DNA of 64,000 nt from contig JAKAEB010000001.1 in the NCBI GenBank assembly GCA_021818445.1, positions 16,664 through 80,663 of the forward strand. Reading direction: 5' to 3'. Origin of the DNA: Planctomycetota bacterium. GTDB taxonomy: Bacteria > Planctomycetota > Phycisphaerae > WQYP01. How positions within the stretch are numbered: the first letter of the stretch is position 1; each line of letters begins with the position of its first letter. The translations under genes and the position numbers were made by a program. Positions 1 to 64,000 of this stretch are shown here, piece after piece. The notes under the pieces were generated by a model. That model did no database searches and had not been told where the DNA came from. It saw only the letters and a program-made list of their open reading frames with translations.

Positions 1-833
1 GCCACCACGATCAATTCCGGCGATCCGACGATCGGTGTTAGAAAAAGAGCTTGGATGGCTTCACGCACCCCCAACCCGCCCGGCAGCAAGCTGAACATTC
101 CAAGACTTACGGACAGGGCAAACGCCCCGACCAAATCGGGATAGGCTCGCCACGAGATAGTGTGGATGCTGTGCACACTGGCCCAAAGTGCGACACCGCC
201 AAAAAACCACACCGGCATGAACATGCCGACGGCCGAGAGCATATGACGGAAGCGAAATCGTCTGCCTGGTGGAATTGGCCCGCGCTTCATCGACTTGAGT
301 GCCGTATTGATCATGAAAAAAAAGATTTTCGGATGGAACGCTGTAAGCAGTGCCGCAATCGCCACACCCACCAACACCAGATACAGCGGATGATCGCGTG
401 CATCCACCAGCAGCGCAATAGCGCCGACCAGCGCACCCGATAGCGTATACATGGCATTTTCAAGTAATGTAGAAAGCACACAAAGTTCGCGGGCCATACC
501 GGCCCGATGCGTCCGGTCAATACGCATCAACACCAGAAAAACCTTGCCCGGCGCGTATTTACCGGCTTGGCTGAAGGTGTATGCCGCCAGCAATGGAATC
601 TTTGGCGATCGGTCGCCCATTCGTCTTGCCAGCCACAGCCAGGTCAGACTGTTGGTGACCATGATGCCGATGAAACTCAGGGGGATCAACGGTATGTAGC
701 GCCAATCGATATCGACGGGCTTGGAACCAGCCTTGTGCCAGGCGTCCAGCAGTTTGTCGCCGACGAAACCGAACACCAGCACCATAACCAGCAATTTAAT
801 GACAAAAATGATTTGAGCTTTGGTAAGCTTCAT
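1..833 (-). CDS. Flippase-like domain membrane protein (lysylphosphatidylglycerol-synthase TM region / UPF0104 family), C-terminus cut by window edge
   Basis: Minus-strand ORF absent from track because it runs off coordinate 1. Start ATG at 833..831. Translation MKLTKAQIIFVIKLLVMVLVFGFVGDKLLDAWHKAGSKPVDIDWRYIPLIPLSFIGIMVTNSLTWLWLARRMGD... ends ...SLLPGGLGVREAIQALFLTPIVGSPELIVV. Multi-pass membrane protein carrying the conserved PGGLGVxE motif of this family. Confidence 0.5.
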   Translation of the reverse strand, partial: MKLTKAQIIFVIKLLVMVLVFGFVGDKLLDAWHKAGSKPVDIDWRYIPLIPLSFIGIMVTNSLTWLWLARRMGDRSPKIPLLAAYTFSQAGKYAPGKVFLVLMRIDRTHRAGMARELCVLSTLLENAMYTLSGALVGAIALLVDARDHPLYLVLVGVAIAALLTAFHPKIFFFMINTALKSMKRGPIPPGRRFRFRHMLSAVGMFMPVWFFGGVALWASVHSIHTISWRAYPDLVGAFALSVSLGMFSLLPGGLGVREAIQALFLTPIVGSPELIVV

Positions 834-1433
834 TCAACTCTTTTCATATTTTCGGGTTTCGCTTTTTGAGCGATACATCCACGGGTCACCGTGACACCGT
901 CCACCGGTCAGGACCCGTCACCCGATTCATACCCCCGATGATTTCACCCTATTGTGCTCGAATCAGGGCTAATTGGAAACACCTCTCGAAGAAGAACGCG
1001 TACTGCTCGGGACCATTGCACGCCAGCCGCACGTACTCGCCAGTGAGTGGAAAAAAATTTGCGCCGCAGGATGGTCTCATAGACCGTCGATGCGGGCGAC
1101 TTTGCAATTCTTCCTGCTGACAACCTGTCCTGCACATGGCTCTCCACTGCAGGCCAGAATTACGCCCACTTCATCGGTGCAGCGATTCCGGGCGGGGCTG
1201 CCATGGACGCCTCGGGGGTAACGGATGTTTAGCACTCAAACGCTTCTCCTCCCGCCTTATCCCCAGCATGCTGCTCCAAACCCAATGGATTGTCCGGCAC
1301 GGCCCGCTGGCAGCGAAACACCAACAGTCATTCACTTTGCACCCAGGGCTAGCGGCAAAAGTTGGCACGCTGGCATACCATGCCGTCCGCCGTATATTAT
1401 CAGCAGTTGAAGACGACCATGCTTAAGGTCGAT

Positions 1434-1919
1434 ATGCGGAGAATATTTATGGCCATCAATCGAAAATGTATTTCTGGTTTAATTGGTTTGCTTGTTGGGG
1501 TCACTTTGGCGGGTTGCAGCAGCAATCCGGCCGTGCTGCTGCCCAATCCGCGGTCGCCAATTGCCGATGTGCCCGTCCCCGATGGATTCCACATCGTGCT
1601 AAGTAAGTCCGAAAGCACCGTCGTCCCCGGCTCGGGTTTGCGAATTGTTAATGAATATTACAAAGGCTCGCCGGCCCGTCTTACCACCGCCCGTTTTTTC
1701 TTGCACAACCTGCCCAACAACGGTTGGAAACTGCGGGAAGAGACCCAAGGATCGGGCGGGATAACCGAGTTTTTCAAAAAGGGTGATGAAAATTGCACCA
1801 TAACCATCCGGCATGGCTGGTTCCATACGCATCTGTACATCGTCATAACGCCCAACCATGCCCACGGTGGTAAATCAATCGCCCCGGCATCCACCACCGC
1901 ACCCGCTGGTTCATCGTGA
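1434..1919 (+). CDS. Hypothetical lipoprotein (signal peptide with LAGC lipobox)
   Basis: Start at MRRIFMAINRKCISGLIGLLVGVTLAGCSSNP within track ORF 1362..1919. The stop overlaps the next gene (GTGA). Confidence 0.5.
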   Translation: MRRIFMAINRKCISGLIGLLVGVTLAGCSSNPAVLLPNPRSPIADVPVPDGFHIVLSKSESTVVPGSGLRIVNEYYKGSPARLTTARFFLHNLPNNGWKLREETQGSGGITEFFKKGDENCTITIRHGWFHTHLYIVITPNHAHGGKSIAPASTTAPAGSS

Positions 1920-2632
1920 ATGCTATGAACCACTCTTCACGCCCCGAACATCTGCAGGAATACATGGATGATCCGCAGGCGGATGTCGGTGAACTGGATA
2001 AGGGTTTGGCGTTTATACGGCTTGTGAATCGGCGTCTTGGTGGCACACGCAGCGTAATTTCTACCCTGCAGCCGTGGCTGGTACCGTGGCCCAAGGACCG
2101 GCCGGTGGGTATTCTTGATGTCGCCACTGGTTCTGCCGATATCCCGCTGGCCATGTTAAATATGGGGCATCAGATGGGGCTGAAGTTAAACATCACGGCA
2201 CTTGATCTCCACCCCGTCACTTTGCAGCTTGCGGCCAAACACATTGGTGGCCATCGTGGGGTGCAATTGCTTCGCGGCGACGCCATGCGTCTGCCTCTGG
2301 CGGATGGGGCGGTGGACTTTGCCACATGCAGTCTGTTTTTGCATCATCTCACCACGCCGCAGGCTCTCGCCGTGGTACGCGAAATGGTGCGTGTGACGCG
2401 GTGTGGCCTCGTGGTAAGCGACTTGGTGCGATCGCGCTGGGCGCTGGCGACCATATCTGCGATGACCATCTTTTCGCCGCGGCTCCATCGGCACGATGCG
2501 CGCGTATCGGTTGCCAAGGGGTGGAAGCGTGCCGAAATTCTTCGCATCGCCGACGAGGCAGGTGCCGATTTTGCCCGGTATCGGTCCGCACGCTATGCCC
2601 GCTTTGTTCTGGCGGGGTGCCGCAAGGCATAG
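1916..2632 (+). CDS. Class I SAM-dependent methyltransferase
   Basis: 238 aa. ILDVATGSADIPL glycine-rich SAM-binding motif and LRGDAMRLPLADGAVDFATCSLFLHHL motif II-like segment. Translationally coupled to the upstream lipoprotein. Confidence 0.6.
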   Translation: MNAMNHSSRPEHLQEYMDDPQADVGELDKGLAFIRLVNRRLGGTRSVISTLQPWLVPWPKDRPVGILDVATGSADIPLAMLNMGHQMGLKLNITALDLHPVTLQLAAKHIGGHRGVQLLRGDAMRLPLADGAVDFATCSLFLHHLTTPQALAVVREMVRVTRCGLVVSDLVRSRWALATISAMTIFSPRLHRHDARVSVAKGWKRAEILRIADEAGADFARYRSARYARFVLAGCRKA

Positions 2633-2705
2633 GGCGGACTCGGCTCGCTATTTGCCGCGTTCATTTACATGCGTGTCCACCCGCGCATGACGTAATAATG
2701 AAGTA

Positions 2706-4829
2706 TTATCTTTGGACTGGACGCGACGGCCCGCCGGAAGGGATGGTGCTCTTCCGTACGGCCTTGCTTTTAGCGGCCAGCCATTTCGCCATTTTCTGCT
2801 GGGCCGCCGCTTGGCGCAGATGACCGAGCTTTTTCAGCACTGCCGAGAGTGCCACATGAATCACCGGTGTGTCTGGTGCGACTTTTTCCGCCAATTCCAA
2901 CTGCTGAAGTGCCGCAGCGTATTGACCAAGTGTATAAAGGCACTGCGCATAGGATACGTGTCCGGGCACAAATTGCGGCGACACCTCCACCACCCGCCGG
3001 AAGTAGACGAGGGCCTTGTGTCCGTGCCCGAGTCCCACCAGTGTCATCGCCATGCGGTAATTCGCTTTGGTGTTGTGCGGCTCGATCCGCGTGGTAAGTG
3101 CAAACTGCCCGGCGGCCGCGGGAAGATTTCGCGCCATCAAGTCAAATTTACCAAGCTGATAGTGAATGGCCGCCGAATCCGGCAGCACCTCAACGCCACG
3201 GATTAAATCCTGGTACGCCATCCGCCAATCCTTATGGTCTTCGTACCATTTCACCAGTGCAAGGATCAATGTCGGTTGCTGCGGATCGACCTCCAGCGAG
3301 CGGCGATAATAAGGCATGGCTTTGGCCGGTTCGTGGTAATAGTGGTTATACATATCGCCAAGATCGGTATTCACCGTGGGGTCCTGTTTATCTGACAGCA
3401 GCCAAGCCTTGTGCAAAAGCGCCATACCCTCGTCCGGATGGTGATGTTTAATATCATAAATGGCAACGTTATCCATGGCGGCGAATGCCTGCGGGTTGTA
3501 CTTTAAATTGTGCGTCCAGAGATGTATGGATGGCAAATAGACATCAGCTTGCTTCAAAGTGACGGGTAGCAATGCCAGCACCACACATCCTGCGAGAACC
3601 GCGCCTCCAATATTCTGCCCACGTGTGGAGACCGTTCCCGCCGAGGCCTGCATCTTACGGAGAAGAAACTCGCCACATCCGACAAATAATGCAAATAGGC
3701 CGATGCAGGGGATGTATTGGTAATGGTCGGCCACAAAGGTGTACGTTTCCGTGTAGAAAGAGGCAAACCCCAGCACCGGTGAAATGGTCAGGCCGTAAAA
3801 AGCGATAGCACAAAACGGCCCGCGACCAATGCGGCGTGAAAGCGCCAGCAGCGTCAATGGAACGGCAATAGCCCCAATAATCGCCAGTAAGTCCATGCCG
3901 GAAAAATGTTGAATGTCCCAGCGGTGATAGATCGCCAACAAGGGGTGGGGCCAAAGCAATTTTGCCGGGTAAAACCATAAATCGCGTGCTGCGATAATCA
4001 GGTGCTGGGCGACGGTAAAGTGAAATCGCGATCCGGCCGCATGCACCTTTACGTGCTCAATGTAGATGGTCACCATCCCCATCGCCAAACCGACCGCAAA
4101 CCAGGGTACCAGCGACCACCCTTGATACCGCCGTACCGATCCACGCTTCCACCATGTTATCACCCACAATACCGCTGGTAGCGTGCAGGCGTCGGTCTTG
4201 GCCAGCAAAGCGAGCACAAAGGCTAAGCTGCCGGCGAAAAAATATTTCCACTCGCCCGCTGCCGTTGATTCCGGATCGTCCAGACGGGCAAAGCGTATCC
4301 ACGCCCCGGCGGCGAAGAACACAAAAAATGCTGAAAGCAGGTTTTTCTGCTCCGTCACCCAAGCCACCGTCTCCACCTGAACCGGATGAATGGCAAAAAG
4401 CGCAGCTACCAGCCATGCGCCCGGTACACGCAGCATGCGCAATATCCGCCAAAGAATCAGCGCGTCCACCATTTGCAGAATAATATTGGCGAGGTGATAC
4501 CCCAGTGGGGCAAACCCCCATAACTGATGCTCAATCCAAAATGCGGTAAATACCAGCGGGTAGTATTGAAGTGATTTGGAAGGCTCAAACCAGATGTCCC
4601 ACAATCCATGCGGCGCGGTCATCAACGGGTTGTGCACCACCCAGCCGCCATCGTCCCAGATATATCCCGCCTTGATCAGCGGTAGATATGCAACGACTGT
4701 TAGCAGGGCCAGCAGAGTGCCGGCGATCAGGTCATTTCGTCGGCTGACGGGAGGCAAATCTCGATGGGTCATAGGATGTACTTTCCACGCAATTGCGTCC
4801 GCAAGCAAGTGCACAGGTCGAATTGACAC
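2706..4829 (-). CDS. Multi-pass membrane protein with C-terminal TPR repeats (TMTC/PMT_2-like GT-C fold candidate, DUF1736-type)
   Basis: 707 aa. N-terminal YIWDDGGWVVHNP motif followed by ~10 predicted TM helices. C-terminal ~250 aa of TPR-like repeats. GGAG RBS sits ~10 nt upstream of the 4829 start. Confidence 0.6.
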   Translation of the reverse strand: MSIRPVHLLADAIAWKVHPMTHRDLPPVSRRNDLIAGTLLALLTVVAYLPLIKAGYIWDDGGWVVHNPLMTAPHGLWDIWFEPSKSLQYYPLVFTAFWIEHQLWGFAPLGYHLANIILQMVDALILWRILRMLRVPGAWLVAALFAIHPVQVETVAWVTEQKNLLSAFFVFFAAGAWIRFARLDDPESTAAGEWKYFFAGSLAFVLALLAKTDACTLPAVLWVITWWKRGSVRRYQGWSLVPWFAVGLAMGMVTIYIEHVKVHAAGSRFHFTVAQHLIIAARDLWFYPAKLLWPHPLLAIYHRWDIQHFSGMDLLAIIGAIAVPLTLLALSRRIGRGPFCAIAFYGLTISPVLGFASFYTETYTFVADHYQYIPCIGLFALFVGCGEFLLRKMQASAGTVSTRGQNIGGAVLAGCVVLALLPVTLKQADVYLPSIHLWTHNLKYNPQAFAAMDNVAIYDIKHHHPDEGMALLHKAWLLSDKQDPTVNTDLGDMYNHYYHEPAKAMPYYRRSLEVDPQQPTLILALVKWYEDHKDWRMAYQDLIRGVEVLPDSAAIHYQLGKFDLMARNLPAAAGQFALTTRIEPHNTKANYRMAMTLVGLGHGHKALVYFRRVVEVSPQFVPGHVSYAQCLYTLGQYAAALQQLELAEKVAPDTPVIHVALSAVLKKLGHLRQAAAQQKMAKWLAAKSKAVRKSTIPSGGPSRPVQR

Positions 4830-5224
4830 CCGCGCTTCTCCGAAAGCACGCGCTACCGGACATTACAACAAGGATAGAGCAAAGTTCGCCCTTCCGCACC
4901 GTTGGCTTCTACACCTCAGGAGCCTGTCCGAGGAATAACATGGGCTGCGATGGCATGGATTTTGGCGGGCATCAAGAAGCGGTGACGGGACCGTATCGGG
5001 CGATACGCCGCGGAGGCTTCGCCGCAGAGGCCAGGTGAAACACCCCCCGTCCGGAGGATGCTAAGACCCACTCGGTCGGCGGAGTATCGGTTCGCTGGCA
5101 GTCGGCAAAATCGCTGCGGCGGAAAATCCGAGGCCGCATGAAAATTGCACTGCCAGGGGATATACATATACAGCACGCGTTTGATAAACTGCGTGTTGTT
5201 CTCATCAATAGATATCCATGTAAT

Positions 5225-5461
5225 GACGTGAACTCGGGATAAGAAATTCCGTAGCTTTGTTTATTCAAGTTGTTATATTCACCGTGGCACAGACATTCCT
5301 GTCTGTGACGCTTTATTCTGCGCTAAATCACAGGCAAGAATGCCTGTGTCACCTTGGTTAACGTGAATTCTGGATAGACCTTTTCGACGGCCGCTCGCCG
5401 GCTGGTTGCTTAAAAAATCGCCAGAAATATTTGTTAACCATGACTTCTTATCCCGAACTCA
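5225..5461 (+). mobile_element. MITE-like 237-bp element, copy A (TIR TGAACTCGGGATAAGAAAT / ACTTCTTATCCCGAACTCA)
   Basis: About 90% identical to 46164..46400, same orientation. Imperfect terminal inverted repeats ~19 bp. Internal hairpins CACAGACA-ttcc-TGTCTGTG (5288..5307) and CACAGGCA-agaa-TGCCTGTG (5329..5348). Intergenic position. Confidence 0.55.
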
Positions 5462-5547
5462 GGTATTTAATGGTATACGCCAAGTACCGTACGGCTTGTG
5501 GAGGGGTGCCCAATAAACCTCGGAAGGATGGACTATCTGCCGCCCCG

Positions 5548-6183
5548 TCAATGACTGGTTGGCGATGCCATCTGAGCCAGCTTTCTATAATATTCATTGA
5601 CCAAAGCCCGATACTGTGGCAACGATTGCTTGTGCAGCGCATTAAGAATCATGCTGCGAGCGCGTGGCGGCAGATTGCCCCATTGACGCTTGTTGGAATG
5701 AAAGGGGGAAATTTGATTCGGATGCTGGCCCTGGCCCGGTGTTAAATGCGATTCATGGGCGGCGTGACTTGGAGAGTTGGTCGGGCTGTAAGGCTGCGGG
5801 CCTGTTTGGCTCATGGCCATGGATGAACTTTGCTGCTGATGCGATTTTTTCTTGCCGCTGGATGAACTCGACTGCGATTGCTCCGCTTGCGCGATGAGGG
5901 CATTGAGCGAATGAATAATTTTACGCTGAATGGTCTGTGTGAGAGCACCGGTATGGACAGTGGTGAGCCGTTCGCCACTGGATGCCATGCGTGAAAGCAT
6001 GTGTTCGATTTCAGTTCTCGCCATCGCTTGCTGCAAAGGGCCGCTGTTGGTGGCAGGGTTGGCACCATCGCCGGGCCAAGCCTCCATCTGGGCAATCCAA
6101 GGCGGCAATGTGACGCTGTGAGTAAGCGCACAGGCTGCAGATGTTGATAACGTCAAAACGGCAAGCATGATACTGGCACCCAT
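5548..6183 (-). CDS. Secreted Gln/Ser-rich low-complexity hypothetical protein
   Basis: Track ORF 5548..6261; the likely start is the signal peptide MGASIMLAVLTLSTSAACA. Central QSQSSSSSGKKKSHQQQSSS low-complexity region. Lies immediately downstream of the Bat-like operon. Confidence 0.4.
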   Translation of the reverse strand: MGASIMLAVLTLSTSAACALTHSVTLPPWIAQMEAWPGDGANPATNSGPLQQAMARTEIEHMLSRMASSGERLTTVHTGALTQTIQRKIIHSLNALIAQAEQSQSSSSSGKKKSHQQQSSSMAMSQTGPQPYSPTNSPSHAAHESHLTPGQGQHPNQISPFHSNKRQWGNLPPRARSMILNALHKQSLPQYRALVNEYYRKLAQMASPTSH

Positions 6184-6253
6184 TGCGCCGGAGCGCCGAA
6201 CGCGTGCCAGTGCCACGTGACCCCGGTCACTAAAATCATAGTTCGTCAGCATA

Positions 6254-9200
6254 TCAACCACCAGCCTTCTGCATTGATTTTACCATTTTAACCGCCTGTC
6301 GGTGAATGCGGCGCTGCTGATTTCCCAACATGCGGATTTGCATGCGAATGGCTTTGCGCCCGGTGGCCGAGGTGGTTTTGGCCAACTGGCCATTGAGTTG
6401 GTGCGTCTGCAGATTAATTTGCAGTTGCAAAATACGCAGTAATTTCAGTTGCGCTGCGGGCGGAATAAGGGGCTGTTGACCACCACCTCCACCACCGCCT
6501 CCGCCACTGGATAAATGTTTAATGTGGTTGGTCAGTGCCTCAATGACTGCATCAAGCTGGGAAATGGCCATCTGCTGATCGGCCAACAGGGCACCATCAA
6601 CTTCCGCCTGGTCAAGCCGGGTACGGGCAGCGTGCATTGATTTACCAATGCCGCGGTTCATCCACGCCAGCACCGGGGCCTTAGCACTGATTTTTTGAGT
6701 GATGGCGTCCAGCCGGTGGATCAATTGCGTTTCGCCTTTGGATTCGCCAGCAATTTGCAAAATCTGCGGTCGCGTCGGCGGATGGCCCGCCGGTATTTCC
6801 GATTGAAGTTTTTTGGAAAGGCCGTACATAACGTTCTGCTGATGGCGGATTTTGAGATACATGGCCTTGAGTCCTGACAGCGTCTGCATCTGCTGCTTGG
6901 CCCGGTCTTTATTCAATAATTTTTGTAAAATTGCCACCGCCCGTTTCAGCCAACCGATGGCCTGTGATTGATGCGGCACGGCCAGCGGTTGATTGGCATT
7001 TTCCATCTGGCCGGTGGCTCGCCCCATCTGGTGCGATGCCGCCATTAAAAAGGCATGGGCATAACCCGACGGATCGGCCCGGCGGCTTTTGCCAGCCAGT
7101 TCCGCTGCTGTGAGTTCAAATTGCGATTGCCGGTTTGCAAGCGGTGCGAGTGTCAATCGTGATGCGTTGGGCGGCTCGGCCCCCGTTGCCGCTGCCAGAA
7201 GTTTTTGATCGCGCAACAGTAATTTTACCTGCGATAATAAACTTTTAAGACGGCTGATCTGCCGCGATAGCGATCGCTTGGCCTCTTTATTGAGTTCATG
7301 AAGCATCTTTTTGAGCCCCTTGGCTGCCTGCTTCTGATTAACCGAGGCCGATTGAAGATGATTCTGCTCCGCGCTGCTGGATGCCTGTCCCATCGCACCG
7401 GGAACGGAAAACTGGGCAGACATCCGGGCCGCCGCCCTAAGAGCCGAAGCCATGTGCGGGTTGGATTTGGCCATCTGTGTCGCCGCACGGTTCAGGCGGT
7501 TGGCCAGTTGGGCCGCTCGGGATGCCAGCGCCTTTTGTGCGGCCGCAAGTGCTTGAAGCTTCTGTTGCAGCGCCTTTGACAGCTTTGAAAACGGCTTGCC
7601 CAGCGTTTGTTTGGCCACCTCACGTAGCTGCCGCTCCAACGCTTCCTGCTGAGCCAGCAGCCGGGCCGTGGCGTGCCGCAAAGCGGCAAATTCACCCGTT
7701 GCCCCCAGTTGTGCCACCAGTGCCTTCATGCGGCGAATAGCTTCGGTTTGCCGACCGGCGGCCGAACCGAGTGGCTTGCTGGCCTTTGGTGTCTGACCGG
7801 CTTTTACGTCGCGATTGGCCTGCGACAGGTGGCTTTGCGCCCGGGGCATTACATGTCGGCCAATTCTCGTCATTACCCGTCGGGCGTTGCCGATGGTTTG
7901 GCCGATGGATCGCTTGGTAAGGTTATTGCGGCGGGCAATCGCGGATAGCTTTTCAAGTTCGCGGGCGATGGCCTGGGCGCTAAGCGCGTCACGATTTTGC
8001 CGGTGTGGAGACTCGTCAAGAAGCAACTTTTGCGACGCTGTCAGGGCATGAGCAGTCTGGATCGCCCGCTGGAGCAACTGCGTCTGGTCACGAACAGCAC
8101 GCTGGTGTTTGATGAGCGACTCAATCGAGTGCCGCACCGCCCGCAGTGACCGTTGTAATTGCTGCTGAATCTGCGCCGGACTCAAAATGCTGATAACCAG
8201 CCGGGGTGAATTGACTGCGGGATGTTGGTGGGGGGGCGTTGGGCTGGAGTAGTTATCCCGCACCTGCGCCATGAGATCGATTTGATCGCCCGCCTTGAGA
8301 TGCATGGATTGCGGCGTCCACCGTACAACCGCCTTACCAACTTGCTGATGGGTAAGCGAACTGTAACGCAGCGATTGCCACGCTGCGGTTTGGCGGTACG
8401 ACGGCTTAGTCTTGCCGCCGCGGCCCCGTTGCACACCCACAACAGATAGCGCGGTCAGACCAAGGTCGTCCGAGGCGCGAATATGCAGATGGATATGCGC
8501 GTCGGGAGTTAAATCCAGTGCATAGCGCGGATGGGTAATAGCGACCTGCGGCAGGGCATCGGGCACCACTATCACTCTAAAGCGCCCGCCGCGCTGGCTA
8601 CTTAAATCGTGCTTATCGGTTACCTGTAACCGTCCGTTGAACGACGCCTGCGGTCGGTACACGATAATCACCTGATGCGATGCAGCGCCGGTGGCCGCCT
8701 TGGATGTGATGATGTGAACCGGGGCTGGGCCACCAACCACCTGGGTACCTGCAACTGCCTGATTGCTCGCCGCTGTGATCGTGACGGTTGATCCGCGGAT
8801 AACCTGCGCCCGGTGCGAGAGCAGATTTATCTGGTAACTCGGTGCCCCGTGGGCGTAGGGGGGAGGAGAAATGGTCGCCAGAACCGAGAGAATCCGCGGC
8901 CGCGGCAGAACGGTTATAGTTGTCCACGGGTTGCGGTCGTCATCGCCTGCTCTGACGCGCAGCATCAATGTGCCGGATTGCGGCAGGACCACTTTTTCAT
9001 ATTCGCGTCCCTTTGCCTTCCCTTGCCATGTCATTAATTGTGATTGGCGACCGGCATGCGCCGATTTGATTTCCAGCCAGACACGGAGGTCTTGGCTGAA
9101 GCCCCGGCTGACGCGTGCCGTGACGGTGAACGGACTGCCGCTCGGCAGAATTTTCGGTGGACCGTTTTTGCCCCAGGCAAGACGGACTAAAACGTGCAGT

Positions 9201-9808
9201 GGCCAAGGATTGGGAGCCAGCGGATCCGTCCAGCGGTGCAAACTGATGCCCGCCAGCCGTGGTGCAGAAAATACCAATCCGGCGACAATCGCCAACGCCA
9301 CGATCAACCACACGGCATAGCGACGAATAAGCCGCCAAGACAGGGCATCCCGAAGCCGGATTTGCGCTGCCGCCATTTGTGCGGCCTCCACCGCCCGCGC
9401 CGCCAAAGCGTTGCGTTCAAACAGGCCAGAATCGAGAAAATCCAGCGCCGCAGATATTTCGTCGTGAGTTAAGTGCCCGGTCTTTTCAAGATGGTGCGCC
9501 AGCATATGTCGCGGCACGCGGCGTATGGCGGGCCGAAGAACGTTCCATACCAACCCCGCAGTCACGCCCAGTAAGAATAAGATGGCCAGCACCAAACGCA
9601 GCGGCCCCGGAAAATGCAGCACATAATCCGCCGCACCCAGCACCATCAACACCGATAATGCCATTGAAAGCGTAAGCAGCAATCCCAACAGCATGAGCCG
9701 ACGGCGGATGGCCTGCGCCAAACCATTAATTTTAGATGGCAATTGCGTGCCAGGCGGTGTTTGCAGTAGTGTCATCGGCAGTTCACCAACTTGTTCTTCC
9801 CGCGGCAA
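6254..9808 (-). CDS. DUF4175-like large membrane-anchored coiled-coil protein (terminal gene of Bat-like operon)
   Basis: 1184 aa. N-terminal TM helices, then a long Ala/Gln/Arg/Leu-rich predicted coiled-coil region. Internal SSGGGGGGGGGQQP tract. Its start lies 43 bp downstream of the end of the preceding operon gene. Confidence 0.6.
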   Translation of the reverse strand: MPREEQVGELPMTLLQTPPGTQLPSKINGLAQAIRRRLMLLGLLLTLSMALSVLMVLGAADYVLHFPGPLRLVLAILFLLGVTAGLVWNVLRPAIRRVPRHMLAHHLEKTGHLTHDEISAALDFLDSGLFERNALAARAVEAAQMAAAQIRLRDALSWRLIRRYAVWLIVALAIVAGLVFSAPRLAGISLHRWTDPLAPNPWPLHVLVRLAWGKNGPPKILPSGSPFTVTARVSRGFSQDLRVWLEIKSAHAGRQSQLMTWQGKAKGREYEKVVLPQSGTLMLRVRAGDDDRNPWTTITVLPRPRILSVLATISPPPYAHGAPSYQINLLSHRAQVIRGSTVTITAASNQAVAGTQVVGGPAPVHIITSKAATGAASHQVIIVYRPQASFNGRLQVTDKHDLSSQRGGRFRVIVVPDALPQVAITHPRYALDLTPDAHIHLHIRASDDLGLTALSVVGVQRGRGGKTKPSYRQTAAWQSLRYSSLTHQQVGKAVVRWTPQSMHLKAGDQIDLMAQVRDNYSSPTPPHQHPAVNSPRLVISILSPAQIQQQLQRSLRAVRHSIESLIKHQRAVRDQTQLLQRAIQTAHALTASQKLLLDESPHRQNRDALSAQAIARELEKLSAIARRNNLTKRSIGQTIGNARRVMTRIGRHVMPRAQSHLSQANRDVKAGQTPKASKPLGSAAGRQTEAIRRMKALVAQLGATGEFAALRHATARLLAQQEALERQLREVAKQTLGKPFSKLSKALQQKLQALAAAQKALASRAAQLANRLNRAATQMAKSNPHMASALRAAARMSAQFSVPGAMGQASSSAEQNHLQSASVNQKQAAKGLKKMLHELNKEAKRSLSRQISRLKSLLSQVKLLLRDQKLLAAATGAEPPNASRLTLAPLANRQSQFELTAAELAGKSRRADPSGYAHAFLMAASHQMGRATGQMENANQPLAVPHQSQAIGWLKRAVAILQKLLNKDRAKQQMQTLSGLKAMYLKIRHQQNVMYGLSKKLQSEIPAGHPPTRPQILQIAGESKGETQLIHRLDAITQKISAKAPVLAWMNRGIGKSMHAARTRLDQAEVDGALLADQQMAISQLDAVIEALTNHIKHLSSGGGGGGGGGQQPLIPPAAQLKLLRILQLQINLQTHQLNGQLAKTTSATGRKAIRMQIRMLGNQQRRIHRQAVKMVKSMQKAGG

Positions 9809-9851
9809 CCTGCCGCAGCATTCGGTCCGGGGTAAGGGGAATGTTTGGCCA

Positions 9852-12212
9852 TCAGATCAGGCCCGCCCGTTTTCGCAGTAACCATTCTACCGTGAGCAAA
9901 ATGACCAACAGAGCTAAAGCCCACGGCTTGTTCCATATCTGATGCGAATGAATAAGCAGATTCTCCACGCTGCGATCGGGAATGTAAGCCCCCGCCTGAT
10001 TAAACGTTGCCGGTCGAAGCATTTTACCTTCAGCGGTGGCTGCCCAGTGGGCCATAGCCGGCAAATCGGCACGGGGATTGACAAACTCCGTTTCCGGCGT
10101 CTGGGCCGATAGCTGCAAGGCCGGAGAATTCACCGGTAACTGACCCGGTTTAAGGGCGAAAGCATATTGCCCGGCTGCCCAAATGTGCACCAAAGTGCGG
10201 AAAACCCCCGGGTTATCGGGTTCCGCCTGCAGGAGGGCCTGCATATGACCGCCGGGGCCTTTAATGGTCATCTGCAATTCATGCGGCAGCGAGGAAAGCA
10301 GGCTTATTCGGTTGATGCGCACCGTCACCGGAACCGATTGCCCCACCAGTACATGGCGACCGGCCGCCTGCATCGCCACTGCCCGTCGCCTTTGAAACAG
10401 CCGGGATCGCGCCAGGGTGCGCATCATCTCAAGCCAATAGCTTTTGTATATCGGCGCACCGTGGTAGGTACGCCAGCGCCAGGTATCGGCGATGGCCGAG
10501 AAAATAGTTCTGCCCGCCCCGTATCGGCCCATGACTATCGCCGGTATGTCCCGGGCTGATATCTGCCGACCGGCCACCATCGCCAGAGCCGTCGCACTTG
10601 GTGAAAGACCCCCGACCGGCTGATACCAGTACAGCGGTGGCAAGTTCGCGACCTCGCGCAGGTTAGCGGCCTCATTATTGAAAAAATGAAACAGCATGCT
10701 CCGGCGTCCTGCCGTTGTGAGATGTAATCCAAATGGTATCCCCTCGACTGGTGCCATCTCCGGGCTTGCAGGATTACCGATGATAATGGGAAGTAATTTA
10801 GCGATCGGCGTCCCGCGGTACGCACCGGGTGAAAACTGCGGCCCCGCGATCATTAAAAATCCGCCGCCGTGATTGCCCACAAAATGCGTGATGAGTTTCA
10901 TCTGCCGCTGCGAAAAATAGTCAGGGTCCACATCGCCGAGAATCAGCACATCATATTGATCCAGTTCAGACTGCGTTTCGGGGAAGCGCCGTATGGGGAT
11001 ATTGCCCGCCTGCGCGAAGTGATTATCCGCCGATAGAAGCAGGCAACTCAGCAAAGTGGTTTTTTCACGTGCAAGGTCATTTTTCAGGTATCGGTATTCC
11101 CACCGCGGATAACCATCCACATAAAGAATTTTTATTTTGGCTTTGACAGCACGGGTCGTCAATGAAAGCTCGTGCCGTTTCCAGCCGGGAACCGGTGGAG
11201 AAAATTCCCCATGGGCCTTGCGAATCACCAGTTGGAGGTGATAGCGGCCTGGTGCCTTGGGCCGCCATGTCAATCTGAGCGGTATTTCCGACTTGCCCGC
11301 CGGAATTAATATCTTTTTACGAGTTAGCAGAACCCGGCCATCAGCACCCACTTCGTAGAGCCTCACATGCCGCACCAGCACGCCGGGGTTCTCCGAAGTG
11401 ATGATTTTGGCCGACACGGGAACAGGGTCGCCTACAAAAGCCTGGTGCGGCGTGCTGCCCTGCGCCAATTCAATACTGAAGGGCAGATGATCACGCCCAA
11501 TTGGTACCGTTATCAGTCTTACGGCCCGGCGCTTAAGCTCACTGGCCATTGCCCTGCTTGATGTGCGGTGTGTGTCGCGGCCATCCGAAAGTATCATCAG
11601 GGCGCTGACCGGCTGACCGGAAAGCTGGCCCATTACCTGTGACACAATTGTGGGAATGTCGGTCGAACTGGCAGCCGGTTTGATTTTACCGAGTTCCGCC
11701 AGCAGGGCGTCCAATTGCTTTTGATTTTCAGCCGCTCCGAGCAGGCGTGCCCGGCTGCCGCCCGTATAGATCACCACTTTCTGCCGTTTTAATAGTGCAC
11801 CCAGCCATCCTTTCTGGGCCTGTTGCAGCATGGTCACCGCCATCTGAAACCGGGTGGGGTGCGACTGATGCGATGCCAATAGGATATCGTGTAACTTGGC
11901 CGCCTCCTTCGGCGGATATTCGTCGCGAAGGGTCATCGAGAGAGATGAATCCACCCAGATCACCACGCGGCCCCGCTGCCGCACTAACTGATGGCTTACC
12001 AGTGCCGGCTCCATAAGCAGAAGTGCCACTGTCAGCAAGACCGCCGCCCGCAAGCCCGCCAAGGTCCATTTGTAGCGGGGTGCCGCACCTTGGGCACGAT
12101 AGCTCCAGGCACCAAAAGCAACGGCGGCAAGAGCGAGCAAGCTCATCCACACTGGATGGTTGGTCATAAAAACCAGATGATCAGACGCCGCAATCAGATA
12201 TGGGCCATTCAT
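9852..12212 (-). CDS. VWA-like / class-I glutamine-amidotransferase-like (DUF1355-type) membrane protein of Bat-like operon
   Basis: 786 aa. N-terminal TM segments. VVIWVDSSLSM is a VWA-like start. The segment ILYVDGYPRWEYRYL...YDVLILGDV resembles a GATase1-like fold. ATGA overlap with the upstream gene. Confidence 0.55.
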   Translation of the reverse strand: MNGPYLIAASDHLVFMTNHPVWMSLLALAAVAFGAWSYRAQGAAPRYKWTLAGLRAAVLLTVALLLMEPALVSHQLVRQRGRVVIWVDSSLSMTLRDEYPPKEAAKLHDILLASHQSHPTRFQMAVTMLQQAQKGWLGALLKRQKVVIYTGGSRARLLGAAENQKQLDALLAELGKIKPAASSTDIPTIVSQVMGQLSGQPVSALMILSDGRDTHRTSSRAMASELKRRAVRLITVPIGRDHLPFSIELAQGSTPHQAFVGDPVPVSAKIITSENPGVLVRHVRLYEVGADGRVLLTRKKILIPAGKSEIPLRLTWRPKAPGRYHLQLVIRKAHGEFSPPVPGWKRHELSLTTRAVKAKIKILYVDGYPRWEYRYLKNDLAREKTTLLSCLLLSADNHFAQAGNIPIRRFPETQSELDQYDVLILGDVDPDYFSQRQMKLITHFVGNHGGGFLMIAGPQFSPGAYRGTPIAKLLPIIIGNPASPEMAPVEGIPFGLHLTTAGRRSMLFHFFNNEAANLREVANLPPLYWYQPVGGLSPSATALAMVAGRQISARDIPAIVMGRYGAGRTIFSAIADTWRWRTYHGAPIYKSYWLEMMRTLARSRLFQRRRAVAMQAAGRHVLVGQSVPVTVRINRISLLSSLPHELQMTIKGPGGHMQALLQAEPDNPGVFRTLVHIWAAGQYAFALKPGQLPVNSPALQLSAQTPETEFVNPRADLPAMAHWAATAEGKMLRPATFNQAGAYIPDRSVENLLIHSHQIWNKPWALALLVILLTVEWLLRKRAGLI

Positions 12213-14485
12213 GCGTGGGCCCCCGTCAATTGCGTCGAGAGCCGATAACGCGAAAATGCCCTCGCCGCCAATGCCTCACTGGCGAGGATCATCAATCCCA
12301 GCAACAGCATCAGCCAGCCCACATTGCCCGCCGGGCCCGTGGACTTGCTTCGATGAGAATGCAATTGTGTCGGCTCACCGACTATACGGTCGGGCAGGAC
12401 CCCGAAACAGCGCGCCGCCAGCGCTGTCGACACATGGGCGATATTGGCATTTCCGGCCGCATCCACATTGACCGCTACCGTCGGCGTGCCATTTCCTGCC
12501 TTGTAAACACCTGCGGAATCAAAAGGCGGGCTGGAGAGTTGCAAATGATGACTATGCTTACTTCCAATCAGGTGCTCTTTGAGCGCCATTATCTGCCCGT
12601 CCGGCCCGCGTAATTTCAGCGACGCATGTCCGTGCGGCCGAAGCACCAATCTCTGGCCCACCTGCACATTGCGCCGCTGCCCGCCCGCCGTCAGCACACG
12701 GTCAAATACGCGGTATATCAGCGGCAGAAAAGAAGGCTGAGCTGGCAGATTGGTCCACTGGGTGTCACAGGTGGTGCCCCACATGGCCACCTTGCCTTTA
12801 CCAAAATTCCCCGCCACCAGCAGCGGCTTGCCGCCGCGCATCTTTAATAAAATCTCCGCATGCGGCCGGACCAGCAGGGGTGTGTATTGATCAATTGTTA
12901 TATGGAAAATTCCGGTATGTATGCCCTGCCGTTGGGCGGCGATAAACGGCCCTGTAATCGTTCGGGTGCTTCGTACCACGTCCAAGGTTTGCGGGCGATT
13001 TTTGGGGGTAGTCACTCGCGGCCCGAACTCCGCAGGAAGCAGGCCGCCAGCCAGGTGCGACCATGCGGATGTATCCGCTTCCCGGCCGGGATAAATCACC
13101 AGCGTGCCGCCTCGGCGCACAAATGCCATTAGACGCTGCAAATCGGCGGCGTCGGGCGGTGCCACATCGCTTAGCACAACCGCCGCATCATGCCGCAGAT
13201 TTGCCTCCGGTAAATCAGTCATTTCAATACGACGCGGGTTGAATCGATTTCCTTTGGCAGCCGGTGCCAGCGCCGCCTCCAGCCACGCCGTTGAAGCCAA
13301 AACTCCCTGCGATGGATCGCCCGGTCTACCATCAACCAGCAGCACGCCAATCGCACGCCGTGCCTTGAAGATGCGCGATCTTACATTATCAATCGGCAGC
13401 CCATCGGTCACGATGCGCGCCGTCAGGTCGTGCCATCCCGCCGTATCCACCGGGTTGGGCAATAGCATATCGCTGGTCAAAGATTCTTCGCCCCGCAACG
13501 TGCCGACAGTCTGCCGCCCGGCACTTACCCCATCGATAAAAAAGTGGACGCCGACATTCGGCTCCGCTTGCTGCCCGCTGTTAAGCAGTGTCAACCGCAC
13601 ATGAATATTGTGGCCAATCAATATTGCTGGCCGCGAAAACCGCAGATGCGTAATCGCCATATTGACGGCACCAGCGTGGCCCACGTCAAAGACGCGAAAA
13701 CTGGCCCCCGCCTTTTTTATGGCCTTGACCGCACGCCGAATATCCTCCACATGGGGTGACGGATGCGCCAAAGGATTGCTCCCGTTGGGACAGCCAAAAT
13801 CCGATGCCGCATCATCCGTAACCACCCACACCCGCACCGCCGCCGCCCGCTTTTGCCACTTGTGTGCCAGCGACGCGGCCCGCGCCAGCGCCGGGGCCAG
13901 CGACAGTCCGCCTTCCGTTACCTTCTGCCGTGCAATCAGCGCCGTTACGCTTGGTGACGCTGGTACCGGTTTTTCCAGCAACGGCCCGCTTCCTTTTGCG
14001 GCACCGATGATCGCCACCCACTGCCCGCCGATGAGTTGCTCGCTCCAGTGCTTAAGCAAGCGCCGACTCCGGGCAAACGGGCTTCCACCGGATGCAGGCA
14101 CATACCCCATCGGATACGCATTGTTCCATACAATTATGGTCAGCCGGCTGCCACTTCCCATCAGGGCGGACAACCCCCGGCTGAACGGGATGAATTGAGC
14201 AATCCCTGCCGCCAGCAGCAACAATGCCAGACACCGCAGCAGCAGAAGCAAAAGTCGCTGCAGCTTCAGCCGTCGCACATTGCGGCGGTAGGCCGCAATT
14301 AAAAATTGCATCGCCGCCCAGGGCTTTTGTCGGAATCGGCGTCGATTCAGCAGGTGAATAATGATGGGGATGCTGATACTCGCTGCGCCGGCGGCAAAAA
14401 GCCACGGCGAAACAAACGGCAACACCGCTACAGGAAACGATACCAACATCAACTCCACCCTGTCGGGCCCGCCCGACGAATTCAT
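12209..14485 (-). CDS. BatA-like protein with N-terminal double-transmembrane domain (TIGR02226-type) and VWA-like region
   Basis: 758 aa. N-terminus LVSFPVAVLPFVSPWLFAAGAASISIPIIIHLLNRRRFRQ matches the conserved IPIIIHLLxRR two-helix anchor. Confidence 0.65.
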   Translation of the reverse strand: MNSSGGPDRVELMLVSFPVAVLPFVSPWLFAAGAASISIPIIIHLLNRRRFRQKPWAAMQFLIAAYRRNVRRLKLQRLLLLLLRCLALLLLAAGIAQFIPFSRGLSALMGSGSRLTIIVWNNAYPMGYVPASGGSPFARSRRLLKHWSEQLIGGQWVAIIGAAKGSGPLLEKPVPASPSVTALIARQKVTEGGLSLAPALARAASLAHKWQKRAAAVRVWVVTDDAASDFGCPNGSNPLAHPSPHVEDIRRAVKAIKKAGASFRVFDVGHAGAVNMAITHLRFSRPAILIGHNIHVRLTLLNSGQQAEPNVGVHFFIDGVSAGRQTVGTLRGEESLTSDMLLPNPVDTAGWHDLTARIVTDGLPIDNVRSRIFKARRAIGVLLVDGRPGDPSQGVLASTAWLEAALAPAAKGNRFNPRRIEMTDLPEANLRHDAAVVLSDVAPPDAADLQRLMAFVRRGGTLVIYPGREADTSAWSHLAGGLLPAEFGPRVTTPKNRPQTLDVVRSTRTITGPFIAAQRQGIHTGIFHITIDQYTPLLVRPHAEILLKMRGGKPLLVAGNFGKGKVAMWGTTCDTQWTNLPAQPSFLPLIYRVFDRVLTAGGQRRNVQVGQRLVLRPHGHASLKLRGPDGQIMALKEHLIGSKHSHHLQLSSPPFDSAGVYKAGNGTPTVAVNVDAAGNANIAHVSTALAARCFGVLPDRIVGEPTQLHSHRSKSTGPAGNVGWLMLLLGLMILASEALAARAFSRYRLSTQLTGAHA

Positions 14486-14494
14486 TCAATGATG

Positions 14495-15427
14495 CTAAGC
14501 CATCCGCGCCGCACGCGAAGCAAGAAAATTTGGCAGCGACACATCCAATGGCACACTGGTGTCAATCTGCACACAATCCACCCGCAATTGATGGCAGGCA
14601 TCGCGAATGCGGTTATTGTGCTCCGTTATCTCTTTCAGGTAAGCCTCACGCAGAGCCTGTGGCTCCACCACCAGCTCGCTTGCCTCTTCCATCCCCTTGA
14701 ACATCGTGGTTTGATTAAATGGAAAATCCAGTTCGTCATGATCCAGCACCTGCAGGCATATCAGATCATGCCGACGGTAACGCAGGTGCCGTACCCCTTT
14801 GATTAAGCGCTCCGGGTCATCAAACATATCGCTTACCAGTATCACGAGACTGCGATGTTTAATTTCTTCGGCAATCTGATCAAGCACCATCCCCGTGTCG
14901 GTTTTTGGTTCACCCACAGTGGCGGATAATTCTTCGATCATGATCCGCCATTGCCGCGGATTATTCGACGGGCGGATGATCCGACGTACCCGCGAATCGT
15001 AAACCGCCAGACCGGCGCTGTCCCGTTGCTGCAGGGCCGCATACGCCAAACTGGCTGCAATACTGATGGCGTGATCATACTTTCGCCACGTCGGGTTATT
15101 GCGACCGCTGTATGCCATCGACGCCGATGCATCCACCACCAGCATGACCTGCAAATTGGTTTCTTCCTCGTATTGTTTAATGTAATGCCGGTCGGTGCGG
15201 CCAAACACCTTCCAATCGATAAATTTAATATCATCGCCGCTGGTGTACGGCCGATGCTGGGCAAATTCAATCGAAAAGCCCTTATATGGCGACCGGTGCA
15301 TCCCGCTGATAAAACCCTCCACAATCAACCGGGCCCGGATGTCCAATGCACCAATCTTGGCCAGTACCTTCGGGTCAAGGTATTGGCGGTAATCAATTTT
15401 TTCTTCAGGTAAGTTCTCGGCTGCCAT
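14495..15427 (-). CDS. DUF58 domain protein (VWA-like, MoxR partner)
   Basis: 310 aa. FxGxHxSxxxGxSxEFAxxRxYxxGDDxxxIDWKVFGRTDRHYIKQYEEE signature of DUF58. Confidence 0.8.
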   Translation of the reverse strand: MAAENLPEEKIDYRQYLDPKVLAKIGALDIRARLIVEGFISGMHRSPYKGFSIEFAQHRPYTSGDDIKFIDWKVFGRTDRHYIKQYEEETNLQVMLVVDASASMAYSGRNNPTWRKYDHAISIAASLAYAALQQRDSAGLAVYDSRVRRIIRPSNNPRQWRIMIEELSATVGEPKTDTGMVLDQIAEEIKHRSLVILVSDMFDDPERLIKGVRHLRYRRHDLICLQVLDHDELDFPFNQTTMFKGMEEASELVVEPQALREAYLKEITEHNNRIRDACHQLRVDCVQIDTSVPLDVSLPNFLASRAARMA

Positions 15428-15461
15428 GCTGCTCCAACGGTATTCAGCTTTCCACCGGCGG

Positions 15462-16520
15462 TTATGCCGTTACCTTCGCCACCATGGTGGAATCGGCGGA
15501 CTCTGTCACTGGCGTATTTTCAATTAACATCCGCACAATGTCGTCGGAGCGAATCCCTTCGGCTTCTGCATTGAAGTTCGTCAGCACGCGATGCCGCAGT
15601 GTGGGTGGTGCCACCGCACGAATGTCCTGCGTGCTCACGTGGTGTCGCCCTTGCAGTAAGGCCCGCGCCTTGCCCGCCAGTACCAAATACTGCGATGCCC
15701 GTGGCCCTGCCCCCCACGACACATAATCTTTCACAAATTTCGGCACGTCACCCTTGATGACGCGCGTCTGCCGCGTCAGCTTGAGGGCATACCTCACCAC
15801 ATGGTCCGGAACCGGCACTTTGCGCACCAGCTCCATAAGTTGTAGAACTTCTTCACCCGTGATCACCGGATCAATTTGCACCTGCCGCGGGGCGGTTGTC
15901 AATCGCACGATGTCAAATTCTTCCTGCTCGGACGGATAGTCCACCAGCACCTGAAACATAAATCGGTCAAGCTGTGCCTCGGGCAGCGGGTAGGTGCCTT
16001 CCTGCTCGATCGGATTCTGTGTGGCCATTACAAAAAACGGTTCGGGCAGCCGTCGCTGCACCCCACCGGCCGTCACTTGGTGTTCCTGCATGGCCTCAAG
16101 CAGCGCGGCTTGTGTTTTTGGCGGTGTACGGTTGATTTCATCCGCCAATACGGCATTGGCAAAGATTGGGCCCTTCACGTAGCGCAGCGCCCGTTGCCCG
16201 GTTGTCTTATCTTCTTCAATCACTTCGGTACCGGTAATATCCGATGGCATCAGGTCGGGTGTAAACTGCACGCGGTTAAAACTCAGCGTCAATGTCTTGG
16301 CCAGCGTCGATACCAGCAGTGTTTTCGCCAGCCCCGGCACGCCCACCAGCAGGCAGTGTCCGCGGCAAATCAATGTGATGAGCAATTCCTCAATCACCTT
16401 TTCCTGACCCACGACGGCCTTGGCCAATTCTTTTTGCAGCCGCGTGGCGGTGTTTTGCAGTTTTTGAATGCTTTCCATTTCGGCGGGGGACAAATCGAGC
16501 GGATCACGCGATGAATCGGT
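15462..16520 (-). CDS. MoxR-family AAA+ ATPase
   Basis: Walker A GVPGLAKT and Walker B LLADEINR. Typical MoxR length. Start chosen at MTDSSRDPL with GGAG 9 nt upstream; the track ORF extends to 16586. Confidence 0.85.
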   Translation of the reverse strand, partial: TDSSRDPLDLSPAEMESIQKLQNTATRLQKELAKAVVGQEKVIEELLITLICRGHCLLVGVPGLAKTLLVSTLAKTLTLSFNRVQFTPDLMPSDITGTEVIEEDKTTGQRALRYVKGPIFANAVLADEINRTPPKTQAALLEAMQEHQVTAGGVQRRLPEPFFVMATQNPIEQEGTYPLPEAQLDRFMFQVLVDYPSEQEEFDIVRLTTAPRQVQIDPVITGEEVLQLMELVRKVPVPDHVVRYALKLTRQTRVIKGDVPKFVKDYVSWGAGPRASQYLVLAGKARALLQGRHHVSTQDIRAVAPPTLRHRVLTNFNAEAEGIRSDDIVRMLIENTPVTESADSTMVAKVTA

Positions 16521-16698
16521 CATGATGTCGGTACTCCGGATAAGACTCTCGGCCGTGAGCATAACAAATATCGGCGGTTTCTGCATGCCCGCGCGTCTGA
16601 AGCTAAAAAAGCCTCAACTGGCAGCCTGCCCGATTGCTTCGGAGAGGATGCCTCGATCGGCAGGAGCGGCTATCATACAGGCGGTTTTTGGAGGTGAC

Positions 16699-17049
16699 AT
16701 GGCCACAGTGCACGCGGCGGTTTCCGATTTAATTTTCTCATCGCGCATCGCCGCTGAAGCCCGCGCTCTGAATCTGCAGGTTAATTGGGTACGCTCGCCG
16801 GCCGAATGTTCCCAATGGCAGCAATCACCGCCGCAACTTCTCATCGTGGACTTGAATATGACAGCGACCGATCCCTTGGCGATCATCACACTTGCCAAAG
16901 CGCTGCCAACACCCCCTCAAGTTGTCGCGTTCCTGTCCCATGTGCAGCGCGAACTGGCGCAGCAGGCGGCGGATCAGGGGGCTGACATCGTTTTGCCACG
17001 ATCGGCATTTGTCACTCAACTTCCACAATTGCTTCGAGGTTTACAATGA
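16699..17049 (+). CDS. Small degenerate receiver (REC)-like domain protein
   Basis: 117 aa from MATVHAAVSDLIFSS... with LLIVDLNM (Asp57-like) and VVAFLSH. The canonical acidic pair and Lys are not all conserved. Translationally coupled (ATGA) to the downstream S41 protease. Confidence 0.3.
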   Translation: MATVHAAVSDLIFSSRIAAEARALNLQVNWVRSPAECSQWQQSPPQLLIVDLNMTATDPLAIITLAKALPTPPQVVAFLSHVQRELAQQAADQGADIVLPRSAFVTQLPQLLRGLQ

Positions 17050-18647
17050 AAAAGAAGGTGCGTGCCGTATATTCCAAGAGCCTGTTTGAAAAGTCCGATG
17101 CGGGTGGATTGGGGTGGAAAATGGATGGATGCAAGGACGCAGATCTGAAGCATATTCCGGAATATGTTGAGGATCGAGGACGCCGCAGGCGGCCGTTTGC
17201 CGCCCCAGGGTGCTCCCGGCGGAGTTTCCGAACAGGCTCTAAGGTCGCAGTAACGGCATCGGTAATTGCCGCGTTGGCACTGGGAATCGCCATCGGCAGG
17301 GGGCATTGGTGGCAATCAAAATCCTCACCGCAGGATGCCGGTGCCTACCAATTCATGCAGGATGTTACATTTACCCATGCCCTTATCAGGCAGAATTTTT
17401 ATCGCCACGTCGCCAATCAAAAGCTCATGACCGGGGCTATTCGTGGCATGCTGAGCCGACTCGATCCCTACAGCGTCTATTTTCCACATCGCCAATGGTC
17501 AGATTTTAACGAACAGGTGCAGGGGCAATTTGCCGGCATCGGCTTTATCGCCGTTGATAACTCCAAGTCAGGCGTTGTGGTATTGCGCCCGCTGGCCCAA
17601 TCACCGGCATATAAAGATGGTATTCGTACCGGAGATAAAATTCTCTCGATCAACGGGCAAAAAATCGCGGGCTGGAAATTTTCGCGAGTACTTCATGCGA
17701 TGAATGGCACGGTGGGCACGTTCTTAACTCTCACCCTCCAGCCGCCATCATCCCATCGACGATTACACGTAACTGCCCGTCGCACGCTTCTAACGCGACA
17801 AAGCGTGCAGGGCTTCAAACGCTACCCCAATGGCCGTTGGGACTACCTCATCAATCCAGTCCGGCGCATCGCCTACGTGCACATCACCGCCTTTGAAAAA
17901 AATACACCCCAGGAACTTGATGCCGCGCTCCTGCCGCTGATTCATTCCCCGGGCGGCCTCCACGGTCTGGTGCTGGATTTGCGTTTCAACCCCGGCGGAC
18001 TCGTCGCCAGTGGCGTGGCGGTGGCCCGGCGCTTTATTAAGTCCGGCCTGATTGTCTCCGCCCATGGTCGCCAGCCGCAGACCGATTGGCGCGAAGTGTC
18101 TCATGGCCGCCACACCTACCCCTATTTTCCCGTGGTCGTCATGATCAACGGGCAAACCGCCAGCGCCGCCGAACTGCTCACCGGTGCCCTGCAATGCCAC
18201 CACCGCGCCCAGGTTGTCGGCACCCAGTCATTCGGCAAAGGGTGCATGCAGAATATGTTTCCACTGCCCGGCGGTCGGTCCGCCATCAAGCTAACCACCG
18301 CTCTCTATTATTTACCCAATGGAAAAAATATATCCCGGCACCGCCATTCAAAAACATGGGGGATTGAACCGTCCCCCGGCGGACTGGTGCCCGTGACCAA
18401 AAAAATGCAGACTGCCATCTTTCTTCATATGAAAGAATCCACACTTATTCTGCCCGCGGGCAATAAGGCCCGTACCGCAGCCATGGCGCGTCTGGGTATT
18501 AAATTGCCGCCGCGACACTTTGTTGATGTGCAGTTGGCCAAAGCTCTGGCACTTTTGCAGATCGGCCATCTCGCCGGTGCCGGGTCGGTTCCGGCCCCAA
18601 CCGTCTCGTCGCGGGTTTCCGCCGGCCGCAAACGGGCCGGTCAGTAA
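17046..18647 (+). CDS. S41 family C-terminal processing peptidase (PDZ + S41 catalytic domain)
   Basis: PDZ segment GIGFIAVDNSKSGVVVLRPLAQSPAYKDGIRTGDKILSINGQ. Catalytic region LVLDLRFNPGG and TASAAELLTGALQ...GTQSFGKG. Confidence 0.8.
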   Translation: MKKKVRAVYSKSLFEKSDAGGLGWKMDGCKDADLKHIPEYVEDRGRRRRPFAAPGCSRRSFRTGSKVAVTASVIAALALGIAIGRGHWWQSKSSPQDAGAYQFMQDVTFTHALIRQNFYRHVANQKLMTGAIRGMLSRLDPYSVYFPHRQWSDFNEQVQGQFAGIGFIAVDNSKSGVVVLRPLAQSPAYKDGIRTGDKILSINGQKIAGWKFSRVLHAMNGTVGTFLTLTLQPPSSHRRLHVTARRTLLTRQSVQGFKRYPNGRWDYLINPVRRIAYVHITAFEKNTPQELDAALLPLIHSPGGLHGLVLDLRFNPGGLVASGVAVARRFIKSGLIVSAHGRQPQTDWREVSHGRHTYPYFPVVVMINGQTASAAELLTGALQCHHRAQVVGTQSFGKGCMQNMFPLPGGRSAIKLTTALYYLPNGKNISRHRHSKTWGIEPSPGGLVPVTKKMQTAIFLHMKESTLILPAGNKARTAAMARLGIKLPPRHFVDVQLAKALALLQIGHLAGAGSVPAPTVSSRVSAGRKRAGQ

Positions 18648-18678
18648 TTACGCCCAGGCCATTACCGGTGGGTAACGC

Positions 18679-19713
18679 ATGACGAATATCCTTGCCATTG
18701 AAACCACCTGCGACGAGACCGCCGCCGCCGTCGTCGCCGATGGCTGGCTGGTTAAATCCAATGTCGTCAGTTCACAAGTTCAATTGCATCAGAAATATGG
18801 AGGCGTGGTGCCGGAAATTGCCTCGCGCGCCCACATGGAGTGGCTTAACCGCCTCATCGATAGCGCCCTGGAGCAGGCCCGCTGCGCTTTTGCCGACCTG
18901 GACGCAATTGCCGTCGCCCATTGTCCCGGGCTTGTCGGATGTCTTATTGTCGGAGTGGCGGCCGCCAAAACGCTGGCTTTCGCCCTCCATCGGCCACTCA
19001 TCGGCATCAATCATGTGCATGCCCATTTATACGGCGGCTTTCTGTCCAGCAAACCGGGTGGTTCGACCTCCATGCCGGAATTTCCGGCCTTGGGATTGGT
19101 GGTGTCCGGCGGCCATACCAGCCTGTTTCATCTGCACAGCTTTGTCGACATCCGCCGCATGGGTGCCACCATCGACGATGCGATCGGTGAGGCGTTTGAT
19201 AAAACAGCCGCCATACTTGGGTTGGGATATCCCGGCGGGGCCGCACTTGAACAATTGGCCCGCCAAGGTGACGCCAACTCCATTGATTTTCCCATAAGTC
19301 TGCTGGATCCCGAATCACTCGATTTTTCCTACAGTGGTCTCAAGACGGCGGTGCGCTATCACCTTCAAGGCCGGAAAGGGGAGGCGCAAAGTATTAACAC
19401 CCGCCCTTCGCAGGACCTTGCCGATGTGGCTGCGGCCTTTCAACGTGCCGCCATTGCCCCCATTGGGGTAAAACTGCGCCGAGCCATGCAACGCTACGGA
19501 TTCAGGTCCATTCTGGTCGGTGGGGGGGTTTCGGCGAACCACTCGCTGCGGCAGGTCGTAAGGCAGGTGGCGGAAGAATTTGCCGTGCCGGTGGCAATGC
19601 CGGCCATGGCTTTCTGCACCGACAACGCTGCGATGCTCGCGGGCTTGGCGTTCCATCGCCTGGAGGCGGGATGCATCGATTCGTTGAATCTTCCGGCAAT
19701 AGCCACGGTTTGA
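18679..19713 (+). CDS. tsaD: tRNA N6-adenosine threonylcarbamoyltransferase TsaD
   Basis: MTNILAIETTCDETAAAVV..., GINHVHAHLYG and SGGVSANHSLR motifs of the Kae1/TsaD family. Confidence 0.85.
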   Translation: MTNILAIETTCDETAAAVVADGWLVKSNVVSSQVQLHQKYGGVVPEIASRAHMEWLNRLIDSALEQARCAFADLDAIAVAHCPGLVGCLIVGVAAAKTLAFALHRPLIGINHVHAHLYGGFLSSKPGGSTSMPEFPALGLVVSGGHTSLFHLHSFVDIRRMGATIDDAIGEAFDKTAAILGLGYPGGAALEQLARQGDANSIDFPISLLDPESLDFSYSGLKTAVRYHLQGRKGEAQSINTRPSQDLADVAAAFQRAAIAPIGVKLRRAMQRYGFRSILVGGGVSANHSLRQVVRQVAEEFAVPVAMPAMAFCTDNAAMLAGLAFHRLEAGCIDSLNLPAIATV

Positions 19714-19842
19714 AGGCGTTTGGCATGATGTTTGCGTCTTCCGGTTCTTTGAAAGCTCGGCGTGGTGATCCTGCCGATGTCTCCATCGGCCGCCACAACG
19801 GGCAGGTACAGGCTCTTGGGCCCTTACGACAGGGAGGCCTTT

Positions 19843-19995
19843 ATGGCACACCGACGTACTTCCGGTTCCAAAGTTCGTTCCCACAAAATTGGCTTCAACA
19901 AGGGAAGCTTTCATCACCGAAAACAGGCCCGGCTTGAGGCACGCCGCCTCCTGGCGCAATTTCAATTGGTGACGTTCGACTCGCTGGGCGCTTAA
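19843..19995 (+). CDS. Small highly basic protein (50 aa), function unknown
   Basis: MAHRRTSGSKVRSHKIGFNKGSFHHRKQARLEARRLLAQFQLVTFDSLGA. Strong SD (AGGGAGG) 6 nt upstream of the ATG. Not present in the track as a separate ORF; it is embedded in 19762..19995. Confidence 0.4.
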   Translation: MAHRRTSGSKVRSHKIGFNKGSFHHRKQARLEARRLLAQFQLVTFDSLGA

Positions 19996-20059
19996 ATCGT
20001 TCCCCACGGGGGCGTGGCGGCCGGCGCGTTGCGCTGCCGCCATCCCGTGGATACGCGCC

Positions 20060-20878
20060 TCACGCTGGCAGGCCGATCACTGAAAGCATGCGGCCTGTCA
20101 CACCATGATCGCGTCGATGCGAATAAAACCACTCCGTTTGATCGAAAGTGCACAGATGGGCTGAATCGATGTTTGTCAGCCCACTATGTACCAGCTCGAT
20201 GTGGGCGGCTAACTGTAAATTGACGTGAGGCTTCGGGCCATCAGTCACGGCCGCTCGCAACCCTGCCGCCTCAAACGCGGCCGCCACCTCGGGACCAACC
20301 TCATAATGACCGACTCCAATGCACGGGCCTATCGCGCCCAAGAAATTTCTGTCTCGCCCAAGGGCGTTTAATTCCGCCACACAGTGACCAATTACCCCGG
20401 CCACCAATCCACGCCACCCTGCGTGCACCACCGCTGCCAGATTCCCCTGCTCATTTGCTATCAAAATAGGCACACAATCTGCCGTGCGCATGCCGGCTAA
20501 AAATTTGGGCGTTTTGACAATGATGGCATCGGCACAGGTTGGTTCAGCCACCTGCGGTTGATCACGCTGCATTTTCAACCGTGGCTCCACGTCGGAATCC
20601 AGCACCGCGACATCGGCACCATGCACCTGGCTTACCGTAAAAAGTTGGTAATCATCCGCGCCCAGCGCGCATTGAAATCGCCGCTTGTTTTCCGTGATGT
20701 GGTCGGCGGCATCCTGCACACCGATTGCCGGGTTGCCCAAGTTCAATGTTTCAAATGGCGCTGGAGATACCCCGCCTAATCGCGTCGAAAAACCATGAAT
20801 GTAGCCTGCCTTGGCAAGCGCTGGAGAGGTAAAAAAGACCACGCCGGATGGGGCTGTTACTTGAATCAATTCCGCCAA
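20060..20878 (-). CDS. pgeF: Peptidoglycan editing factor PgeF (YfiH/DUF152 laccase-domain family)
   Basis: YIHGFSTRLGGVS, HGADV and the conserved Cys/His pattern of the YfiH family. Confidence 0.75.
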   Translation of the reverse strand: MAELIQVTAPSGVVFFTSPALAKAGYIHGFSTRLGGVSPAPFETLNLGNPAIGVQDAADHITENKRRFQCALGADDYQLFTVSQVHGADVAVLDSDVEPRLKMQRDQPQVAEPTCADAIIVKTPKFLAGMRTADCVPILIANEQGNLAAVVHAGWRGLVAGVIGHCVAELNALGRDRNFLGAIGPCIGVGHYEVGPEVAAAFEAAGLRAAVTDGPKPHVNLQLAAHIELVHSGLTNIDSAHLCTFDQTEWFYSHRRDHGVTGRMLSVIGLPA

Positions 20879-20917
20879 CGCACATCCCTGTGTTGGCCGT
20901 ATAGTTCACCTTACGGC

Positions 20918-21910
20918 TTAACCCTGAAAGTATATTGCCCGCTTGATGGCTTCCGCTACGCGTTGCACGCTGGGCACCACATGCTGGAGCAGGGGCTTGC
21001 TGTACGGCATTGGTACATCCAACGCCGCTACACGCACCACGCTGTTATCCAGATCATCCAACGCATGTTGCTGTACCTGCGCCGCAATTTCGGCACCGAC
21101 TCCGCATTGCGGGTATCCCTCTTCCACCGTCACCAAATACCCGGTCTTTTTAACCGAGCTCAAAATAGAATTAATATCCATCGGCCGCAAGGTGCGCAAA
21201 TCAATCACTTCCACCTTAATGCCATGAGCCTTTTCCAATTCCTCGGCGGCCGCCATCGCAGTAAGCACGGTGTGGCCCCATCCCACCACGGTGCAATCGG
21301 TTCCTTCCCGCTTGATATCCGCCTTTCCAAATTCAATAAGGTATTCTTCTTCCGGGACCTCACCTCGATTGCCGTACATCGACTCATTTTCTAGAAATAT
21401 GACCGGGTCGTTATCACGAATCGCCGTTTTTAGTAATCCCTTCGCATCGTATGGATTCGATGGAATAACCACCTTAAGCCCCGGTACATGGGTGTATAGG
21501 GCGTCAACCGTCCATGAATGGGTGGCTCCAAGCTGCTGGCCGGGGCCAGAGATACCCCGGAACACAATTGGTACACTAAGCTGCCCGCCCGACATATGCC
21601 GCACCTTGGGCGCGTTATTTACCACCTGATCAAAAGCCACCAGCGAAAATGAAAAGGTCATAAATTCAATAATCGGCCGCATGCCCACCATCGCCGCCCC
21701 GACGCCCAGCCCGGCAAATCCGCATTCGGAAATCGGCGTATCGACCACCCGCATCGGGCCGAACTTCGCCAGCATCCCCTGCGATACCTTGTAGGCACCG
21801 TCATACTCGGCAACTTCCTCACCCATTAAAAACACATCGGGGTCGCGCTCCATCTCTTCGCACATCGCCTGGTTGAGCGCTTCACGCATTTGAATAACTG
21901 GCATCATCAA
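20918..21910 (-). CDS. pdhB: 2-oxo acid (pyruvate/acetoin-type) dehydrogenase E1 component beta subunit
   Basis: 330 aa transketolase-like beta subunit: GEEVAEYDGAYKVSQGMLAKFG...VVDTPISE. Confidence 0.85.
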   Translation of the reverse strand: MMMPVIQMREALNQAMCEEMERDPDVFLMGEEVAEYDGAYKVSQGMLAKFGPMRVVDTPISECGFAGLGVGAAMVGMRPIIEFMTFSFSLVAFDQVVNNAPKVRHMSGGQLSVPIVFRGISGPGQQLGATHSWTVDALYTHVPGLKVVIPSNPYDAKGLLKTAIRDNDPVIFLENESMYGNRGEVPEEEYLIEFGKADIKREGTDCTVVGWGHTVLTAMAAAEELEKAHGIKVEVIDLRTLRPMDINSILSSVKKTGYLVTVEEGYPQCGVGAEIAAQVQQHALDDLDNSVVRVAALDVPMPYSKPLLQHVVPSVQRVAEAIKRAIYFQG

Positions 21911-22006
21911 TCCTTCCCGCTTGGGGTGATCAGGGGGTCTGCTACAATTCGCTTATAACGCATTAAACCATCACATCGGATGATTTTGGTACCGCGACGT
22001 GCGGTT

Positions 22007-23026
22007 TCAACGGTAAGGCCCAAAGGGCTGGGCGTAAATATCCGTCCAGACGTCTTCGAGTTCAGGCGTCGGATCAGCATCCGCCTTTTCGTGCGCTGCT
22101 TCCACCTCCCGGTGGATTTCATCCGCTATGGCGCTGATCTTTGCCGCATCCAACAGCCGTTTTTCCTGCAATATCTTCTCAAGCCGACCGATTGGATCAT
22201 GCTTTTGGTATTCCGCAACTTCTTCATGAGTGCGATACTTCTGCGGGTCTGACATACTGTGGCCGCGATAACGATACGTTTTAACTTCAAGGAATATCGA
22301 TCCATTTCCCTGACGGCAGTAATCTGCGGCAGACCTCACCATTTTGTACATCGCTAAACAGTCCATACCATCGACGTCTTTGCCGGGGATACCGTAGGCA
22401 TCCGCCGTACGCAATTTCAGTTCTGTGACGGCCGATGCCCGGTGAATGTGCGTTCCCATCCCATAGCCATTATTTTCCACCAGAAAGATGCAAGGTAATT
22501 TGAAAAGCCCGGCCAGATTCAACGCCTCGTGAAATGATCCCTGATTGATCGCTCCGTCGCCAAAGTAACACAACACCACCCGGTCCTGCTTACGGTATTT
22601 AATGGCCCAGCCCAGGCCGGTCGCCAGCGGAATATGCGCACCAACAATGGCGTGCCCACCGAAAAAATTCTTTTCGGTATCAAAAAAGTGCATCGACCCG
22701 CCTTTGCCGTGCGAGCACCCCGAACGCTTGCCGTATAGCTCGGCAAACAGCGGATGAATGTCCATCCCCCTGGCTATGGCATGCCCATGGTCGCGGTAGG
22801 CAGTGATGATGTAATCGTCCTTCCGCACCGCTCCGATTGATCCAACCGCCACCGCCTCCTGCCCGCTGTACAGATGGCAAAAACCGCCAATCTTCTGCTG
22901 TTGATAAGACTGTGCACATCGGAGCTCAAACTGCCGAATCAACACCATCTGCCTGTACCACTGCATGAGTTCCGCGTCGGTGGGTTCCGCCTTGATGGCG
23001 GGCTCTGCTACTGTCGTCACGCCCAA
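22007..23026 (-). CDS. pdhA: 2-oxo acid dehydrogenase E1 component alpha subunit (TPP-binding)
   Basis: YRDHGHAIARG and the GDGAINQGSFHEALNLAGLFKLPCIFLVENNGYGMGT TPP motif. Confidence 0.85.
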   Translation of the reverse strand: MGVTTVAEPAIKAEPTDAELMQWYRQMVLIRQFELRCAQSYQQQKIGGFCHLYSGQEAVAVGSIGAVRKDDYIITAYRDHGHAIARGMDIHPLFAELYGKRSGCSHGKGGSMHFFDTEKNFFGGHAIVGAHIPLATGLGWAIKYRKQDRVVLCYFGDGAINQGSFHEALNLAGLFKLPCIFLVENNGYGMGTHIHRASAVTELKLRTADAYGIPGKDVDGMDCLAMYKMVRSAADYCRQGNGSIFLEVKTYRYRGHSMSDPQKYRTHEEVAEYQKHDPIGRLEKILQEKRLLDAAKISAIADEIHREVEAAHEKADADPTPELEDVWTDIYAQPFGPYR

Positions 23027-23346
23027 TTCCCTTTAATTTCGCCTCAGCACGAAAAACCCCGCCGAAACCTCACCCCGTTGTGGCGGTTCCCGAGTTCCCC
23101 GGCACTGCGCATTTGCAGCGGATGGTAATCCGCTCCATCTTTATTCTAATCGGCGATGCGCCTCCCGCCAACATCACCTCCATACGACGCTTCATAACTT
23201 CTTACCGATACCCACTGGTGCCCAAAGATGCATCTCGCACCTTAATAAAAACAGTTTTATCGGATGGCGCTTGTATCGCACTCTGCAATCGTGTATCCCA
23301 TAGGTAGAAGTGTTTTGGACATCCATGGTCTAACCCGGGGGCCGAC

Positions 23347-26031
23347 ATGCAACCCACACCAGAATTTGATTCCGCCAATCATGAGTCTAATAAAATGGCC
23401 AAACCCGAAGAGGCCGCAAAATGGCGACAGTGGGGGCCCTATGTCTCCGCCCGCGCGTGGGGCACCGTTCGCGAAGACTATTCACCCAATGGCGAGGCCT
23501 GGAGCTACTTCTCCCATGACATGGCCCGCAGTCGGGCTTACCGCTGGAGCGAGGATGGTATCGCCGGCCTTTGCGATGATGAACAATTCCTCTGCCTTGC
23601 CCCCACCTTTTGGAATGGCCGCGACCCCATCCTGAAAGAACGTTTCTTCGGCTTGACCAATCGGGAGGGTAATCATGGCGAGGACGTCAAAGAATATTGG
23701 TTCGCCACCGATAACGTTCCATCTCATTCCTACATGAAATTGATCTACCGCTATCCCCACGCGGAATTTCCCTATCGCGGACTTGTGGAAATCAATCGCC
23801 ACCGTGGCCCAAACCAGCCGGAATATGAACTCGTCGATACCGGCGTCTTCGCTGATGACGCATTTTTTGACATCACCATCGAATATGCCAAACTGGAACC
23901 CGGTAAAATTTATGCCCGCTTTACCATCAAAAATTGCGGCAAGGCACCTGCACCCTTTCATTTGCTCCCGACGCTCTGGTTCCGCAACACCTGGTCGTGG
24001 AATAAGAACGCCCCGTCCGAACCGACCATCACACTTGTCGGCAATAAAGACAATGGCGATGTGGTGCTGAAAGCCGACCATGAAAAACTCGGCACCTATT
24101 ACCTCCATGCGAAAGACGTCCACGAAACGCTTTTTACATTTAATGAAACCAATCGTCAAAAACTTTACAACGCCCCCAATACCCATCCCGCGGTTAAAGA
24201 CGCCTTCCACGATTACATCATCAACGGTAAACACAACGCCGTGCACCAGAAGCCGGCCGGCACCAAGGCCGCCCTTTATTTCACCTGGTTGCTGGCACCG
24301 CAATCCACCAAAGTGGTGGAAATTCTGCTTGCCGACGCCCGGGTGGACCAGCCGTTCAAGGAATGTGCCGCCACCTTTGATGCCCGGAAAAAGGAAGCCG
24401 ATCATTTTTATGCCCGCATGCTGCCGGAAAACTGCGATCCCCAATGGCGGCGGGTATCCCGGCAGGCCCTGTCAGGCATATTGTGGAATAAGCAATTTTA
24501 TAATTATCCCGTCAGGCAGTGGCTCCTCGGCGATGACGACTTCCCCGCGCCACCCCAACGCCTCAAAGGTCGCAATCATGATTGGACCCGCCTCAACGCC
24601 CGCGACATCATTGTCATGCCCGATAGCTGGGAATATCCGTGGTTTGCCGCCTGGGACTGGGCCTTCCATCTCCTCACACTCTGCTATCTCGATCTCGATC
24701 TGGCCAAGTCCCATTTAGAACTGATCGTGTCTGAACGCTATCAGAATCTCTCCGGCCAGTTGCCAGCCTATGAATGGGCATTCGGCGATGTCAACCCGCC
24801 CGTTCAGGCACTGGCGACCTGGCGCATTTACAACAACGAAAAACGCCGCAGGAAAAAAGGTGATCATGAATTTCTCGAACGCATGTTCCACAAACTCCTG
24901 ATTAATTTTGTCTGGTGGGTCAACCGCAAAGACAGCGTGGGAAAAAATATTTTTCAAGGTGGGTTTCTCGGCCTTGATAATATTTCTATATTTAATCGCA
25001 GTCAGCCACTGCCCGCCGGACTGTCGCTGGAACAGGCCGACGGCACCGGCTGGATGGGCCTCTTCTGCCTGAACATGATGACAATTGCCATTGAACTCTC
25101 GCAGGTGGACCCCAGCTACAGCCACATGGCACTGAAATTCTTCGATCATTTCCTCGCCATCTCTGAAGCCATCAATTCTCCCGTTGAAGGTGGCAGTGGC
25201 CTGTGGGATCGGCAGGACGGTTTTTATTACGACAAAATCACCAGTGACGAAGGACGCACCGTCATTCCGCTTCGCCTGCGGTCCAATGTCGGTATTATTC
25301 CCCTGTATGCCGTGCAGATATTGGAAAAAAGCTGGTTCGTCAATTTGCCGGCATTTAAAGACCGTTGGAATTCATCCGATATGCGTGATCGCATTGACTG
25401 TGCCCACGTCGGCGTAAGCACGTCCGCCGACGGCGAACGCCTTCTGCTGAGTATTGCCAATCAGCACCGTCTGCAGAGGGTTTTGGCTCGCGTAGTTGAT
25501 GAAAATGAATTTCTTTCACCCTACGGCGTGCGATCTCTTTCCCGCTTCTACCTTAATAATCCCTATCGCCTGCGCCTCGACGGACACGAATTGGCTGTCA
25601 ACTATGAACCGGCCGAGTCCACCTCCGGTCTATTCGGCGGCAATTCCAATTGGCGCGGCCCAGTATGGTTCCCCACCAATTATCTCCTCATCACGGCACT
25701 GCGTACCTACAACCGCTTTTACGGTGACGGCATCAAAGTGAACAACCCCGCCAAAGCCGGCGAGCAGATCAATTTGCTTCAGCTTTCTGAAGAACTTTGC
25801 CGTCGTATGATCAGCATCTTTACACGCGGTGCCGACGGCCGACGACCGGCTTTCGGTGGTCAGGCCATGTTTCAGGAAAATCCGCTATGGAAAGACCTCA
25901 TTCAGTTTAATGAGTATTACCATGGTGATAACGGCGCGGGCATAGGCGCTTCGCATCAAACCGGATGGACCGCCCTGGTGGTTCAGATGATTGACTATGC
26001 CACACGCAGTTATGATCGCAGCGGCGCTTGA
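23347..26031 (+). CDS. GH63 family glucosidase (MGH1-like / mannosyl-oligosaccharide glucosidase-like)
   Basis: 894 aa. N-terminal WGPYVSARAWGTVREDYS and WxxDGIAGLCDD, and an (alpha/alpha)6 C-terminal region typical of bacterial GH63. Confidence 0.7.
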   Translation: MQPTPEFDSANHESNKMAKPEEAAKWRQWGPYVSARAWGTVREDYSPNGEAWSYFSHDMARSRAYRWSEDGIAGLCDDEQFLCLAPTFWNGRDPILKERFFGLTNREGNHGEDVKEYWFATDNVPSHSYMKLIYRYPHAEFPYRGLVEINRHRGPNQPEYELVDTGVFADDAFFDITIEYAKLEPGKIYARFTIKNCGKAPAPFHLLPTLWFRNTWSWNKNAPSEPTITLVGNKDNGDVVLKADHEKLGTYYLHAKDVHETLFTFNETNRQKLYNAPNTHPAVKDAFHDYIINGKHNAVHQKPAGTKAALYFTWLLAPQSTKVVEILLADARVDQPFKECAATFDARKKEADHFYARMLPENCDPQWRRVSRQALSGILWNKQFYNYPVRQWLLGDDDFPAPPQRLKGRNHDWTRLNARDIIVMPDSWEYPWFAAWDWAFHLLTLCYLDLDLAKSHLELIVSERYQNLSGQLPAYEWAFGDVNPPVQALATWRIYNNEKRRRKKGDHEFLERMFHKLLINFVWWVNRKDSVGKNIFQGGFLGLDNISIFNRSQPLPAGLSLEQADGTGWMGLFCLNMMTIAIELSQVDPSYSHMALKFFDHFLAISEAINSPVEGGSGLWDRQDGFYYDKITSDEGRTVIPLRLRSNVGIIPLYAVQILEKSWFVNLPAFKDRWNSSDMRDRIDCAHVGVSTSADGERLLLSIANQHRLQRVLARVVDENEFLSPYGVRSLSRFYLNNPYRLRLDGHELAVNYEPAESTSGLFGGNSNWRGPVWFPTNYLLITALRTYNRFYGDGIKVNNPAKAGEQINLLQLSEELCRRMISIFTRGADGRRPAFGGQAMFQENPLWKDLIQFNEYYHGDNGAGIGASHQTGWTALVVQMIDYATRSYDRSGA

Positions 26032-26070
26032 TCCTTCGCACAGAATCGTGCGCAAGGAGGAAACAACAAT

Positions 26071-26820
26071 ATGACTATCCCTTTATTTGTTAGCGATAAA
26101 GCCAAGCCACAATTGGCAACGCAGTCGCTTTCCGTTGGCTGTCTGCTCTTCGACCAAATGGACCAGATCGACTTCACAGGGCCGTTTGAAGTGCTTTCTC
26201 GTATGCCGGGCGCAGCGGTTCAAACTATCGGGAAAAGGGTTGCACCCATTCGCGATGTGCAGGGTCTTCAGCTATTTCCGGATAAAAGCATCGCGGAAGC
26301 AGGACTCTTCGACGTTCTGGTTCCGCCCGGCGGTTTTGGACAGCAGTCGCTAATGCACGACGAGGAAGTGCTGGGCCTCATTCGCAATCACGTGCAGGAA
26401 GATAAGCTTCTGTTTTCGGTCTGCACGGGTGCCTTGCTCTGCGGCGCCGCGGGCGTACTGGCGGGCCGATTCGTTACCACCCACTGGAGTGCCCGCCACT
26501 TGATGCGGCATTACGGCGCAACTCTTGCCGATGCAAGGGTCGTGTTCGATGGCAACATAATCAGCGCCGCCGGTGTGACGGCAGGGCTGGATGCGTCCCT
26601 CGTGCTGGTCTCACTCCTGCGCGGCGATGCCGTCGCGCAGGAAATTCAACTGGCCATCGAGTATGCCCCGAACCCCATCTTCAACAGCGGAACTCCCGAT
26701 ATCGCGCCGCCCAATGTCCTTGAGAGTTTTCACCTGAAATACAAGCCGATCGGGATGGCGCGGGAGACGGAGGCCACCCGCTACGCGGCGGCCCACCCAA
26801 GCGTTCGTGCGGATCAATAA
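26071..26820 (+). CDS. DJ-1/PfpI family protein (GlxA-like amidotransferase fold)
   Basis: Conserved nucleophile elbow LLFSVCTGALLCGAAGVL. AGGAGG RBS upstream. Confidence 0.75.
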   Translation: MTIPLFVSDKAKPQLATQSLSVGCLLFDQMDQIDFTGPFEVLSRMPGAAVQTIGKRVAPIRDVQGLQLFPDKSIAEAGLFDVLVPPGGFGQQSLMHDEEVLGLIRNHVQEDKLLFSVCTGALLCGAAGVLAGRFVTTHWSARHLMRHYGATLADARVVFDGNIISAAGVTAGLDASLVLVSLLRGDAVAQEIQLAIEYAPNPIFNSGTPDIAPPNVLESFHLKYKPIGMARETEATRYAAAHPSVRADQ

Positions 26821-27211
26821 ATGTCGGCCGCATGCCCCATGTTTAGCGCCGTCGCCGGGCGATGGGCGCTAATTGCAATGCCAAATTGCGGCCCCTGTGA
26901 CAACAACGTCGCATCCGCCCCCCCATTTAGCCGCGTGCATGGTGCACGCGTGACGACGCATGACCCATCCGGCCGCCCCTATTTTCAACACAAAGCGCGC
27001 CAAGAAAAGAACGCCAGCCGATTAGTTTTTTATTAACCACGACCATGGCACCGACCCCAATAATTCGGCTTTACGCCCGCAATATTGCGACGCGGGCAGC
27101 GGGCGGCGAATGGCTGGCGCATCCACGCCGGTCGGGTTTCCTCAAAAATTGGCCGGCTTCAGCGCGTGCGTTGGTACGGTCATCAGCCGATGCGCTTTTC
27201 GGACGATTGGC

Positions 27212-27988
27212 TCATTCGATGGCTGCGGTTTTGCCTGCAGCATCGGCGGCGGGGGCCATGGGGCGCAGAAGCGTGGCGATCTTGGCGTCAAGCGGTGCCC
27301 GCCTCGCAAGGTAAGGCCTTGCCACAGTCCATGCGACCAACGCCACCGCCGGGCAAAGGAACCAAAGTCCCCCCGAGAAAGCCACCCTCTGCGTAAGTAC
27401 CGAAAATACCACAAGCAAACCGTCCGCATATTCTACCGCTTTCGAGGTGGCACCAATCCAGCAGGCATCCGGTGTCCCCGACGGGCCGCTTGCCTCGATA
27501 ATCACTGCGGACGCACCCTTATCGTACCGAGTGGCGGATAGAACAAAATACTGCTTCCTGTCGCCCCGAACCACGAAGCCCGCGACCGGGAACCGATACC
27601 CGCTCGCCGGCCCGAATCCCTCTTCTGCAGCCAGAAGGGCGACCTTTTCGGCCGGCAGCGCGACCGCGACGCCCCTCGGCGTGTCATGCAACAGTCCCAA
27701 GGCTCGGATGGGGGCTACCGCGTCGCGGCCCCAACGCCTCGCAACGAGTACCGCGAGGAAAACCAGGCAACTCAATATTCCGATTAACGACCAGAATCCC
27801 TCCACCCAGAGACGGCCGTACAGCAGGGCCCCCGAGTTGTATAAGCCGTCGAAGACTTCAAAGAGCGTAACCGCAACGGCACCACCGCACAAAGACTCGA
27901 TACATACGTTAGAAAACCGAGCGAGCGTCCAATCGAATTTACTGCGTCTGACAAAAATTGGCTGCGATGCAACACCAGTGCCGCTCAT
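27212..27988 (-). CDS. Candidate immunity protein (integral membrane) cognate to the upstream RHS-CT toxin
   Basis: Start MSGTGVASQPIF... overlaps the toxin stop (CCATGA, with ATG nested in TGA). ~258 aa with several hydrophobic helices. Assignment is by position only. Confidence 0.45.
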   Translation of the reverse strand: MSGTGVASQPIFVRRSKFDWTLARFSNVCIESLCGGAVAVTLFEVFDGLYNSGALLYGRLWVEGFWSLIGILSCLVFLAVLVARRWGRDAVAPIRALGLLHDTPRGVAVALPAEKVALLAAEEGFGPASGYRFPVAGFVVRGDRKQYFVLSATRYDKGASAVIIEASGPSGTPDACWIGATSKAVEYADGLLVVFSVLTQRVAFSGGLWFLCPAVALVAWTVARPYLARRAPLDAKIATLLRPMAPAADAAGKTAAIE

Positions 27989-28731
27989 GGTACCACCACC
28001 GGCTGTGTGCCAACCCAAGTTGGCCCGTAAACCCTTATCCATTTGGTCTGATAGGGATTGCCGTCGAGGGCCCAGTCGACCGCATCGGTTGCCCCCTCGC
28101 TGGCCGCCGCACCCACGGCCAGGCTCTGTACGGGATTTTTTGTTAAAAGGCCCGTCCCGGCGGCTGCGGCCGTTCCGACAACCATTCCGACGGCGTGCGT
28201 AAACCAAGCAGGTGGATTCTCACCCCGTTCAACCTGCGCCGTGGGTGCGTACACAGGAAGTCCTATTTTTACGCAATGCCCGTCCACCATCACTTTATGG
28301 ATGCCGGTGTAGCCGACCTTTTCCCTGCCCGTCGCGCCCGTGAAATGCCACCCGCCAGCGAGTAATGGACCGAGTACGGCACCGCCAACCCCATCGTAGG
28401 GCGGTGGGAGGTTGGTCGGATAATTCCCCGCGTTTCGGCCAGAGTATTGCTGCAACAGAGCCTGCGTTTGGGGCGAAAGTGGCGGAGGCGGTGGATACAA
28501 GTTCGGATTGCCGCCGCCCAACCCGGAGGCATCTGCCTTCCCCACCGGGCTGCTTTGGACGCATTCGTAAAGATTGATTCCGCCTTGGTAGCCGATCGGG
28601 TCGCGGGTAAGCCACCTGCCCAGATGCGCGGCATAATACCGGTTCCGCACATAATAATTCTGCGTTTCGGCATCGGCGTTGTAGCTGCTACCGCCCGTGG
28701 GAGTTTTATTTTCAGCAATTGCGACCATCAA
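27985..28731 (-). CDS. Orphan RHS repeat-associated core tail + C-terminal polymorphic toxin domain (glycine-zipper-rich)
   Basis: Starts inside the RHS core terminus: YYVRNRYYAAHLGRWLTRDPIGYQGGINLYECVQSSPVGKADASGL, matching RYYDPxxGRFxxxDPIGxxGGxNLYxY...DPxGL. Followed by an unrelated ~170-aa tail containing VGMVVGTAAAAGTGLL. No RHS repeats upstream. Confidence 0.7.
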   Translation of the reverse strand: MMVAIAENKTPTGGSSYNADAETQNYYVRNRYYAAHLGRWLTRDPIGYQGGINLYECVQSSPVGKADASGLGGGNPNLYPPPPPLSPQTQALLQQYSGRNAGNYPTNLPPPYDGVGGAVLGPLLAGGWHFTGATGREKVGYTGIHKVMVDGHCVKIGLPVYAPTAQVERGENPPAWFTHAVGMVVGTAAAAGTGLLTKNPVQSLAVGAAASEGATDAVDWALDGNPYQTKWIRVYGPTWVGTQPVVVP

Positions 28732-29050
28732 TCGGCCTCAAAACTGGAATCAACAACTGGCAACATAACGCGCGGGGGTTCGGGCTGCAAGGAGGGCACA
28801 GCGATATTTCGCACAGGAATGCGTCATTCGTTAGCGCGCCGGGACAAGCCCGGCGGCTCGCTGGGCCATTCCCATACCGAAAGTTTTAACTGTTAACTTT
28901 GCGAATCTCGCGGTGAGGAAAAGGAGTTTGCACCGCCGGGTGCGCCGAGAGCGCGAAGATTTGCGAATCTGATTATTTCGTATTTGTTAATTCTCTCCGC
29001 GGCTCCGAGGCTCTGTGCGAGATATAAAAACCTCTCTGTGTGACATAATG

Positions 29051-29088
29051 CATCATGCCGATGGCATGATGATGTTTGTTGTTTTTTT
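29051..29088 (+). terminator. Perfect 9-bp hairpin (CATCATGCC-gat-GGCATGATG) + T-rich tail, repeat copy 1
   Basis: catcatgccgatggcatgatgatgtttgttgttttttt. Reads as an intrinsic terminator on the plus strand. On the minus strand a second hairpin (GCCACA-acctc-TGTGGC) plus TCTTTTTCTCT lies 15 nt away. Confidence 0.45.
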
Positions 29089-29363
29089 AGCGCGCAGAGA
29101 AAAAGAGCCACAGAGGTTGTGGCACTGGACAAATCTCGCAATATTGGCCGCATCACGACAATTGGGCAGGTCCATATCCCGTATGCTTGGCGTTTCTTGG
29201 CGTCCTCCGCGCCCTTCGCGGTGAATCAGGGTAATTATTTGCACCGCCGGGAGCGCCAAGAACGCGAGGACTTGCGAAACTGATTATTTTGTATTTGTTA
29301 ATTCTCTCCGTGCCTCCGAGTCTCTGCGCGAGATCGTAACACTTCCCTGTGCAAGTAAAGGTA

Positions 29364-29401
29364 TCATGCCGATGGCATGATGATGCTTGTTGTTTGTTTT
29401 T
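29364..29401 (+). terminator. Same hairpin/T-tail motif in repeat copy 2
   Basis: atcatgccgatggcatgatgatgcttgttgtttgttttt. Confidence 0.4.
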
Positions 29402-29696
29402 AGCGCACAGAGAAAAGAGCCACAGAGGCTGCGCCACCGTATCAAACACGATCCCTTGGCCGAAGCATCCCAATTGGGCATCTCCGGGCAAGCCCGCGGC
29501 CATGTATTTCTGGCGAGCGAGACCGGTGATTGGGCGCAGCGCGGGTACTTTTGGTGTGACGTATCCAGCCCTGAAAAAAACGCTTAGCACATTGCGGCAC
29601 CAACTGAACCCCTAAAATGTTATCGATGTTCACTCCGGGTTGATTCAGCCCGATTTCCGTCTTGACCCTGTCTGCCCGCATTGATATAGTCACCGG

Positions 29697-30131
29697 ATGG
29701 GCATTGTTCGGATGGCTTTTATCCCCCTATTGATTTTGATCGTGGCTGTCGCGCCGATATTCTGCCCTTGCCATGATATGGTCATCGGCCTGATAAGGGC
29801 CCCTGGAGCTACCTCAATTTCTGCCTGCCAGTGTGCCCCTGGGCCTGGTGTGGCGTCGCGGTATCTGCCTAAGCAGAGGCCGACAGGCCTGTACGGAATA
29901 TCGTGCGGGCGCAATTCTGAGCCGATGTGCCTTGATCACCTGTTCAAAGGCGTGTTGCGCGACTCTGCCACCACCATCTGCAACCATTTCGGGCATTCAT
30001 TCGCCGCCTGCTTAACGGCCTTGAGGGGCGTGACAGGTGCGGCTGTATTTGCCACCAGTCCACAGCGGTACTTCACTGCCGATGCCGGCGCAAAAACACT
30101 GCTGCGCCAGCGTTGCGCCCTGATTATTTAA
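29697..30131 (+). CDS. Hypothetical Cys-rich small protein with N-terminal hydrophobic segment
   Basis: 144-aa ORF with 9 Cys, MGIVRMAFIPLLILIVAVAPIF... Weak RBS. No recognisable family. Confidence 0.25.
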   Translation: MGIVRMAFIPLLILIVAVAPIFCPCHDMVIGLIRAPGATSISACQCAPGPGVASRYLPKQRPTGLYGISCGRNSEPMCLDHLFKGVLRDSATTICNHFGHSFAACLTALRGVTGAAVFATSPQRYFTADAGAKTLLRQRCALII

Positions 30132-30227
30132 TAACCTGATCAAATCACCTCGCCCCGGTTGCCGGAATGCTGCGCCTTCTATGGTGCAGCGGCTTGAGCG
30201 TCTGTTATTTATCAGGAGTTGCTTCAT

Positions 30228-30560
30228 ATGTTGCGTCAATTATTTCCTTTTGCCCTGCTGGCTCTGTCTCTCGCCGGCTGTGCGCACGTGCCCACGATTG
30301 CGCCCGTGGCTATGGATAACCCGGCCAATCCCTCGGCCGCGGTCGGCCCGGCATTTCCAGGAACGGATTTTCTGAATGTGGCGGCCGCCGTACAGGAATC
30401 CAATCCAATTGCGGTTACAGCCGGTGCCAATTTACCTGGGGCACCACCATCGGTTCATGCGGGTAAAAAAACTTTACCAACTGCGACCGATGACATGCAC
30501 GGTATGAACATGCCGGGAATGAAAATGAATACGTCTAAAAATATGGGGGGCAAACAATGA
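30228..30560 (+). CDS. Met-rich periplasmic lipoprotein (copper-binding candidate)
   Basis: MLRQLFPFALLALSLAGC lipobox. C-terminal MHGMNMPGMKMN Met-rich motif. AGGAG RBS. Start overlaps the downstream OMF gene (ATGA). Confidence 0.55.
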   Translation: MLRQLFPFALLALSLAGCAHVPTIAPVAMDNPANPSAAVGPAFPGTDFLNVAAAVQESNPIAVTAGANLPGAPPSVHAGKKTLPTATDDMHGMNMPGMKMNTSKNMGGKQ

Positions 30561-31957
30561 ACAAACGAATTGCCGGCTACTGGCGTGCTGGATCGGTGGG
30601 CATACTGCTCGTCGCCCTTGCATGTGGCGGTTGTGCATCAGTACCGCAGCGGGGCGGGTTCGAATCGGTATCATTGGCAGCAAAACAGCGTCTTGGACAG
30701 CCGCTGATCTGGGCCCAGAACCAAAAGCAACAGCAAAAACTTGACGGTCTTGTGCACCGGATATTGCAACGCCAATTAACCCCCTCGGCAGCGGTTGAAG
30801 TCGCCTTGCTTAACAACCCTGAATTGCAGGCCCGATATGAACAACTGGGCATTTCACAGGCGGAGGTTGTGCAGGCCGGCCTGATCAGTAATCCGGTTCT
30901 GGCGTTTGATTTCCGCTTTCCCGCGGCACCCAATTACGGTTGGGACGCGAGCATCGCACAGGATTTTGCCAATATCCTTCTCCTGCCGGCCCGCAAAAAT
31001 GAAGCCCACGCCAACTTTAAGGCCACGCAAGCCATGATTGCCCAATCGGTTATCAAGCTGGCATACCGTACCCGGCAGGCATTTGATCGCGTCGTTGGCG
31101 ACCGGCAGATGATCCAGTTGGAAACGGATATTAAAAAAGGCCAGGATGCGGCCCTGGACCTCGCAAAAAAAATGCGGCAGGCCGGCAACACACCCCCCTT
31201 GGCCTACGACCGGCAATTGGTGATTGCCGAACAGGTACGCATGCAGTTATCGCTGGATAAGGCCAGCTATCTGCAAGACCGCGAGCATTTGTATCGGCTC
31301 ATGGGACTATGGGGATGGGACGCATCCGCCAAACTTCCCGTCCGATTGCCCGATCCGCTTCATGAAACGCACTTCGCCGGACTCACGGCCTTGGCATTGC
31401 GACGGAGCCTGACCCTGAAAATGGCACGAAACGGGCTTAAGGCTGCGGCCGTGGCAGTAAAGGTTTCCGGCTGGGCGGGCATATTGCCCGGTGCGACGAT
31501 TGGTGCCAACTATGTGCGCGACCCCGATGTGCGCGGCACACTTGGGCCGGCAATTTCCATACCCGTGCCGATCTTTAATCAGGGCCAGCCGGCGCAGGCC
31601 ATAGCGAGGGCACGGTATCTGGCGGCTTATCGGCATTATGAATCACTGGCCATCGGCATCCGCTCGCAGGTGCGTACCCGCTGGGTCGCTCTTAAGGCGG
31701 CGTTTCTACGCGTGCTCTTTTACCGCAAGGTCATGCTGCCGTTGCGACGGCGGATGCTGCATGAAACGCAGCTCTCCTACAACGGCATGCTGGACAGCGG
31801 GTTTTTGCTTATGCAGGCGAAGATTGATGAAATTAATGCCGCCCGGCGCTATGTGAAAGCATTGGAAATGTATTGGTTGGATCGGGCGCGTCTGTCCGCA
31901 ACGCTCGGCGGTCGATTGCCCACCGCCAGTACCCACGGAATGGCAAATAAAAAATGA
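30557..31957 (+). CDS. TolC-family outer membrane efflux protein (CusC-like OMF)
   Basis: 466 aa. Signal/lipobox LVALACGGCAS. Two OEP-repeat halves with conserved LLNNPELQA...YEQLGISQAE segments. Confidence 0.75.
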   Translation: MNKRIAGYWRAGSVGILLVALACGGCASVPQRGGFESVSLAAKQRLGQPLIWAQNQKQQQKLDGLVHRILQRQLTPSAAVEVALLNNPELQARYEQLGISQAEVVQAGLISNPVLAFDFRFPAAPNYGWDASIAQDFANILLLPARKNEAHANFKATQAMIAQSVIKLAYRTRQAFDRVVGDRQMIQLETDIKKGQDAALDLAKKMRQAGNTPPLAYDRQLVIAEQVRMQLSLDKASYLQDREHLYRLMGLWGWDASAKLPVRLPDPLHETHFAGLTALALRRSLTLKMARNGLKAAAVAVKVSGWAGILPGATIGANYVRDPDVRGTLGPAISIPVPIFNQGQPAQAIARARYLAAYRHYESLAIGIRSQVRTRWVALKAAFLRVLFYRKVMLPLRRRMLHETQLSYNGMLDSGFLLMQAKIDEINAARRYVKALEMYWLDRARLSATLGGRLPTASTHGMANKK

Positions 31958-31992
31958 TTCGATGTCAGAGTATATTTTCAGGAGTATGAAAT

Positions 31993-33405
31993 ATGAATGA
32001 TAAAATTAATCGGCGTACCATTTTAGCATCCAGCGCCGCTCTGGCGGCCGGGGCCGTTTTCAAGGCGACGGCGGCGCAGGGGGCATCCGTTCCGCCGGTG
32101 GCCCGTGAAGGGGCGTCGTACGGTAACCGGGATCGATCGGCGGCACATGCCAAGGCATTATGGGCCAAACCCTTGCCGCCCGGGCTTCCCAACCGCGATT
32201 ATCTTCCGGTGGTGGCACCCAATACCGGTACGCTGCCCTTCAAAATTGTTGATGGAGTAAAAGTATTCCATATGGTCGCCATGGAATTTTGGAATGAATT
32301 TGTCCCCGGACTTAAGGCACTCGTCTGGGGATATAACGGCATGCTCAACCCCGTGCTGGAGGCCGTCGAAGGCGAAAGAGTCCGTATCTATGTGACCAAT
32401 CGCCTGCCGGAAAAAACTACTGTCCATTGGCACGGCGTCTATGTGGATAACGGTATGGATGGTGTAGGCGGCCTGACGCAAAACCCCATCCCGCCGGGAG
32501 AGACATTCAAATATGAATTCAATCTCGTTGAGCCTGGCACCAAGATGTATCACCCGCACTACGACGAGATGACGCAGATTGCATTGGGCATGGCGGGACT
32601 GTTTATTATTCACCCGCGCAAACCGCGCTACCGGGTGGATCGCGATTTTGCCATCATGCTGCACGAATGGAGCATCGTGCCGGGCACCTATCGGCCCAAT
32701 CCACTGGAAATGTCAGACTTCAACGTCTTTACCATGAATGGTAAGTCGTTTCCGTCAACGCATCCTTTGGTCGCCCGCACCGGCCAGCGCGTGCGCATCC
32801 GCCTCGGTAACTTAGGCCCGATGGATCACCATCCCATTCATCTGCATAACTATTCCTTTCAGGTTGTCGGCAGTGACGGTGGCGATTATCCGCCTTCTGC
32901 CTGGCAGCCGGAAACTACGGTGCTGGTGCCGGTGGGGTCTACCCGTGTCGTGGAGTTTGATGCCACCAACCCCGGCGACTGGGCTATGCATTGCCATATG
33001 ACCCACCACACCATGACGCAGATGGGGCATCACTTCGGCAACATGATCGGCGTTAAGCCGGGAGAACTGGGCCACAAGATGCGCCAGTTGCTACCGCAAT
33101 ATATGACCATGGGTCAGGATGGGATGGGTTCTCCCATGGGCATGCCCACTATGGCCAATACCGCACCCATGGAAGGGGGCAAAGGTCCCTATGGATTTAT
33201 TAATATGGGCGGGATGTTCACCATACTTAAGGTACGCGACGGCATAACCAGTTACGACGATGTCGGCTGGTATGCATCGGAGGTCCCCAAGGGGACCGTC
33301 GCCGAGCCGGCCCAAGTACGTGATCTGCATCGCGATGGGATCAATCCGGAAAACATACCGGCACCGATTCCCGGTCCGTCATCACCGGCGGCGCCGCCCA
33401 TGTAA
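31993..33405 (+). CDS. Multicopper oxidase (CopA/CueO-type), Tat-secreted
   Basis: Tat motif INRRTILASSAALAAGA. Cu sites HWHG, HPIHLHN and HCHMTHH. Met-rich insert MTMGQDGMGSPMGMPTMANTAPM. Confidence 0.85.
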   Translation: MNDKINRRTILASSAALAAGAVFKATAAQGASVPPVAREGASYGNRDRSAAHAKALWAKPLPPGLPNRDYLPVVAPNTGTLPFKIVDGVKVFHMVAMEFWNEFVPGLKALVWGYNGMLNPVLEAVEGERVRIYVTNRLPEKTTVHWHGVYVDNGMDGVGGLTQNPIPPGETFKYEFNLVEPGTKMYHPHYDEMTQIALGMAGLFIIHPRKPRYRVDRDFAIMLHEWSIVPGTYRPNPLEMSDFNVFTMNGKSFPSTHPLVARTGQRVRIRLGNLGPMDHHPIHLHNYSFQVVGSDGGDYPPSAWQPETTVLVPVGSTRVVEFDATNPGDWAMHCHMTHHTMTQMGHHFGNMIGVKPGELGHKMRQLLPQYMTMGQDGMGSPMGMPTMANTAPMEGGKGPYGFINMGGMFTILKVRDGITSYDDVGWYASEVPKGTVAEPAQVRDLHRDGINPENIPAPIPGPSSPAAPPM

Positions 33406-33450
33406 TGGTCTTGCACATTACTTATTCAACTTTTTTTACAGGAGACGAAC

Positions 33451-34104
33451 ATGAAAGCGACTAATTTCATAATGATTGGTACAGCGATTGCAGCAATCGG
33501 CGGGGCGATATGGGCTTTTACTTCAAACCTTCCAGTATGTTTGGCCGGCGGTATGGGCGACATGAAGATGGGCCCCATGCCCAGACACATGGCCATGGGG
33601 GGTGTGCTGATCGGGTACAGGCAGGCGCAAAAAATTGTCAACGCGGCCGATCGCGAAGGCAAAGTGAGTGGAAGCAAAAAGCACCCAGTAGTGGTATTTC
33701 ATGGCAAACAAATACATATCCGCATGATCGCTGTGGAACCGGGTGCTCCGGACCAGACCTTTGAAATTCATAAACTGGTGGACCCGGCAATTTCGGTGAA
33801 AGGGGGTGCCAAAATTGATCTTACCCTGCTGAATATGGATTACGGCCCCGGCATGATGCATGGTGTGGTAATCGGCAAGATCAAACCACCATTCCACATG
33901 GTTATCAGCCTGCCCGTCAAACATCAGTTGGTGAGTTTACCGATGATCATGCCCCGATCGCGAAAGTCCTTACGCAAATCGTTGTACTACGCCGAGTCAA
34001 CCCATTTTAAGGCACCTGAAAAGCCCGGTATATATTATTATTTATGCCAGATGCCCATGCACGCCAAGCAGGGCATGTATGGCAAGTTTATCGTGCGAAG
34101 ATAA
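33451..34104 (+). CDS. Cupredoxin-like (type-1 copper) protein
   Basis: Signal peptide. C-terminal YYYLCQMPMHAKQGMYGKFIV fits the Cys-x-x-x-His-x-x-x-x-Met type-1 Cu ligand loop. Upstream Met/His-rich region. Confidence 0.6.
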   Translation: MKATNFIMIGTAIAAIGGAIWAFTSNLPVCLAGGMGDMKMGPMPRHMAMGGVLIGYRQAQKIVNAADREGKVSGSKKHPVVVFHGKQIHIRMIAVEPGAPDQTFEIHKLVDPAISVKGGAKIDLTLLNMDYGPGMMHGVVIGKIKPPFHMVISLPVKHQLVSLPMIMPRSRKSLRKSLYYAESTHFKAPEKPGIYYYLCQMPMHAKQGMYGKFIVRR

Positions 34105-34417
34105 TGCTCTGCTGCGCGGGCATAGCGCGTCTACCACTTTCAACGCTGGGAACTTGGCAAAATACCGAGGCATTCAGTCCCGCGCGGGTGGCGTCCCGGC
34201 ATATCTTGGTGTGCCGACGAACTGTGCATTAGTGTTCAGGTGAACACGGCGAAGCTGCGCACGTACCGGCCTGCACGGAACAGTTAAACGCGGGGTTTCC
34301 CCGCCATCATGGCTGTACCCCACAACGGCGCGGCACCACCGACATTGAAAATGAGTATGGTTGAGAAAATCCCGCCCACATGGTAACGCACGCTTATCGT
34401 GCGAATCACCGCTGTCC

Positions 34418-35224
34418 TTAAATACCCGCAAGTTCATTTACCAGCATCTCAATGGGGGTTTGCACGCAGGTAAAAATGGGTGTGTCACGCAGCGTGAAGC
34501 GGCTGCCTTCGGTTTCGCGCAGTTCCTGCACCAAGTCGAGAAAGTCGCCTGGCTGGTCGGTTTCAAATGCGACTACAAATTCCTGATCATCAATGCCAAA
34601 ACTGTACGTTGTATTGAGTTTTACCGAGGGGTATTTATTTCCCACCATGATGTGCTCATCCATCACACCTTGCCGCGTCTGCTTGCTGAGCAAATACCAA
34701 TCGCGGGTTTTAACAAACGGGTAAACGAAATTATATTTACGTTTGCCGGGGACAATGCTGGTGCGGGTGTCGTCATGGGCAGGATCAATCTTATCCACAT
34801 ACGTGCTGCGCTTGCTTTGTGCAAGGTAGCTGTAGGGGGTTGTCAGGTATCCACCGATGGGTAGCCGATTAATGGCAGCGGAAAAATGCTGCAGTTGGTC
34901 AAGATCATAGCTGATCTTCCAGAACATAATATCCACATCCGGTCTTGTGCCGACGCAACTGTACACCACCAACAGCATTTTGGTTGGATCATTGGCCTTG
35001 ACCAAGTTAACCAGATCATGCAGTTGTTGGGCTTGGATGTCTTTGGCAAGACGGCGAAATTCCGGCATGATTTTGTAAAAACTGAACGAAATATATTGGC
35101 GGGCTTTAGCAGTTGGGTGCGCAGTTGTCGGCTCCGGTGCGGCTGCAGCCGCCGAACCACGCGCTGCCGGTGGGCTGATGGGTCGTTCATGACTCTCTGC
35201 GGCCTTTGGTATGACGTTTGACAT
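34418..35224 (-). CDS. Chlorite dismutase-like / coproheme decarboxylase (HemQ) family protein
   Basis: YSFGIDDQEFVVAFETD and MKANDP... family motifs. Start chosen at MSNVIPK so as not to overlap cca; the track ORF extends to 35392. Confidence 0.65.
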   Translation of the reverse strand: MSNVIPKAAESHERPISPPAARGSAAAAAPEPTTAHPTAKARQYISFSFYKIMPEFRRLAKDIQAQQLHDLVNLVKANDPTKMLLVVYSCVGTRPDVDIMFWKISYDLDQLQHFSAAINRLPIGGYLTTPYSYLAQSKRSTYVDKIDPAHDDTRTSIVPGKRKYNFVYPFVKTRDWYLLSKQTRQGVMDEHIMVGNKYPSVKLNTTYSFGIDDQEFVVAFETDQPGDFLDLVQELRETEGSRFTLRDTPIFTCVQTPIEMLVNELAGI

Positions 35225-35366
35225 CGCGGATAATCTCCTTCGCTCAGTAAACAATAACCTATTCCATCTATCATATGGGCAAGGTCGCATTCTTTCCCGC
35301 ATCGGCGCGGCATATTCGTTTGAAGTCGCATTGGCATTTCGCAGATGCCTCCCGGCACTGATCGCA

Positions 35367-36623
35367 TCAAGGCTGATGCGGGCTCGATTCAACCAGCGCG
35401 CGGGCGTGCGTCAAGGCCTCCTTTTTATCCGCAAATTCGTTGGCAAGTTGCATGTCATAGAGAATATTCAGCCATTGCTTAAAGCCCGGTCCGGGCGTGG
35501 CACCGAGGGAAATCAAATCTTCTCCGGTAACGAAAGGTTCCGGTCGGACGCCCTCGGCCTGCAAATCGGCCAGATGCGCTTGCAGATACGCATCATCATG
35601 GACACAAAAAAAGAGCTCCTTCAAAAGCGGGAATCTTGCATTCGACATCATGCGCTTAAGTTCGCTACGCGAAAGCTCACACCACCGTTGCAGGTCTTCC
35701 ATATGGCGATTGATCCACGCCGCCGCACCAATTTCGTCGTTGCTGAGCATCAGATGGCTCTGCAGCCTCGGCCAGAATTCGCGGGTCAACCCGCCATCTC
35801 TTGATAAATCGTGGACCAGCGCCGCAAGTGCAATTTCAAACGCTGCGATCGGTGGCAGATTTGCCAGCCAGCCTTCACGCAAGGCACTGGGTACATCCGG
35901 GGTATCGGGATGACTGGCGATACTCAATTCATCTGGCCAGATGTCAGACAGCAGCCCACTTTTTGCCAGCAGGGCCATACCGCGCACGCGATGGGCTGTT
36001 GCCAGGATACCTTTAAGTTCCAGACCAATGCGTTCCCGGCTGATGAGTTTTATTTTTTCATGCTGGTTTCGGATGGCGGCAAATGTGGCTGACTCAATGT
36101 CGAAACCGAATCGGGCTGCAAACCGAATCGCCCGCATCATTCGCAGGTGATCTTCGCCAAAGCGGGCATGTGGATCGCCAATGGCTCGAATCAATTTTTG
36201 GCTCACATCTTTCTGTCCGCCGACGTAGTCCACCAACTCGCCGTTTATCGGATTAAAAAACATGCCATTGATGGTAAAATCGCGCCGTTGGGCATCATCC
36301 TTTGCGGTGGCAAACTGAATGCTGTCCGGTCGCCGACCGTCGCTGTACACACCGTCGGTTCGAAACGTGGCAACCTCGATGGTGTGGCCGTGGACATGGG
36401 CGATCACTACGCCAAACGCCGCTCCGACGGATTGACTTCGGGGGAACAGTGCCCTTATTTCATGCGGCTTGGCATTGGTGGCGACATCATAGTCCTTCGG
36501 CTCGACACGCAGGAGTTGGTCGCGTACGCAGCCACCGGCCCAGTAGGCTTCAAAGTTTTTAGATTGCAGACGCGCCGTAACCTCCCATGCCGCTTGACGA
36601 TTAGTTGTGGGAGGGTTTGTCAT
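35367..36623 (-). CDS. cca: CCA tRNA nucleotidyltransferase / poly(A) polymerase family protein with HD domain
   Basis: GGCVRDQLL...DYDVAT nucleotidyltransferase head and RTDGVYSDGRRPD. C-terminal HD domain. Confidence 0.7.
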   Translation of the reverse strand: MTNPPTTNRQAAWEVTARLQSKNFEAYWAGGCVRDQLLRVEPKDYDVATNAKPHEIRALFPRSQSVGAAFGVVIAHVHGHTIEVATFRTDGVYSDGRRPDSIQFATAKDDAQRRDFTINGMFFNPINGELVDYVGGQKDVSQKLIRAIGDPHARFGEDHLRMMRAIRFAARFGFDIESATFAAIRNQHEKIKLISRERIGLELKGILATAHRVRGMALLAKSGLLSDIWPDELSIASHPDTPDVPSALREGWLANLPPIAAFEIALAALVHDLSRDGGLTREFWPRLQSHLMLSNDEIGAAAWINRHMEDLQRWCELSRSELKRMMSNARFPLLKELFFCVHDDAYLQAHLADLQAEGVRPEPFVTGEDLISLGATPGPGFKQWLNILYDMQLANEFADKKEALTHARALVESSPHQP

Positions 36624-36784
36624 CGTCCCCGCATTTTAATCGAAGTTGAAAGGATTCGGTGGTAGATGAAGCATCGGCTCTGCATTAACATGCAGGGAGG
36701 CGCGGCGGGGAAGTTAGTTAACCGCCGTGGCATTAACCGTGCCGTGTACGGTTAAGAAATGTTTTTTTCAATCTGGAGGCATGC

Positions 36785-38164
36785 GTGTTCAGTATGTTGT
36801 TTAAAGCCTATGACGTGCGCAGTACTTATCCCGATCCGCTCAACGAAGAAGCAGCTTGGAAGATCGGCTACGCCACGGCGGTTTTTTTAGCTAAAAACAT
36901 ACCGGCGGAGCACGCTGGCGACCCTGAATATAAGCGCCTGGTGGTGGGACGGGATATGCGACCGAGCAGCCCGGCGCTGGCGTCGGCCCTCATCGATGGC
37001 ATTCGGGCCGCAGGAGTTACGGTCGTCGATATCGGAATGATTGACACCTCGATGATTTACTATGCGATCAACGCTGTAAAATGCTGCGGCGGGATTCAAA
37101 CCACGGCATCGCATAACCCGGCCCAGTACAACGGCTTTAAAATTAGCGGTATGAAGGCTAAACCGGTCGGTGAGGCCACTGGGCTGAAGGAAATTCAGGC
37201 GATTTGCGAACAAATGACCGGCCGCCCAGCCCCCCAGGCTAAAGGTGATTTAATTCAGATGGATCTCATGGATGGATACCGCAGGCACGTGTTGAAATTC
37301 CTGCATCTCAAACGTCCGCTGCACGTGGCTATTGATGGCAGTAACGGTATGGCCGGTAAGTTTGTGCCCGAGATATTTGCAAACTATCCCAATTTGAAGC
37401 TATCGTCGGTCAATATGGAGATAACCGGCTCGTTTGTGCATGAACCCAATCCTCTGGTTGACGCCAATTTGCGACAGTTACAGGAGTTGGTGCTTTCAAC
37501 GGGCGCCGACTTGGGAGTTTGCTTTGATGGAGACGCCGACCGATGCATCTTCGTCGATGAGCAGGCCCGTATCCTGCGTTGTGATATTGTCACGGCGCTC
37601 TTGGCGTCTCACTTTTTGCGCGATAATGCCGGAGCAGCGGTGGTTTACGATTTGCGATCCAGCCGGGTCGTCAAGGAGGAAATCGAAAACGCCGGTGGCA
37701 CGGCCGTGCGCGAGAGAGTTGGCCATGCCTTTATGAAAAAGACGCTGGCCGAACGACATGGTGTTTTCGGTGGTGAATTATCAGGGCACTTCTATTTCCG
37801 TGATAATTTCAATTGCGATAGCGGGGCCATAGCCTTCGCGTGTGTGCTTTCGGTGCTCAGCGGTCGTGATGAACCTGCCAGCCAGATATTCAAGCCGCTG
37901 ATGCGCTGGCATGGCAGCGGGGAGATTAATTTTGAAGTTGCCGATAAAGATGCCGCCATCAAACGCCTTGCCGATCGCTATGCCGATGCGCAGATCGACT
38001 ATCTGGACGGCATTACCGTGCAATATGACACATGGTGGTTCAATGTGAGAAAAAGCAATACCGAGCCTCTGCTTCGGCTTAATTTAGAGGCCGGCACACA
38101 GGACCTGCTGAAGAAAAAGCTGGACGAATTAAGTAAACAAATTGGATCACCCGTTTCGCACTGA
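36785..38164 (+). CDS. Phosphomannomutase/phosphoglucomutase
   Basis: Catalytic TASHNPAQYNGFK phosphoserine loop and GDADRCIFVDE metal loop. Confidence 0.8.
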   Translation: MFSMLFKAYDVRSTYPDPLNEEAAWKIGYATAVFLAKNIPAEHAGDPEYKRLVVGRDMRPSSPALASALIDGIRAAGVTVVDIGMIDTSMIYYAINAVKCCGGIQTTASHNPAQYNGFKISGMKAKPVGEATGLKEIQAICEQMTGRPAPQAKGDLIQMDLMDGYRRHVLKFLHLKRPLHVAIDGSNGMAGKFVPEIFANYPNLKLSSVNMEITGSFVHEPNPLVDANLRQLQELVLSTGADLGVCFDGDADRCIFVDEQARILRCDIVTALLASHFLRDNAGAAVVYDLRSSRVVKEEIENAGGTAVRERVGHAFMKKTLAERHGVFGGELSGHFYFRDNFNCDSGAIAFACVLSVLSGRDEPASQIFKPLMRWHGSGEINFEVADKDAAIKRLADRYADAQIDYLDGITVQYDTWWFNVRKSNTEPLLRLNLEAGTQDLLKKKLDELSKQIGSPVSH

Positions 38165-38239
38165 AGTGTGTCGGGCGACGTATGGATGTTGGGCCCGAAG
38201 GCGTTTCGGTGCCGATGTGGTAGTTTTTAAGGTGCATGG

Positions 38240-39664
38240 ATGTACCAGCGATTTATTGTCTGCGTTTTTGGAATCATGTTTCTGGTCGGTGGTTTTTCCA
38301 CCTCGTTGGCAAGGGCGGAGAGTCTGTCACGCCAGATAGCTGTATTGCTGCACTCATCCCAACTGCGTGGGGCGCAAGTCGGTATATGCCTGGCGGAAAT
38401 GGGGCCGGCGGGGATAGAGCCAATTTATGAGCACAACGCGGACCTGCCTCTTATGCCCGGCAGCAATGGAAAACTGCTGACCACCAGCACCGCGTTTGCA
38501 AAGCTCGGTGCCAAGGCGGTCATTAAAACACGGCTTTACCGGGTGGGAAACAATCTGGTTATTGTCGGTGGTGGGGACCCCGCTTTGGGCGATCCAGTAC
38601 TCTGTCAGCGCGTGGGATGGAAAGTCACGCAGGTGTTTCATGACTGGGCCACCCAACTGAAAAAGCTGGGCATAAGCCGCGTACACAACATTTACATTGA
38701 TGATTCCATCTTTAATCATCATTTTTTTAATCAGCAATGGCCCACGCCTTCTTCCCAGCGTCTCGACTGGTATGAAGCGGAAGTGGGGGGGCTTAATTTC
38801 GCGATGAACTGTGTGCAGTGGGCACCACGGATCAATCCCGATGGCAGCCTCGGCGTGAATTTAGTCCCCGCCACCTCGTACACCCCCGTCACCATTCAGG
38901 CCCGGCGCGGCCCCAACGAAAGTGTCTGGCTCTGGCGGCCTCCGGGCAGTAATCAGCTCTCACTGCGCGGAATGGTCAACGCCGCGACCAACTACTACAT
39001 GCAGGTGACCATTCATGACCCCGGCCTTTACACCGGTACGGTATTCAGGCATGTCCTGCGCGAATCCGGCATCGCCGTTACCGGATCGGTCATTCGCAGG
39101 ACACTTGCCAACGTCGGCGGTGCACCGCATTTGGTGGCCGTCTATCAGACACCCTTGGTTGATATTCTGCATCGCGCCAACACGGACAGCATCAATCTCA
39201 TGGCGGAGTGTCTGTGCAAGTTGCTTGGGCATTTGGCCACCGGAGCGCCCGGTAGCTGGGCCAATGGGGATGCAGCGATCATGGCCTATCTCAAATCAAT
39301 CGGAATCAATGTCAATTTGGTTCACATGGTAGACGGGTCCGGGCTTTCTCATCACGACCATATCGCCCCGGCCGTTCTGGTGGACGTGCTGGCACACGAC
39401 CTTACGTTGCCGCACGCCAAGGTGTTTGTCGATTCGCTTTGTCGTCCGGGCCATGGCACGCTGATTTACCGATTTCGCGGTTCTCCGGCCGCTGCCCACA
39501 TCCGGGCCAAGGATGGACACATTACTGGAGCTTCCACGCTGAGCGGCTATCTGTGGGATCATCATCGCACTTTTATTTTTTCGGTAATGGTGAACCACTA
39601 CATCGGAAATGTAAATGGCTGGGAGGACCAGGTGATAGACGATTTATACAGCGATTATCGTTAG
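38240..39664 (+). CDS. D-alanyl-D-alanine carboxypeptidase/endopeptidase (PBP4/S13 family)
   Basis: Signal peptide. PGSNGKLLTT (SxxK). Overall PBP4-like length and VDGSGLS motif. Confidence 0.6.
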   Translation: MYQRFIVCVFGIMFLVGGFSTSLARAESLSRQIAVLLHSSQLRGAQVGICLAEMGPAGIEPIYEHNADLPLMPGSNGKLLTTSTAFAKLGAKAVIKTRLYRVGNNLVIVGGGDPALGDPVLCQRVGWKVTQVFHDWATQLKKLGISRVHNIYIDDSIFNHHFFNQQWPTPSSQRLDWYEAEVGGLNFAMNCVQWAPRINPDGSLGVNLVPATSYTPVTIQARRGPNESVWLWRPPGSNQLSLRGMVNAATNYYMQVTIHDPGLYTGTVFRHVLRESGIAVTGSVIRRTLANVGGAPHLVAVYQTPLVDILHRANTDSINLMAECLCKLLGHLATGAPGSWANGDAAIMAYLKSIGINVNLVHMVDGSGLSHHDHIAPAVLVDVLAHDLTLPHAKVFVDSLCRPGHGTLIYRFRGSPAAAHIRAKDGHITGASTLSGYLWDHHRTFIFSVMVNHYIGNVNGWEDQVIDDLYSDYR

Positions 39665-39705
39665 TCTGTTTGTAAATGCAGGAACCCGCTGGTTGATTCT
39701 CTCGC

Positions 39706-40656
39706 TCACTCCGTGGGTGGTTCGCTGACGAGTCGGTCTCCGGCCGTTACCGCGTGGCCATTGACGAAATCCGTCATTGACATGGCGGCGCGATTACTCG
39801 GCTGAACGGCGAGAATCCGCACCGTACCCGATCCGCATGCCACATCCGTTCGATTAATAAATACGCCGGGTGACTGCCGATTAATTTCGTCATCTTGTGA
39901 CAAGACTTTAATCAGTCGCAACTCGACGGGATGATCCCCCCGTGCACGGTGCAGTGTGGCCCGGCATCCCGGCCATGGCGAAAGGCCGCGGATACGGCAG
40001 GACACCTGCCGGGACGACTTACTGAAATCGACCCACGACATGGATTTATCAAGTTTGGGTGCCCGGGTCGCCTGTGATTCATCCTGTGGTTTGGGGGTTG
40101 CGGTACCCATGGCGAGTTGTCTGATGGTATCCGTCATTGCTTCAACACCGAGCAGGGCGAGCCGGTCATGTAATTCACCGGCTGTTTCCGACGCGCCGAT
40201 GGGCGTTGCCCGGCTGGCTAATATCGCTCCACCGTCCATCACAGAACTGATGCGGATCACACTGACCCCGGCGTGTGTGTCCCCTGATAATATTGACCAC
40301 TGGATGGGGGCTGCCCCGCGAAAACGTGGCAACAGTGACCCATGAAGGTTAATTGCTCCGAGTCGGGCGGCGGCGGCAAATTCATCGGACAATTTCTGGC
40401 CGAATGCAATCACCACATGTAAGTCCGGCCGGTCAATGGGCAACTGCGGCAGCAAGCCATTGGCTGAATCCGTTTTAATAACCGGCAGGCCCAATTGCGA
40501 TCCCGCTTCGGCCACCGGTGTCGGGGTAAGGTGGCGTCCGCGTCCGCCTGGTTTGTCGGGCTGGGTAATGACCGCTATTTGATGAGGTCCCTCGGCGGCC
40601 AGCGCTCGAAGTGTGGGAATGGCGAAGGCCCCGGAAGCTAAAAACAATATTTTCAT
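39706..40656 (-). CDS. fmt: Methionyl-tRNA formyltransferase
   Basis: MKILFLASGAFAIPTL... and HGSLLPRFRGAAPIQWSILSGD formyltransferase motif. Confidence 0.85.
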   Translation of the reverse strand: MKILFLASGAFAIPTLRALAAEGPHQIAVITQPDKPGGRGRHLTPTPVAEAGSQLGLPVIKTDSANGLLPQLPIDRPDLHVVIAFGQKLSDEFAAAARLGAINLHGSLLPRFRGAAPIQWSILSGDTHAGVSVIRISSVMDGGAILASRATPIGASETAGELHDRLALLGVEAMTDTIRQLAMGTATPKPQDESQATRAPKLDKSMSWVDFSKSSRQVSCRIRGLSPWPGCRATLHRARGDHPVELRLIKVLSQDDEINRQSPGVFINRTDVACGSGTVRILAVQPSNRAAMSMTDFVNGHAVTAGDRLVSEPPTE

Positions 40657-40776
40657 AAAGACCGTGCTGTTGTCCGCAGCGAATCGTGTAATCAGGTTTA
40701 AGGTTTTGCCGCTACCCCGCAGGGCGAATTGATATCGCGTGCGTCAACGGTGGCCGGGCCTTTTTCCCCATGCCGG

Positions 40777-41967
40777 TCAGTTGGTGGCCGGCATGGAGAC
40801 TCCTGTAGCCTTTTCCCGCAGTATCGGCATCCGCTCCTTAACCTGTTTGGCTATGAGCGTGTTGGGAAATTCGTCGATGATCTGCTGGCCAATTCGTGCC
40901 GCATCATTCCAATTTTTGTCTGTCACATGCAGCGAAAACTGCGCGCTAAGTTGGTTGAGCTTTTTCTTGAAAACGTCACGGGCGATTTCAATATAGCTTT
41001 CAGCTTCGCCCGGCGTCAGGTATTGATCCAATTGTTTAAGCAGCTCCACACTGCGATTTACGTCGTCCTTCTGGACAGAATCCATCCATTCCTTAAGCAA
41101 CTCGCGCTTATGTGCATCCTTGGCTTTAGCAATTCGATCCGGCAGATTCTGCACATCGGGATGCCCGCTGAAAAGCTTCATGAGTTGGTCCATCTCGCGC
41201 TGACAACCCGCCCAGTCAAAGCGCCGGAGTAACTGGTCGAAATGATCCAGGGATTCACGCACTTCGCGTTCAATAAAGCCTTTGCGCGAACTGTCTATCA
41301 ATTCGCGCAACTGCGACGCCTCGGCGCGATTTCCAAAACGCTTCTCCATTTCGGTAACCAGCCAATAGGCGGCTTCATAATCATTTTTGTCAATATCTTC
41401 ACGAATCGCGTGCCGCAGCGCCTCCCGGTCCTTATGACGGTAGGCAATCTGCTTAGCCTGATCTGACAGCGTGGTGCTGTCACGGATCGCTTCAAGTATT
41501 TGACGGTGGCTTTCCGCCGCACCACGCAATTGTTCATAATGCCAATTTTCCTCGGCCTTGGAAAGCACCCGCAGATCAATAAGCGGCATGAGCACAAACC
41601 CGCCGACAGCCGTTAACAATCCCGTACACACCAGCAGGCAGCCGGCTATGAATCCGGTCGTCAAGGTGGACACGTTCGCCGATGCGTGGGCACCTCCCTC
41701 ACTGCCGCCAATCAGGGCCATCGCCACGAGCACCAAGCCACCCAGCAATTCCACCAGGCCAAGCAGCAATGCCAGCATGGCCAAGCGTTTTGCTCTTTTT
41801 GCAAGTCTGTCAATGTTCACGTTGAACTCCTCACACGGCCTTCCTTGGCGCCCTACCATCAACCGATGCAGTAGCGGCGGTATCCGCAGGCCTTTGATTT
41901 CGCTCTTCCCCCCGACCACGACCGATATGTAATCGGCCAGCGTATCGTCGGCGAATCCCAGCGTCAA
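40777..41967 (-). CDS. Hypothetical membrane-anchored alpha-helical protein
   Basis: 396 aa. Two or three N-terminal TM helices, then a charged helical region. No recognised family. Confidence 0.45.
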   Translation of the reverse strand: MTLGFADDTLADYISVVVGGKSEIKGLRIPPLLHRLMVGRQGRPCEEFNVNIDRLAKRAKRLAMLALLLGLVELLGGLVLVAMALIGGSEGGAHASANVSTLTTGFIAGCLLVCTGLLTAVGGFVLMPLIDLRVLSKAEENWHYEQLRGAAESHRQILEAIRDSTTLSDQAKQIAYRHKDREALRHAIREDIDKNDYEAAYWLVTEMEKRFGNRAEASQLRELIDSSRKGFIEREVRESLDHFDQLLRRFDWAGCQREMDQLMKLFSGHPDVQNLPDRIAKAKDAHKRELLKEWMDSVQKDDVNRSVELLKQLDQYLTPGEAESYIEIARDVFKKKLNQLSAQFSLHVTDKNWNDAARIGQQIIDEFPNTLIAKQVKERMPILREKATGVSMPATN

Positions 41968-42425
41968 CCATTACAAGAAAACCCCGTCAACGCGTGTTGG
42001 CCACATGACCCGATCCGGCAACCGTTGCAAAAGGGGACTCGGTGGGGGGATCACACCCAAAAGCACCCTGATAAATCGTACCGGAGCGAGGGTCTGACGC
42101 TCCGCTGCGACTGGCTGCCAAAGCGGCATAAAATATACACGCATAAGGTCTCCCTTCGTAACCTGCAAAATAAAATCGGCTATAAAGACAAAAAATATCG
42201 GTTTTTATTGCAATTTAATGATTGAACGTTATACTCCGAAGTCGTTATGGTGTGGTGCTCTCGTAGCGGCCAAGGCGGGGGCAGACGCTTGGAAAAAGCG
42301 TTGCCTTTGAATAATGCCCGCTTGTATATGAAAGTTTGGATAAATGAACGCCAAAAAACTCAGAAAACGCCATTTTTGTTAATGTTTTTTGATGCGTCAT
42401 CCGACAATCATTTAGGTATGCGGTC

Positions 42426-43169
42426 TTGACGATGCATGGGATGCGTATGGGCTCTAAAAACACAAAATCATCGGGAGCAACCAAAAAGCCCATCAGCCAC
42501 AAGCGTGTCTTCGCGGTCATGGTTTCGTTGTTAACCTCACTCACCCTAAGCGCGGTTGCGCTAAGTCTTATGCAAAACCAGCCATTGACCAGTGCCTCCG
42601 TGCGGCCCATTTTGATGCAGGCGGCAACTTCAGCCCAGTCGATCAGTTCGCTGATAAAGCCCCAAGTGCCATTGCGTCGGTCGCAGTGGAACTATATCAT
42701 CCTGTATCAGTCGGGCAAGTCGTCCGGTAATTTGGCCGGTTTGACGTCTGGCCGGCAGATAGGGGGTGTTACTGGATCGGTAATGGCGCATCGAGCTGCC
42801 GTCAACTTTCATTTCGTTGTTGATAATGCGGTTAACTATCGGGGATATCCAAGCGGTAACATAGAAGTTGGGTCATCATGGCGGGACCAACAACCTGCCG
42901 CACCTTATTGTACATGGCCTTATTATTATCATACCGTGCCCAACCCCTACCAAAACGCTGTTGGCGTATGCCTGATAGGTAATCTTGCTCATCAGCAGGT
43001 GTCGAATCGACAGTTGAAGGCGACGGTGGCATTGGTCAAGGGCTTGCAGCGAAAGCTTGGTATTCCCAACTCGCGAGTGCTTTTTGACTGGAACCTCAAC
43101 CCACGCAGCCATGCGAGTGCCGCTGAAGTCCGCCTTGCCAAACGTCTTGGCCAGCTTCTAGCACACTAG
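42426..43169 (+). CDS. Secreted N-acetylmuramoyl-L-alanine amidase family 2 (PGRP/AmpD-like) candidate
   Basis: Signal peptide. YIILYQSG, NFHFVVDN and AVGVCLIGNLAHQQVSNRQLKATVALVKGLQRKLGIP resemble amidase_2 core segments. Confidence 0.45.
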   Translation: MTMHGMRMGSKNTKSSGATKKPISHKRVFAVMVSLLTSLTLSAVALSLMQNQPLTSASVRPILMQAATSAQSISSLIKPQVPLRRSQWNYIILYQSGKSSGNLAGLTSGRQIGGVTGSVMAHRAAVNFHFVVDNAVNYRGYPSGNIEVGSSWRDQQPAAPYCTWPYYYHTVPNPYQNAVGVCLIGNLAHQQVSNRQLKATVALVKGLQRKLGIPNSRVLFDWNLNPRSHASAAEVRLAKRLGQLLAH

Positions 43170-43329
43170 ATCGTTAACCGAATCCAACATGGTTTCTCGT
43201 TTCACCACGTCGAGCTTCTTTTGCGCGCCGGCGACAAAACGCCCCATCGCGTTGGTCTACGTGTCTCGACGGTTGTGGTAATTTGTGTAAAATGCACCTT
43301 GGGCTGTGGACTCATTATTTAAAATGTGA

Positions 43330-44286
43330 GTGGGTCATAGAAGCGGCACAGGTGGTTGGCTTTGGGGTGTTGCGACGTTAATGGCACCATCGACGGAAAT
43401 ATTGCCGGAAATTCCAGAATTTGACGTGCTTTCATGTCTTGGATACGGGGCACGCAGCACCATTTACGCGGTTTGCGAAACCCGAACCCGGCAGCTTTAC
43501 GCCCTGAAGAGGGTCATTCGGCGCACGGCCGAAGACGACAAGTTTATCGAGCAGGCAGAGCAGGAATATGCCATCAGCAGCCAATTCACACATCCCGTCC
43601 TGCGGAAGAGCCACCGGCTTATACGCCGTCGTAAGTTTCTTGCATTAAATGAATTACATCTTTTGATGGATATGTTTGACGGTACATCGCTGGATGTAGA
43701 ACGACCCGCCGATCTTAAATCGTTGCTGGAAATCTCATGCCAGGTGGCGGAGGGGCTCGCGGCGCTGCACAAAATGGGTTATGTGCACGCCGATATCAAG
43801 CCGAATAACATTCTCGTGGATAGTCGTAACGTATCGAAAATTATCGACTTTGGTCAAAGTTGTTCAATAGGCACGGTGAAAAACCGTATACAGGGCACGC
43901 CCGACTACATTGCGCCGGAACAGGTAGCTTTGGGTCCGCTCACCCCGGCGACGGACATTTTCAATTTTGGTGCCACCATTTATTGGTGTGTAACCGATCG
44001 ACATGTTCCGACCGTCATTCCGAGAAAGCGAACGGGTGTAAGCGGAATTGATGCGCGAATCTTGGTCCCGCCGCACGAGGTCAATCCGAGGATACCCGTC
44101 CCCTTGTCACGCCTGATACTCGAGTGTGTCGAAAACCGTCCATCTGACCGGCCAAAATCGATGGATGAGGTACATAATCGGTTGCAGTTTGTGCTCAGCA
44201 TGGGCAGCGCCGTCCAACTGACGCGCACCAATAATAAAGATCCCGATTCGGGCCAATCAACCGAGGAAGCCGATACCGTGACGTGA
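43330..44286 (+). CDS. Hanks-type serine/threonine protein kinase
   Basis: GYGARSTIY (Gly-loop), ALKRV, HADIKPNNILV (catalytic loop), IIDFGQS (DFG) and GTPDYIAPE (APE). The true start may be the internal MAPSTE. Confidence 0.8.
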   Translation: MGHRSGTGGWLWGVATLMAPSTEILPEIPEFDVLSCLGYGARSTIYAVCETRTRQLYALKRVIRRTAEDDKFIEQAEQEYAISSQFTHPVLRKSHRLIRRRKFLALNELHLLMDMFDGTSLDVERPADLKSLLEISCQVAEGLAALHKMGYVHADIKPNNILVDSRNVSKIIDFGQSCSIGTVKNRIQGTPDYIAPEQVALGPLTPATDIFNFGATIYWCVTDRHVPTVIPRKRTGVSGIDARILVPPHEVNPRIPVPLSRLILECVENRPSDRPKSMDEVHNRLQFVLSMGSAVQLTRTNNKDPDSGQSTEEADTVT

Positions 44287-44382
44287 CGGAAGCAGAAATT
44301 TTGGTGCGTGGAATCAGGCATGCGTATGGTACCGAAGCGCTGATATCCAGTCAGATCAGTCACGTTAGATGGGGTAAACATA

Positions 44383-45234
44383 GTGTCGTCACGACAAACA
44401 ATTGATTTACTTTTAGCCGCCGCCGATTACAACCGGAATCATCCTCTGCGCAATGGCAACAAGTTGCATCTTCCCACCAACGGCGAATTGATAGTCACCG
44501 GCGACCTGCACAATCATCAGAGAAATTTTGAGCGGATCAAACGCTTTGCCAGCTTGGACCGCTTTCCCGACCGCCACGTTATTTTGCAGGAGTTGATTCA
44601 TGGCGGGCCACTTGGTGCCGACGGAGAAGATACCAGCCTGCAACTCCTCGCCGATGCGTGCCAATGGGCGTTGGATTATCCCGGTCAGGTACATTTTCTG
44701 CTTGCCAATCATGATCTTGCCCAGATCATGGGTGTTGCCATCATGAAAGACGGATACGATCTAACCGAGCGCTTCAATCGAGCCTATGGCCTATGGTACG
44801 GGTCCCGAGGCGTCAATGTATCGGCTGCGTTTCGTGATTTTGTCGTCAGCATGCCGCTGGCAGCCATATCGGCATCAGGCTTGCTGCTGACCCATTCCTT
44901 GCCTTCCGACAGTGATTTATCCACGTTTGATCCCTCCATTCTGGAACGGCAACTCACCGAGGACGATTATCAGCGCACGGGCTCGGTATACAAGCTGATC
45001 TGGGGACGGAATCAATCGCAGGCGGTACTGGATGCATTGGCAAAAGTATGGTGGGCAGACCTGTATATTTGCGGACATCAGGCCCAGGACTCGGGGCATG
45101 GTGTGATCGGGCGGAATATGTTCCTGCTTGATTCTTCACACAACCACGGCATGCTGTTGCCCATCATATTAGAAAAACAGTATACAATAAATGATCTCTC
45201 CAGCCGGGTGGTGCCTCTGGCCAGCATCGCCTGA
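44383..45234 (+). CDS. Metallophosphoesterase (PPP-family Ser/Thr phosphatase-like)
   Basis: GDLHNH, LQELIHGGP and LLANHDLAQ match the GDxHG / GDxxDRG / GNHE-like architecture. Confidence 0.6.
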   Translation: MSSRQTIDLLLAAADYNRNHPLRNGNKLHLPTNGELIVTGDLHNHQRNFERIKRFASLDRFPDRHVILQELIHGGPLGADGEDTSLQLLADACQWALDYPGQVHFLLANHDLAQIMGVAIMKDGYDLTERFNRAYGLWYGSRGVNVSAAFRDFVVSMPLAAISASGLLLTHSLPSDSDLSTFDPSILERQLTEDDYQRTGSVYKLIWGRNQSQAVLDALAKVWWADLYICGHQAQDSGHGVIGRNMFLLDSSHNHGMLLPIILEKQYTINDLSSRVVPLASIA

Positions 45235-45322
45235 GGCCAGTCATATTCGCCGCGTGCCATGATGGGCTGTTCCCGCCTTTGCCTGTGCTATAATGCTGAC
45301 CGAGGCGTTTATCCCGGACGAT

Positions 45323-46084
45323 ATGGAGCTCATCGTGGATGAAAAACTGAAAAATAAAACAGCCATAATCACTGGTGCCAGCAGTGGAATCGGGCGCGCC
45401 GCCGGTATGCAACTCGCCCGGCATGGCGCGACGGTAGTGCTTGTGGCGCGTCGTGAAAAACAATTGCAGGCGGTCGCCGGGGAAATTAAAGCGTTCGGTG
45501 GAAACTCCATCGTCGTGGTAGCCGATATGTCGCGGTCTGAAGAAATTGATCGGTGCCTATCCATATGCCGGGAAAGAACCGGAAGGCTGGATATTGCCGT
45601 CGTCAATGCGGGCCGAGGTTTAGCCGGTGGACTCCTGTCCAGTGACGAAAGTCAGTGGGAGGAGATGTACAAGCTCAATGTACTATCGGCGGCCCGGCTT
45701 ATGCGTCGTTGTGGGGCGTGGATGCTTGAACGCGGCAGTGGCGATATTGTGGTGCTTGGGTCGGTCTCCGGTCACCATATTTCTCCGTTCAGCGGCTTTT
45801 ATGGCTCAAGCAAATGGGCACTGGCGTCTCTGGCGGAGGCATTTCGTCGCGAGGTGGCCTCGAAGGGGATTCGCGTTTCCACCATCAAACCGGGCGTAGT
45901 GGAATCAGAATTTCAGGCCGTTGCCGGGTATGACCGGGATAATTTTTACAAAACCATCGAAAAGTATGGAACGCTTCTCACGCCTGAAGATGTTGCCGAT
46001 GCAATCGCTTATGTCGTCACGCGCCCGGCCCATGTCCTGATTAACGATCTTATTATTCGGCCCATCGGGCAAGACTATCCGTAG
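45323..46084 (+). CDS. SDR family oxidoreductase
   Basis: TGASSGIGRAAG NAD(P)-binding motif. NAG, SGxxxSK and YGSSK catalytic tetrad elements. Confidence 0.8.
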   Translation: MELIVDEKLKNKTAIITGASSGIGRAAGMQLARHGATVVLVARREKQLQAVAGEIKAFGGNSIVVVADMSRSEEIDRCLSICRERTGRLDIAVVNAGRGLAGGLLSSDESQWEEMYKLNVLSAARLMRRCGAWMLERGSGDIVVLGSVSGHHISPFSGFYGSSKWALASLAEAFRREVASKGIRVSTIKPGVVESEFQAVAGYDRDNFYKTIEKYGTLLTPEDVADAIAYVVTRPAHVLINDLIIRPIGQDYP

Positions 46085-46163
46085 CCGAAAACCTGTTCCG
46101 GCGCAAGGCCACTTGCACATACCGACCGAGATTACTTTTGCGTAGCAGAGTTTGGTTTATCGG

Positions 46164-46400
46164 GACGTGAATTCGGGATTAGGAATTCCGTAGCTCTGTT
46201 TATCCAAGTTGCTATGTTCATCGTGGCACAGACATTCCTGTCTGTGCCGCTGTATTCCGGGCTAAATCACAGGCAAGAATGCCTGTGTCACCTTGGTTAG
46301 CGTGAATTCCGGATAAGCCCTTTCGCCGGCCGCTCGACGGCTGATTGCTTGAAACATCGCCAGAAACATTTGTTAACCATGACTTCTTATCCCGAAATCA
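46164..46400 (+). mobile_element. MITE-like 237-bp element, copy B
   Basis: Aligns end-to-end with 5225..5461 at ~90% identity. Both hairpins are conserved: cacagacattcctgtctgtg and cacaggcaagaatgcctgtg. TIRs are tgaattcgggattaggaat and acttcttatcccgaaatca. Lies between convergent genes. Confidence 0.55.
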
Positions 46401-46404
46401 CTTT

Positions 46405-47343
46405 CTATCGGGGGATGTACCCGCGCTGCCGCAGCCACTGAACACACGCCGCTGGCCATTGCACAGATGCTGTTCCCGGTACACCCAGCCCGAAGCCATG
46501 TTTTCCTGTCGCATACACATGTAATACCGCAGGGATGTGTTCACGTTTAAGCGCACGATAAAAACTGAAGCTGTTTTCCAGCGGGACGATGGGATCATTA
46601 CGTGCCACGCAAATAAATGCGGGTGGTGTCAGTTTGGTCACCATTAAATTGGCCGAAAAGTATTTCTCCACTCCCAGCGGACAATGCTCGCCCAGCAGCG
46701 CATTATGCGATCCCGGATGTGTAATACCCGGTATCATGGAAATAACTGGATAGCCAAGAATAAGAAAATCTGGGCGTGTGCTCAAGCGATCAATGCGGCG
46801 CGGGGCGTTCGGGTTGCCCGGCAAAAAAAGCGTGCCCGCCATTGCCGCCACATGGCCGCCGGCCGAAAATCCCGCCACTCCAACATCATTGGGATTGATG
46901 TGCCATGCGTGGGCATTGGCACGCACAATCTGCACAGCCCGGCGCACATCCTGCAAAGGCCACGGCACACCACTCGGTGGCAGCTTGCCATTGGGCAAGC
47001 GATAATTAAGTACAAAGGCCGACACACCCAGTTTGTTAAGCCATTGGGCAATGGCATATCCTTCGTGATGAACTGCCTCGTAAACGTACCCACCGCCCGG
47101 GCAGATCACCACCGCACAACCATTGGCGTGTTGACGGCCGACCAGGTATTCGGTCAGGGTGGGCCATTTATGCAACTTCCACGCGCGCTGATCCATCGGC
47201 ACTTTAAGGTGCGGCCAAACTGGAATGACCTTGGCATCAGGTTTGCGACGGGGGGCAAACCACGCGGGCATTTTCGCCACGCCGCTGGTGGCTATTCCAC
47301 CAATCACAAATGCCGCGAGGATGAAATGTGACAGCTCTTTCAT
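46405..47343 (-). CDS. Secreted alpha/beta hydrolase (esterase/lipase-type, Ser-His-Asp)
   Basis: Signal peptide MKELSHFILAAFVIGGIATSGVA. HGGG-like ICPGGGY oxyanion motif. Nucleophile elbow GFSAGGH. Confidence 0.7.
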   Translation of the reverse strand: MKELSHFILAAFVIGGIATSGVAKMPAWFAPRRKPDAKVIPVWPHLKVPMDQRAWKLHKWPTLTEYLVGRQHANGCAVVICPGGGYVYEAVHHEGYAIAQWLNKLGVSAFVLNYRLPNGKLPPSGVPWPLQDVRRAVQIVRANAHAWHINPNDVGVAGFSAGGHVAAMAGTLFLPGNPNAPRRIDRLSTRPDFLILGYPVISMIPGITHPGSHNALLGEHCPLGVEKYFSANLMVTKLTPPAFICVARNDPIVPLENSFSFYRALKREHIPAVLHVYATGKHGFGLGVPGTASVQWPAACVQWLRQRGYIPR

Positions 47344-47560
47344 GGATAATCCCTTTCGGTTCGTAAGGTATCGCCTCCTCATCAACTTATGGCCAATTCC
47401 CTTCCATGTAAAGCGGCCTCCCGCCAATAAATTATGTCCATTCAAAACTTACTCAGAGTGGCCGTAGAGCAGCTTTATCGCCCCCTTTAAAAATCCCGGC
47501 ACAATTTCACTTTTACGCCGAAAATGCTATAATCTCGAGTAGTTTTGAAAGGAGTAATAT

Positions 47561-47890
47561 ATGTCGATATTGTTAAGCGAGACAGCGGCCCGTGAAATTC
47601 GTAACATCATGAAAGAGCAGGGCCTCAGTGAGAACGTCGCCCTTCGCGTTGGTGTTAAAGGCGGCGGCTGTTCCGGCTTCAGCTATGTGCTTGATCTGAC
47701 CGACGATCAAAGCGAGAATGATGAAGTGATGGAATCGCATGGGGTAAAAGTGGTGTCGGACCGCAAAAGTTACCTCTACCTTAACGGAACCGAAATCGAT
47801 TTCAAAGATGAAGTAATGGGGCGCGGGTTTGTTTTCAAAAATCCCAACGCTACCCACACCTGCGGTTGCGGTTCGTCTTTCAGCGCGTAA
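47561..47890 (+). CDS. HesB/IscA-type iron-sulfur cluster insertion protein
   Basis: 109 aa. GGGCSGFSY and the C-terminal CGCGSSF Cys ligands. Confidence 0.85.
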   Translation: MSILLSETAAREIRNIMKEQGLSENVALRVGVKGGGCSGFSYVLDLTDDQSENDEVMESHGVKVVSDRKSYLYLNGTEIDFKDEVMGRGFVFKNPNATHTCGCGSSFSA

Positions 47891-47926
47891 GCGCGCAGCC
47901 ACGAGGTTTAGTATATTGATTAACAG

Positions 47927-47950
47927 GGCCGGGGTTACCCGGCCTTTTTT
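47927..47950 (+). terminator. Rho-independent terminator after iscA-type gene
   Basis: GGCCGGG-gtta-CCCGGCC followed by TTTTTTATT. Confidence 0.6.
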
Positions 47951-47976
47951 ATTGCGGAGGATGCACCATCAAAGCA

Positions 47977-48909
47977 ATGATATTGACAGCCAATGGCGGC
48001 CCTGAAAACCTGCAAATGCGCGATATCCCACTTCCACCTCTGGGGGCTAATCAATTGCTTGTGCGCGTGCTGGCGACGAGTGTTAATCCGGTTGATGCCA
48101 AACTGCGAAAGACAGGGGCATTTGGTTACGGCAGCGGAAGCGTGTTGGGATTTGATGTCGCTGGCAAGGTGGAAAAGGTGGGTGTCGCCGTCACAGATTT
48201 TCACCCAGCGGATGATGTGTATTATTCTCCGGCGTTCGGGCTGCCGGGCAGTTATGCCGAATTTAATATTGTTGACGCCGCCATCGTCGCCAAAAAGCCG
48301 CCGGAACTGTCATGGATTGAAGCCGCCGCCGTACCGCTCGCGGCTATGACTGCTTACGGCGCACTGTTTGATCGTGCCAATGTGCGGCTGGGACAAACCG
48401 TATTAATTATCAACAGCACCGGCGGTGTCGGGTCATTTGCCACTCAATTGGCCCATCGCGCCGGTGCCTATGTCATGGCCGTCTGTTCGGGCCCCAATAT
48501 GGCCCTTGCCCGGTCACTTGGTGCCGATCGTGTGATTGACCGGCAAGCGGAAGATGTCATTGCCGTCGTTAAACAGGAACATCCGGACGGTGTAGATGTG
48601 GTGCTGGATTGTGCCGGGTTTGACTGGATCGCCCGATGCATGGAAGTGGTGCGTCCGATGGGGCAGATGGTTACGATTGTGAATCCTTCCGGGGAATTGG
48701 CCCTCGGTTATCGTAAAAATATTACGCTGCACTATTCGTTCCTGTCCAGAAGCCGGGTAACGCTGGACCGCCTTACCGCTCTGATCAACCGCAATTTACT
48801 TAAACCGGTGATCAATAAAGTTTATCGCCTGGAAGAAATCGCCGATGCCCACCGCTGCCTTGAACAGGGTGATGGATTTGGCAAAATCGGCGTATCGGTT
48901 GGCAGTTGA
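47977..48909 (+). CDS. Zinc-type/MDR quinone oxidoreductase family NAD(P)H-dependent dehydrogenase
   Basis: GLNPVD-like ATSVNPVDAKLR and GGVGSFATQLA Rossmann motif. Confidence 0.7.
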   Translation: MILTANGGPENLQMRDIPLPPLGANQLLVRVLATSVNPVDAKLRKTGAFGYGSGSVLGFDVAGKVEKVGVAVTDFHPADDVYYSPAFGLPGSYAEFNIVDAAIVAKKPPELSWIEAAAVPLAAMTAYGALFDRANVRLGQTVLIINSTGGVGSFATQLAHRAGAYVMAVCSGPNMALARSLGADRVIDRQAEDVIAVVKQEHPDGVDVVLDCAGFDWIARCMEVVRPMGQMVTIVNPSGELALGYRKNITLHYSFLSRSRVTLDRLTALINRNLLKPVINKVYRLEEIADAHRCLEQGDGFGKIGVSVGS

Positions 48910-48954
48910 AGATTTCATCGACCGTCTGATGTCGGTAAGCGGATACCGGAAAAA

Positions 48955-49806
48955 TCAGTGCGGCTGCGTCGGGCGGTCCAGAACGTCCACGGGCCGGATG
49001 GCAAAGCCGCCGTGCTGCCCAAAAAACTGTGCCGGGTTGTTGTGAAATATTTTAATCAGAGCCGACCGATCGTGCCCACGGCGCCTGGCCTCAAGCGCGG
49101 TACGGTGGACCCACAGTGGATCGCTGACGCCCCAATCAGCGGCGGCGTTGATGCATACCCGGTCTGAACCATATATTTCCAGCATGTCCACAGCGCGTTC
49201 GGGCGTGGCCTTGGTGGTGGGGTAAACCGTCATTCCCGCCCAGAAGCCGGCATCCTTTACCATACGGATGGTGTGTTCCTCACAATGATCAATTAATACA
49301 CGCGATGGATCAATCGCCGATCCGAAATCCCGCAGCATGTCAATAATCAACCGTGTTCCGCGCCATTTGTCCTCAAGATGCGGTGTATGAATCAGTATCA
49401 GACGGTGGACTCCATCGCCGGCGTCAATAGCAAGCTGAACATGGCGACGGAAAACCTCCATCTCGTGGGGGGTGTTTTTGTGCAGCCCTATCTCGCCGAC
49501 ACCCAGCACATTGGGCCGTTTCAAAAAAGTCGGGATCAGGCTCATCACTTCGCGGGCTTTACCCAAATCCTCGGCTTCCTTTGGATTCAGACATATCCAG
49601 CAATAATGGGCGACACCAAATTGCGACGCCCGCTGGGGTTCAAACTCTGTCAGTTGCCGGTAGTAATCGGCAAACGCCGACGGCGTGCGATCAAACCCAG
49701 CCCAAAACGCGGGTTCACTTACCGCAACCACGCCGGCCATCGCCATATTTTCATAATCGGTGGTAGTCCTTGAAACCATATGCACATGCGGATCGATAAC
49801 GAACAT
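48955..49806 (-). CDS. TatD-related metal-dependent hydrolase (TIM-barrel amidohydrolase superfamily)
   Basis: N-terminal IDPHVHM. Mid GVGEIGLH and later His/Asp/Glu metal ligands typical of TatD-like. Confidence 0.5.
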   Translation of the reverse strand: MFVIDPHVHMVSRTTTDYENMAMAGVVAVSEPAFWAGFDRTPSAFADYYRQLTEFEPQRASQFGVAHYCWICLNPKEAEDLGKAREVMSLIPTFLKRPNVLGVGEIGLHKNTPHEMEVFRRHVQLAIDAGDGVHRLILIHTPHLEDKWRGTRLIIDMLRDFGSAIDPSRVLIDHCEEHTIRMVKDAGFWAGMTVYPTTKATPERAVDMLEIYGSDRVCINAAADWGVSDPLWVHRTALEARRRGHDRSALIKIFHNNPAQFFGQHGGFAIRPVDVLDRPTQPH

Positions 49807-49808
49807 GC

Positions 49809-50084
49809 TTATCCTTTAACGCTGTAGGCTTCCTGAATTCTTCGGGCTTTATCCCCGGCCGAATCGGTCAAAATATGAAGTGCAGCTTGCAAACGGTCCT
49901 TTCGCTCGTCGGCATGGGGACCGCAGAGCGCCTCGGCCCGCGATAGCCGATCGAGCATTGCGGCGATATCCAGTGTCGCCGCCCGCGCCTTGAGAAAATA
50001 CAGGTCCAAAACCTGACCGCCGCTCCGGTGCACAGTTGTACTCTCGGGGGCATTCGTTGAAACATCGAAATTCTTATTCATCAT
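49809..50084 (-). CDS. Hypothetical protein (operonic with TatD-like gene)
   Basis: 91 aa from MMNKNF...; stop lies 2 nt from the downstream gene start. The longer track ORF would overlap DUF2905 on the other strand. Confidence 0.3.
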   Translation of the reverse strand: MMNKNFDVSTNAPESTTVHRSGGQVLDLYFLKARAATLDIAAMLDRLSRAEALCGPHADERKDRLQAALHILTDSAGDKARRIQEAYSVKG

Positions 50085-50141
50085 CAGCTCCGCATCGGTC
50101 AGGCGTTGGTTGAGCACTGCAACCGGACTATACTCTAGTAT

Positions 50142-50363
50142 ATGTTTGATTTGCCGAAATGGCTTTTCATCGCCGGTGTATTTTTGATCGCCTGCGCCGG
50201 TATAACGTGGCTGGCCATGCGACTGGGCTTTCATGGATTGCCCGGCGATATCGTTTATCGGGGTAGGCGGTTTAGTGTTTTCTTTCCCGTTGTGACTTGT
50301 CTGGTGCTCTCGGTGGCGGGATCGCTTATTTTATGGATCATCAATTGGTGGATGCATCGATGA
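50142..50363 (+). CDS. DUF2905 small membrane protein
   Basis: 73 aa, two TM helices. LPGDIVYRGRRFSVFFPVVT matches the DUF2905 core. Confidence 0.6.
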   Translation: MFDLPKWLFIAGVFLIACAGITWLAMRLGFHGLPGDIVYRGRRFSVFFPVVTCLVLSVAGSLILWIINWWMHR

Positions 50364-50848
50364 CCGACGAGCATACCGCATCGCCCGCCCTTACCGGCCC
50401 CGAAGCGCTGGCCGCACTTGAAGAGATTTACCTTCGTCTTGACACGATAGTGACCGGGCATAATCCCCGTTGCGACGCCAGCGGTCGATGCTGCCGATTT
50501 GATGCCTATGGCCATCAGCTTTTTGTCAGCACGCTGGAGATGGAATACTTCGCCCATCGAATGGGCCTGACCGCTACCAGGGTCGATGATACCGACGCAA
50601 GCGAGGCCCGGCGGATTGCCTTGCCGCAGTTACCGGCGGATGGCTGTCCCTGGCAAGTTAACGGCTTGTGCACGGCGCGGGAGGCGCGACCGCTGGGCTG
50701 TCGAATTTACTTTTGTGATCCGGCCCACCAGGACTGGCAGCCCGAAATTTATGAAAAATTTCACCGCGAGATTCTGCAACTTCACGCCCGCTTTGCCCTG
50801 CCGTATCGCTACATGGAGTGGCGTAAAGCCTTGACTTTTTACCAATGA
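50360..50848 (+). CDS. YkgJ-family cysteine-cluster (putative Zn/Fe-chelating) protein
   Basis: CDASGRCCRF ... CPWQVNGLCTAREARPLGCRIYFCD Cys clusters. Start at MTDEHT overlaps the upstream stop. Confidence 0.5.
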   Translation: MTDEHTASPALTGPEALAALEEIYLRLDTIVTGHNPRCDASGRCCRFDAYGHQLFVSTLEMEYFAHRMGLTATRVDDTDASEARRIALPQLPADGCPWQVNGLCTAREARPLGCRIYFCDPAHQDWQPEIYEKFHREILQLHARFALPYRYMEWRKALTFYQ

Positions 50849-51183
50849 TGGGAGATTCCATGCCTGAAAATAAATCTCGTATCAGTCAACTTGAGCAAAT
50901 GCATCAACAGGACCCACATGATGCATTTGTTCACTATGCCTTGGCAATGGAGCTTTCACGCCTCGGCAGGCCATCGGATGCCGTGGCGGTTTTCAACGCC
51001 GTCATGACGGAACATCCCGACTACGCAGCAGCCTATTTTATGTGCGGCCGCACTTTGGAACAAATGGACAGGCTTGACGAGGCCCGCGACATGTATCGGG
51101 CCGGTATCAGCGCCGCTCGCCGAGGTGGGGATGCGCACGCGGCTGGCGAAATGCAGGCCGCGCTCGATGCGATTACCGCATAA
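50845..51183 (+). CDS. Small TPR-repeat protein
   Basis: Two or three TPR-like helical hairpins: AFVHYALAMELSRLGRPSDAVAVFNAVMTEHPDYAAAYFMCGRTL. Confidence 0.5.
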   Translation: MMGDSMPENKSRISQLEQMHQQDPHDAFVHYALAMELSRLGRPSDAVAVFNAVMTEHPDYAAAYFMCGRTLEQMDRLDEARDMYRAGISAARRGGDAHAAGEMQAALDAITA

Positions 51184-51307
51184 AAGTGTTCTTACCGGGG
51201 CTTTTACTTGGTTGCCTTACCATGGGCCTCGACTGCTGATCACGCGGCCAGACATCGCCATATTTCAGCCGCCATGTTTCGTCACCAAACCGGCGGCACC
51301 GTCGCCA

Positions 51308-52624
51308 TCACCATTCGCGGTGAAGAATATTACCAGGGTAATACATTTGCAGGATGTAGCGGGCGCTGTATCCCTCGGTCGCCAGCTTTTCTGCGCCCCA
51401 TTGTGAAAGCCCGATACCGTGCCCAAATCCGCGACCATCAACCAATAATATCTCCGATGGCCGCGCGACAATGTGGAAGAAGCTGCTCGGTGGGGCGTGG
51501 ATGGCCGGATTGGGATCCATTAATAACGCCAGGCGAAATTCCTCAGCCCGCAATTTGCCAATATGACCAGCCGCATCCGTAACGGTAATGATCTCCGGCC
51601 GCCCTGTAATTGGGTTGCTGCGCGTGACGGCGATATCGGTAATCGACCCCAAGTCCGCCAGATAGGGCAGCTTATTCTTCACTCCCCACCAGCGCACCGC
51701 ATCGGTTACCGCCCACATGGGGATGGCCATGGTCGGCCAGTGAAATTCCGGACATGCAGCATCCAATTTACCCGTATATTTATTGACCAGAGTGCTTACG
51801 CGGTGGTCACCCCATGCAGCATGGGCGCTCTCCTCGGCACCGCCATTACAGGCGGAAAAATAAGCGCAAAAGACACCCCATTGATGATGGGCCTCACCTT
51901 CCATCACCAACCCGGCCGTCTGCCGGGTTGCTAAACGCGAGTGGGGTGTTTCCGCATCTCGGCCGCCATATACCTGCGATGACTGGGTGCCGGTGACATC
52001 CCATGCGTGCGTTCGACCGAATGTTTCGATCTGATAAAGAGCGTAGGTGCGGGCGGCGATAGCTTGGGCGCGGTAGGCGGCCATAGACCAGTCGGCATAA
52101 AGTTCTTTGGATAAAACACCCGTGAGATAGCTTTCGATTGGTAAGGTGTTAATAGCTACATATTTTCCATCTGCCAAGCGAACATCATAAACCCGTCCCG
52201 CATATAAAGCGGCATTGATGTGGGGGGGCGTGGCCTGCTGGGATGTGATTTTGACCCTGATCCAAGGTTCCGGCATGTGCGCGGGTAAATTTAATACCCC
52301 GGGATACGCCCTGCCCAAAATACTCGGTTTGGGCAGGACCGAAGGTACCGCAGGGTACCCATAGTTCAACGCTTCGGGTGGCCTTGCTGCTGGCGCATGG
52401 GGCGACGGCGGGTTGGGCAATTGCCACGATGTGGAGCTTGCCGGCGCAGCGCACCCGGACAAAAGAAGCACGGTCGCCAGCGCGTTTGCGGCTAGTAACC
52501 TAAGCAACGCGGCCACAGGCTTATTGCCCGCGCCCAGTAACCACTTGAAATTGCCGGTAAGAACTGAACAAACTGGAAATCGGCCCCAACAGGGACCATG
52601 CAACGTCTTCCCTGACTTCCGCAT
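51308..52624 (-). CDS. SpoIID/LytB domain protein (lytic transglycosylase-like amidase enhancer)
   Basis: Conserved YLxGVLxxE...AAYRAQAIAARTYAL...TxxSQVYGG...GxxxxAxYxSxxGG core of the SpoIID/LytB family. Confidence 0.7.
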   Translation of the reverse strand: MRKSGKTLHGPCWGRFPVCSVLTGNFKWLLGAGNKPVAALLRLLAANALATVLLLSGCAAPASSTSWQLPNPPSPHAPAARPPEALNYGYPAVPSVLPKPSILGRAYPGVLNLPAHMPEPWIRVKITSQQATPPHINAALYAGRVYDVRLADGKYVAINTLPIESYLTGVLSKELYADWSMAAYRAQAIAARTYALYQIETFGRTHAWDVTGTQSSQVYGGRDAETPHSRLATRQTAGLVMEGEAHHQWGVFCAYFSACNGGAEESAHAAWGDHRVSTLVNKYTGKLDAACPEFHWPTMAIPMWAVTDAVRWWGVKNKLPYLADLGSITDIAVTRSNPITGRPEIITVTDAAGHIGKLRAEEFRLALLMDPNPAIHAPPSSFFHIVARPSEILLVDGRGFGHGIGLSQWGAEKLATEGYSARYILQMYYPGNILHREW

Positions 52625-52694
52625 GATTCACTCCACGGCACCATCCGTGCGGCCTGTACTAATTTTCCAATTTCACTCAGCACCGCCAGTGACA

Positions 52695-53585
52695 TCAGTC
52701 GACAGTTCTCAGTGAAAGCCCCAGTTCAGCCAAACGGCTTTTTACCTCGTCCAAACTGGTTTCGCCAAAGTTTTTAACACCAAGCAATTCGGCTTCGGTT
52801 CGCGCCGCCAAATCGCCCACGGTTGCAATGCCGAGCCGTTCAAGTGCTCGCGCGGCCCGCAGAGGCAATTGCAATTCGGTGACGGGTTTGGCAAAGGTTT
52901 CCGGAGGGACGCGATCTGCCACCTGCTTGAGAATTTCCTGCTTCTGCATTTCATGGGCTTCATCGGCGGCCTGCCCGAGCCGCAAACCTTTTTTCGTGAG
53001 CATCTGCTTGATTTCGTCGAGGCTGGTTTCACCAAAATTCTTGTAGCTCAGCAGGTCTGCTTCCGTGGTACGCAGCAGATCGCCCAGTGATCGAATGTTC
53101 ATCTTCTTGAGGCAATTGCGAGCGCGGGCGGAAAGTTCAAAATCTGTCACCGAGGTGCTCAGCAGCAGATCACGCGGGGCCAGGCGTCTTTCGGGCTCTT
53201 CCTGCACTTCCATACCGATGGAACCATCCACGTGCTGATAATACATTCGGCCCATCGGGTGGTTGGGGTCGGCCTGCAAGAGACGATGAAGACACTTTTC
53301 GGCTTCATCATACATACCATCATCCTCGTACAGGACCGATAGGTTGATAAGCACATTGGCATAAGTCGGCTGCTTTTCAGCCAGCAATTCATAAAGCTCA
53401 ATGGCACGATCATCGTCGCCTGATAAATCCTGATAGCACGCAAGTTGAAAGGTAATCGCATCATCATCGGGAGATTTGGCATGCGCTTCCTCCAGCAGGT
53501 CCACGGCCTTTTCAAGTTGGCCGATATGCACAAGTTCATGTGCCCGCTGTATTACTTCCGGCTGATTGGTCGTCATGGTGGTCAT
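52695..53585 (-). CDS. TPR + tandem RNA polymerase alpha-subunit C-terminal-domain-like (HhH) protein
   Basis: Two copies of LxxSVxxLELSxRAxNxLxxxGIxTVGDLxxxTEAELLxxKNFGETSLDEIK, the alpha-CTD signature. N-terminal TPR. Confidence 0.6.
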   Translation of the reverse strand: MTTMTTNQPEVIQRAHELVHIGQLEKAVDLLEEAHAKSPDDDAITFQLACYQDLSGDDDRAIELYELLAEKQPTYANVLINLSVLYEDDGMYDEAEKCLHRLLQADPNHPMGRMYYQHVDGSIGMEVQEEPERRLAPRDLLLSTSVTDFELSARARNCLKKMNIRSLGDLLRTTEADLLSYKNFGETSLDEIKQMLTKKGLRLGQAADEAHEMQKQEILKQVADRVPPETFAKPVTELQLPLRAARALERLGIATVGDLAARTEAELLGVKNFGETSLDEVKSRLAELGLSLRTVD

Positions 53586-53712
53586 TTTTTATTTATATCC
53601 TCTTCTGTCTGAAACAAATCGCATCCGCCCGGCACAGCACCGTTCCTAAGGGACGATCGCCGCCAAACTCTGCATTATACTGCCATTGGCCGATGCTTCA
53701 AATTAAGAACCA

Positions 53713-55296
53713 CTATACAAAGCAAATCTTGCGCGCTGCAAACAGACACATTCTTATCAGCATAAGCCCATGCCGGAAGCGCGAAATATTGGTCGATCCG
53801 TACACACGCTGTTTGTAGTGCACAGGAACATCCGTAATTTTCAGATTCAGCCGCGCCGCACCAAACAACAGATCAAAATCGCCAAACGGATCAAAATCTC
53901 CAAAATATGCCCGATTGGCGGCGATTCGATCGTATTCCATGCGTCTGAGGACCTTGGTACCACATAGCGTGTCCCGAATACTCTGGCCCAACAGAAACGA
54001 AAACGCATAGCCAAAGCCTTTGTTGGCGATCATATTTAAAAACTGCATGGCTTCCGATTCCATCGGATAGACCAATCGCGAACCATTGGCAAATTCCGCC
54101 TTGCCGCTCTGGATCAATTCAAAAAACCGGGGCAGTTCCTCGGGAGGAACGGAAATATCGCCATCCAGAATCGCCAGTACGTCACCGGTTGATTCCGCAA
54201 ACCCCAATCGCACCGCGTCACGCTTTCCCTTGCCGGTCTGGCGGTGGACACTCAAAATCATGTCACCTTGGTAATTGGCTACAGCCTCGTTTACCACATC
54301 CCATGTGTTGTCGGTACTGTGTCCTTCCACGAAAATAACTTCCTGCCGATCGGCAAATTTAGGTATTCGCTTAAGCAGGGGGCCAACATTACCCGCCTCA
54401 TTGCGCAGTGGCACCACAATACTCACGGAAGTTTGTAGTTTGGCTGAATTGTCGCTTGCCATGGTCGAACTGGCCCTTGGTGACAATTCAGAATCGTTTG
54501 CACCACCGGCGGCAGGGGTGTTGGTTTCGCCAGCACAAACAGGGGAATTTAAAGGCCGAGCGATGCATATATTCACCAAACATCCATGCCGCAGCAAAGG
54601 TAATGGTGCCGCCCAGCGATTTATAGCATTGCTCACGACCGGCACACCAAATGGCAGGAGAATAGATGGTTGGTGACGGATTATTTGAAAATCATGCTGA
54701 TACAGGAGGTTTTCCAACTCGTTGGGGGGTATCCAGCTTTCTTCCGGTACAGGACATTTAATACCGAGCAATTCCGCCAGTCTGATGAATGGCTGCCATA
54801 CGCGAGAATAGCTGCAAATAATCAGCCGAGTGCGGGCGTGGCACAGAGGTCTGATTTTTACCAGCAGATTATGGATATCATACACCTGCTGAATCACGCC
54901 GGAGAGAATGATGTAGTCGAAGGTTTCATGGGCTTTGAAGTCGTATTCCTCAATCGGACAGGCGTGAAACCGTAATTGCGGGTAACTTTTCGACGCATGC
55001 TCAATTAAATCGGGATTTAGATCAACGCCCACACCCAACTCGGGTGCCAGTGTGCCAAGTAAGAGGCCGTCGCCACAGCCAATATCCAGAATCTTCGCAC
55101 GTGGCAACACTATCTGGCCGATCAACCGATTGATATATCGGTGCAGATAAATATTCCGCCGCCGACTGGCGGCAAGCCTTCGGGCGTTGGCCTGCTCAAA
55201 TGCGAGCAGGCGTTGACGGTGCTCTTCCTCACCGGGCAGTGCTACGGCCTCATCGGCGGTGTCCAGATTCGCCATGCTTGTGCACTTTCCTTGCAA
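53713..55296 (-). CDS. Fused class I SAM-dependent methyltransferase / family-2 glycosyltransferase
   Basis: N-terminal ILDIGCGDGLL SAM motif. C-terminal VSIVVPLRNEAGNV...ILDGD GT2 (DxD) region. Confidence 0.7.
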   Translation of the reverse strand: MQGKCTSMANLDTADEAVALPGEEEHRQRLLAFEQANARRLAASRRRNIYLHRYINRLIGQIVLPRAKILDIGCGDGLLLGTLAPELGVGVDLNPDLIEHASKSYPQLRFHACPIEEYDFKAHETFDYIILSGVIQQVYDIHNLLVKIRPLCHARTRLIICSYSRVWQPFIRLAELLGIKCPVPEESWIPPNELENLLYQHDFQIIRHQPSILLPFGVPVVSNAINRWAAPLPLLRHGCLVNICIARPLNSPVCAGETNTPAAGGANDSELSPRASSTMASDNSAKLQTSVSIVVPLRNEAGNVGPLLKRIPKFADRQEVIFVEGHSTDNTWDVVNEAVANYQGDMILSVHRQTGKGKRDAVRLGFAESTGDVLAILDGDISVPPEELPRFFELIQSGKAEFANGSRLVYPMESEAMQFLNMIANKGFGYAFSFLLGQSIRDTLCGTKVLRRMEYDRIAANRAYFGDFDPFGDFDLLFGAARLNLKITDVPVHYKQRVYGSTNISRFRHGLMLIRMCLFAARKICFV

Positions 55297-55450
55297 TGCC
55301 CGACCGATACAGCCTTAATGCCTGACGCCTGCAATCCAAGGCCTCCTCGCTTTGCGCACGGAACGGTCCGTGTCAAATCGGAGACCCTTTTTCTGATGCC
55401 GGCCAAACCATGCTGCCGCGAACGGCATGACGCCGTCAACGCCCAATCAA

Positions 55451-56992
55451 TTACGTCGCATCCGAGGCCGCCGATTCGGCCGCACTTGCTTCTGTTTTGG
55501 CTGATTCTGCCTGTGGCTTTTCAGCATCAGCGGCTTGTGCGTCCTGCTGGGCCTTGGCTTGCGCTTCTTCGCGCAGGGCTTTGGCCTTGGCGGCTTTTTC
55601 GTCCTGAATCGTCTTCCATTCCTCTTCACTTATCTCACGCACATTGCAAGATTTAATGAGACCATCGAGGATGCTTGCCTGCACGAGTTCGCGGGTAATC
55701 TGATTGATCAAACCTGTCTGACGGGCCCGCTCGGCAAATTTATCAATGTTTTCTCCAGCTTGCTGGCTTAATTCCAGCAGGCGGTCCATGACTTCCTCGC
55801 GGGATACCTGAATATCTTCCTCGTTGCCGACTATCCCGAGGATAATCTCCCGGATGCAATTCAAACGCGCCTGGGGCGCTATGGCCTGCATCAAGGCACT
55901 GGGGTTCGCCTGTATCTGATCCACCGTAACACCCGCCCCCATCATACGTCGGGCCTGACTCTCAAAGAGAGCCTGGCAATGGCGGGTGTAGTATCGGGTG
56001 GGCAGCGGAAAGGTGATGGCATTTTCCAGAGCCTCCATCATCTGCCCGCGGACGGCATCGTCTGACTGCTGCTGCAATCGTTTGGCCATGGCATCACGCA
56101 TCTGCGCGTGCAGGTCTTCAATGTTTTCAAAACCATTGGAAGTAACAAATTCTTCATCAATTTCAGGCAGCACCAGGTGTGAATTGTGAATAATCTCGCC
56201 CTTAAGCGTCAAATCCACATCGCGCGGTATGGCGCTTTCACTTTCCGGCCCGGCCTTGAAGGTGATTTCAATCGGGTTGCCGGTCGCCTTGCCTAATAAA
56301 TATTCATTAAGACCCGGTATCTGTACATCGGACACAAAGCCCCCGTCAAACACCCGTGAGTATTCCATCTTATGCAGCACCGTACCGTCCGCCCGGGTAA
56401 TCTCACCTTTGATGAATGTTTGATCTCCCTGCTCGATCGGGCCGGCCGCCGGCTGCATGATGCCCATGGTCCGACGCAAATGATCCAAAGCCTTGTTGAT
56501 CCGCTCTTCGGTGACTTCAAACTTTGGTCGCAGCAGACTGATTGCCGTCAGATCGGGCAGCGGAACTTCCGGCAATATCTCAATGTCCAACGTGAAGGTG
56601 AGGGGTCCTTCTTTTGGCATGGTCAAATCGTGCGGTTCGTAGGTAGGCTCTCCAAGCATGCGGAAGTTATTCTCTGCAACGACTGCGTCGAGCACTCGCT
56701 TGATCTGATTTTCGAGAAATTCCCGGCGTAAGCCATCACCGAAACGCTTTTCAATGACACGCTGGGGTGCCCGCCCCTTACGGAAACCAGGCAGCACCAC
56801 TTCGCTCCTCATCACTGCCATTGACGAGTTATAAGCATCCTGCCAGACGGATTCGGGCATGCTCACCTTTACTTTACGTTCCACCGACGAAGCAGCATCG
56901 ATACTCACTTCGCACTTTTTGAGTAGTTCGCTGTCTGTCATTGAATTCGGACCGGAGCCAATATTATCTGTCAATTCGTTTTCTACTGCCAT
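55451..56992 (-). CDS. tig: Trigger factor with Lys/Ala/Glu-rich C-terminal extension
   Basis: Ribosome-binding N-domain, FKBP-like PPIase segment (GEITRADGTVL...FDGG) and C-domain. Acidic/Ala-rich tail AQAKAQQDAQAADAEKPQAESAKTEAS. The start may be the internal MTDSELL. Confidence 0.8.
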   Translation of the reverse strand: MAVENELTDNIGSGPNSMTDSELLKKCEVSIDAASSVERKVKVSMPESVWQDAYNSSMAVMRSEVVLPGFRKGRAPQRVIEKRFGDGLRREFLENQIKRVLDAVVAENNFRMLGEPTYEPHDLTMPKEGPLTFTLDIEILPEVPLPDLTAISLLRPKFEVTEERINKALDHLRRTMGIMQPAAGPIEQGDQTFIKGEITRADGTVLHKMEYSRVFDGGFVSDVQIPGLNEYLLGKATGNPIEITFKAGPESESAIPRDVDLTLKGEIIHNSHLVLPEIDEEFVTSNGFENIEDLHAQMRDAMAKRLQQQSDDAVRGQMMEALENAITFPLPTRYYTRHCQALFESQARRMMGAGVTVDQIQANPSALMQAIAPQARLNCIREIILGIVGNEEDIQVSREEVMDRLLELSQQAGENIDKFAERARQTGLINQITRELVQASILDGLIKSCNVREISEEEWKTIQDEKAAKAKALREEAQAKAQQDAQAADAEKPQAESAKTEASAAESAASDAT

Positions 56993-57313
56993 AAAAAGTT
57001 ACCATCCCTTTTTTAGATGCGAAATAGCTGAAACGGGCAATTGGAATGACGAAACGTGAGTGGCGTCGTGTGCCCACTTGCGCTCATCGCGACCTACGCC
57101 GGTCACCGTGCCGTGCCGATACCTCGCGAAATGCGACCGACAAACTGTCGTACCGCAGCACCGTATGTTAATGCGATACGGTTAAACGCACAAGCGGTTG
57201 TTGACGAGACTGCCGTAAGGCTCTAAACTTCAAACCGTTGGCGGGCGGAAGGGGCGAAGTGGTTCGCGCCGCCCGAGAAAGTCCATTGTGATATGAAAAG
57301 GTCGGAGTAATAG

Positions 57314-57394
57314 ATGCCCAAACCGCGCAGAAGACGAAAAATCGGTAGTAAAAAGCGACATGCCAAGTGGAAGGCGCGTCATCACATTCAGTGA
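57314..57394 (+). CDS. 26-aa ultra-basic peptide (candidate tiny ribosomal-type protein)
   Basis: MPKPRRRRKIGSKKRHAKWKARHHIQ. GGTCGGAG upstream. Immediately followed by a strong terminator. Too short to be in the track. Confidence 0.35.
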   Translation: MPKPRRRRKIGSKKRHAKWKARHHIQ

Positions 57395-57444
57395 TCGCTC
57401 GCCGCCTCTCCGTGGCTACACAAAAAAATCAGCTTACCAAACTT

Positions 57445-57490
57445 GGAGTTGGGGTGTCGTCAAAACACCCCAACTCCAGTTTTCTTTTGG
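57445..57490. terminator. Bidirectional rho-independent terminator (13-bp stem)
   Basis: GGAGTTGGGGTGT-cgtcaaa-ACACCCCAACTCC with AGTTTTCTTTTGG on the plus side and AAGTTTGG...ATTTTTTT on the minus side. Sits between the tiny ORF end and the leuA stop. Confidence 0.65.
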
Positions 57491-57514
57491 CGTGAAGGCA
57501 CTCGGCCCCCAACG

Positions 57515-59086
<1,572 letters not shown>

Positions 59087-59102
59087 GGCGCTACTCCATA
59101 GT

Positions 59103-59136
59103 AAAACAAAAAACCCCGCGATTTTGGCTCGCAGGG
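59103..59136 (-). terminator. leu attenuator terminator hairpin + U-tract
   Basis: Minus strand: CCCTGCGA-gccaaaa-TCGCGGGG followed by TTTTTTGTTTT, ~17 nt before the leuA ATG. Confidence 0.55.
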
Positions 59137-59167
59137 TTTCAGGATCAATCAAAAATAATGGAACACC

Positions 59168-59230
59168 CTAAGAGCTTGCCGAAATTACTCGTGTAAGTAG
59201 AAGCAGCAGGCTGATGGTGTTTTGGGTCAT
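59168..59230 (-). CDS. Leucine operon leader peptide (5 consecutive Leu codons)
   Basis: Minus strand atg acc caa aac acc atc agc ctg ctg ctt cta ctt aca cga gta att tcg gca agc tct tag = MTQNTISLLLLLTRVISASS. GAAAGGGAAACG RBS-like upstream. Confidence 0.5.
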   Translation of the reverse strand: MTQNTISLLLLLTRVISASS

Positions 59231-59762
59231 CGTTTCCCTTTCAACTGGTAATAATGGTAATGCCAAGGGGTAAAATGTCAAATCCCAGTCGGCAGCGGGG
59301 CGGTTTCACACAAAGCACGCCGTTGTCTATTGCGGCCCATCCGCCACCCGCCAAAGCGCCTACCACCCCCAACCCGGTGGTCATATGACATTCGTGGCAA
59401 TGCTGCCCACATATATGATTCTGGGCTGGCCCGTAAGCGCTCATTTACCGAAGCCTCAGCCAATGCCAATATCTTTGCGAGCGTAGCGCTCCCCGCTATG
59501 TAAATGGTTTCTTATTAATCGCGGAGGCCATAGCATTGACACTGCTGAGAATATTCGAACTGGCTATGCCTCGATTTTCCGCGGGGCAACCCCGGCGCTG
59601 CATACTTTGGCGGAATGATGCGGTCTTTGGCGAGGTAATGGACGGATTTTGGCCGCATCGGGGGGCTTCGGTCATCAGAGATTCGTGGGCGGAAAACTGC
59701 ATGACCCACACCTGCGGCAATTTCGTCTTGACTTGCCCCCTTGTCGGTTTATCATCCGCAGT

Positions 59763-60023
59763 ATGAGAAAGTTTTCATCATTACTGGTTTTGACTTTTCT
59801 GGCGGCCTTGTTCCTCAGTACTGCCACCACATTTGGTCAGTTGGAAGAGGCACATAAGCTAAGCCCCGTCATTCCGAAGTTAAGTTCGCAGGCCCGGCCC
59901 AGCTTGGTGCCCATCTACGCGATTGCGGTCATTGCGTTTCTCGGGGTGACCGCCGTGCTGGCCCGCAGTGCCCATCGTGGTGCAAGGCGTGGCGGGCGAG
60001 ATGAGACGGTGCAGGTGGTTTAA
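59763..60023 (+). CDS. Small secreted/membrane-anchored hypothetical protein
   Basis: MRKFSSLLVLTFLAALFLSTATTFG signal peptide. C-terminal hydrophobic helix and Arg cluster (ARSAHRGARRGGRDE). Confidence 0.35.
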   Translation: MRKFSSLLVLTFLAALFLSTATTFGQLEEAHKLSPVIPKLSSQARPSLVPIYAIAVIAFLGVTAVLARSAHRGARRGGRDETVQVV

Positions 60024-60091
60024 TGGGGCATCGGGCGTGGTCCGATCGCCAATAACAAACAGGATTCTTTCCCTTACGCGGAGGCTTCATC

Positions 60092-60394
60092 ATGAAGGCA
60101 AAATCGTGGCTTATCGTGGGCTTGGGTCTGGTCAACGCGGTGCTGATTGGCGGCTTGATTGGTCGAAGTCAATTAGGCCTTTCCAAGGCGCAGGCGGCTG
60201 TCAATTTGCAAGGTGTGCGACCACTGACGGTTTCAGGGCGTTCCGGTAACGCCATGATCCTCTGGTTCTACAACGTAGATAATGGCCTGCTCACGGCGGT
60301 AGAAACACCGGGTAACGATCCGCAAATGGGCCGTTTTGCGTTCACGCGCAGTGTTAAGCTGGACATCCGGCGCGTAAAATCTCATCTGCATTGA
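60092..60394 (+). CDS. Small secreted hypothetical protein, paralog 1
   Basis: Signal peptide. Shares a Gxxx(I/V)LxxxxVDxx(N/D)GLL core with the next ORF. Confidence 0.4.
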   Translation: MKAKSWLIVGLGLVNAVLIGGLIGRSQLGLSKAQAAVNLQGVRPLTVSGRSGNAMILWFYNVDNGLLTAVETPGNDPQMGRFAFTRSVKLDIRRVKSHLH

Positions 60395-60466
60395 TCAACC
60401 AAACCGTAGCGGTCGCATGCCCAACGGCAGCGACCATCAGACCGACATTGGCTTGAAAGGAATAAC

Positions 60467-60754
60467 ATGAAAAACTCCAATCTTCTCATAGCGTTATTAA
60501 CCACCACGGCCGTCATCCTGGCCTGCCTCCTGGCACTCGGCGGCGCACCTAAGGCATCGCGGGCGGACGTGCTGGCGTCATCAACTGATTTTCAGTTGTT
60601 GACTTCATCATCCATGGCCGGCGAACCGGACGTGCTCAATATTGTTGACTGCCGGGACGGATTGCTGTTGATGTACAAGTTGCAGGGGCGGCATATTCAC
60701 CTTATCAACGCGTTTAATCTGAATCCGAATCTGCATATGCCGCACCGGCCATGA
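60467..60754 (+). CDS. Small secreted hypothetical protein, paralog 2
   Basis: Signal peptide. GEPDVLNIVDCRDGLLLMYKLQG parallels GNAMILWFYNVDNGLLTAVETPG in the preceding ORF. Confidence 0.4.
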   Translation: MKNSNLLIALLTTTAVILACLLALGGAPKASRADVLASSTDFQLLTSSSMAGEPDVLNIVDCRDGLLLMYKLQGRHIHLINAFNLNPNLHMPHRP

Positions 60755-60808
60755 TGGCACGCTGCGCGGAATCTATGGCTTACATACTGGAAAAGGGGAT
60801 CGCGGACA

Positions 60809-61930
60809 GTGCTTGAATCGGTTTCATCTATAGCCCAGCGGGTGCTTAATGGCGAACTAATCAGTCGATATGACGCCCGTGCGCTGCAGGCTGTGGGCGG
60901 CGATGACATTTACGATCTGTTCTATTGGGCCAACAAAATTCGCATTCAATTCAAGGGTCGAGATGTGCGATTTTGTGCCATTGTGGCGGCAAAAGTTGGT
61001 GGATGTTCAGAAGATTGCCAGTTTTGCGCCCAGTCATCACATTATCAAACGGCCGTACAGGGCCAGACCTTTTTAACCGACGAACAGATACTTGCATCGG
61101 CGGAGCATGCCCAGCGCGTGGGTGCCGACAGCTTTGGCATTGTGAACAGCGGTCGCGGGCCGACACGTTCAGAAATGGAAAATTGGCTCGGGCCCTTGCT
61201 GGGCAAAATTGCCGCTGAAGGGAAAACGCGTGCCTGTGCCACGCTTGGGGCGCTGACGCCGCAAACGGCGGAATTTTTGCACCGGTCGGGTGTACGGCGT
61301 GTCAATCATAATCTTGAAACCAGCGAGCGGTTTTATCCGCAAATTGTTTCCACCCACCCCTATTCCGAGCGGCTCAATACGCTGCGGCACGCGAAGGCGG
61401 CGGGCTTATCGTTATGCTCGGGGGGTATCTTCGGCATGGGCGAAACGTGGGAAGATCGTTTTGATATGGTCTTTACCCTGCGCGATATCGGCGTGGATGT
61501 GATGCCGGTCAATTTTCTCAATGCCATCGCTGGTACGCCGTTGGAAAACCAGCCAAAACTTCCGCCGATGGAATGCCTGAAGATCATCAGCATCTGTCGA
61601 TTTATTAATCCTACGGTGGAATTGAAGGTGGCAGGTGGACGCGAGGTATGCCTGCGCGACCTGCAAAGCTGGATATTCTTCGCCGGGGCTGACAGCACCA
61701 TGATTGGCAATTATTTAACCACCTATGGCCGCAGTCCGGACGTTGACCATCAGATGGTTCGCGATCTGGGGCTTGCCTGGCAAAGCTACCATGAGGGGCC
61801 GGTGATGCCGGAAAGTGAACGGCCGCGCATGGCACGCGTTTCGCACACTGGGAGATACCAGATTCCCATCTATCATGAGGCGGACGTTGAACTGGACGTG
61901 GAAAAAGCGGCCGGGGCGCTGAAGGCCTAG
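60809..61930 (+). CDS. bioB: Biotin synthase (radical SAM) with C-terminal extension
   Basis: CSEDCQFCAQ CxxxCxxC radical-SAM cluster motif and BioB-type downstream Cys residues. 373 aa. Confidence 0.85.
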   Translation: MLESVSSIAQRVLNGELISRYDARALQAVGGDDIYDLFYWANKIRIQFKGRDVRFCAIVAAKVGGCSEDCQFCAQSSHYQTAVQGQTFLTDEQILASAEHAQRVGADSFGIVNSGRGPTRSEMENWLGPLLGKIAAEGKTRACATLGALTPQTAEFLHRSGVRRVNHNLETSERFYPQIVSTHPYSERLNTLRHAKAAGLSLCSGGIFGMGETWEDRFDMVFTLRDIGVDVMPVNFLNAIAGTPLENQPKLPPMECLKIISICRFINPTVELKVAGGREVCLRDLQSWIFFAGADSTMIGNYLTTYGRSPDVDHQMVRDLGLAWQSYHEGPVMPESERPRMARVSHTGRYQIPIYHEADVELDVEKAAGALKA

Positions 61931-61931
61931 C

Positions 61932-63056
61932 ATGACTGCGCACGGGGTGGCCACACCTGCCTCCCACGCCAATATCCGGCGATATGCCAATTTGTCGGCA
62001 TGTGCGTTGCGCACTCCCTTGGGGGCGTCACCCGATGAAAACTGGCAATCAATCGTAGTCGATCGCCATGAATTGCGCAGCAGCAAGCTTATTCCGGGCG
62101 TTGATGAGGCGTTGGCCAGGCGGTTTCCCAATCAGGCCGGGCTTTTTGGGCTGGACCGTGTTATTAAAATTGCATTACTGGCGGCTTCCGACGCATTGGA
62201 TAAAACTGCCAGGCCTGAGTTAAACGATGCTGACGGCCTGTTTGTTGCCACCAGCAAAGGACCTGTTCAGACGCTGATCCGTGCGCTGGATAATCCCTCC
62301 GGTGTATCCGCGTCTGATGCAACGCAGATCGCGCTGGGGCCGGCGGCCATCGGTTATTATTTGCGGCAGCAGTTGGGGACACCCGAAACAGTGCACACAT
62401 CGGTAGCGGCGTGCGCCGGATCACTGGCGGCGGCTTCGCGTGCATATGAGGCGCTTTTAACGGGTCGGCACCGGCGTGCCATTGTGGTTGCCGCCGACTC
62501 GTCAATCCATCCACTGTTTGATGCAAGTTTTTCGCGGTTGGGAATTTTGGCACCGGCGGACCAAGACGGAAATCGCCAATGCCGTCCATTTGATCCGTCT
62601 GGCAGAGGGTTTTTTATTACCGAGGCGGCGGCTGCCATTGTGCTGGAAATTATGCCGGGGGAAAATCTGCGTGTGGAGGGAACCTGGCTGGGCGGTGATG
62701 CGACGGATTTGTTGGCTACGGACTCGGATGCGACATCGTTAAAGCGAGGCATCCGGACCTTGGCCGGCGGGGGGGATATGGATTTTGTTCATGCCCACGC
62801 CACTGGTACCCGGCATGATGCCCATGAACTGGCTGCCATTGCGACCTTGGGACCCACCTATGTATTTTCGCATAAGCGCTTTTTGGGACATTGCCTTGGT
62901 GCATCCGGCCTGGTGGGGCTGGTGCTTTCGGCCATGTGTCATCGGCGTCACATGACGCTGCTGGGCGATTTACTACCTTGCCGGTCGACAAGCCTCACGC
63001 TGGCGCAGGGGTTTGGCGGGCATATCGGTGCTGTGCGGCTCGGTTATGGCGATTAG
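61932..63056 (+). CDS. Divergent/truncated beta-ketoacyl-ACP synthase I/II family condensing enzyme
   Basis: Active-site Cys in SVAACAGSLAAA. CRPFD (SRPFD-like). HAHATGTRHDAHE (EAHGTGT-like). SHKRFLGHCLGASG (KSxxGHxLGAAG-like). 2-nt gap after bioB. Confidence 0.7.
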   Translation: MTAHGVATPASHANIRRYANLSACALRTPLGASPDENWQSIVVDRHELRSSKLIPGVDEALARRFPNQAGLFGLDRVIKIALLAASDALDKTARPELNDADGLFVATSKGPVQTLIRALDNPSGVSASDATQIALGPAAIGYYLRQQLGTPETVHTSVAACAGSLAAASRAYEALLTGRHRRAIVVAADSSIHPLFDASFSRLGILAPADQDGNRQCRPFDPSGRGFFITEAAAAIVLEIMPGENLRVEGTWLGGDATDLLATDSDATSLKRGIRTLAGGGDMDFVHAHATGTRHDAHELAAIATLGPTYVFSHKRFLGHCLGASGLVGLVLSAMCHRRHMTLLGDLLPCRSTSLTLAQGFGGHIGAVRLGYGD

Positions 63057-63130
63057 CGGCCGCCGCGCTGCACATCGAGATCGGGCACTACCGGCATAAC
63101 TGCCCTAAAATGAGGTTGCAGGAGAAGCTG

Positions 63131-64000
63131 ATGCGAATTGCAATGGCGCAGATAAATCCGACGGTGGGCGATATCAATGGCAATGCCAAAAAGCTTTGCG
63201 ATGCGATTCATCAGGCGCGTGATAAAGGTGCGCAGTTGGTGGTAACGCCGGAATTATCATTGCTGGGTTACCCGCCGCGCGACCTGCTGTTGAAGCCGGC
63301 GGTGCTTAAGCACATGTATGAAGCGCTTAAATATGTGGCCGGAAAAAGCATGGGCATAACTACGTTAGTCGGTTTTGCGGATGCGAATCCGGCACCGTCG
63401 GGGCGAGGTCTTTTTAACGCGGTGGCGGCAGTTCGCGATGGGCAGATTTTGTCCCGTGCGTATAAAAGCCTGCTGCCGACCTACGATGTGTTTGATGAAA
63501 CACGCTACTTTGAACCCGGTCCCCGGGTAGAATCCATCCACGTGGAGGGGCTTGTCGTCGGCCTGACCATTTGTGAAGACCTCTGGAATGATGCAGAGTT
63601 ATTTCCCCGGCCCATCTATCATTTTGATCCGATCAGAGAAATTGTTTCATCCGGGGCGCAGATATTGGTAAACATCAGTGCGTCGCCCTTTGTGCTTGGG
63701 AAAAATGCTTTGCGGCGGCGTCTGATTACACATCAGGCCAAACGCTGGAAGGTGCCGATTGTGTATGTTAATCAGGTAGGGGCGAATGACGAGCTTATTT
63801 TTGACGGTAATTCCATCGCGGTCGATGCCCATGGAAATATATTGGCTTGCGCCGGCGACTTCATACCGGATATGGTGGTGACGGATGTTTCGCTCCCCGC
63901 TGAATCCACGCCAGCAGAGGCTCGCTCGATCCCACCCGAAAAGTCGGATATGGAAACGTTGTATCGGGCTTTGGTGCTGGGCATTCGGGATTATGCGTCA
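63131..64000 (+). CDS. nadE: Glutamine-dependent NAD+ synthetase, N-terminal CN-hydrolase domain (continues past window end)
   Basis: MRIAMAQINPTVGDINGNAKK... and VTPELSLLGYPPRDLL. Catalytic-Cys region LTICEDLW. GGAGAAG RBS. Not in track because no stop lies within the window. Confidence 0.65.
   Translation, partial: MRIAMAQINPTVGDINGNAKKLCDAIHQARDKGAQLVVTPELSLLGYPPRDLLLKPAVLKHMYEALKYVAGKSMGITTLVGFADANPAPSGRGLFNAVAAVRDGQILSRAYKSLLPTYDVFDETRYFEPGPRVESIHVEGLVVGLTICEDLWNDAELFPRPIYHFDPIREIVSSGAQILVNISASPFVLGKNALRRRLITHQAKRWKVPIVYVNQVGANDELIFDGNSIAVDAHGNILACAGDFIPDMVVTDVSLPAESTPAEARSIPPEKSDMETLYRALVLGIRDYAS

Follow-up and report, generated by a model that had tools for sequence, protein, structure and literature searches.

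The stretch of DNA analysed here, referred to below as the window, comprises 64,000 nucleotides from the metagenome-assembled genome of a Planctomycetota bacterium (GCA_021818445.1, JAKAEB010000001.1:16664-80663). The locus of interest lies between two genes on the minus strand, tig, which encodes trigger factor (55451..56992), and leuA, which encodes 2-isopropylmalate synthase (57515..59152, with its stop at 57515). Between them, the plus strand carries a gene of 26 codons plus a stop (57314..57394) that is divergent from tig, is met head-on by the convergent leuA, and encodes the peptide MPKPRRRRKIGSKKRHAKWKARHHIQ. Fifteen of its 26 residues (58%) are Lys (six), Arg (six), or His (three), and the translation is identical to that in an earlier note on this DNA, which had singled out an ultra-basic ORF with 15 of 26 such residues. 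This ORF is the sole case with at least 45% K/R/H among the 301 ATG-initiated ORFs of 20-40 aa in the window, and is still unique there at that threshold when GTG and TTG starts are admitted. No gene is called at 57314..57394, or at the equivalent locus of relatives, in the source annotations.

The small gene is equipped with its own expression signals. A consensus scan predicts a sigma-70-type promoter on the plus strand at 57201..57229, consisting of TTGACG (57201-57206), a 17-nt spacer, and TAAACT (57224-57229). Both TTGACG and the -10 element are kept in the related loci L008 and L010, and equivalent TTGACG-N17/18-TAnAnT sites are present in L014, L015, L017, and L052. Transcription would accordingly begin near 57236, giving a 5' UTR of ∼78 nt (57236..57313, plus strand) whose 5' end is placed from the promoter. 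The earlier note had ascribed to the ORF its own ribosome-binding site, and this is confirmed as a Shine-Dalgarno GGAG at 57304..57307, located 6 nt before the ATG; a GGAG-like element likewise occurs no more than 20 nt before the start codon at 116 of the 121 homologous loci listed.

A 230-bp leader containing the elements GGCGGGCGG and CCGCCCG had also been described. Both elements exist, GGCGGGCGG at 57240..57248 and its complement CCGCCCG at 57269..57275, each on the plus strand inside the 5' UTR, but the leader itself is shortened to ∼80 nt by the promoter at 57201..57229, whose conservation means that the 321-bp intergenic region is not a 230-nt leader of the 26-codon ORF. The accompanying suggestion of autoregulation is not borne out: the leader is no more stably folded than its shuffles (z = 0.39; 126 of 200 shuffles at least as stable), neither a consensus structure nor covariation was found across four members of the clade, and in more distant relatives the leaders are ∼35-45 nt long and do not contain the GGCGGGCGG/CCGCCCG hairpin. 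Rfam searches, conducted over the whole window at the gathering threshold and over 56900-57600 at E ≤ 10, returned only chance snoRNA-like matches. A structured autoregulatory leader or attenuator was therefore rejected, there being no conserved fold, no Rfam family, and a convergent gene next in line.

On its 3' side, the small gene is followed by an intrinsic terminator at 57443..57489 on the plus strand, composed of a stem-loop (57443-57479) and a U-tract (57480-57489). The stem comprises 15 pairs (8 G-C and one G-U) closed by a 7-nt loop and leads on the plus strand directly into TTTTCTTTTG, the arrangement of a Rho-independent terminator. A folding energy of -38.1 kcal/mol (z = -5.9) was computed for the 3' region, a stability reached by none of 200 shuffles. 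The hairpin begins 48 nt past the small-gene stop codon, and a further 35 nt separate it from the leuA stop on its other side, so the strong terminator previously reported as a 13-bp stem at 50 nt stands with slightly revised dimensions. L008 and L010 both retain it, with changes that preserve the pairing (GGGG/CCCC becomes GAGG/CCTC, for example), so the hairpin does function for the small gene. The further proposal that this terminator is bidirectional and shared with leuA holds in part: leuA does converge on the hairpin, but when read on the minus strand, from the leuA side, the stem is followed by AAGUUUGGUAAG, with no canonical U-tract and no terminator called by the scan. It is plausible from this layout that the hairpin acts in both directions, asymmetrically. 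With leuA on the opposite strand and the ORF possessing its own promoter, Shine-Dalgarno sequence, and terminator, the region is a separate gene and not the leuA 3' UTR. A predicted promoter, a ∼80-nt leader, a strong Shine-Dalgarno sequence, and an intrinsic terminator together mark the 26-codon ORF as a real gene with transcription of its own.

Another, ultra-conserved portion of the intergenic region belongs to tig. A block of ∼95 nt on the minus strand (57045..57140, with flanks extending to about 57000..57150) is nearly 100% identical across lineages whose trigger factors are only 51-61% identical, and it remains upstream of tig even in L012, which has a different gene on the far side. 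Since the block travels with tig and not with the 26-codon ORF, it can be assigned to tig as a 5'-leader element on the minus strand. Its consensus fold is predicted to be multi-stemmed (-35 kcal/mol) with no covariation, as is to be expected of a block with so little variation. Only one copy occurs in the window, and no Rfam family is matched. The block may represent a structured 5' leader, or a regulatory RNA, of the trigger-factor gene. Upstream of it, at about 57160..57200 on the minus strand, the alignment reveals a GCTTGTG...TAACAT element conserved in all relatives, which looks like a putative tig promoter placed back-to-back with that of the small gene. The trigger factor of the window has 26-28% identity with its nearest named counterparts, from Phycisphaerae and Sedimentisphaerales. 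The next gene after tig on the same strand (53713..55296) encodes a 520-aa fused methyltransferase and glycosyltransferase-2 protein; beyond it, also on the minus strand, lies a gene for a 296-aa TPR protein with two matches to PF03118 (RNA polymerase alpha C-terminal domain), an unusual combination. These two genes downstream of tig correspond to L001 4718..7298.

The peptide is conserved well beyond the point at which its DNA has diverged. The ORF occupies the same place in relatives whose trigger factors are 61% and 58% identical to that of the window, and 25 of the 26 residues are the same there, the sole change being I25L, while the differences in the ORF DNA are mainly synonymous. Comparison with the more distant L015 yields 13 synonymous codon changes and 2 replacements, and L062 encodes an identical peptide though 13 of ∼16 synonymous sites have changed. 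Family-wide, synonymous divergence is saturated (pS ∼0.9). Across 28 diverse members, 13 of the 26 positions are invariant (M1, K3, P4, R5-R8, K9, G11, S12, K13, K14, and R15); residues 3-15 are nearly invariant as a block, with Ile or Val at position 10, and residue 2 is always Pro, Ala, Ser, or Gly, comparable to the MP and MG starts of bS22. A small residue at position 2 would allow the initiator Met to be cleaved off. The peptide is under protein-level purifying selection. An earlier caveat had been that the ORF might prove not to be conserved in relatives and the peptide to have arisen by chance in GC-rich sequence; with the frame kept phylum-wide under strong purifying selection, that account is refuted.

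The extent of the family was assessed by scanning one genome per species with a degenerate DNA pattern for PRRRRK[IV]GSKKR. At least 120 species-representative genomes match, where by our own calculation ∼0.1 chance matches would be expected, and about 115 of those listed are labelled Planctomycetota. Among the 120 listed stretches, 119 contain a complete ORF of 24-27 codons, 117 have an ATG start, and 78 distinct peptides are represented. The consensus is a peptide of 24-27 residues with M[APSG]KPRRRRK[IV]GSKKR followed by a basic tail. The listed matches carry the labels Phycisphaerae, Tepidisphaerales, Sedimentisphaerales, Pirellulales, Planctomycetales, and Planctomycetaceae, and thus span both Phycisphaerae and Planctomycetia. 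The few other labels among them (Aegiribacteria, Bacillota, and "uncultured bacterium") probably reflect binning, labelling, or taxonomy errors and not true occurrences outside the phylum.

Public annotation of the family is sparse and distorted. Protein searches, which used a tandem-doubled peptide as query and then a profile of the first matches, recovered proteins that end in the peptide: it makes up their last 24-26 residues and always starts from a Met, behind unrelated N-terminal extensions that are evidently spurious; gene callers thus either miss the small gene or lengthen it with false N-termini. An exact-sequence look-up of the window peptide found no entry, and the exact peptides of other variants are present in public collections only as unnamed or "hypothetical" proteins (JGI calls). 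The literature consulted reports neither the sequence motif nor bS22, bL37, or eL41 in connection with Planctomycetes, and no planctomycete ribosome structure was found by PDB sequence search or in the literature. With no model, name, or paper found, the family appears to be undescribed. Apparently most planctomycete genomes carry a 24-27-codon gene that Pfam and NCBIfam do not model, and a profile based on the family would correct thousands of annotations.

The genomic context of the small gene differs between lineages. An ASKHA/2Fe-2S protein is encoded downstream in 40 of the listed loci and leuA is a neighbour in 12, while elsewhere the gene lies next to an ECF sigma factor, an AIRS-domain gene, or others. 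Clustering of the neighbours of the listed loci uncovered no translation-related linkage, tig being a clade-specific exception at the present locus. Because neighbours vary between lineages, this is a stand-alone gene for a trans-acting peptide, and a cis-acting leader peptide is excluded. The locus labelled Candidatus Aegiribacteria (L021) has upstream sequence and neighbour families in common with the planctomycete loci L019 and L028; the other non-planctomycete-labelled match noted with it, L044, is labelled Bacillota.

Small size, extreme charge, a sequence frozen throughout the phylum, a stand-alone gene, and strong expression signals together fit a peptide held in a fixed rRNA pocket, and the known small ribosomal proteins are likewise encoded by stand-alone genes, invariant within a phylum, and usually unannotated. 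The earlier note had likened the peptide to tiny rRNA-binding ribosomal proteins of the bS22/bL36 class. As a general statement this remains the best available reading, albeit one to which no curated model or PDB chain lends a match; within the named class, bS22 is weakly favoured and bL36 is not, as the latter falls below its shuffles (z = -0.16) and the peptide has no Cys. The bS22 protein is a bent basic helix of ∼30 aa that lies between h44 and h45 of 16S rRNA, contacts H68/H70 of 23S rRNA, and is structurally analogous to eL41 and mS38 (PMC10618245; PMC12123416). We consider it somewhat better than an even chance (probability about 0.55) that the peptide is the planctomycete counterpart of bS22/eL41, a ribosomal protein in the h44/h45 interface pocket, and we infer that it would sit on the ribosome, in the bS22 pocket. 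The peptide would then form a short, bent basic helix between 16S h44 and h45 at the subunit interface, contacting 23S H68/H70, and would be buried in rRNA as the equivalent of the bS22 of Actinobacteria, Bacteroidota, and Borrelia, of eL41, and of the mS38 C-terminus.

Searches with existing models neither place the peptide nor speak strongly against this assignment. The window peptide and seven other variants match no Pfam or NCBIfam family at E ≤ 10, and no PDB chain is matched by the peptide (phmmer) or by the family profile, even at E ≤ 10. As controls, the bS22 of Mycobacterium smegmatis (Msm) matches both PF08213 (COX24_C) and NF047430 (ribo_bS22), at 4e-12 and 2.7e-17, whereas those of Flavobacterium johnsoniae (Fjo) and Borrelia burgdorferi (Bbu), which were recognised in cryo-EM maps (PMC10618245, Supplementary Note 1; PDB 7jil and 8fmw), match neither. 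As the two models miss validated bS22 proteins from Fjo and Bbu, they do not define the whole structural family, and a negative result for the window peptide is weak evidence. Escape from annotation is moreover known for bS22 itself, which is unannotated in Borrelia and "hypothetical" in Porphyromonas gingivalis (PMC10618245, Supplementary Note 1; PMC12123416).

Direct comparison of the family with bS22 required attention to composition, since the HMMER null2 correction dominated the scores; the tests were therefore repeated with --nonull2 and composition-preserving shuffles. The family HMM recognises Msm bS22 with z = 2.8 and p = 0.014, Borrelia bS22 with p = 0.07, and Fjo bS22 with p = 0.17. 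In the reverse direction, an Msm-type bS22 profile yields p = 0.005 against the window peptide and an Fjo-type profile p = 0.03-0.07 against three family members, values that, across the full range of 0.005-0.17, would fail a strict multiple-test correction. The validated subtypes recognise each other less well, with p = 0.35 for Msm bS22 against the Fjo-type profile and p = 0.63 for Fjo bS22 against the Msm-type profile. Profile-profile alignment with hhalign gave two ungapped matches of 16 columns, KPRRRRKIGSKKRHAK to KKRKRHKVATHKRKKR (P = 0.006) and RRKIGSKKRHAKWKAR to RRKRMSKKKHRKLLRR (56% identity, P = 0.004), each with a probability of only 6-9%, while the validated Fjo and Msm subtypes aligned over just 5 columns. 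The alignments of the family to the Fjo and Msm types are one residue out of register with the alignment of Fjo to Msm. The family would thus resemble both bS22 subtypes weakly, at least as well as the subtypes resemble each other, and sequence alone cannot establish its membership. The comparison with short ribosomal-protein models proposed at the outset has accordingly left bS22 membership unproven, with no curated match, while bringing out a weak similarity to bS22 that may go beyond composition.

The same observations could also describe a micro-protein bound to the ribosome or rRNA at a site other than that of bS22, as a new Planctomycetota-specific ribosomal protein or ribosome-associated factor, the main alternative, though a reading we regard as rather unlikely. 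Conservation, charge, size, and the stand-alone gene serve it equally, the resemblance to bS22 is not strong enough to say where the peptide binds, and the NCBIfam model NF047429 demonstrates that lineage-specific tiny ribosomal proteins occur in the phylum. That model is not matched by the peptide, however, and similarity above background was found to bS22 subtypes only, with none to bL37, THX, bL34, bL36, or eL41.

A role away from the ribosome, as a protamine-like compaction factor for the condensed nucleoid or as an RNA chaperone, would be suggested by the arginine tract (PRRRR), the extreme positive charge, and the distribution of the family over a phylum described as having highly condensed nucleoids (PMC13450696). 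Against such a nucleic-acid binder stand the 13 positions that are invariant phylum-wide despite saturated synonymous sites. Strict invariance of this kind fits a specific, fixed macromolecular pocket. Rapid evolution is the rule for protamines and other proteins that bind DNA non-specifically. We therefore judge this account improbable. That the peptide is something other than the bS22 equivalent, either a Planctomycetota-specific ribosomal protein of a new site or a protamine-like nucleoid peptide, is on the whole doubtful; it would in that case be phylum-defining and missed by every pipeline.

Descent from ribosomal protein S14 (type Z), with the peptide as a truncated paralogue of its N-terminal segment, was considered on account of a local resemblance between the canonical S14 found in related planctomycetes (...PPKWKVRHHNRC...) and the end of the window peptide (...KWKARHHIQ*), and of an empirical p = 0.001 for the family HMM against the S14 N-terminus, a comparison chosen post hoc. 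The resemblance is limited to 7 residues, which fall in the C-terminal half, where the family varies; it is absent from the 24-25-aa subfamilies (...KARRDRRKR), and leaves the invariant N-terminal core with no S14 counterpart. No match to the S14 domain PF00253 was found, and the ORF ends before any zinc ribbon. The 660-bp contig L014 (1..660; ENA ERZ27251699 k141_399710) encodes a 64-aa "protein" in which the first 24 residues of the peptide run into the S14 zinc-ribbon half, with the beginning of rpsH coming next (compare L139 1495..1750), and would at face value speak for a relationship. Its 3' part, however, hardly differs from the usual spc-operon contigs, nor does its 5' part from loci where the peptide gene stands alone, and the switch falls within the ∼22 nt, coding for KWK[AV]RHH, that the peptide gene and canonical rpsN have in common, so that L014 is probably an assembly chimera. 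Given the short similarity and the chimera-like contig, S14 descent and a genuine peptide-S14 fusion were both set aside, and the paralogue reading is very unlikely.

Finally, although the ORF is very short, has four consecutive Arg codons, and is followed by a terminator, it is scarcely conceivable that it arose by chance in GC-rich intergenic DNA, or that it acts in cis on a neighbouring gene as a uORF or Arg-codon leader peptide, given in-frame conservation in 119 of 120 listed species despite saturated synonymous change, a nearly invariant K[IV]GSKKR segment that is not Arg-based, and downstream genes that differ by lineage; an attenuator was rejected on the same ground, the next gene here being convergent and leaving nothing to attenuate.

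If the peptide is indeed located on the ribosome, the class of interface peptides formed by bS22, eL41, and mS38 would reach a fourth bacterial lineage. Loss of bS22 makes M. smegmatis more sensitive to kanamycin. In mycobacteria and in the mitochondria of yeast, the class influences how h44 moves and how readily aminoglycosides gain access (PMC12123416; preprint 10.1101/2023.03.31.535098). Further bS22-type peptides in other bacteria have been explicitly predicted (PMC10618245; PMC12123416), and the assignment, if true, would support the prediction that unannotated peptides fill the h44/h45 pocket in many bacteria (PMC10618245). It also provides a named candidate for the first planctomycete ribosome map.

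The peptide can be compared with several known systems. With S14 type Z it shares a KWK[AV]RHH heptapeptide, for which related planctomycetes use almost identical codons, but this motif is confined to one subfamily of the peptide, and the remainder is unrelated. Among the other tiny ribosomal proteins, eL41, bL37, THX, bL36, and bL34 all gave z ≤ 0.04 against the family HMM in shuffle tests, the individual values being -0.16 for bL36, -0.47 for THX, and -0.93 for bL34, with test sequences for these three that were entered by hand. Neither bL36, bTHX, nor bL34 is suggested by a Pfam or NCBIfam match, and the peptide, having no Cys, does not contain the zinc-ribbon motif of bL36. A regex search for bL37-, bS22-, and THX-like ORFs in ∼1 Mb of planctomycete DNA, a sample too small to carry weight, found none.

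The bL37 ribosomal protein is similarly tiny and basic (24-32 aa, with an MAKRGRKKR N-terminus), and its gene too stands alone, but the family does not contain its SKANHGKRP motif and the shuffle test yields z = 0.04. NCBIfam includes a planctomycete-specific model for the 50S ribosomal protein bL37, NF047429 (ribo_Plancto_bL37), of 32 positions, which means that a tiny ribosomal protein specific to this lineage had been recognised by curators before, one distinct from the 26-aa family. Neither this model nor NF047428 (mycobacterial bL37) is matched by the peptide, while Msm bL37, used as a control, matches both.

The eL41 protein of eukaryotes and archaea (25 aa) is like the family (24-27 aa) in size class and charge, but a sequence signal is absent (z = -0.95 against the family HMM), and human eL41 matches PF05162 (3.9e-12) whereas the window peptide does not. 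Both eL41 and, in mitochondria, the helix at the C-terminus of mS38 (AURKAIP1/COX24) are regarded as structural analogues of bS22 that occupy the same h44/h45 pocket and form an intersubunit bridge (PMC10618245; PMC12123416).

The closest comparison is with bS22 itself, whose general profile (∼30 residues, ∼60% K/R, stand-alone, and phylum-invariant) the family shares at a slightly smaller size. In Borrelia, bS22 alone among the ribosomal proteins escaped mass spectrometry; trypsin would cut the planctomycete peptide into very short fragments. Validated bS22 proteins measure 28-33 aa, with 33 aa in the type of M. smegmatis and Cutibacterium acnes and 28-31 aa in that of F. johnsoniae, P. gingivalis, and B. 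burgdorferi, compared to 24-27 aa in the planctomycete family, and the invariant KPRRRRK[IV]GSKKR core is peculiar to the latter and absent from bS22. In both, a tiny stand-alone ultra-basic peptide with about 58-61% K/R(/H) starts with Met and a small residue, is near-invariant within its phylum, and is usually missed or called "hypothetical" in annotation. Both also follow a basic run with a hydrophobic/small-residue motif and further basic residues, which reads KIGSKKR here and KVATHKR, KISTHKR, or RMSKKK in bS22.

Follow-up and report, generated by a model that had tools for sequence, protein, structure and literature searches.

The leuA gene, identified by Pfam and by homologue alignment, lies on the minus strand at 57515..59097 of the window, the whole 64-kb stretch of DNA that was analysed. 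Its product is a 2-isopropylmalate synthase in which Pfam recognises the domains HMGL-like, HCS_D2 and LeuA_dimer. The GGAG Shine-Dalgarno sequence (59097..59094) is 7 nt ahead of the ATG at 59086..59084, and the stop codon is at 57517..57515. The initial annotation preferred this start, 59086, over that of a longer open reading frame, and it is supported in our analysis in that homologues align from residue 1. The longer ORF, which begins with TTG, is disfavoured because it would read through a conserved terminator. A 15-bp hairpin is located 36 nt past the leuA stop and is followed by a 520-nt gap before tig (trigger factor); thus, leuA appears to be monocistronic. Upstream, no gene is co-oriented with leuA for approximately 1.5 kb, and 59300..60800 contains just small divergent ORFs on the plus strand, whose N-termini resemble signal peptides and which match nothing in Pfam. 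The genome had been described as high in G+C content; the value for the window, 55%, is moderate.

The minus-strand reading of 58700..59600 contains a 20-codon leader ORF, MTQNTISLLLLLTRVISASS, with a UAG stop at 59230..59168(-), 5' of leuA. Its codons are ATG ACC CAA AAC ACC ATC AGC CTG CTG CTT CTA CTT ACA CGA GTA ATT TCG GCA AGC TCT TAG, and Leu-rich counterparts are present in the related loci L001-L003 and in 51 of 79 loci of the phylum. The five Leu codons in series, CUG CUG CUU CUA CUU (59195..59209, minus strand), are the proposed stall site. With five Leu in 20 codons, the leader is a short ORF enriched in codons for the end product and placed 5' of a biosynthetic gene, which is a defining feature of the attenuator class. 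It is the sole ATG ORF of 8-45 codons with at least four consecutive Leu on both strands of the window. The minus strand has just three strong terminator-like sites in the window, and the ORF adjoins one of them. The co-occurrence of the Leu-run ORF and the terminator is not due to chance, since this unique ORF is beside one of only three such sites.

A promoter-like, sigma-70-like site was detected by consensus scan (10 of 12 matches) at 59254..59281(-), with a -35 element TTGACA (59281..59276), a 16-nt spacer and a -10 element TACCAT (59259..59254). This site is 23 nt 5' of the leader ATG and was absent from the initial annotation. The transcript is predicted to start at approximately 59247, and the predicted 5' UTR of the window leader is approximately 16 nt. 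Similar elements were seen by eye at a similar distance ahead of the leader ATG in two related loci, TTGACT-16-TATGCT in L001 and TTGACA-16-TAACCT in L002. A weak Shine-Dalgarno-like sequence, AAGGGA (59235..59240, minus strand), is 4 nt 5' of the leader ATG and may serve in its translation; the weakness of this sequence was counted as a point against reading the leader as part of an attenuator. The sequence GAAAGGGAA ahead of the leader is likewise present in L001. The promoter, leader ORF, terminator, Shine-Dalgarno sequence and ATG are in the right order with classical spacing.

The terminator hairpin, GAAACCCTGCGA/gccaaaa/TCGCGGGGTTTT at 59140..59110(-), contains 12 pairs (-18.3 kcal/mol) and is followed by TTGTTTT. 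It starts after 27 bases past the leader stop, and its U-tract runs to 59103. The end of the terminator is 17 nt from the leuA start, and the leader stop is 82 nt from it. A consensus scan calls the hairpin a 12-pair terminator-like site. With its U-tract, and its covariation in the family, it is the intrinsic terminator that the attenuator class has between leader and structural gene. The initial annotation reported a leader with five Leu codons, a terminator hairpin with its U-tract and the leuA start, each of which was found on the minus strand where it had been placed. The hairpin stem is present, and only its extent needed correction: the stem quoted, CCCTGCGA/TCGCGGGG, is too short, as the full stem has 12 pairs with flanking A-U pairs. 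The possibility that the hairpin is the terminator of an upstream gene was rejected because the leader sits in a divergent intergenic region, where 59300..60800 holds only small divergent plus-strand ORFs. An ordinary gene of the genome, HesB-like, is followed by a hairpin and T-run of the same design at 47925..47946. This site was considered as a second attenuator and rejected; it is the ordinary terminator of the small HesB/IscA-like gene at 47562..47890.

Four segments of the leader RNA, all on the minus strand, can form alternative pairings. Segment 1, AACACC (59216..59221, codons 4-5), was identified in MFE folds, where it (59221..59216) pairs with GGUGUU of segment 2 (59167..59162) as the outer stem of a 1:2 hairpin of -19.4 kcal/mol. 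Segment 2, the 5' strand of the antiterminator, GCUCUUAGGGUGUUC (59161..59175), was identified in folds of truncated transcripts and takes in the final codons of the leader, the UAG (59170..59168) and a further 7 nt. Segment 3, GAAACCCUGCGAGC (59127..59140), identified by the terminator scan and the folds, is the terminator 5' arm (59140..59129) plus two loop bases and is common to the antiterminator and the terminator. Segment 4 (59103..59121), identified by the terminator scan, is the terminator 3' arm UCGCGGGGUUUU (59121..59110) and the U-tract UUUUUUGUUUU to 59103. The last Leu codon ends 19 nt ahead of segment 2, and the stop codon is inside segment 2.

A structure that excludes the terminator had been proposed as a check on the attenuator reading, and such an antiterminator was found. 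It pairs GCUCUUAGGGUgUUC (59175..59161) with GAAACCCUGCGAGC (59140..59127) at -15.5 to -16.1 kcal/mol. The value of -16.1 kcal/mol for the duplex was matched by just 0.55% of 11,632 control 29-mers taken from both strands of the 64 kb. The antiterminator of the window contains one U-C mismatch and one bulged G and is approximately 2-3 kcal/mol weaker than the terminator, with which it is mutually exclusive. For the antiterminator folds, the transcript was cut just ahead of the terminator 3' arm, because attenuation is kinetic, and a 29-nt mask represented the ribosome footprint. In the transcript without segment 4, the antiterminator forms with the mask on any of the five Leu codons and is abolished with the mask on the UAG stop. 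The mask on the stop removes the antiterminator because the UAG (59170..59168) sits inside the antiterminator strand. The constrained folds thus have the stall and stop geometry of the attenuator class. The full-length leader folds into the 1:2 hairpin and the terminator, and the MFE structure of the complete leader always contains the terminator, with or without ribosome masks, so folding at full length could not reveal the antiterminator. Read-through would therefore have to be kinetic, as expected for attenuators generally. The z-score of the whole-leader fold is -2.0. In all folds, the leuA Shine-Dalgarno sequence (59097..59094) is outside the terminator and antiterminator helices.

The locus very probably encodes a ribosome-mediated leader-peptide transcription attenuator, in which leuA transcription depends on charged tRNA-Leu. 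We infer that the leader is translated, that ribosomes stall within it, that transcription and translation are coupled and that the system responds to leucine. Counted against this reading, besides the weak leader Shine-Dalgarno sequence, were the terminator in every fold of the complete leader, the weaker and imperfect antiterminator, the unvarying terminator within the clade of the window, the modest segment 1:2 helix and the behaviour of a similar leuA leader in Streptomyces. RNA polymerase would start from the promoter at 59281..59254 and a ribosome would begin the 20-codon leader. When Leu-tRNA is plentiful, the ribosome would reach the UAG and its footprint would cover segment 2 (59175..59161). 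After release of the ribosome, segment 1 (59221..59216) would recapture segment 2; segment 1 may thus act as an anti-antiterminator. With segment 2 covered or recaptured, segment 3 would be free for segment 4, and the 12-bp hairpin and U-tract would stop transcription 17 nt before leuA. When Leu-tRNA is scarce, the ribosome would stall on the five Leu codons (59209..59195) and cover segment 1, and the exposed segment 2 would pair with segment 3 before segment 4 is made. This pairing would leave no terminator, and the polymerase would read into leuA.

A LeuA protein scan of GTDB species genomes provided 80 loci, all labelled Planctomycetota except L023 and L024 (Alcaligenaceae) and L044 (Omnitrophica). 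The nearest LeuA proteins are from three Planctomycetota MAGs (91, 88 and 79% identity), and the remaining loci are at or below 63%. This gap in identity indicates that the window represents a deep uncultured planctomycete lineage. The leader peptides of these three closest relatives, L001-L003, are MNYTSNSLLLLLTRVISAGS, MLRRPTNLLLLRMRVNLAGS and MNSESFTSELGRRNQDDSRLLGLVLLTLQTLPGLADVM, with Leu runs of LLLLL in L001, LLLL in L002 and LLGLVLLTLQTL in L003. The window and L001-L003 have an identical terminator, AAACCCTGCGAGC..TCGCGGGGTTTTTT, between flanks that diverge; thus, the evidence for covariation comes from distant relatives.

The leaders were also analysed across the phylum, in the 450 nt ahead of leuA at 79 loci. 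When three consecutive Leu were required, L003 and several clades were passed over; a Leu-density criterion and direct reading of the frames recovered them. The best short ORF contained at least five Leu in an eight-residue window in 51 of 79 sense sequences, compared with 1 of 79 antisense sequences and 14 of 1580 dinucleotide shuffles. In 47 loci, including the window, there is also a terminator-like hairpin, at a median of 34 nt past the leader stop. The median leader length in these 47 loci is 20 aa. The regulatory codons and the structures are thus conserved in orthologous leaders, as is characteristic of the attenuator class. The leucine attenuator proposed in the initial annotation is supported both by the antiterminator and by this conservation of the Leu run. 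Its view that such an element is unusual in Planctomycetota does not hold, as Leu-rich leaders are the norm among the loci, and a leuA attenuator appears from these sequences to be the usual state of leuA in the phylum.

The family members share a four-part pattern: (C)GAACC(U) directly 5' of the Leu run, GGCCNUAG|GGUUCG spanning the stop codon, GAACCCCGAGGCC and then GGCUUCGGGGUUUUUUUGUU. The leader stop is TAG in 31 of 47 members and part of TAGGG in 25 of 47, compared with TAG at 7 of 33 stops in the long ORFs of the window. Two features of the peptides follow from the four-segment pattern of the RNA, namely a conserved Asn (AAC) that precedes the run of Leu and the conserved C-termini ...RRP, ...RQP and ...RKP with the UAG. 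A C-terminal RRP-stop acting as a TnaC-like peptide arrest motif was judged less likely than constraint at the RNA level, because GGCCNUAGGGUUC is complementary to the 5' arm of the terminator and mimics the 3' arm of that hairpin. In approximately one third of the family leaders, a -10 box seems to lie 5-9 nt ahead of the ATG, which suggests that these leader ORFs are on leaderless mRNAs. Some members are without a clean U-tract. For example, the Gemmataceae (L015, L019, L021, L027 (Gemmata algarum), L029, L041 and L051) have GAUUUCGUUUC, and a T-run was not found after the hairpin in Isosphaeraceae members.

Covariation was measured on alignment A2, which contains 31 sequences aligned with MAFFT. 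The terminator is 93.5% paired on A2, and 8 of its 13 pairs are changed on both sides. The observed values were reached by 0 of 500 shuffles on four of five measures and by 1 of 500 on the fifth, and pairing on A2 falls to 56-67% when the partner is slid one column. The antiterminator is 75.4% paired on A2, versus 44-60% when slid one column, and its covariation score was reached by 3 of 500 shuffles. Examples of the changes in the antiterminator are GCUC/GAGC in the clade of the window versus GGCC/GGCC or GGUC/GGCC elsewhere. The segment 1:2 helix, (C)GAACC(U) with (A)GGGUUCG, is 66.5% paired on A2 (3 of 500 shuffles), a value obtained with segment 1 of the window misaligned, and family support for this helix is modest. 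An energy test that needs no alignment compared the 29 nt at the stop of the leader with control windows from the whole locus; they were among the best 5% in 29 of 47 loci and among the best 1% in 18 of 47.

In addition, a covariance model, R1, was built from 28 Planctomycetota leaders, with the window, L001 and L002 left out and the terminator as the sole structure given. R1 has one significant match in the 64-kb window, at 59102..59233(-), with 27.3 bits and E = 9.8e-8, which covers positions 1-139 of 139; the next-best match in the window has E = 0.039. This full-length significant match places the window element in the Planctomycetota leuA leader family. Among the 80 loci, R1 also has a match ahead of leuA and in its orientation in 51, of which 23 are outside the seed. 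On the broadest reading, the family would extend over Pirellulales, Planctomycetales, Gemmatales (including Gemmata isolates), Isosphaerales, at least one Phycisphaerae MAG and the deep lineage of the window. Its design is compact in that the last codons of the leader and the UAG stop are themselves the antiterminator strand. We place roughly even confidence in the broader reading as a whole, namely that the window element belongs to a phylum-wide, uncatalogued Planctomycetota leuA attenuator family of compact design, about one third of it apparently leaderless, and that its conservation in Gemmataceae would be evidence, at the level of sequence, for co-transcriptional translation there.

The choice of Leu codons differs between the leaders and the adjacent genes. 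CUA accounts for 15.4% of Leu codons across the 47 leaders versus 1.4% in the adjacent leuA genes (11-fold enriched), and CUU accounts for 22.5% versus 8.3% (2.7-fold enriched). CUC is depleted in the leaders (11.8% versus 31.2% in the adjacent leuA genes). In the long ORFs of the window, CUA and CUU are 2.8% and 16.7% of Leu codons, and the five Leu codons of the window leader include one CUA and two CUU. Enrichment in rare codons is a classical means of sharpening the sensitivity of an attenuator, and the leuL leader of E. coli also uses CUA in this way.

The element was compared with known systems. Neither RF00512 (Leu_leader) nor the T-box (RF00230) gave a match at E <= 10 on 58900..59700, and no Rfam 15 family reached its gathering score anywhere in the 64-kb window. 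A permissive Rfam scan of 58900..59700 gave only sub-threshold noise, namely His_leader at 17 bits and matches driven by the terminator alone. The window element is like enterobacterial leuL in having a four-segment RNA whose antiterminator and terminator exclude each other, an intrinsic terminator shortly before leuA and predicted read-through when Leu-tRNA is scarce; the details of the E. coli leu leader are reportedly those of Wessler and Calvo (1981). However, there is no detectable homology to RF00512 leuL in sequence or structure, and the window peptide has 20 aa versus 28 in leuL. Also, the stop codon of the window leader, unlike that of leuL, forms part of the antiterminator strand, and the window element controls an apparently monocistronic leuA rather than leuABCD, in a host from Planctomycetota rather than Gammaproteobacteria. 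The 1:2, 2:3, 3:4 scheme is that of E. coli trpL. In trpL, as described by Yanofsky, the leader stop is at or near segment 2, so that a terminating ribosome blocks the antiterminator. The window element differs from trpL in its Leu rather than Trp codons and unrelated sequence, and its segment 1 is just 5' of the regulatory codons, whereas that of trpL contains them. Leaderless attenuators with Cys-rich short ORFs have been reported in mycobacteria, and approximately one third of the Planctomycetota leaders resemble these in appearing leaderless. The window copy, in contrast, has a 5' UTR of approximately 16 nt with AAGGGA, and the amino acid and phylum differ.

The actinobacterial LEU element and the leuA leaders of Corynebacterium and Streptomyces (PMC1262725) are similar in that a short ORF with a Leu run precedes a stand-alone leuA in neither Proteobacteria nor Firmicutes. 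The LEU element is described as a pseudoknot in which the Leu run and the leuA Shine-Dalgarno sequence form the base stem; it usually has no terminator, and classical attenuation has been doubted for it (PMC1262725). The window differs from the LEU element in that its terminator and antiterminator are of the canonical kind and the leuA Shine-Dalgarno sequence takes no part in them. The base stem of the LEU element was not found in any of the folds, which were pseudoknot-free: the Leu codons are paired within the 1:2 hairpin, and the leuA GGAG, which is 3' of the terminator, is unpaired to the Leu run. Full-text literature searches found no leu attenuator described in Planctomycetes, and an earlier description is possible, for example in Lopatovskaya et al. 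2010 (PMID 20198868).

In an alternative reading, the conserved leader RNA would regulate leuA through a protein or other trans factor that chooses between the hairpins, with the Leu-rich ORF being secondary. Control by a trans factor has been proposed for the LEU element, and mutation of the Leu codons in the look-alike leuA leader of Streptomyces coelicolor is reported to have given results at odds with classical attenuation (PMC1262725). Strongly conserved motifs, among them UAGGGUUCG and AACCCC, could in principle be a binding site. However, the mutual pairing of 1:2, 2:3 and 3:4 already explains the conservation of these motifs, the Leu-rich ORF is kept as an ORF while its sequence drifts, and rare Leu codons are enriched in the leaders. 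Moreover, the stop codon is within the antiterminator strand in most members, as the counts for TAG and TAGGG indicate; this placement makes sense only if the position of the ribosome matters. Control by a trans factor is therefore considered improbable.

The output of the leader might also differ from intrinsic termination: the leader peptide would sense Leu and act by Rho-dependent termination or on the translation of leuA, which would leave the hairpin and U-tract a minor role. The members in Gemmataceae and Isosphaeraceae without a clean U-tract are compatible with this, but in the window the hairpin is directly followed by UUUUUUGUUUU, a design shared with the ordinary gene end at 47925..47946, and the leuA Shine-Dalgarno sequence is outside both helices. 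In addition, the 82 nt from the leader stop to the leuA start are too far for translational coupling, and an output of this kind is very unlikely. The simplest alternative is chance, that is, an ordinary terminator or insulator beside a meaningless short ORF. Nothing specific favours it beyond the general abundance of short ORFs and hairpins between genes and a whole-leader fold z-score of only -2.0. It is effectively refuted by the match to the leave-out covariance model at E of approximately 1e-7; furthermore, the leader is unique in the window with no co-oriented gene upstream, and the ORF is conserved ahead of leuA phylum-wide relative to the antisense and shuffle controls. Ribosome-mediated attenuation thus remains the preferred explanation for this leader.

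For annotation of the window, the leuA start is 59086, and 59103..59281 is a regulatory leader and not coding. The mechanism is a textbook one; what is new is the taxon and a well-defined, phylum-wide family, and a specialist would be only moderately surprised. To our knowledge, there are very few descriptions of cis-regulatory RNAs from Planctomycetota. The phylum would widely use classical ribosome-dependent attenuation at the first committed step of leucine synthesis, on top of the allosteric LeuA_dimer domain in the enzyme. Alignments A2 and A3 and model R1 could seed an Rfam entry, and they offer a ready design for reporters in those few planctomycetes that are amenable to genetics. Lastly, the mechanism needs a ribosome within approximately 100 nt of the RNA polymerase. 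Spatial separation of transcription and translation in the Gemmata-type group has been both claimed and disputed (PMC6212462, PMC6554331, PMC5394234). Because attenuation requires tight coupling, the presence of the family in Gemmataceae would imply that translation is co-transcriptional there.

The leader peptides of the Pirellulales and Planctomycetales type (loci L035-L077 in our numbering of the leuA loci) end in ...RRP, ...RQP, ...RKP or ...HRP followed by UAG; one example is L052:2632-2768. Among the 47 loci that have both a Leu-rich leader and a terminator-like hairpin, the window included, the leader stop is TAG in 31 and TAGGG in 25. The conserved C-terminus looks like an RNA-level constraint because the leader codons GGCCNUAGGGUUC are complementary to the 5' arm of the terminator. 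Alternatively, slow termination at the Pro-stop may keep the ribosome on segment 2, the 5' strand of the antiterminator that spans the leader stop.

Two variants of the leader were observed in other families. The Gemmata-type leader, present at seven Gemmataceae loci (L015, L019, L021, L027, L029, L041 and L051), has a longer ORF with the C-terminal end ...RG..S.RVG, and within this ORF lies an antiterminator strand, GUUCCGGGGC, which repeats the sequence of the terminator's 3' arm. Its hairpin (GGCCCCGGAAC...GUUCCGGGGCC) is highly stable and is followed by a poor U-tract, UUUCGUUUC. The Isosphaeraceae variant (L009, L011, L012, L020 and L031) reads M-R-S-..-L-R-L-..-I-L-G-L-.-G-R, with Leu residues that are scattered rather than consecutive, and is located about 170-260 nt 5' of leuA. 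The scan found no T-run terminator at these five leaders, and the covariance model built from 28 Planctomycetota leuA leaders matched them weakly or partially (17-26 bits). The read-out in Isosphaeraceae may be different, for example Rho-dependent or translational.

When the 50 nt preceding each leader ATG are compared, 16 of 46 leaders carry a -10-like TANNNT hexamer, often TAGAGT, that ends 5-9 nt 5' of the ATG; the random background is 1.8%. These leaders are L003, L015, L016, L017, L025, L036, L038, L042, L043, L046, L047, L054, L060, L066, L068 and L069, many of which also have TTGAC approximately 17 nt further 5'. The leader peptides at these 16 loci are probably made from leaderless mRNAs. 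The window's copy differs from them in having a predicted 5' UTR of ~16 nt. In many Pirellulales the attenuator terminator is 100-350 nt 5' of leuA (for example, L048:2692-3000, L064:2695-3000, L018:2720-3000 and L052:2768-3000), whereas in the window only 17 nt separate the U-tract from the ATG. The long spacer may contain a second regulatory element, or it may just be a long UTR.

At the other end of the gene, a perfect 15-bp hairpin (TTGGAGTTGGGGTGT...ACACCCCAACTCCA, 57443..57479) is located 36 nt 3' of the leuA stop. A T-run flanks it on the plus-strand side, and only a weak one on the minus strand. This hairpin probably terminates leuA transcription, either alone or as a bidirectional terminator, and leuA would therefore be monocistronic.

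Divergent from leuA, three successive small plus-strand ORFs of ~85-100 aa each (59649..60754) begin with N-termini that resemble signal peptides or transmembrane segments (MRKFSSLLVLTFLAALFL..., MKAKSWLIVGLGLVNAVLIGG... and MKNSNLLIALLTTTAVILACLLALGG...), and none of the three has a Pfam match. A 296-aa minus-strand protein (52698..53585) has N-terminal TPR repeats, and the RNA polymerase alpha-subunit C-terminal domain occurs in it twice (PF03118, matched in two stretches, E = 2e-41), a stand-alone alpha-CTD architecture that is unusual. A small plus-strand HesB/IscA-like gene (MSILLSETAAREIRNIMKEQ...GCGSSF; 47562..47946 with its terminator) is followed by a canonical hairpin and T-run at 47925..47946, and this terminator is evidence that the window's organism uses intrinsic terminators.

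Follow-up and report, generated by a model that had tools for sequence, protein, structure and literature searches.

A divergent stand-alone FabF-like ketosynthase gene paired with bioB in Phycisphaerae, a candidate for a dedicated condensing enzyme in biotin synthesis

Five routes to pimelate have been described, namely BioC-BioH, BioW/BioI, BioZ, BioE and the Desulfovibrio mini-FAS. FabF and FabB of E. coli elongate methyl-ester-masked biotin precursors, and BioZ operates with a Cys-His-Asn triad. In alpha-proteobacteria, BioZ condenses glutaryl-CoA with malonyl-ACP, and housekeeping FAS II enzymes then complete pimeloyl-ACP (PMC7645780, PMC8024396, PMC12625853). The bio cluster of Desulfovibrio vulgaris comprises a FabF-like ketoacyl-ACP synthase (KAS), DVU2563, together with genes for its own ACP and for FabG-like and FabZ-like proteins (Rodionov 2004; Trotter 2023, PMC10102598), and the genes of this cluster, DVU2563 included, are needed for growth without biotin (PMC10102598).

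We analysed a 64-kb stretch of Planctomycetota DNA (the window) in which a KAS I/II-domain gene likewise stands beside bioB. This is the feature shared with the Desulfovibrio cluster, DVU2563 being compared here by its description; the phyla differ, and whereas the Desulfovibrio cluster has its own ACP and reductase- and dehydratase-like proteins and is bracketed by bioF, bioA and bioD, the window KAS is alone with bioB, with none of these within 10 kb. An earlier note on this DNA had taken a KAS I/II enzyme dedicated to biotin to be undescribed, which DVU2563 contradicts (PMC10102598); the stand-alone bioB-KAS arrangement is a variant on that theme. The closest functional analogue of the role proposed below is BioZ, a single dedicated condensing enzyme instead of BioC/BioH. 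BioZ, however, is a KAS III (FabH-like) enzyme, whereas the window protein has the KAS I/II fold and a Cys-His-His-Lys set.

The two genes lie on the forward strand, as do all the features described here, and the open reading frames confirm the succession of bioB and a KAS I/II-like gene that had been noted earlier. The bioB gene (60,809..61,930; 373 aa, GTG start) encodes a biotin synthase that passes the TIGR00433 equivalog model (364 bits against a cut-off of 225) and carries the Pfam Radical_SAM and BATS domains, with the radical-SAM CxxxCxxC motif at C66/C70/C73. The KAS gene (61,932..63,056; 374 aa, ATG start) encodes a divergent stand-alone KAS I/II-fold condensing enzyme of what we call the 'TSKG' family, and follows the bioB stop after 1 nt (TAG c ATG), not the 2 nt previously given. 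Downstream, 75 nt 3' of the KAS gene, begins the 5' part of nadE (63,132..64,000), a glutamine-dependent NAD synthetase with CN_hydrolase and NAD_synthase domains that is 564 aa long in the related locus L001. It probably forms one transcription unit with the KAS gene, has no functional tie to biotin, and is the gene after the KAS in 12-17 loci, every one of them on the Phycisphaerales-type branch.

Upstream of bioB are three small genes, each lacking a Pfam match. The first (59,649..60,023; 124 aa as listed from a TTG start) shows a hydrophobic stretch by eye and belongs to cluster c16, found upstream of bioB in 7 loci; the second (60,092..60,394; 100 aa) belongs to cluster c9, which is conserved 5' of bioB; and the third (60,467..60,754; 95 aa), directly upstream and ending 54 nt before bioB, belongs to cluster c5, represented in 11 loci. 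The latter two have N-terminal hydrophobic segments by eye. Small unannotated genes also occupy the position equivalent to the third in Tepidisphaerales loci. No riboswitch or other RNA element was matched in an Rfam search of positions 56,900-64,000, and inverted-repeat and k-mer searches for an operator that bioB and stand-alone KAS genes might share in their upstream DNA did not exceed shuffled controls.

As the earlier note had stated for bioC, bioH, bioF, bioD and bioA, the remaining biotin genes are absent from the neighborhood: tblastn searches with E. coli BioA, BioF, BioC, BioD, BioH, FabH, FabD and AcpP as queries (E<1e-4) returned nothing in the 64-kb window, and the identical queries against 88 related loci of 20 kb each gave a sole match, a weak BioC-like methyltransferase in L062 (E 5e-6). 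Neither an ACP nor FabG or FabZ is encoded within 10 kb of bioB-KAS. Several neighbors in other loci were considered and rejected as missing partners. Aminotransferases beside KAS/bioB in L097, L006, L015, L027 and L099, taken as BioF candidates, were identified by NCBIfam as AspC-type transaminases; a short-chain dehydrogenase (SDR) and a flavoprotein encoded 5' of the KAS in a number of Tepidisphaerales loci, which might have been dedicated keto- and enoyl reductases, proved to be a pteridine reductase and a disulfide reductase of the YpdA-like kind; and an alpha/beta hydrolase upstream in L008, a would-be BioH analogue, is pectin/xylan acetylesterase-like and occurs in that one locus only. 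In the literature on Phycisphaerae biotin synthesis, the sole relevant statement that we found concerns one closed Phycisphaeraceae genome, a MAG reported to be without biotin synthesis and to take the vitamin up (PMC11136935).

The KAS protein matches PF00109 (66 bits) and PF02801 (33 bits), with no significant match to the KAS III domains PF08545/PF08541, and its structural matches are to KAS I/II folds, in agreement with the lineage first assigned to it. The quoted motifs ACAGS, HAHATGT and GHCLGASG are all present, and hhalign places Cys161 (codon TGC, 62,412..62,414), His289 (62,796..62,798), His320 and Lys315 (segment KRFLGH, 62,874..62,891) and Phe361 of the GFGG motif (63,012..63,014) on C163, H303, H340, K335 and the gatekeeper F400 of E. 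coli FabF. These Cys/His/His/Lys/Phe residues are invariant in 40-84 family members, the phenylalanine being conserved in 84 of 84 in a MAFFT alignment. Compared with FabF/FabB the protein lacks about 40 residues, and its description as truncated is misleading: in profile-profile alignment its residues 14-373 cover FabF 1-413, so that the shorter length results from internal deletions, chiefly of about 19 residues in the stretch that links the second His to the GFGG motif, and the AlphaFold2 model (pLDDT 92.9) displays a complete KAS fold. With FabF/FabB the window KAS shares the two-domain thiolase fold, the catalytic residues and the Phe gate, and by Foldseek the model superposes on FabF/KasA structures with TM 0.81-0.83 (about 0.82), yet identity to FabF/FabB is only about 18-22%.

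With this protein, no NCBIfam KAS model comes close to its cut-off. The best-scoring curated model is PRK05952, a compact 384-residue beta-ketoacyl-ACP synthase of similar length, of which the window KAS is not a member since it reaches 80 bits against a cut-off of 455; the corresponding values are 69 bits against 493.75 for TIGR03150 fabF and 23 bits against 630 for the KAS I model PRK07967 FabB. As to the clustering with housekeeping FabF that the earlier note had raised, the family is large and monophyletic in a neighbor-joining (NJ) tree, and one contig (L053) encodes, alongside its bioB-KAS pair, a separate canonical FabF with a GSGIGG motif (52% identical; 388 bits to E. coli FabF by tblastn), which marks the KAS as an extra paralogue. 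Named matches in the family are all from Phycisphaerae; by cluster look-up, the divergent member that carries a taxon name is from Tepidisphaeraceae. Sequence comparison thus supports a distinct, divergent KAS I/II-fold paralogue with intact catalytic residues that is not the housekeeping FabF.

The substitutions that set the family apart lie in the acyl pocket. In FabF, I108 and F202 form a back gate level with C7-C8 of a bound acyl chain, where the E. coli biotin route is believed to place its glutaryl methyl ester (PMC9006962). Both hhalign and an independent MAFFT alignment place Lys109 of the window KAS on FabF Ile108, the family signature Thr107-Ser108-Lys109 (62,250..62,258) standing where FabF has Ser-Gly-Ile108, and in the MAFFT alignment both this Lys and the preceding Ser are found in 84/84 members. 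The hydrophobic back gate, Ile108 in FabF and Gly in FabB, is thus replaced by a charged residue in the window KAS. Ser occupies the FabF Ala193 position (84/84) and Phe the Gly198 position (79/84), and the ACP-contact residue Arg206 of FabF is Gly in the window KAS. A lysine at the I108 position is not diagnostic of carboxylate binding, because at least one unrelated ketosynthase, the PRK09185-like P0098, has Lys there too. BioZ holds the glutaryl carboxyl through two serines, Ser84 and Ser287 (PMC12625853); this use of two serines and no lysine would, by analogy, count against a carboxylate-reading role for the family lysine.

The pairing with bioB is conserved over two orders of Phycisphaerae. 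By a strict definition, bioB lies immediately 5' of the KAS on the same strand in 34 of the 73 genome loci with enough upstream DNA, and it is directly upstream in 41 of 77 classifiable loci; adjacency holds in about half of 80 species-level loci, too often for a chance juxtaposition. It is also the most recurrent neighbor pair, seen in 28 of the 72 loci with a called KAS ORF (12 for KAS-nadE), and when the search is begun from BioB the KAS is the next gene in 4 of 6 sampled contigs. The two frames overlap by 4 nt in L095 and L097. On the NJ tree of the family, each of the two main branches includes members adjacent to bioB, and the genes 3' of the KAS differ between loci.

Two kinds of BioB occupy the upstream slot. 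Type I BioB is defined by the auxiliary 2Fe-2S ligands Cys97, Cys128, Cys188 and Arg260 of the E. coli enzyme (PMC10813225), and a ligand alignment places the window BioB outside this type, with an alternative auxiliary-cluster pattern in which Cys56 stands where E. coli has Ser43, and Gly and Lys take the places of Cys97 and Arg260; it also has a C-terminal extension of about 50 aa, and its orthologues across Phycisphaerae are 70-93% identical. This window type precedes the KAS in 29 loci and an E. coli-type BioB (51-57% identical to the E. coli protein; 377 bits to TIGR00433) in 12. Since the two types are interleaved on the KAS tree, the pairing has survived exchange of bioB itself, and its presence in both main branches and with two BioB lineages argues for selection on the pairing. 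Shared transcription does not imply shared function here, because the block also holds nadE and the three small uncharacterised genes.

From these data the likeliest role of the KAS, we infer, is that of a dedicated condensing enzyme making a pimeloyl thioester. The broader statement, that a FabF-derived, decarboxylating condensing enzyme is dedicated to the biotin pathway and not to bulk fatty-acid synthesis, we hold tentatively, at a little under an even chance. Mechanistically, Cys161 would be loaded with a short acyl primer bearing a free or polar omega-carboxyl (malonyl- or glutaryl-ACP/CoA), and His289, His320 and Lys315 would decarboxylate malonyl-ACP, condensation giving 3-oxoglutaryl- and/or 3-oxopimeloyl-ACP; housekeeping FabG/FabZ/FabI could then carry out the reduction to pimeloyl-ACP, which would enter the BioF-BioA-BioD-BioB steps. 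With the Thr-Ser-Lys segment, and with Ser and Phe replacing Ala193 and Gly198, the acyl pocket would be shorter and polar, and such a pocket, we propose, might therefore accept an omega-carboxylate without BioC/BioH methyl-ester masking. The substrate and product, the participation of housekeeping reductive enzymes and a location of bioF, bioA and bioD elsewhere in the genome are all presumed in this scheme. The full proposal, that a stand-alone FabF-derived KAS makes the Phycisphaerae pimeloyl moiety, reads the free omega-carboxylate of malonyl/glutaryl primers through a Lys/Ser-lined, shortened pocket and replaces BioC and BioH without a dedicated ACP or reductases, is possible but doubtful. 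By analogy, BioZ (PMC7645780, PMC8024396) and FabF-like DVU2563 (PMC10102598) offer precedents that would favor a dedicated biotin condensing enzyme. The earlier note's suggestion of a dedicated pimeloyl KAS is thus borne out in part: the distinct non-housekeeping paralogue, the conserved bioB linkage and the polar or charged back-gate residues speak for it, and the lack of bioF/A/D, ACP and reductive FAS genes nearby, the location of about half of the family away from bioB and the biotin import reported for one Phycisphaeraceae genome (PMC11136935) speak against it.

Among the alternatives, the KAS may belong to an unrelated lipid or polyketide-like pathway, for instance one making a specialised membrane-lipid chain, with bioB adjacency reflecting synteny that was inherited, or housekeeping cofactor genes that are loosely co-expressed. 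We consider this unlikely, though less so than the readings that follow. About half of the family members lack an adjacent bioB and are found instead beside MutL, beside a YpdA-like protein and pteridine reductase, or beside TPR/membrane proteins, and one MAG has two copies (L018, L019), of which that with a readable upstream flank is without bioB; no other biotin gene is ever adjacent, and the block includes nadE and the three small genes, all of which would suit such a pathway. The pairing, however, is kept in both main branches while downstream genes change, outlasts the exchange of bioB lineages and has frames that overlap or nearly touch, and an ACP, acyltransferase, reductase or dehydratase fit for a lipid pathway is never adjacent to the KAS in the examined loci. 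The KAS I/II-type FabY of Pseudomonas provides the precedent for another reading, in which the window KAS initiates fatty-acid synthesis from a short primer such as acetyl-CoA as a FabH substitute. The Phe and Lys residues at the G198 and I108 positions point to a short pocket, and this reading would explain its occlusion, with no FabH encoded in any of the 20-kb loci; but the charged Lys and the Ser/His substitutions are unexpected for an acetyl primer, FabY is much larger and has extra domains, and the conserved link to bioB would be left unexplained, so that we regard this as improbable.

It is very unlikely, in our estimate, that the KAS protein is instead an accessory factor of BioB, acting in sulfur or cluster supply or in substrate delivery, in organisms that might only convert scavenged dethiobiotin. 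A BioB auxiliary protein does have a precedent in Rv1590, which mycobacterial BioB needs for the conversion of dethiobiotin to biotin (PMC11099021), and the position of the KAS immediately 3' of bioB, the absence of bioF/A/D nearby and the biotin importer reported for one Phycisphaeraceae genome (PMC11136935) would all accord with such a role. An accessory factor, however, would have no need of the invariant Cys/His/His/Lys/Phe machinery of decarboxylative condensation; moreover, the KAS partners Type I-like as well as alternative-motif BioB, two kinds with different auxiliary clusters, and is often encoded away from bioB.

The conservation of the bioB-KAS pairing across the class makes the KAS a testable candidate for an undescribed route to the biotin carbon chain, and the family, which spans the class with hundreds of sequence clusters and is tied to bioB, provides a concrete gene for such testing in Planctomycetota. 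Should the role be refuted, the family would stay an unexplained, strongly conserved extra ketosynthase. If the proposal is true, pimelate synthesis through a condensing enzyme would have evolved independently once more, after BioZ and the Desulfovibrio cluster, and Planctomycetota would have their first proposed route for the early stage of biotin synthesis; the enzyme would also show the FabF scaffold retuned from hydrophobic to carboxylated primers, which would be useful for engineering dicarboxylic-acid and biotin production. Planctomycetota are abundant in soils, sediments and on algal surfaces, and what vitamins they supply and require is usually deduced from canonical markers only; confirmation of the role would mean revising genome-based calls of biotin auxotrophy in the phylum.

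bioB occupies window positions 60809-61930 on the forward strand, starts with GTG and encodes a 373-residue biotin synthase with Radical_SAM and BATS domains (TIGR00433, 364 bits against a cut-off of 225); at 61932-63056 on the same strand, an ATG-initiated gene encodes a 374-residue condensing enzyme (KAS) in which both ketoacyl-synthase domains are found. The co-directional pair lies at exactly the coordinates of the earlier note, and the three KAS motifs quoted there are all present in the second reading frame, but the reported 2-nt gap shrinks to one base between the bioB stop codon (TAG, 61928-61930) and the KAS start. The gene for a glutamine-dependent NAD synthetase (nadE) begins 75 nt 3' of KAS. 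Contigs from several assemblies, including the metagenome-assembled genome (MAG) GCA_027426495.1, match the window with 100% identity in KAS and near-identity in BioB. Past its BATS domain BioB continues for about 50 residues (approximately 325-373; window 61780-61927) as a C-terminal extension, which is conserved, orthologue alignments reaching residues 360-372 at 65-91% identity. Elsewhere in the window, and unrelated to the finding, a 527-residue ORF on the reverse strand (53713-55296) combines an N-terminal class I methyltransferase with a C-terminal family-2 glycosyltransferase domain (Pfam, in the related locus L001).

Neither end of KAS is cut, contrary to its earlier description as truncated: profile-profile alignment of the KAS family against FabF/FabB is global, with residues 14-373 matched to E. 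coli FabF 1-413 at a probability of 100%, and the protein is some 40 residues shorter mainly because it lacks about 19 residues of the segment that links the second catalytic histidine to the GFGG motif, with smaller gaps besides. An AlphaFold2 model computed from a 40-sequence alignment has a mean pLDDT of 92.9 and a pTM of 0.93, with only residues 1-14 disordered, and the PDB structures that it matches best are FabF, KasA, mitochondrial KAS and type II polyketide synthase ketosynthases (TM about 0.8, identity about 20%). Because Cys161, His289, Lys315, His320 and Phe361 align to FabF Cys163, His303, Lys335, His340 and Phe400 and are invariant across the family, the machinery for decarboxylative Claisen condensation is intact. 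The family also features near-invariant His193, Cys217, His287, His314 and His337 without counterpart in FabF (window ~62508-62942); His287 lies two residues before the catalytic His289 and His314 adjoins Lys315, and these extra residues may form part of the active-site lining or serve to bind a metal or a ligand.

A search of 5.8 billion proteins with KAS returned 97 clusters at 102-825 bits, the next matches being generic KAS enzymes at 60 bits or below. An exhaustive profile search yielded at least 60 further clusters at 50% identity (340-490 residues), with a [TS]SKG motif in 57/62, and a search seeded from a Tepidisphaerales member retrieved 864 proteins at E<=1e-20. All organism-named matches belong to Phycisphaerae, Phycisphaerales, Tepidisphaeraceae or unclassified Planctomycetota, and when one genome per GTDB species was scanned, the best 80 of 206 relatives all came from Phycisphaerae-class or unclassified Planctomycetota MAGs. 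The window KAS scores far below the cut-offs of all curated NCBIfam KAS models (best PRK05952, 80 bits against 455; fabF, 69 against 494). In a neighbour-joining tree the family forms one monophyletic group, carried on a long stem, apart from E. coli FabF and FabB and from one Tepidisphaeraceae FabF; judged by these comparisons, the window KAS is a member of a distinct protein family. As an internal control, a canonical Tepidisphaeraceae FabF (52% identity to E. coli FabF, GSGIGG motif; positions 3-1175 of the related locus L053) is encoded on the same contig as a bioB-KAS pair, about 4 kb upstream of it, and the family member there is therefore an extra paralogue, not the housekeeping elongation enzyme, at least in that genome. 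Two family members on different contigs (L018 and L019) of one Phycisphaerales MAG (DAHXLH01) represent either paralogous expansion or a binning artefact; the L019 copy has no bioB upstream, and the L018 contig is cut 131 nt upstream of KAS.

To quantify linkage we used 80 species-level loci, 73 of which had at least 1.3 kb of upstream DNA, and asked whether a bioB on the KAS strand ends no more than 700 nt before KAS. This was found at 34 of the 73; at several more loci the distance is up to about 1 kb, and at one bioB is divergent. When the limit was set at 1.1 kb and six loci were added, the pair occurs in 41/77 classifiable loci. Starting from BioB homologues instead, KAS is directly downstream in 4/6 sampled contigs, with a 4-nt overlap in two. 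bioB-KAS is the most frequently recurring neighbour pair at KAS loci, and the KAS genes that adjoin bioB are spread over both main tree branches, Phycisphaerales-type and Tepidisphaerales-type, between which KAS identity is only 31-38%; the genes 3' of KAS differ by locus (nadE, a QTMAN-like gene, an RDD/GYF protein and others), and small upstream ORFs are often retained too. At loci L096 and L099 bioB is not followed by a KAS, and at L100:7105-8230 KAS is called as only 220 residues after a 464-nt gap 3' of bioB, which may mean that this copy is frameshifted or decaying, or that the assembly is wrong.

The small ORFs 5' of bioB number three in the window (59649-60023, 60092-60394 and 60467-60754, spaced by 54-72 nt, with no Pfam match), recur in L095-L100, and across loci number two to four, of about 65-125 residues. 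By eye, a hydrophobic N-terminal segment precedes a short conserved domain in each, and the ORFs resemble paralogues of one another. Small unannotated genes occupy this position in both orders, and in Tepidisphaerales loci a HYExAFE-family protein (NF038001) is often encoded farther upstream.

The bioB genes upstream of KAS, in the window and at L052, L057, L070 and other loci, fall into two lineages, both passing TIGR00433: a window type (65-91% identity to window BioB) and an E. coli-like type (about 30% to window BioB, 51-57% to E. coli BioB). These are interleaved on the KAS tree, which suggests that bioB was exchanged repeatedly in place while KAS stayed, perhaps tracking oxygen exposure. 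In window-type BioB the positions of E. coli Ser43, Cys97 and Arg260 are taken by Cys, Gly and Lys, respectively, an alternative auxiliary-cluster motif that is Type II-like (compare PMC10813225); the E. coli-like (Type I) proteins keep Cys97, Cys128, Cys188 and Arg260.

In two independent alignments (hhalign and MAFFT), an invariant Thr-Ser-Lys-Gly of the KAS family falls on FabF Ser106-Gly107-Ile108-Gly109. Relative to FabF, Ile108 is replaced by Lys, Gly107 by Ser and Ala193 by Ser (each 84/84), Thr195 by His (81/84), Gly198 by Phe (79/84) and Arg206 by Gly (83/84), and Phe202 is kept in 75/84. The 'back gate' of E. coli FabF consists of Ile108 and Phe202 and sits at roughly C7-C8 of a bound acyl chain; I108F limits elongation to short chains, and the review's authors remark that in E. 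coli biotin synthesis the methyl ester of glutaryl-ACP extends just to this gate (PMC9006962). A lysine at the back gate, with serines nearby and a bulky phenylalanine deeper in, would be apt to bind a C3-C5 dicarboxylic primer by its omega-carboxylate. We only infer such a pocket, because Ala193 and Gly198 of FabF are residues that we presume to have pocket roles, because BioZ relies on serines and because an unrelated enzyme shares the lysine. BioZ, the KAS III-type enzyme of the alpha-proteobacterial biotin route, uses two serines and no lysine for the primer omega-carboxylate (PMC12625853). P0098, an unrelated PRK09185-like ketosynthase of 381 residues from a short metagenomic contig, has S-T-K-G at the Ile108 position, so that the back-gate lysine also occurs outside the bioB-linked family.

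As the earlier note had observed, other bio genes are absent nearby: tblastn with E. coli queries found no BioA, BioF, BioC, BioD, BioH, FabH, FabD or AcpP in the 64-kb window, nor did tblastn find homologues of BioA, BioF, BioD, BioH, FabH, FabD or ACP in 88 loci of about 20 kb each. Among neighbouring genes considered as partners, we set aside aminotransferases annotated as AspC-type, an SDR annotated as pteridine reductase, a YpdA-like flavoprotein and, at L008, a hydrolase annotated as acetylesterase. No Rfam element was found, nor any operator or k-mer motif common to the regions upstream of bioB and of stand-alone KAS genes. Literature searches on biotin synthesis in Phycisphaerae returned essentially nothing beyond a closed 3.6-Mb Phycisphaeraceae genome, reported to lack biotin synthesis genes and to encode a biotin transporter (PMC11136935).

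The best-supported reading, which we favour tentatively, is that KAS serves biotin synthesis as a dedicated condensing enzyme. A short carboxylated primer would be loaded and condensed with malonyl-ACP, and housekeeping FabG, FabZ and FabI would then complete pimeloyl-ACP, as after BioZ in alpha-proteobacteria. An unrelated lipid or polyketide role with inherited synteny seems to us rather unlikely: chance or mere inherited synteny is made less likely by a pair that spans both tree branches at such low KAS identity while downstream genes vary, and by two BioB lineages that fill one slot. We consider a FabH-like initiating role improbable, and more doubtful still is a BioB accessory, conceivable by analogy with mycobacterial Rv1590 (PMC11099021) but hard to reconcile with exchange between two BioB types with different auxiliary-cluster ligands. 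Residue analysis and comparative genomics lend partial support to the possible noncanonical pimeloyl-ACP route envisaged in the earlier note, whose underlying bioB-KAS observation stands with minor corrections.

A biotin-dedicated KAS I/II-type enzyme, thought undescribed in the earlier note, is in fact known from the Desulfovibrio bio cluster DVU2558-2565, where the FabF-annotated KAS DVU2563, a dedicated ACP and FabG-like and FabZ-like genes lie between bioB and bioF/A/D; predicted in 2004 to make pimeloyl-ACP, the cluster is needed for growth without biotin in transposon fitness data, apparently without methyl esters (PMC10102598). The Phycisphaerae KAS, in contrast, is the only FAS-like gene at its locus, pairs with bioB only, and comes from a different phylum and a distinct sequence family. 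It is like DVU2563 in fold and like BioZ in logic, with one enzyme plus housekeeping FAS II, and the arrangement would be a variation on already known biotin-dedicated condensing enzymes, provided that the candidate function is confirmed. For the early biotin steps still missing from a widespread class of bacteria, KAS offers a clear candidate, and one that would be cheap to test.
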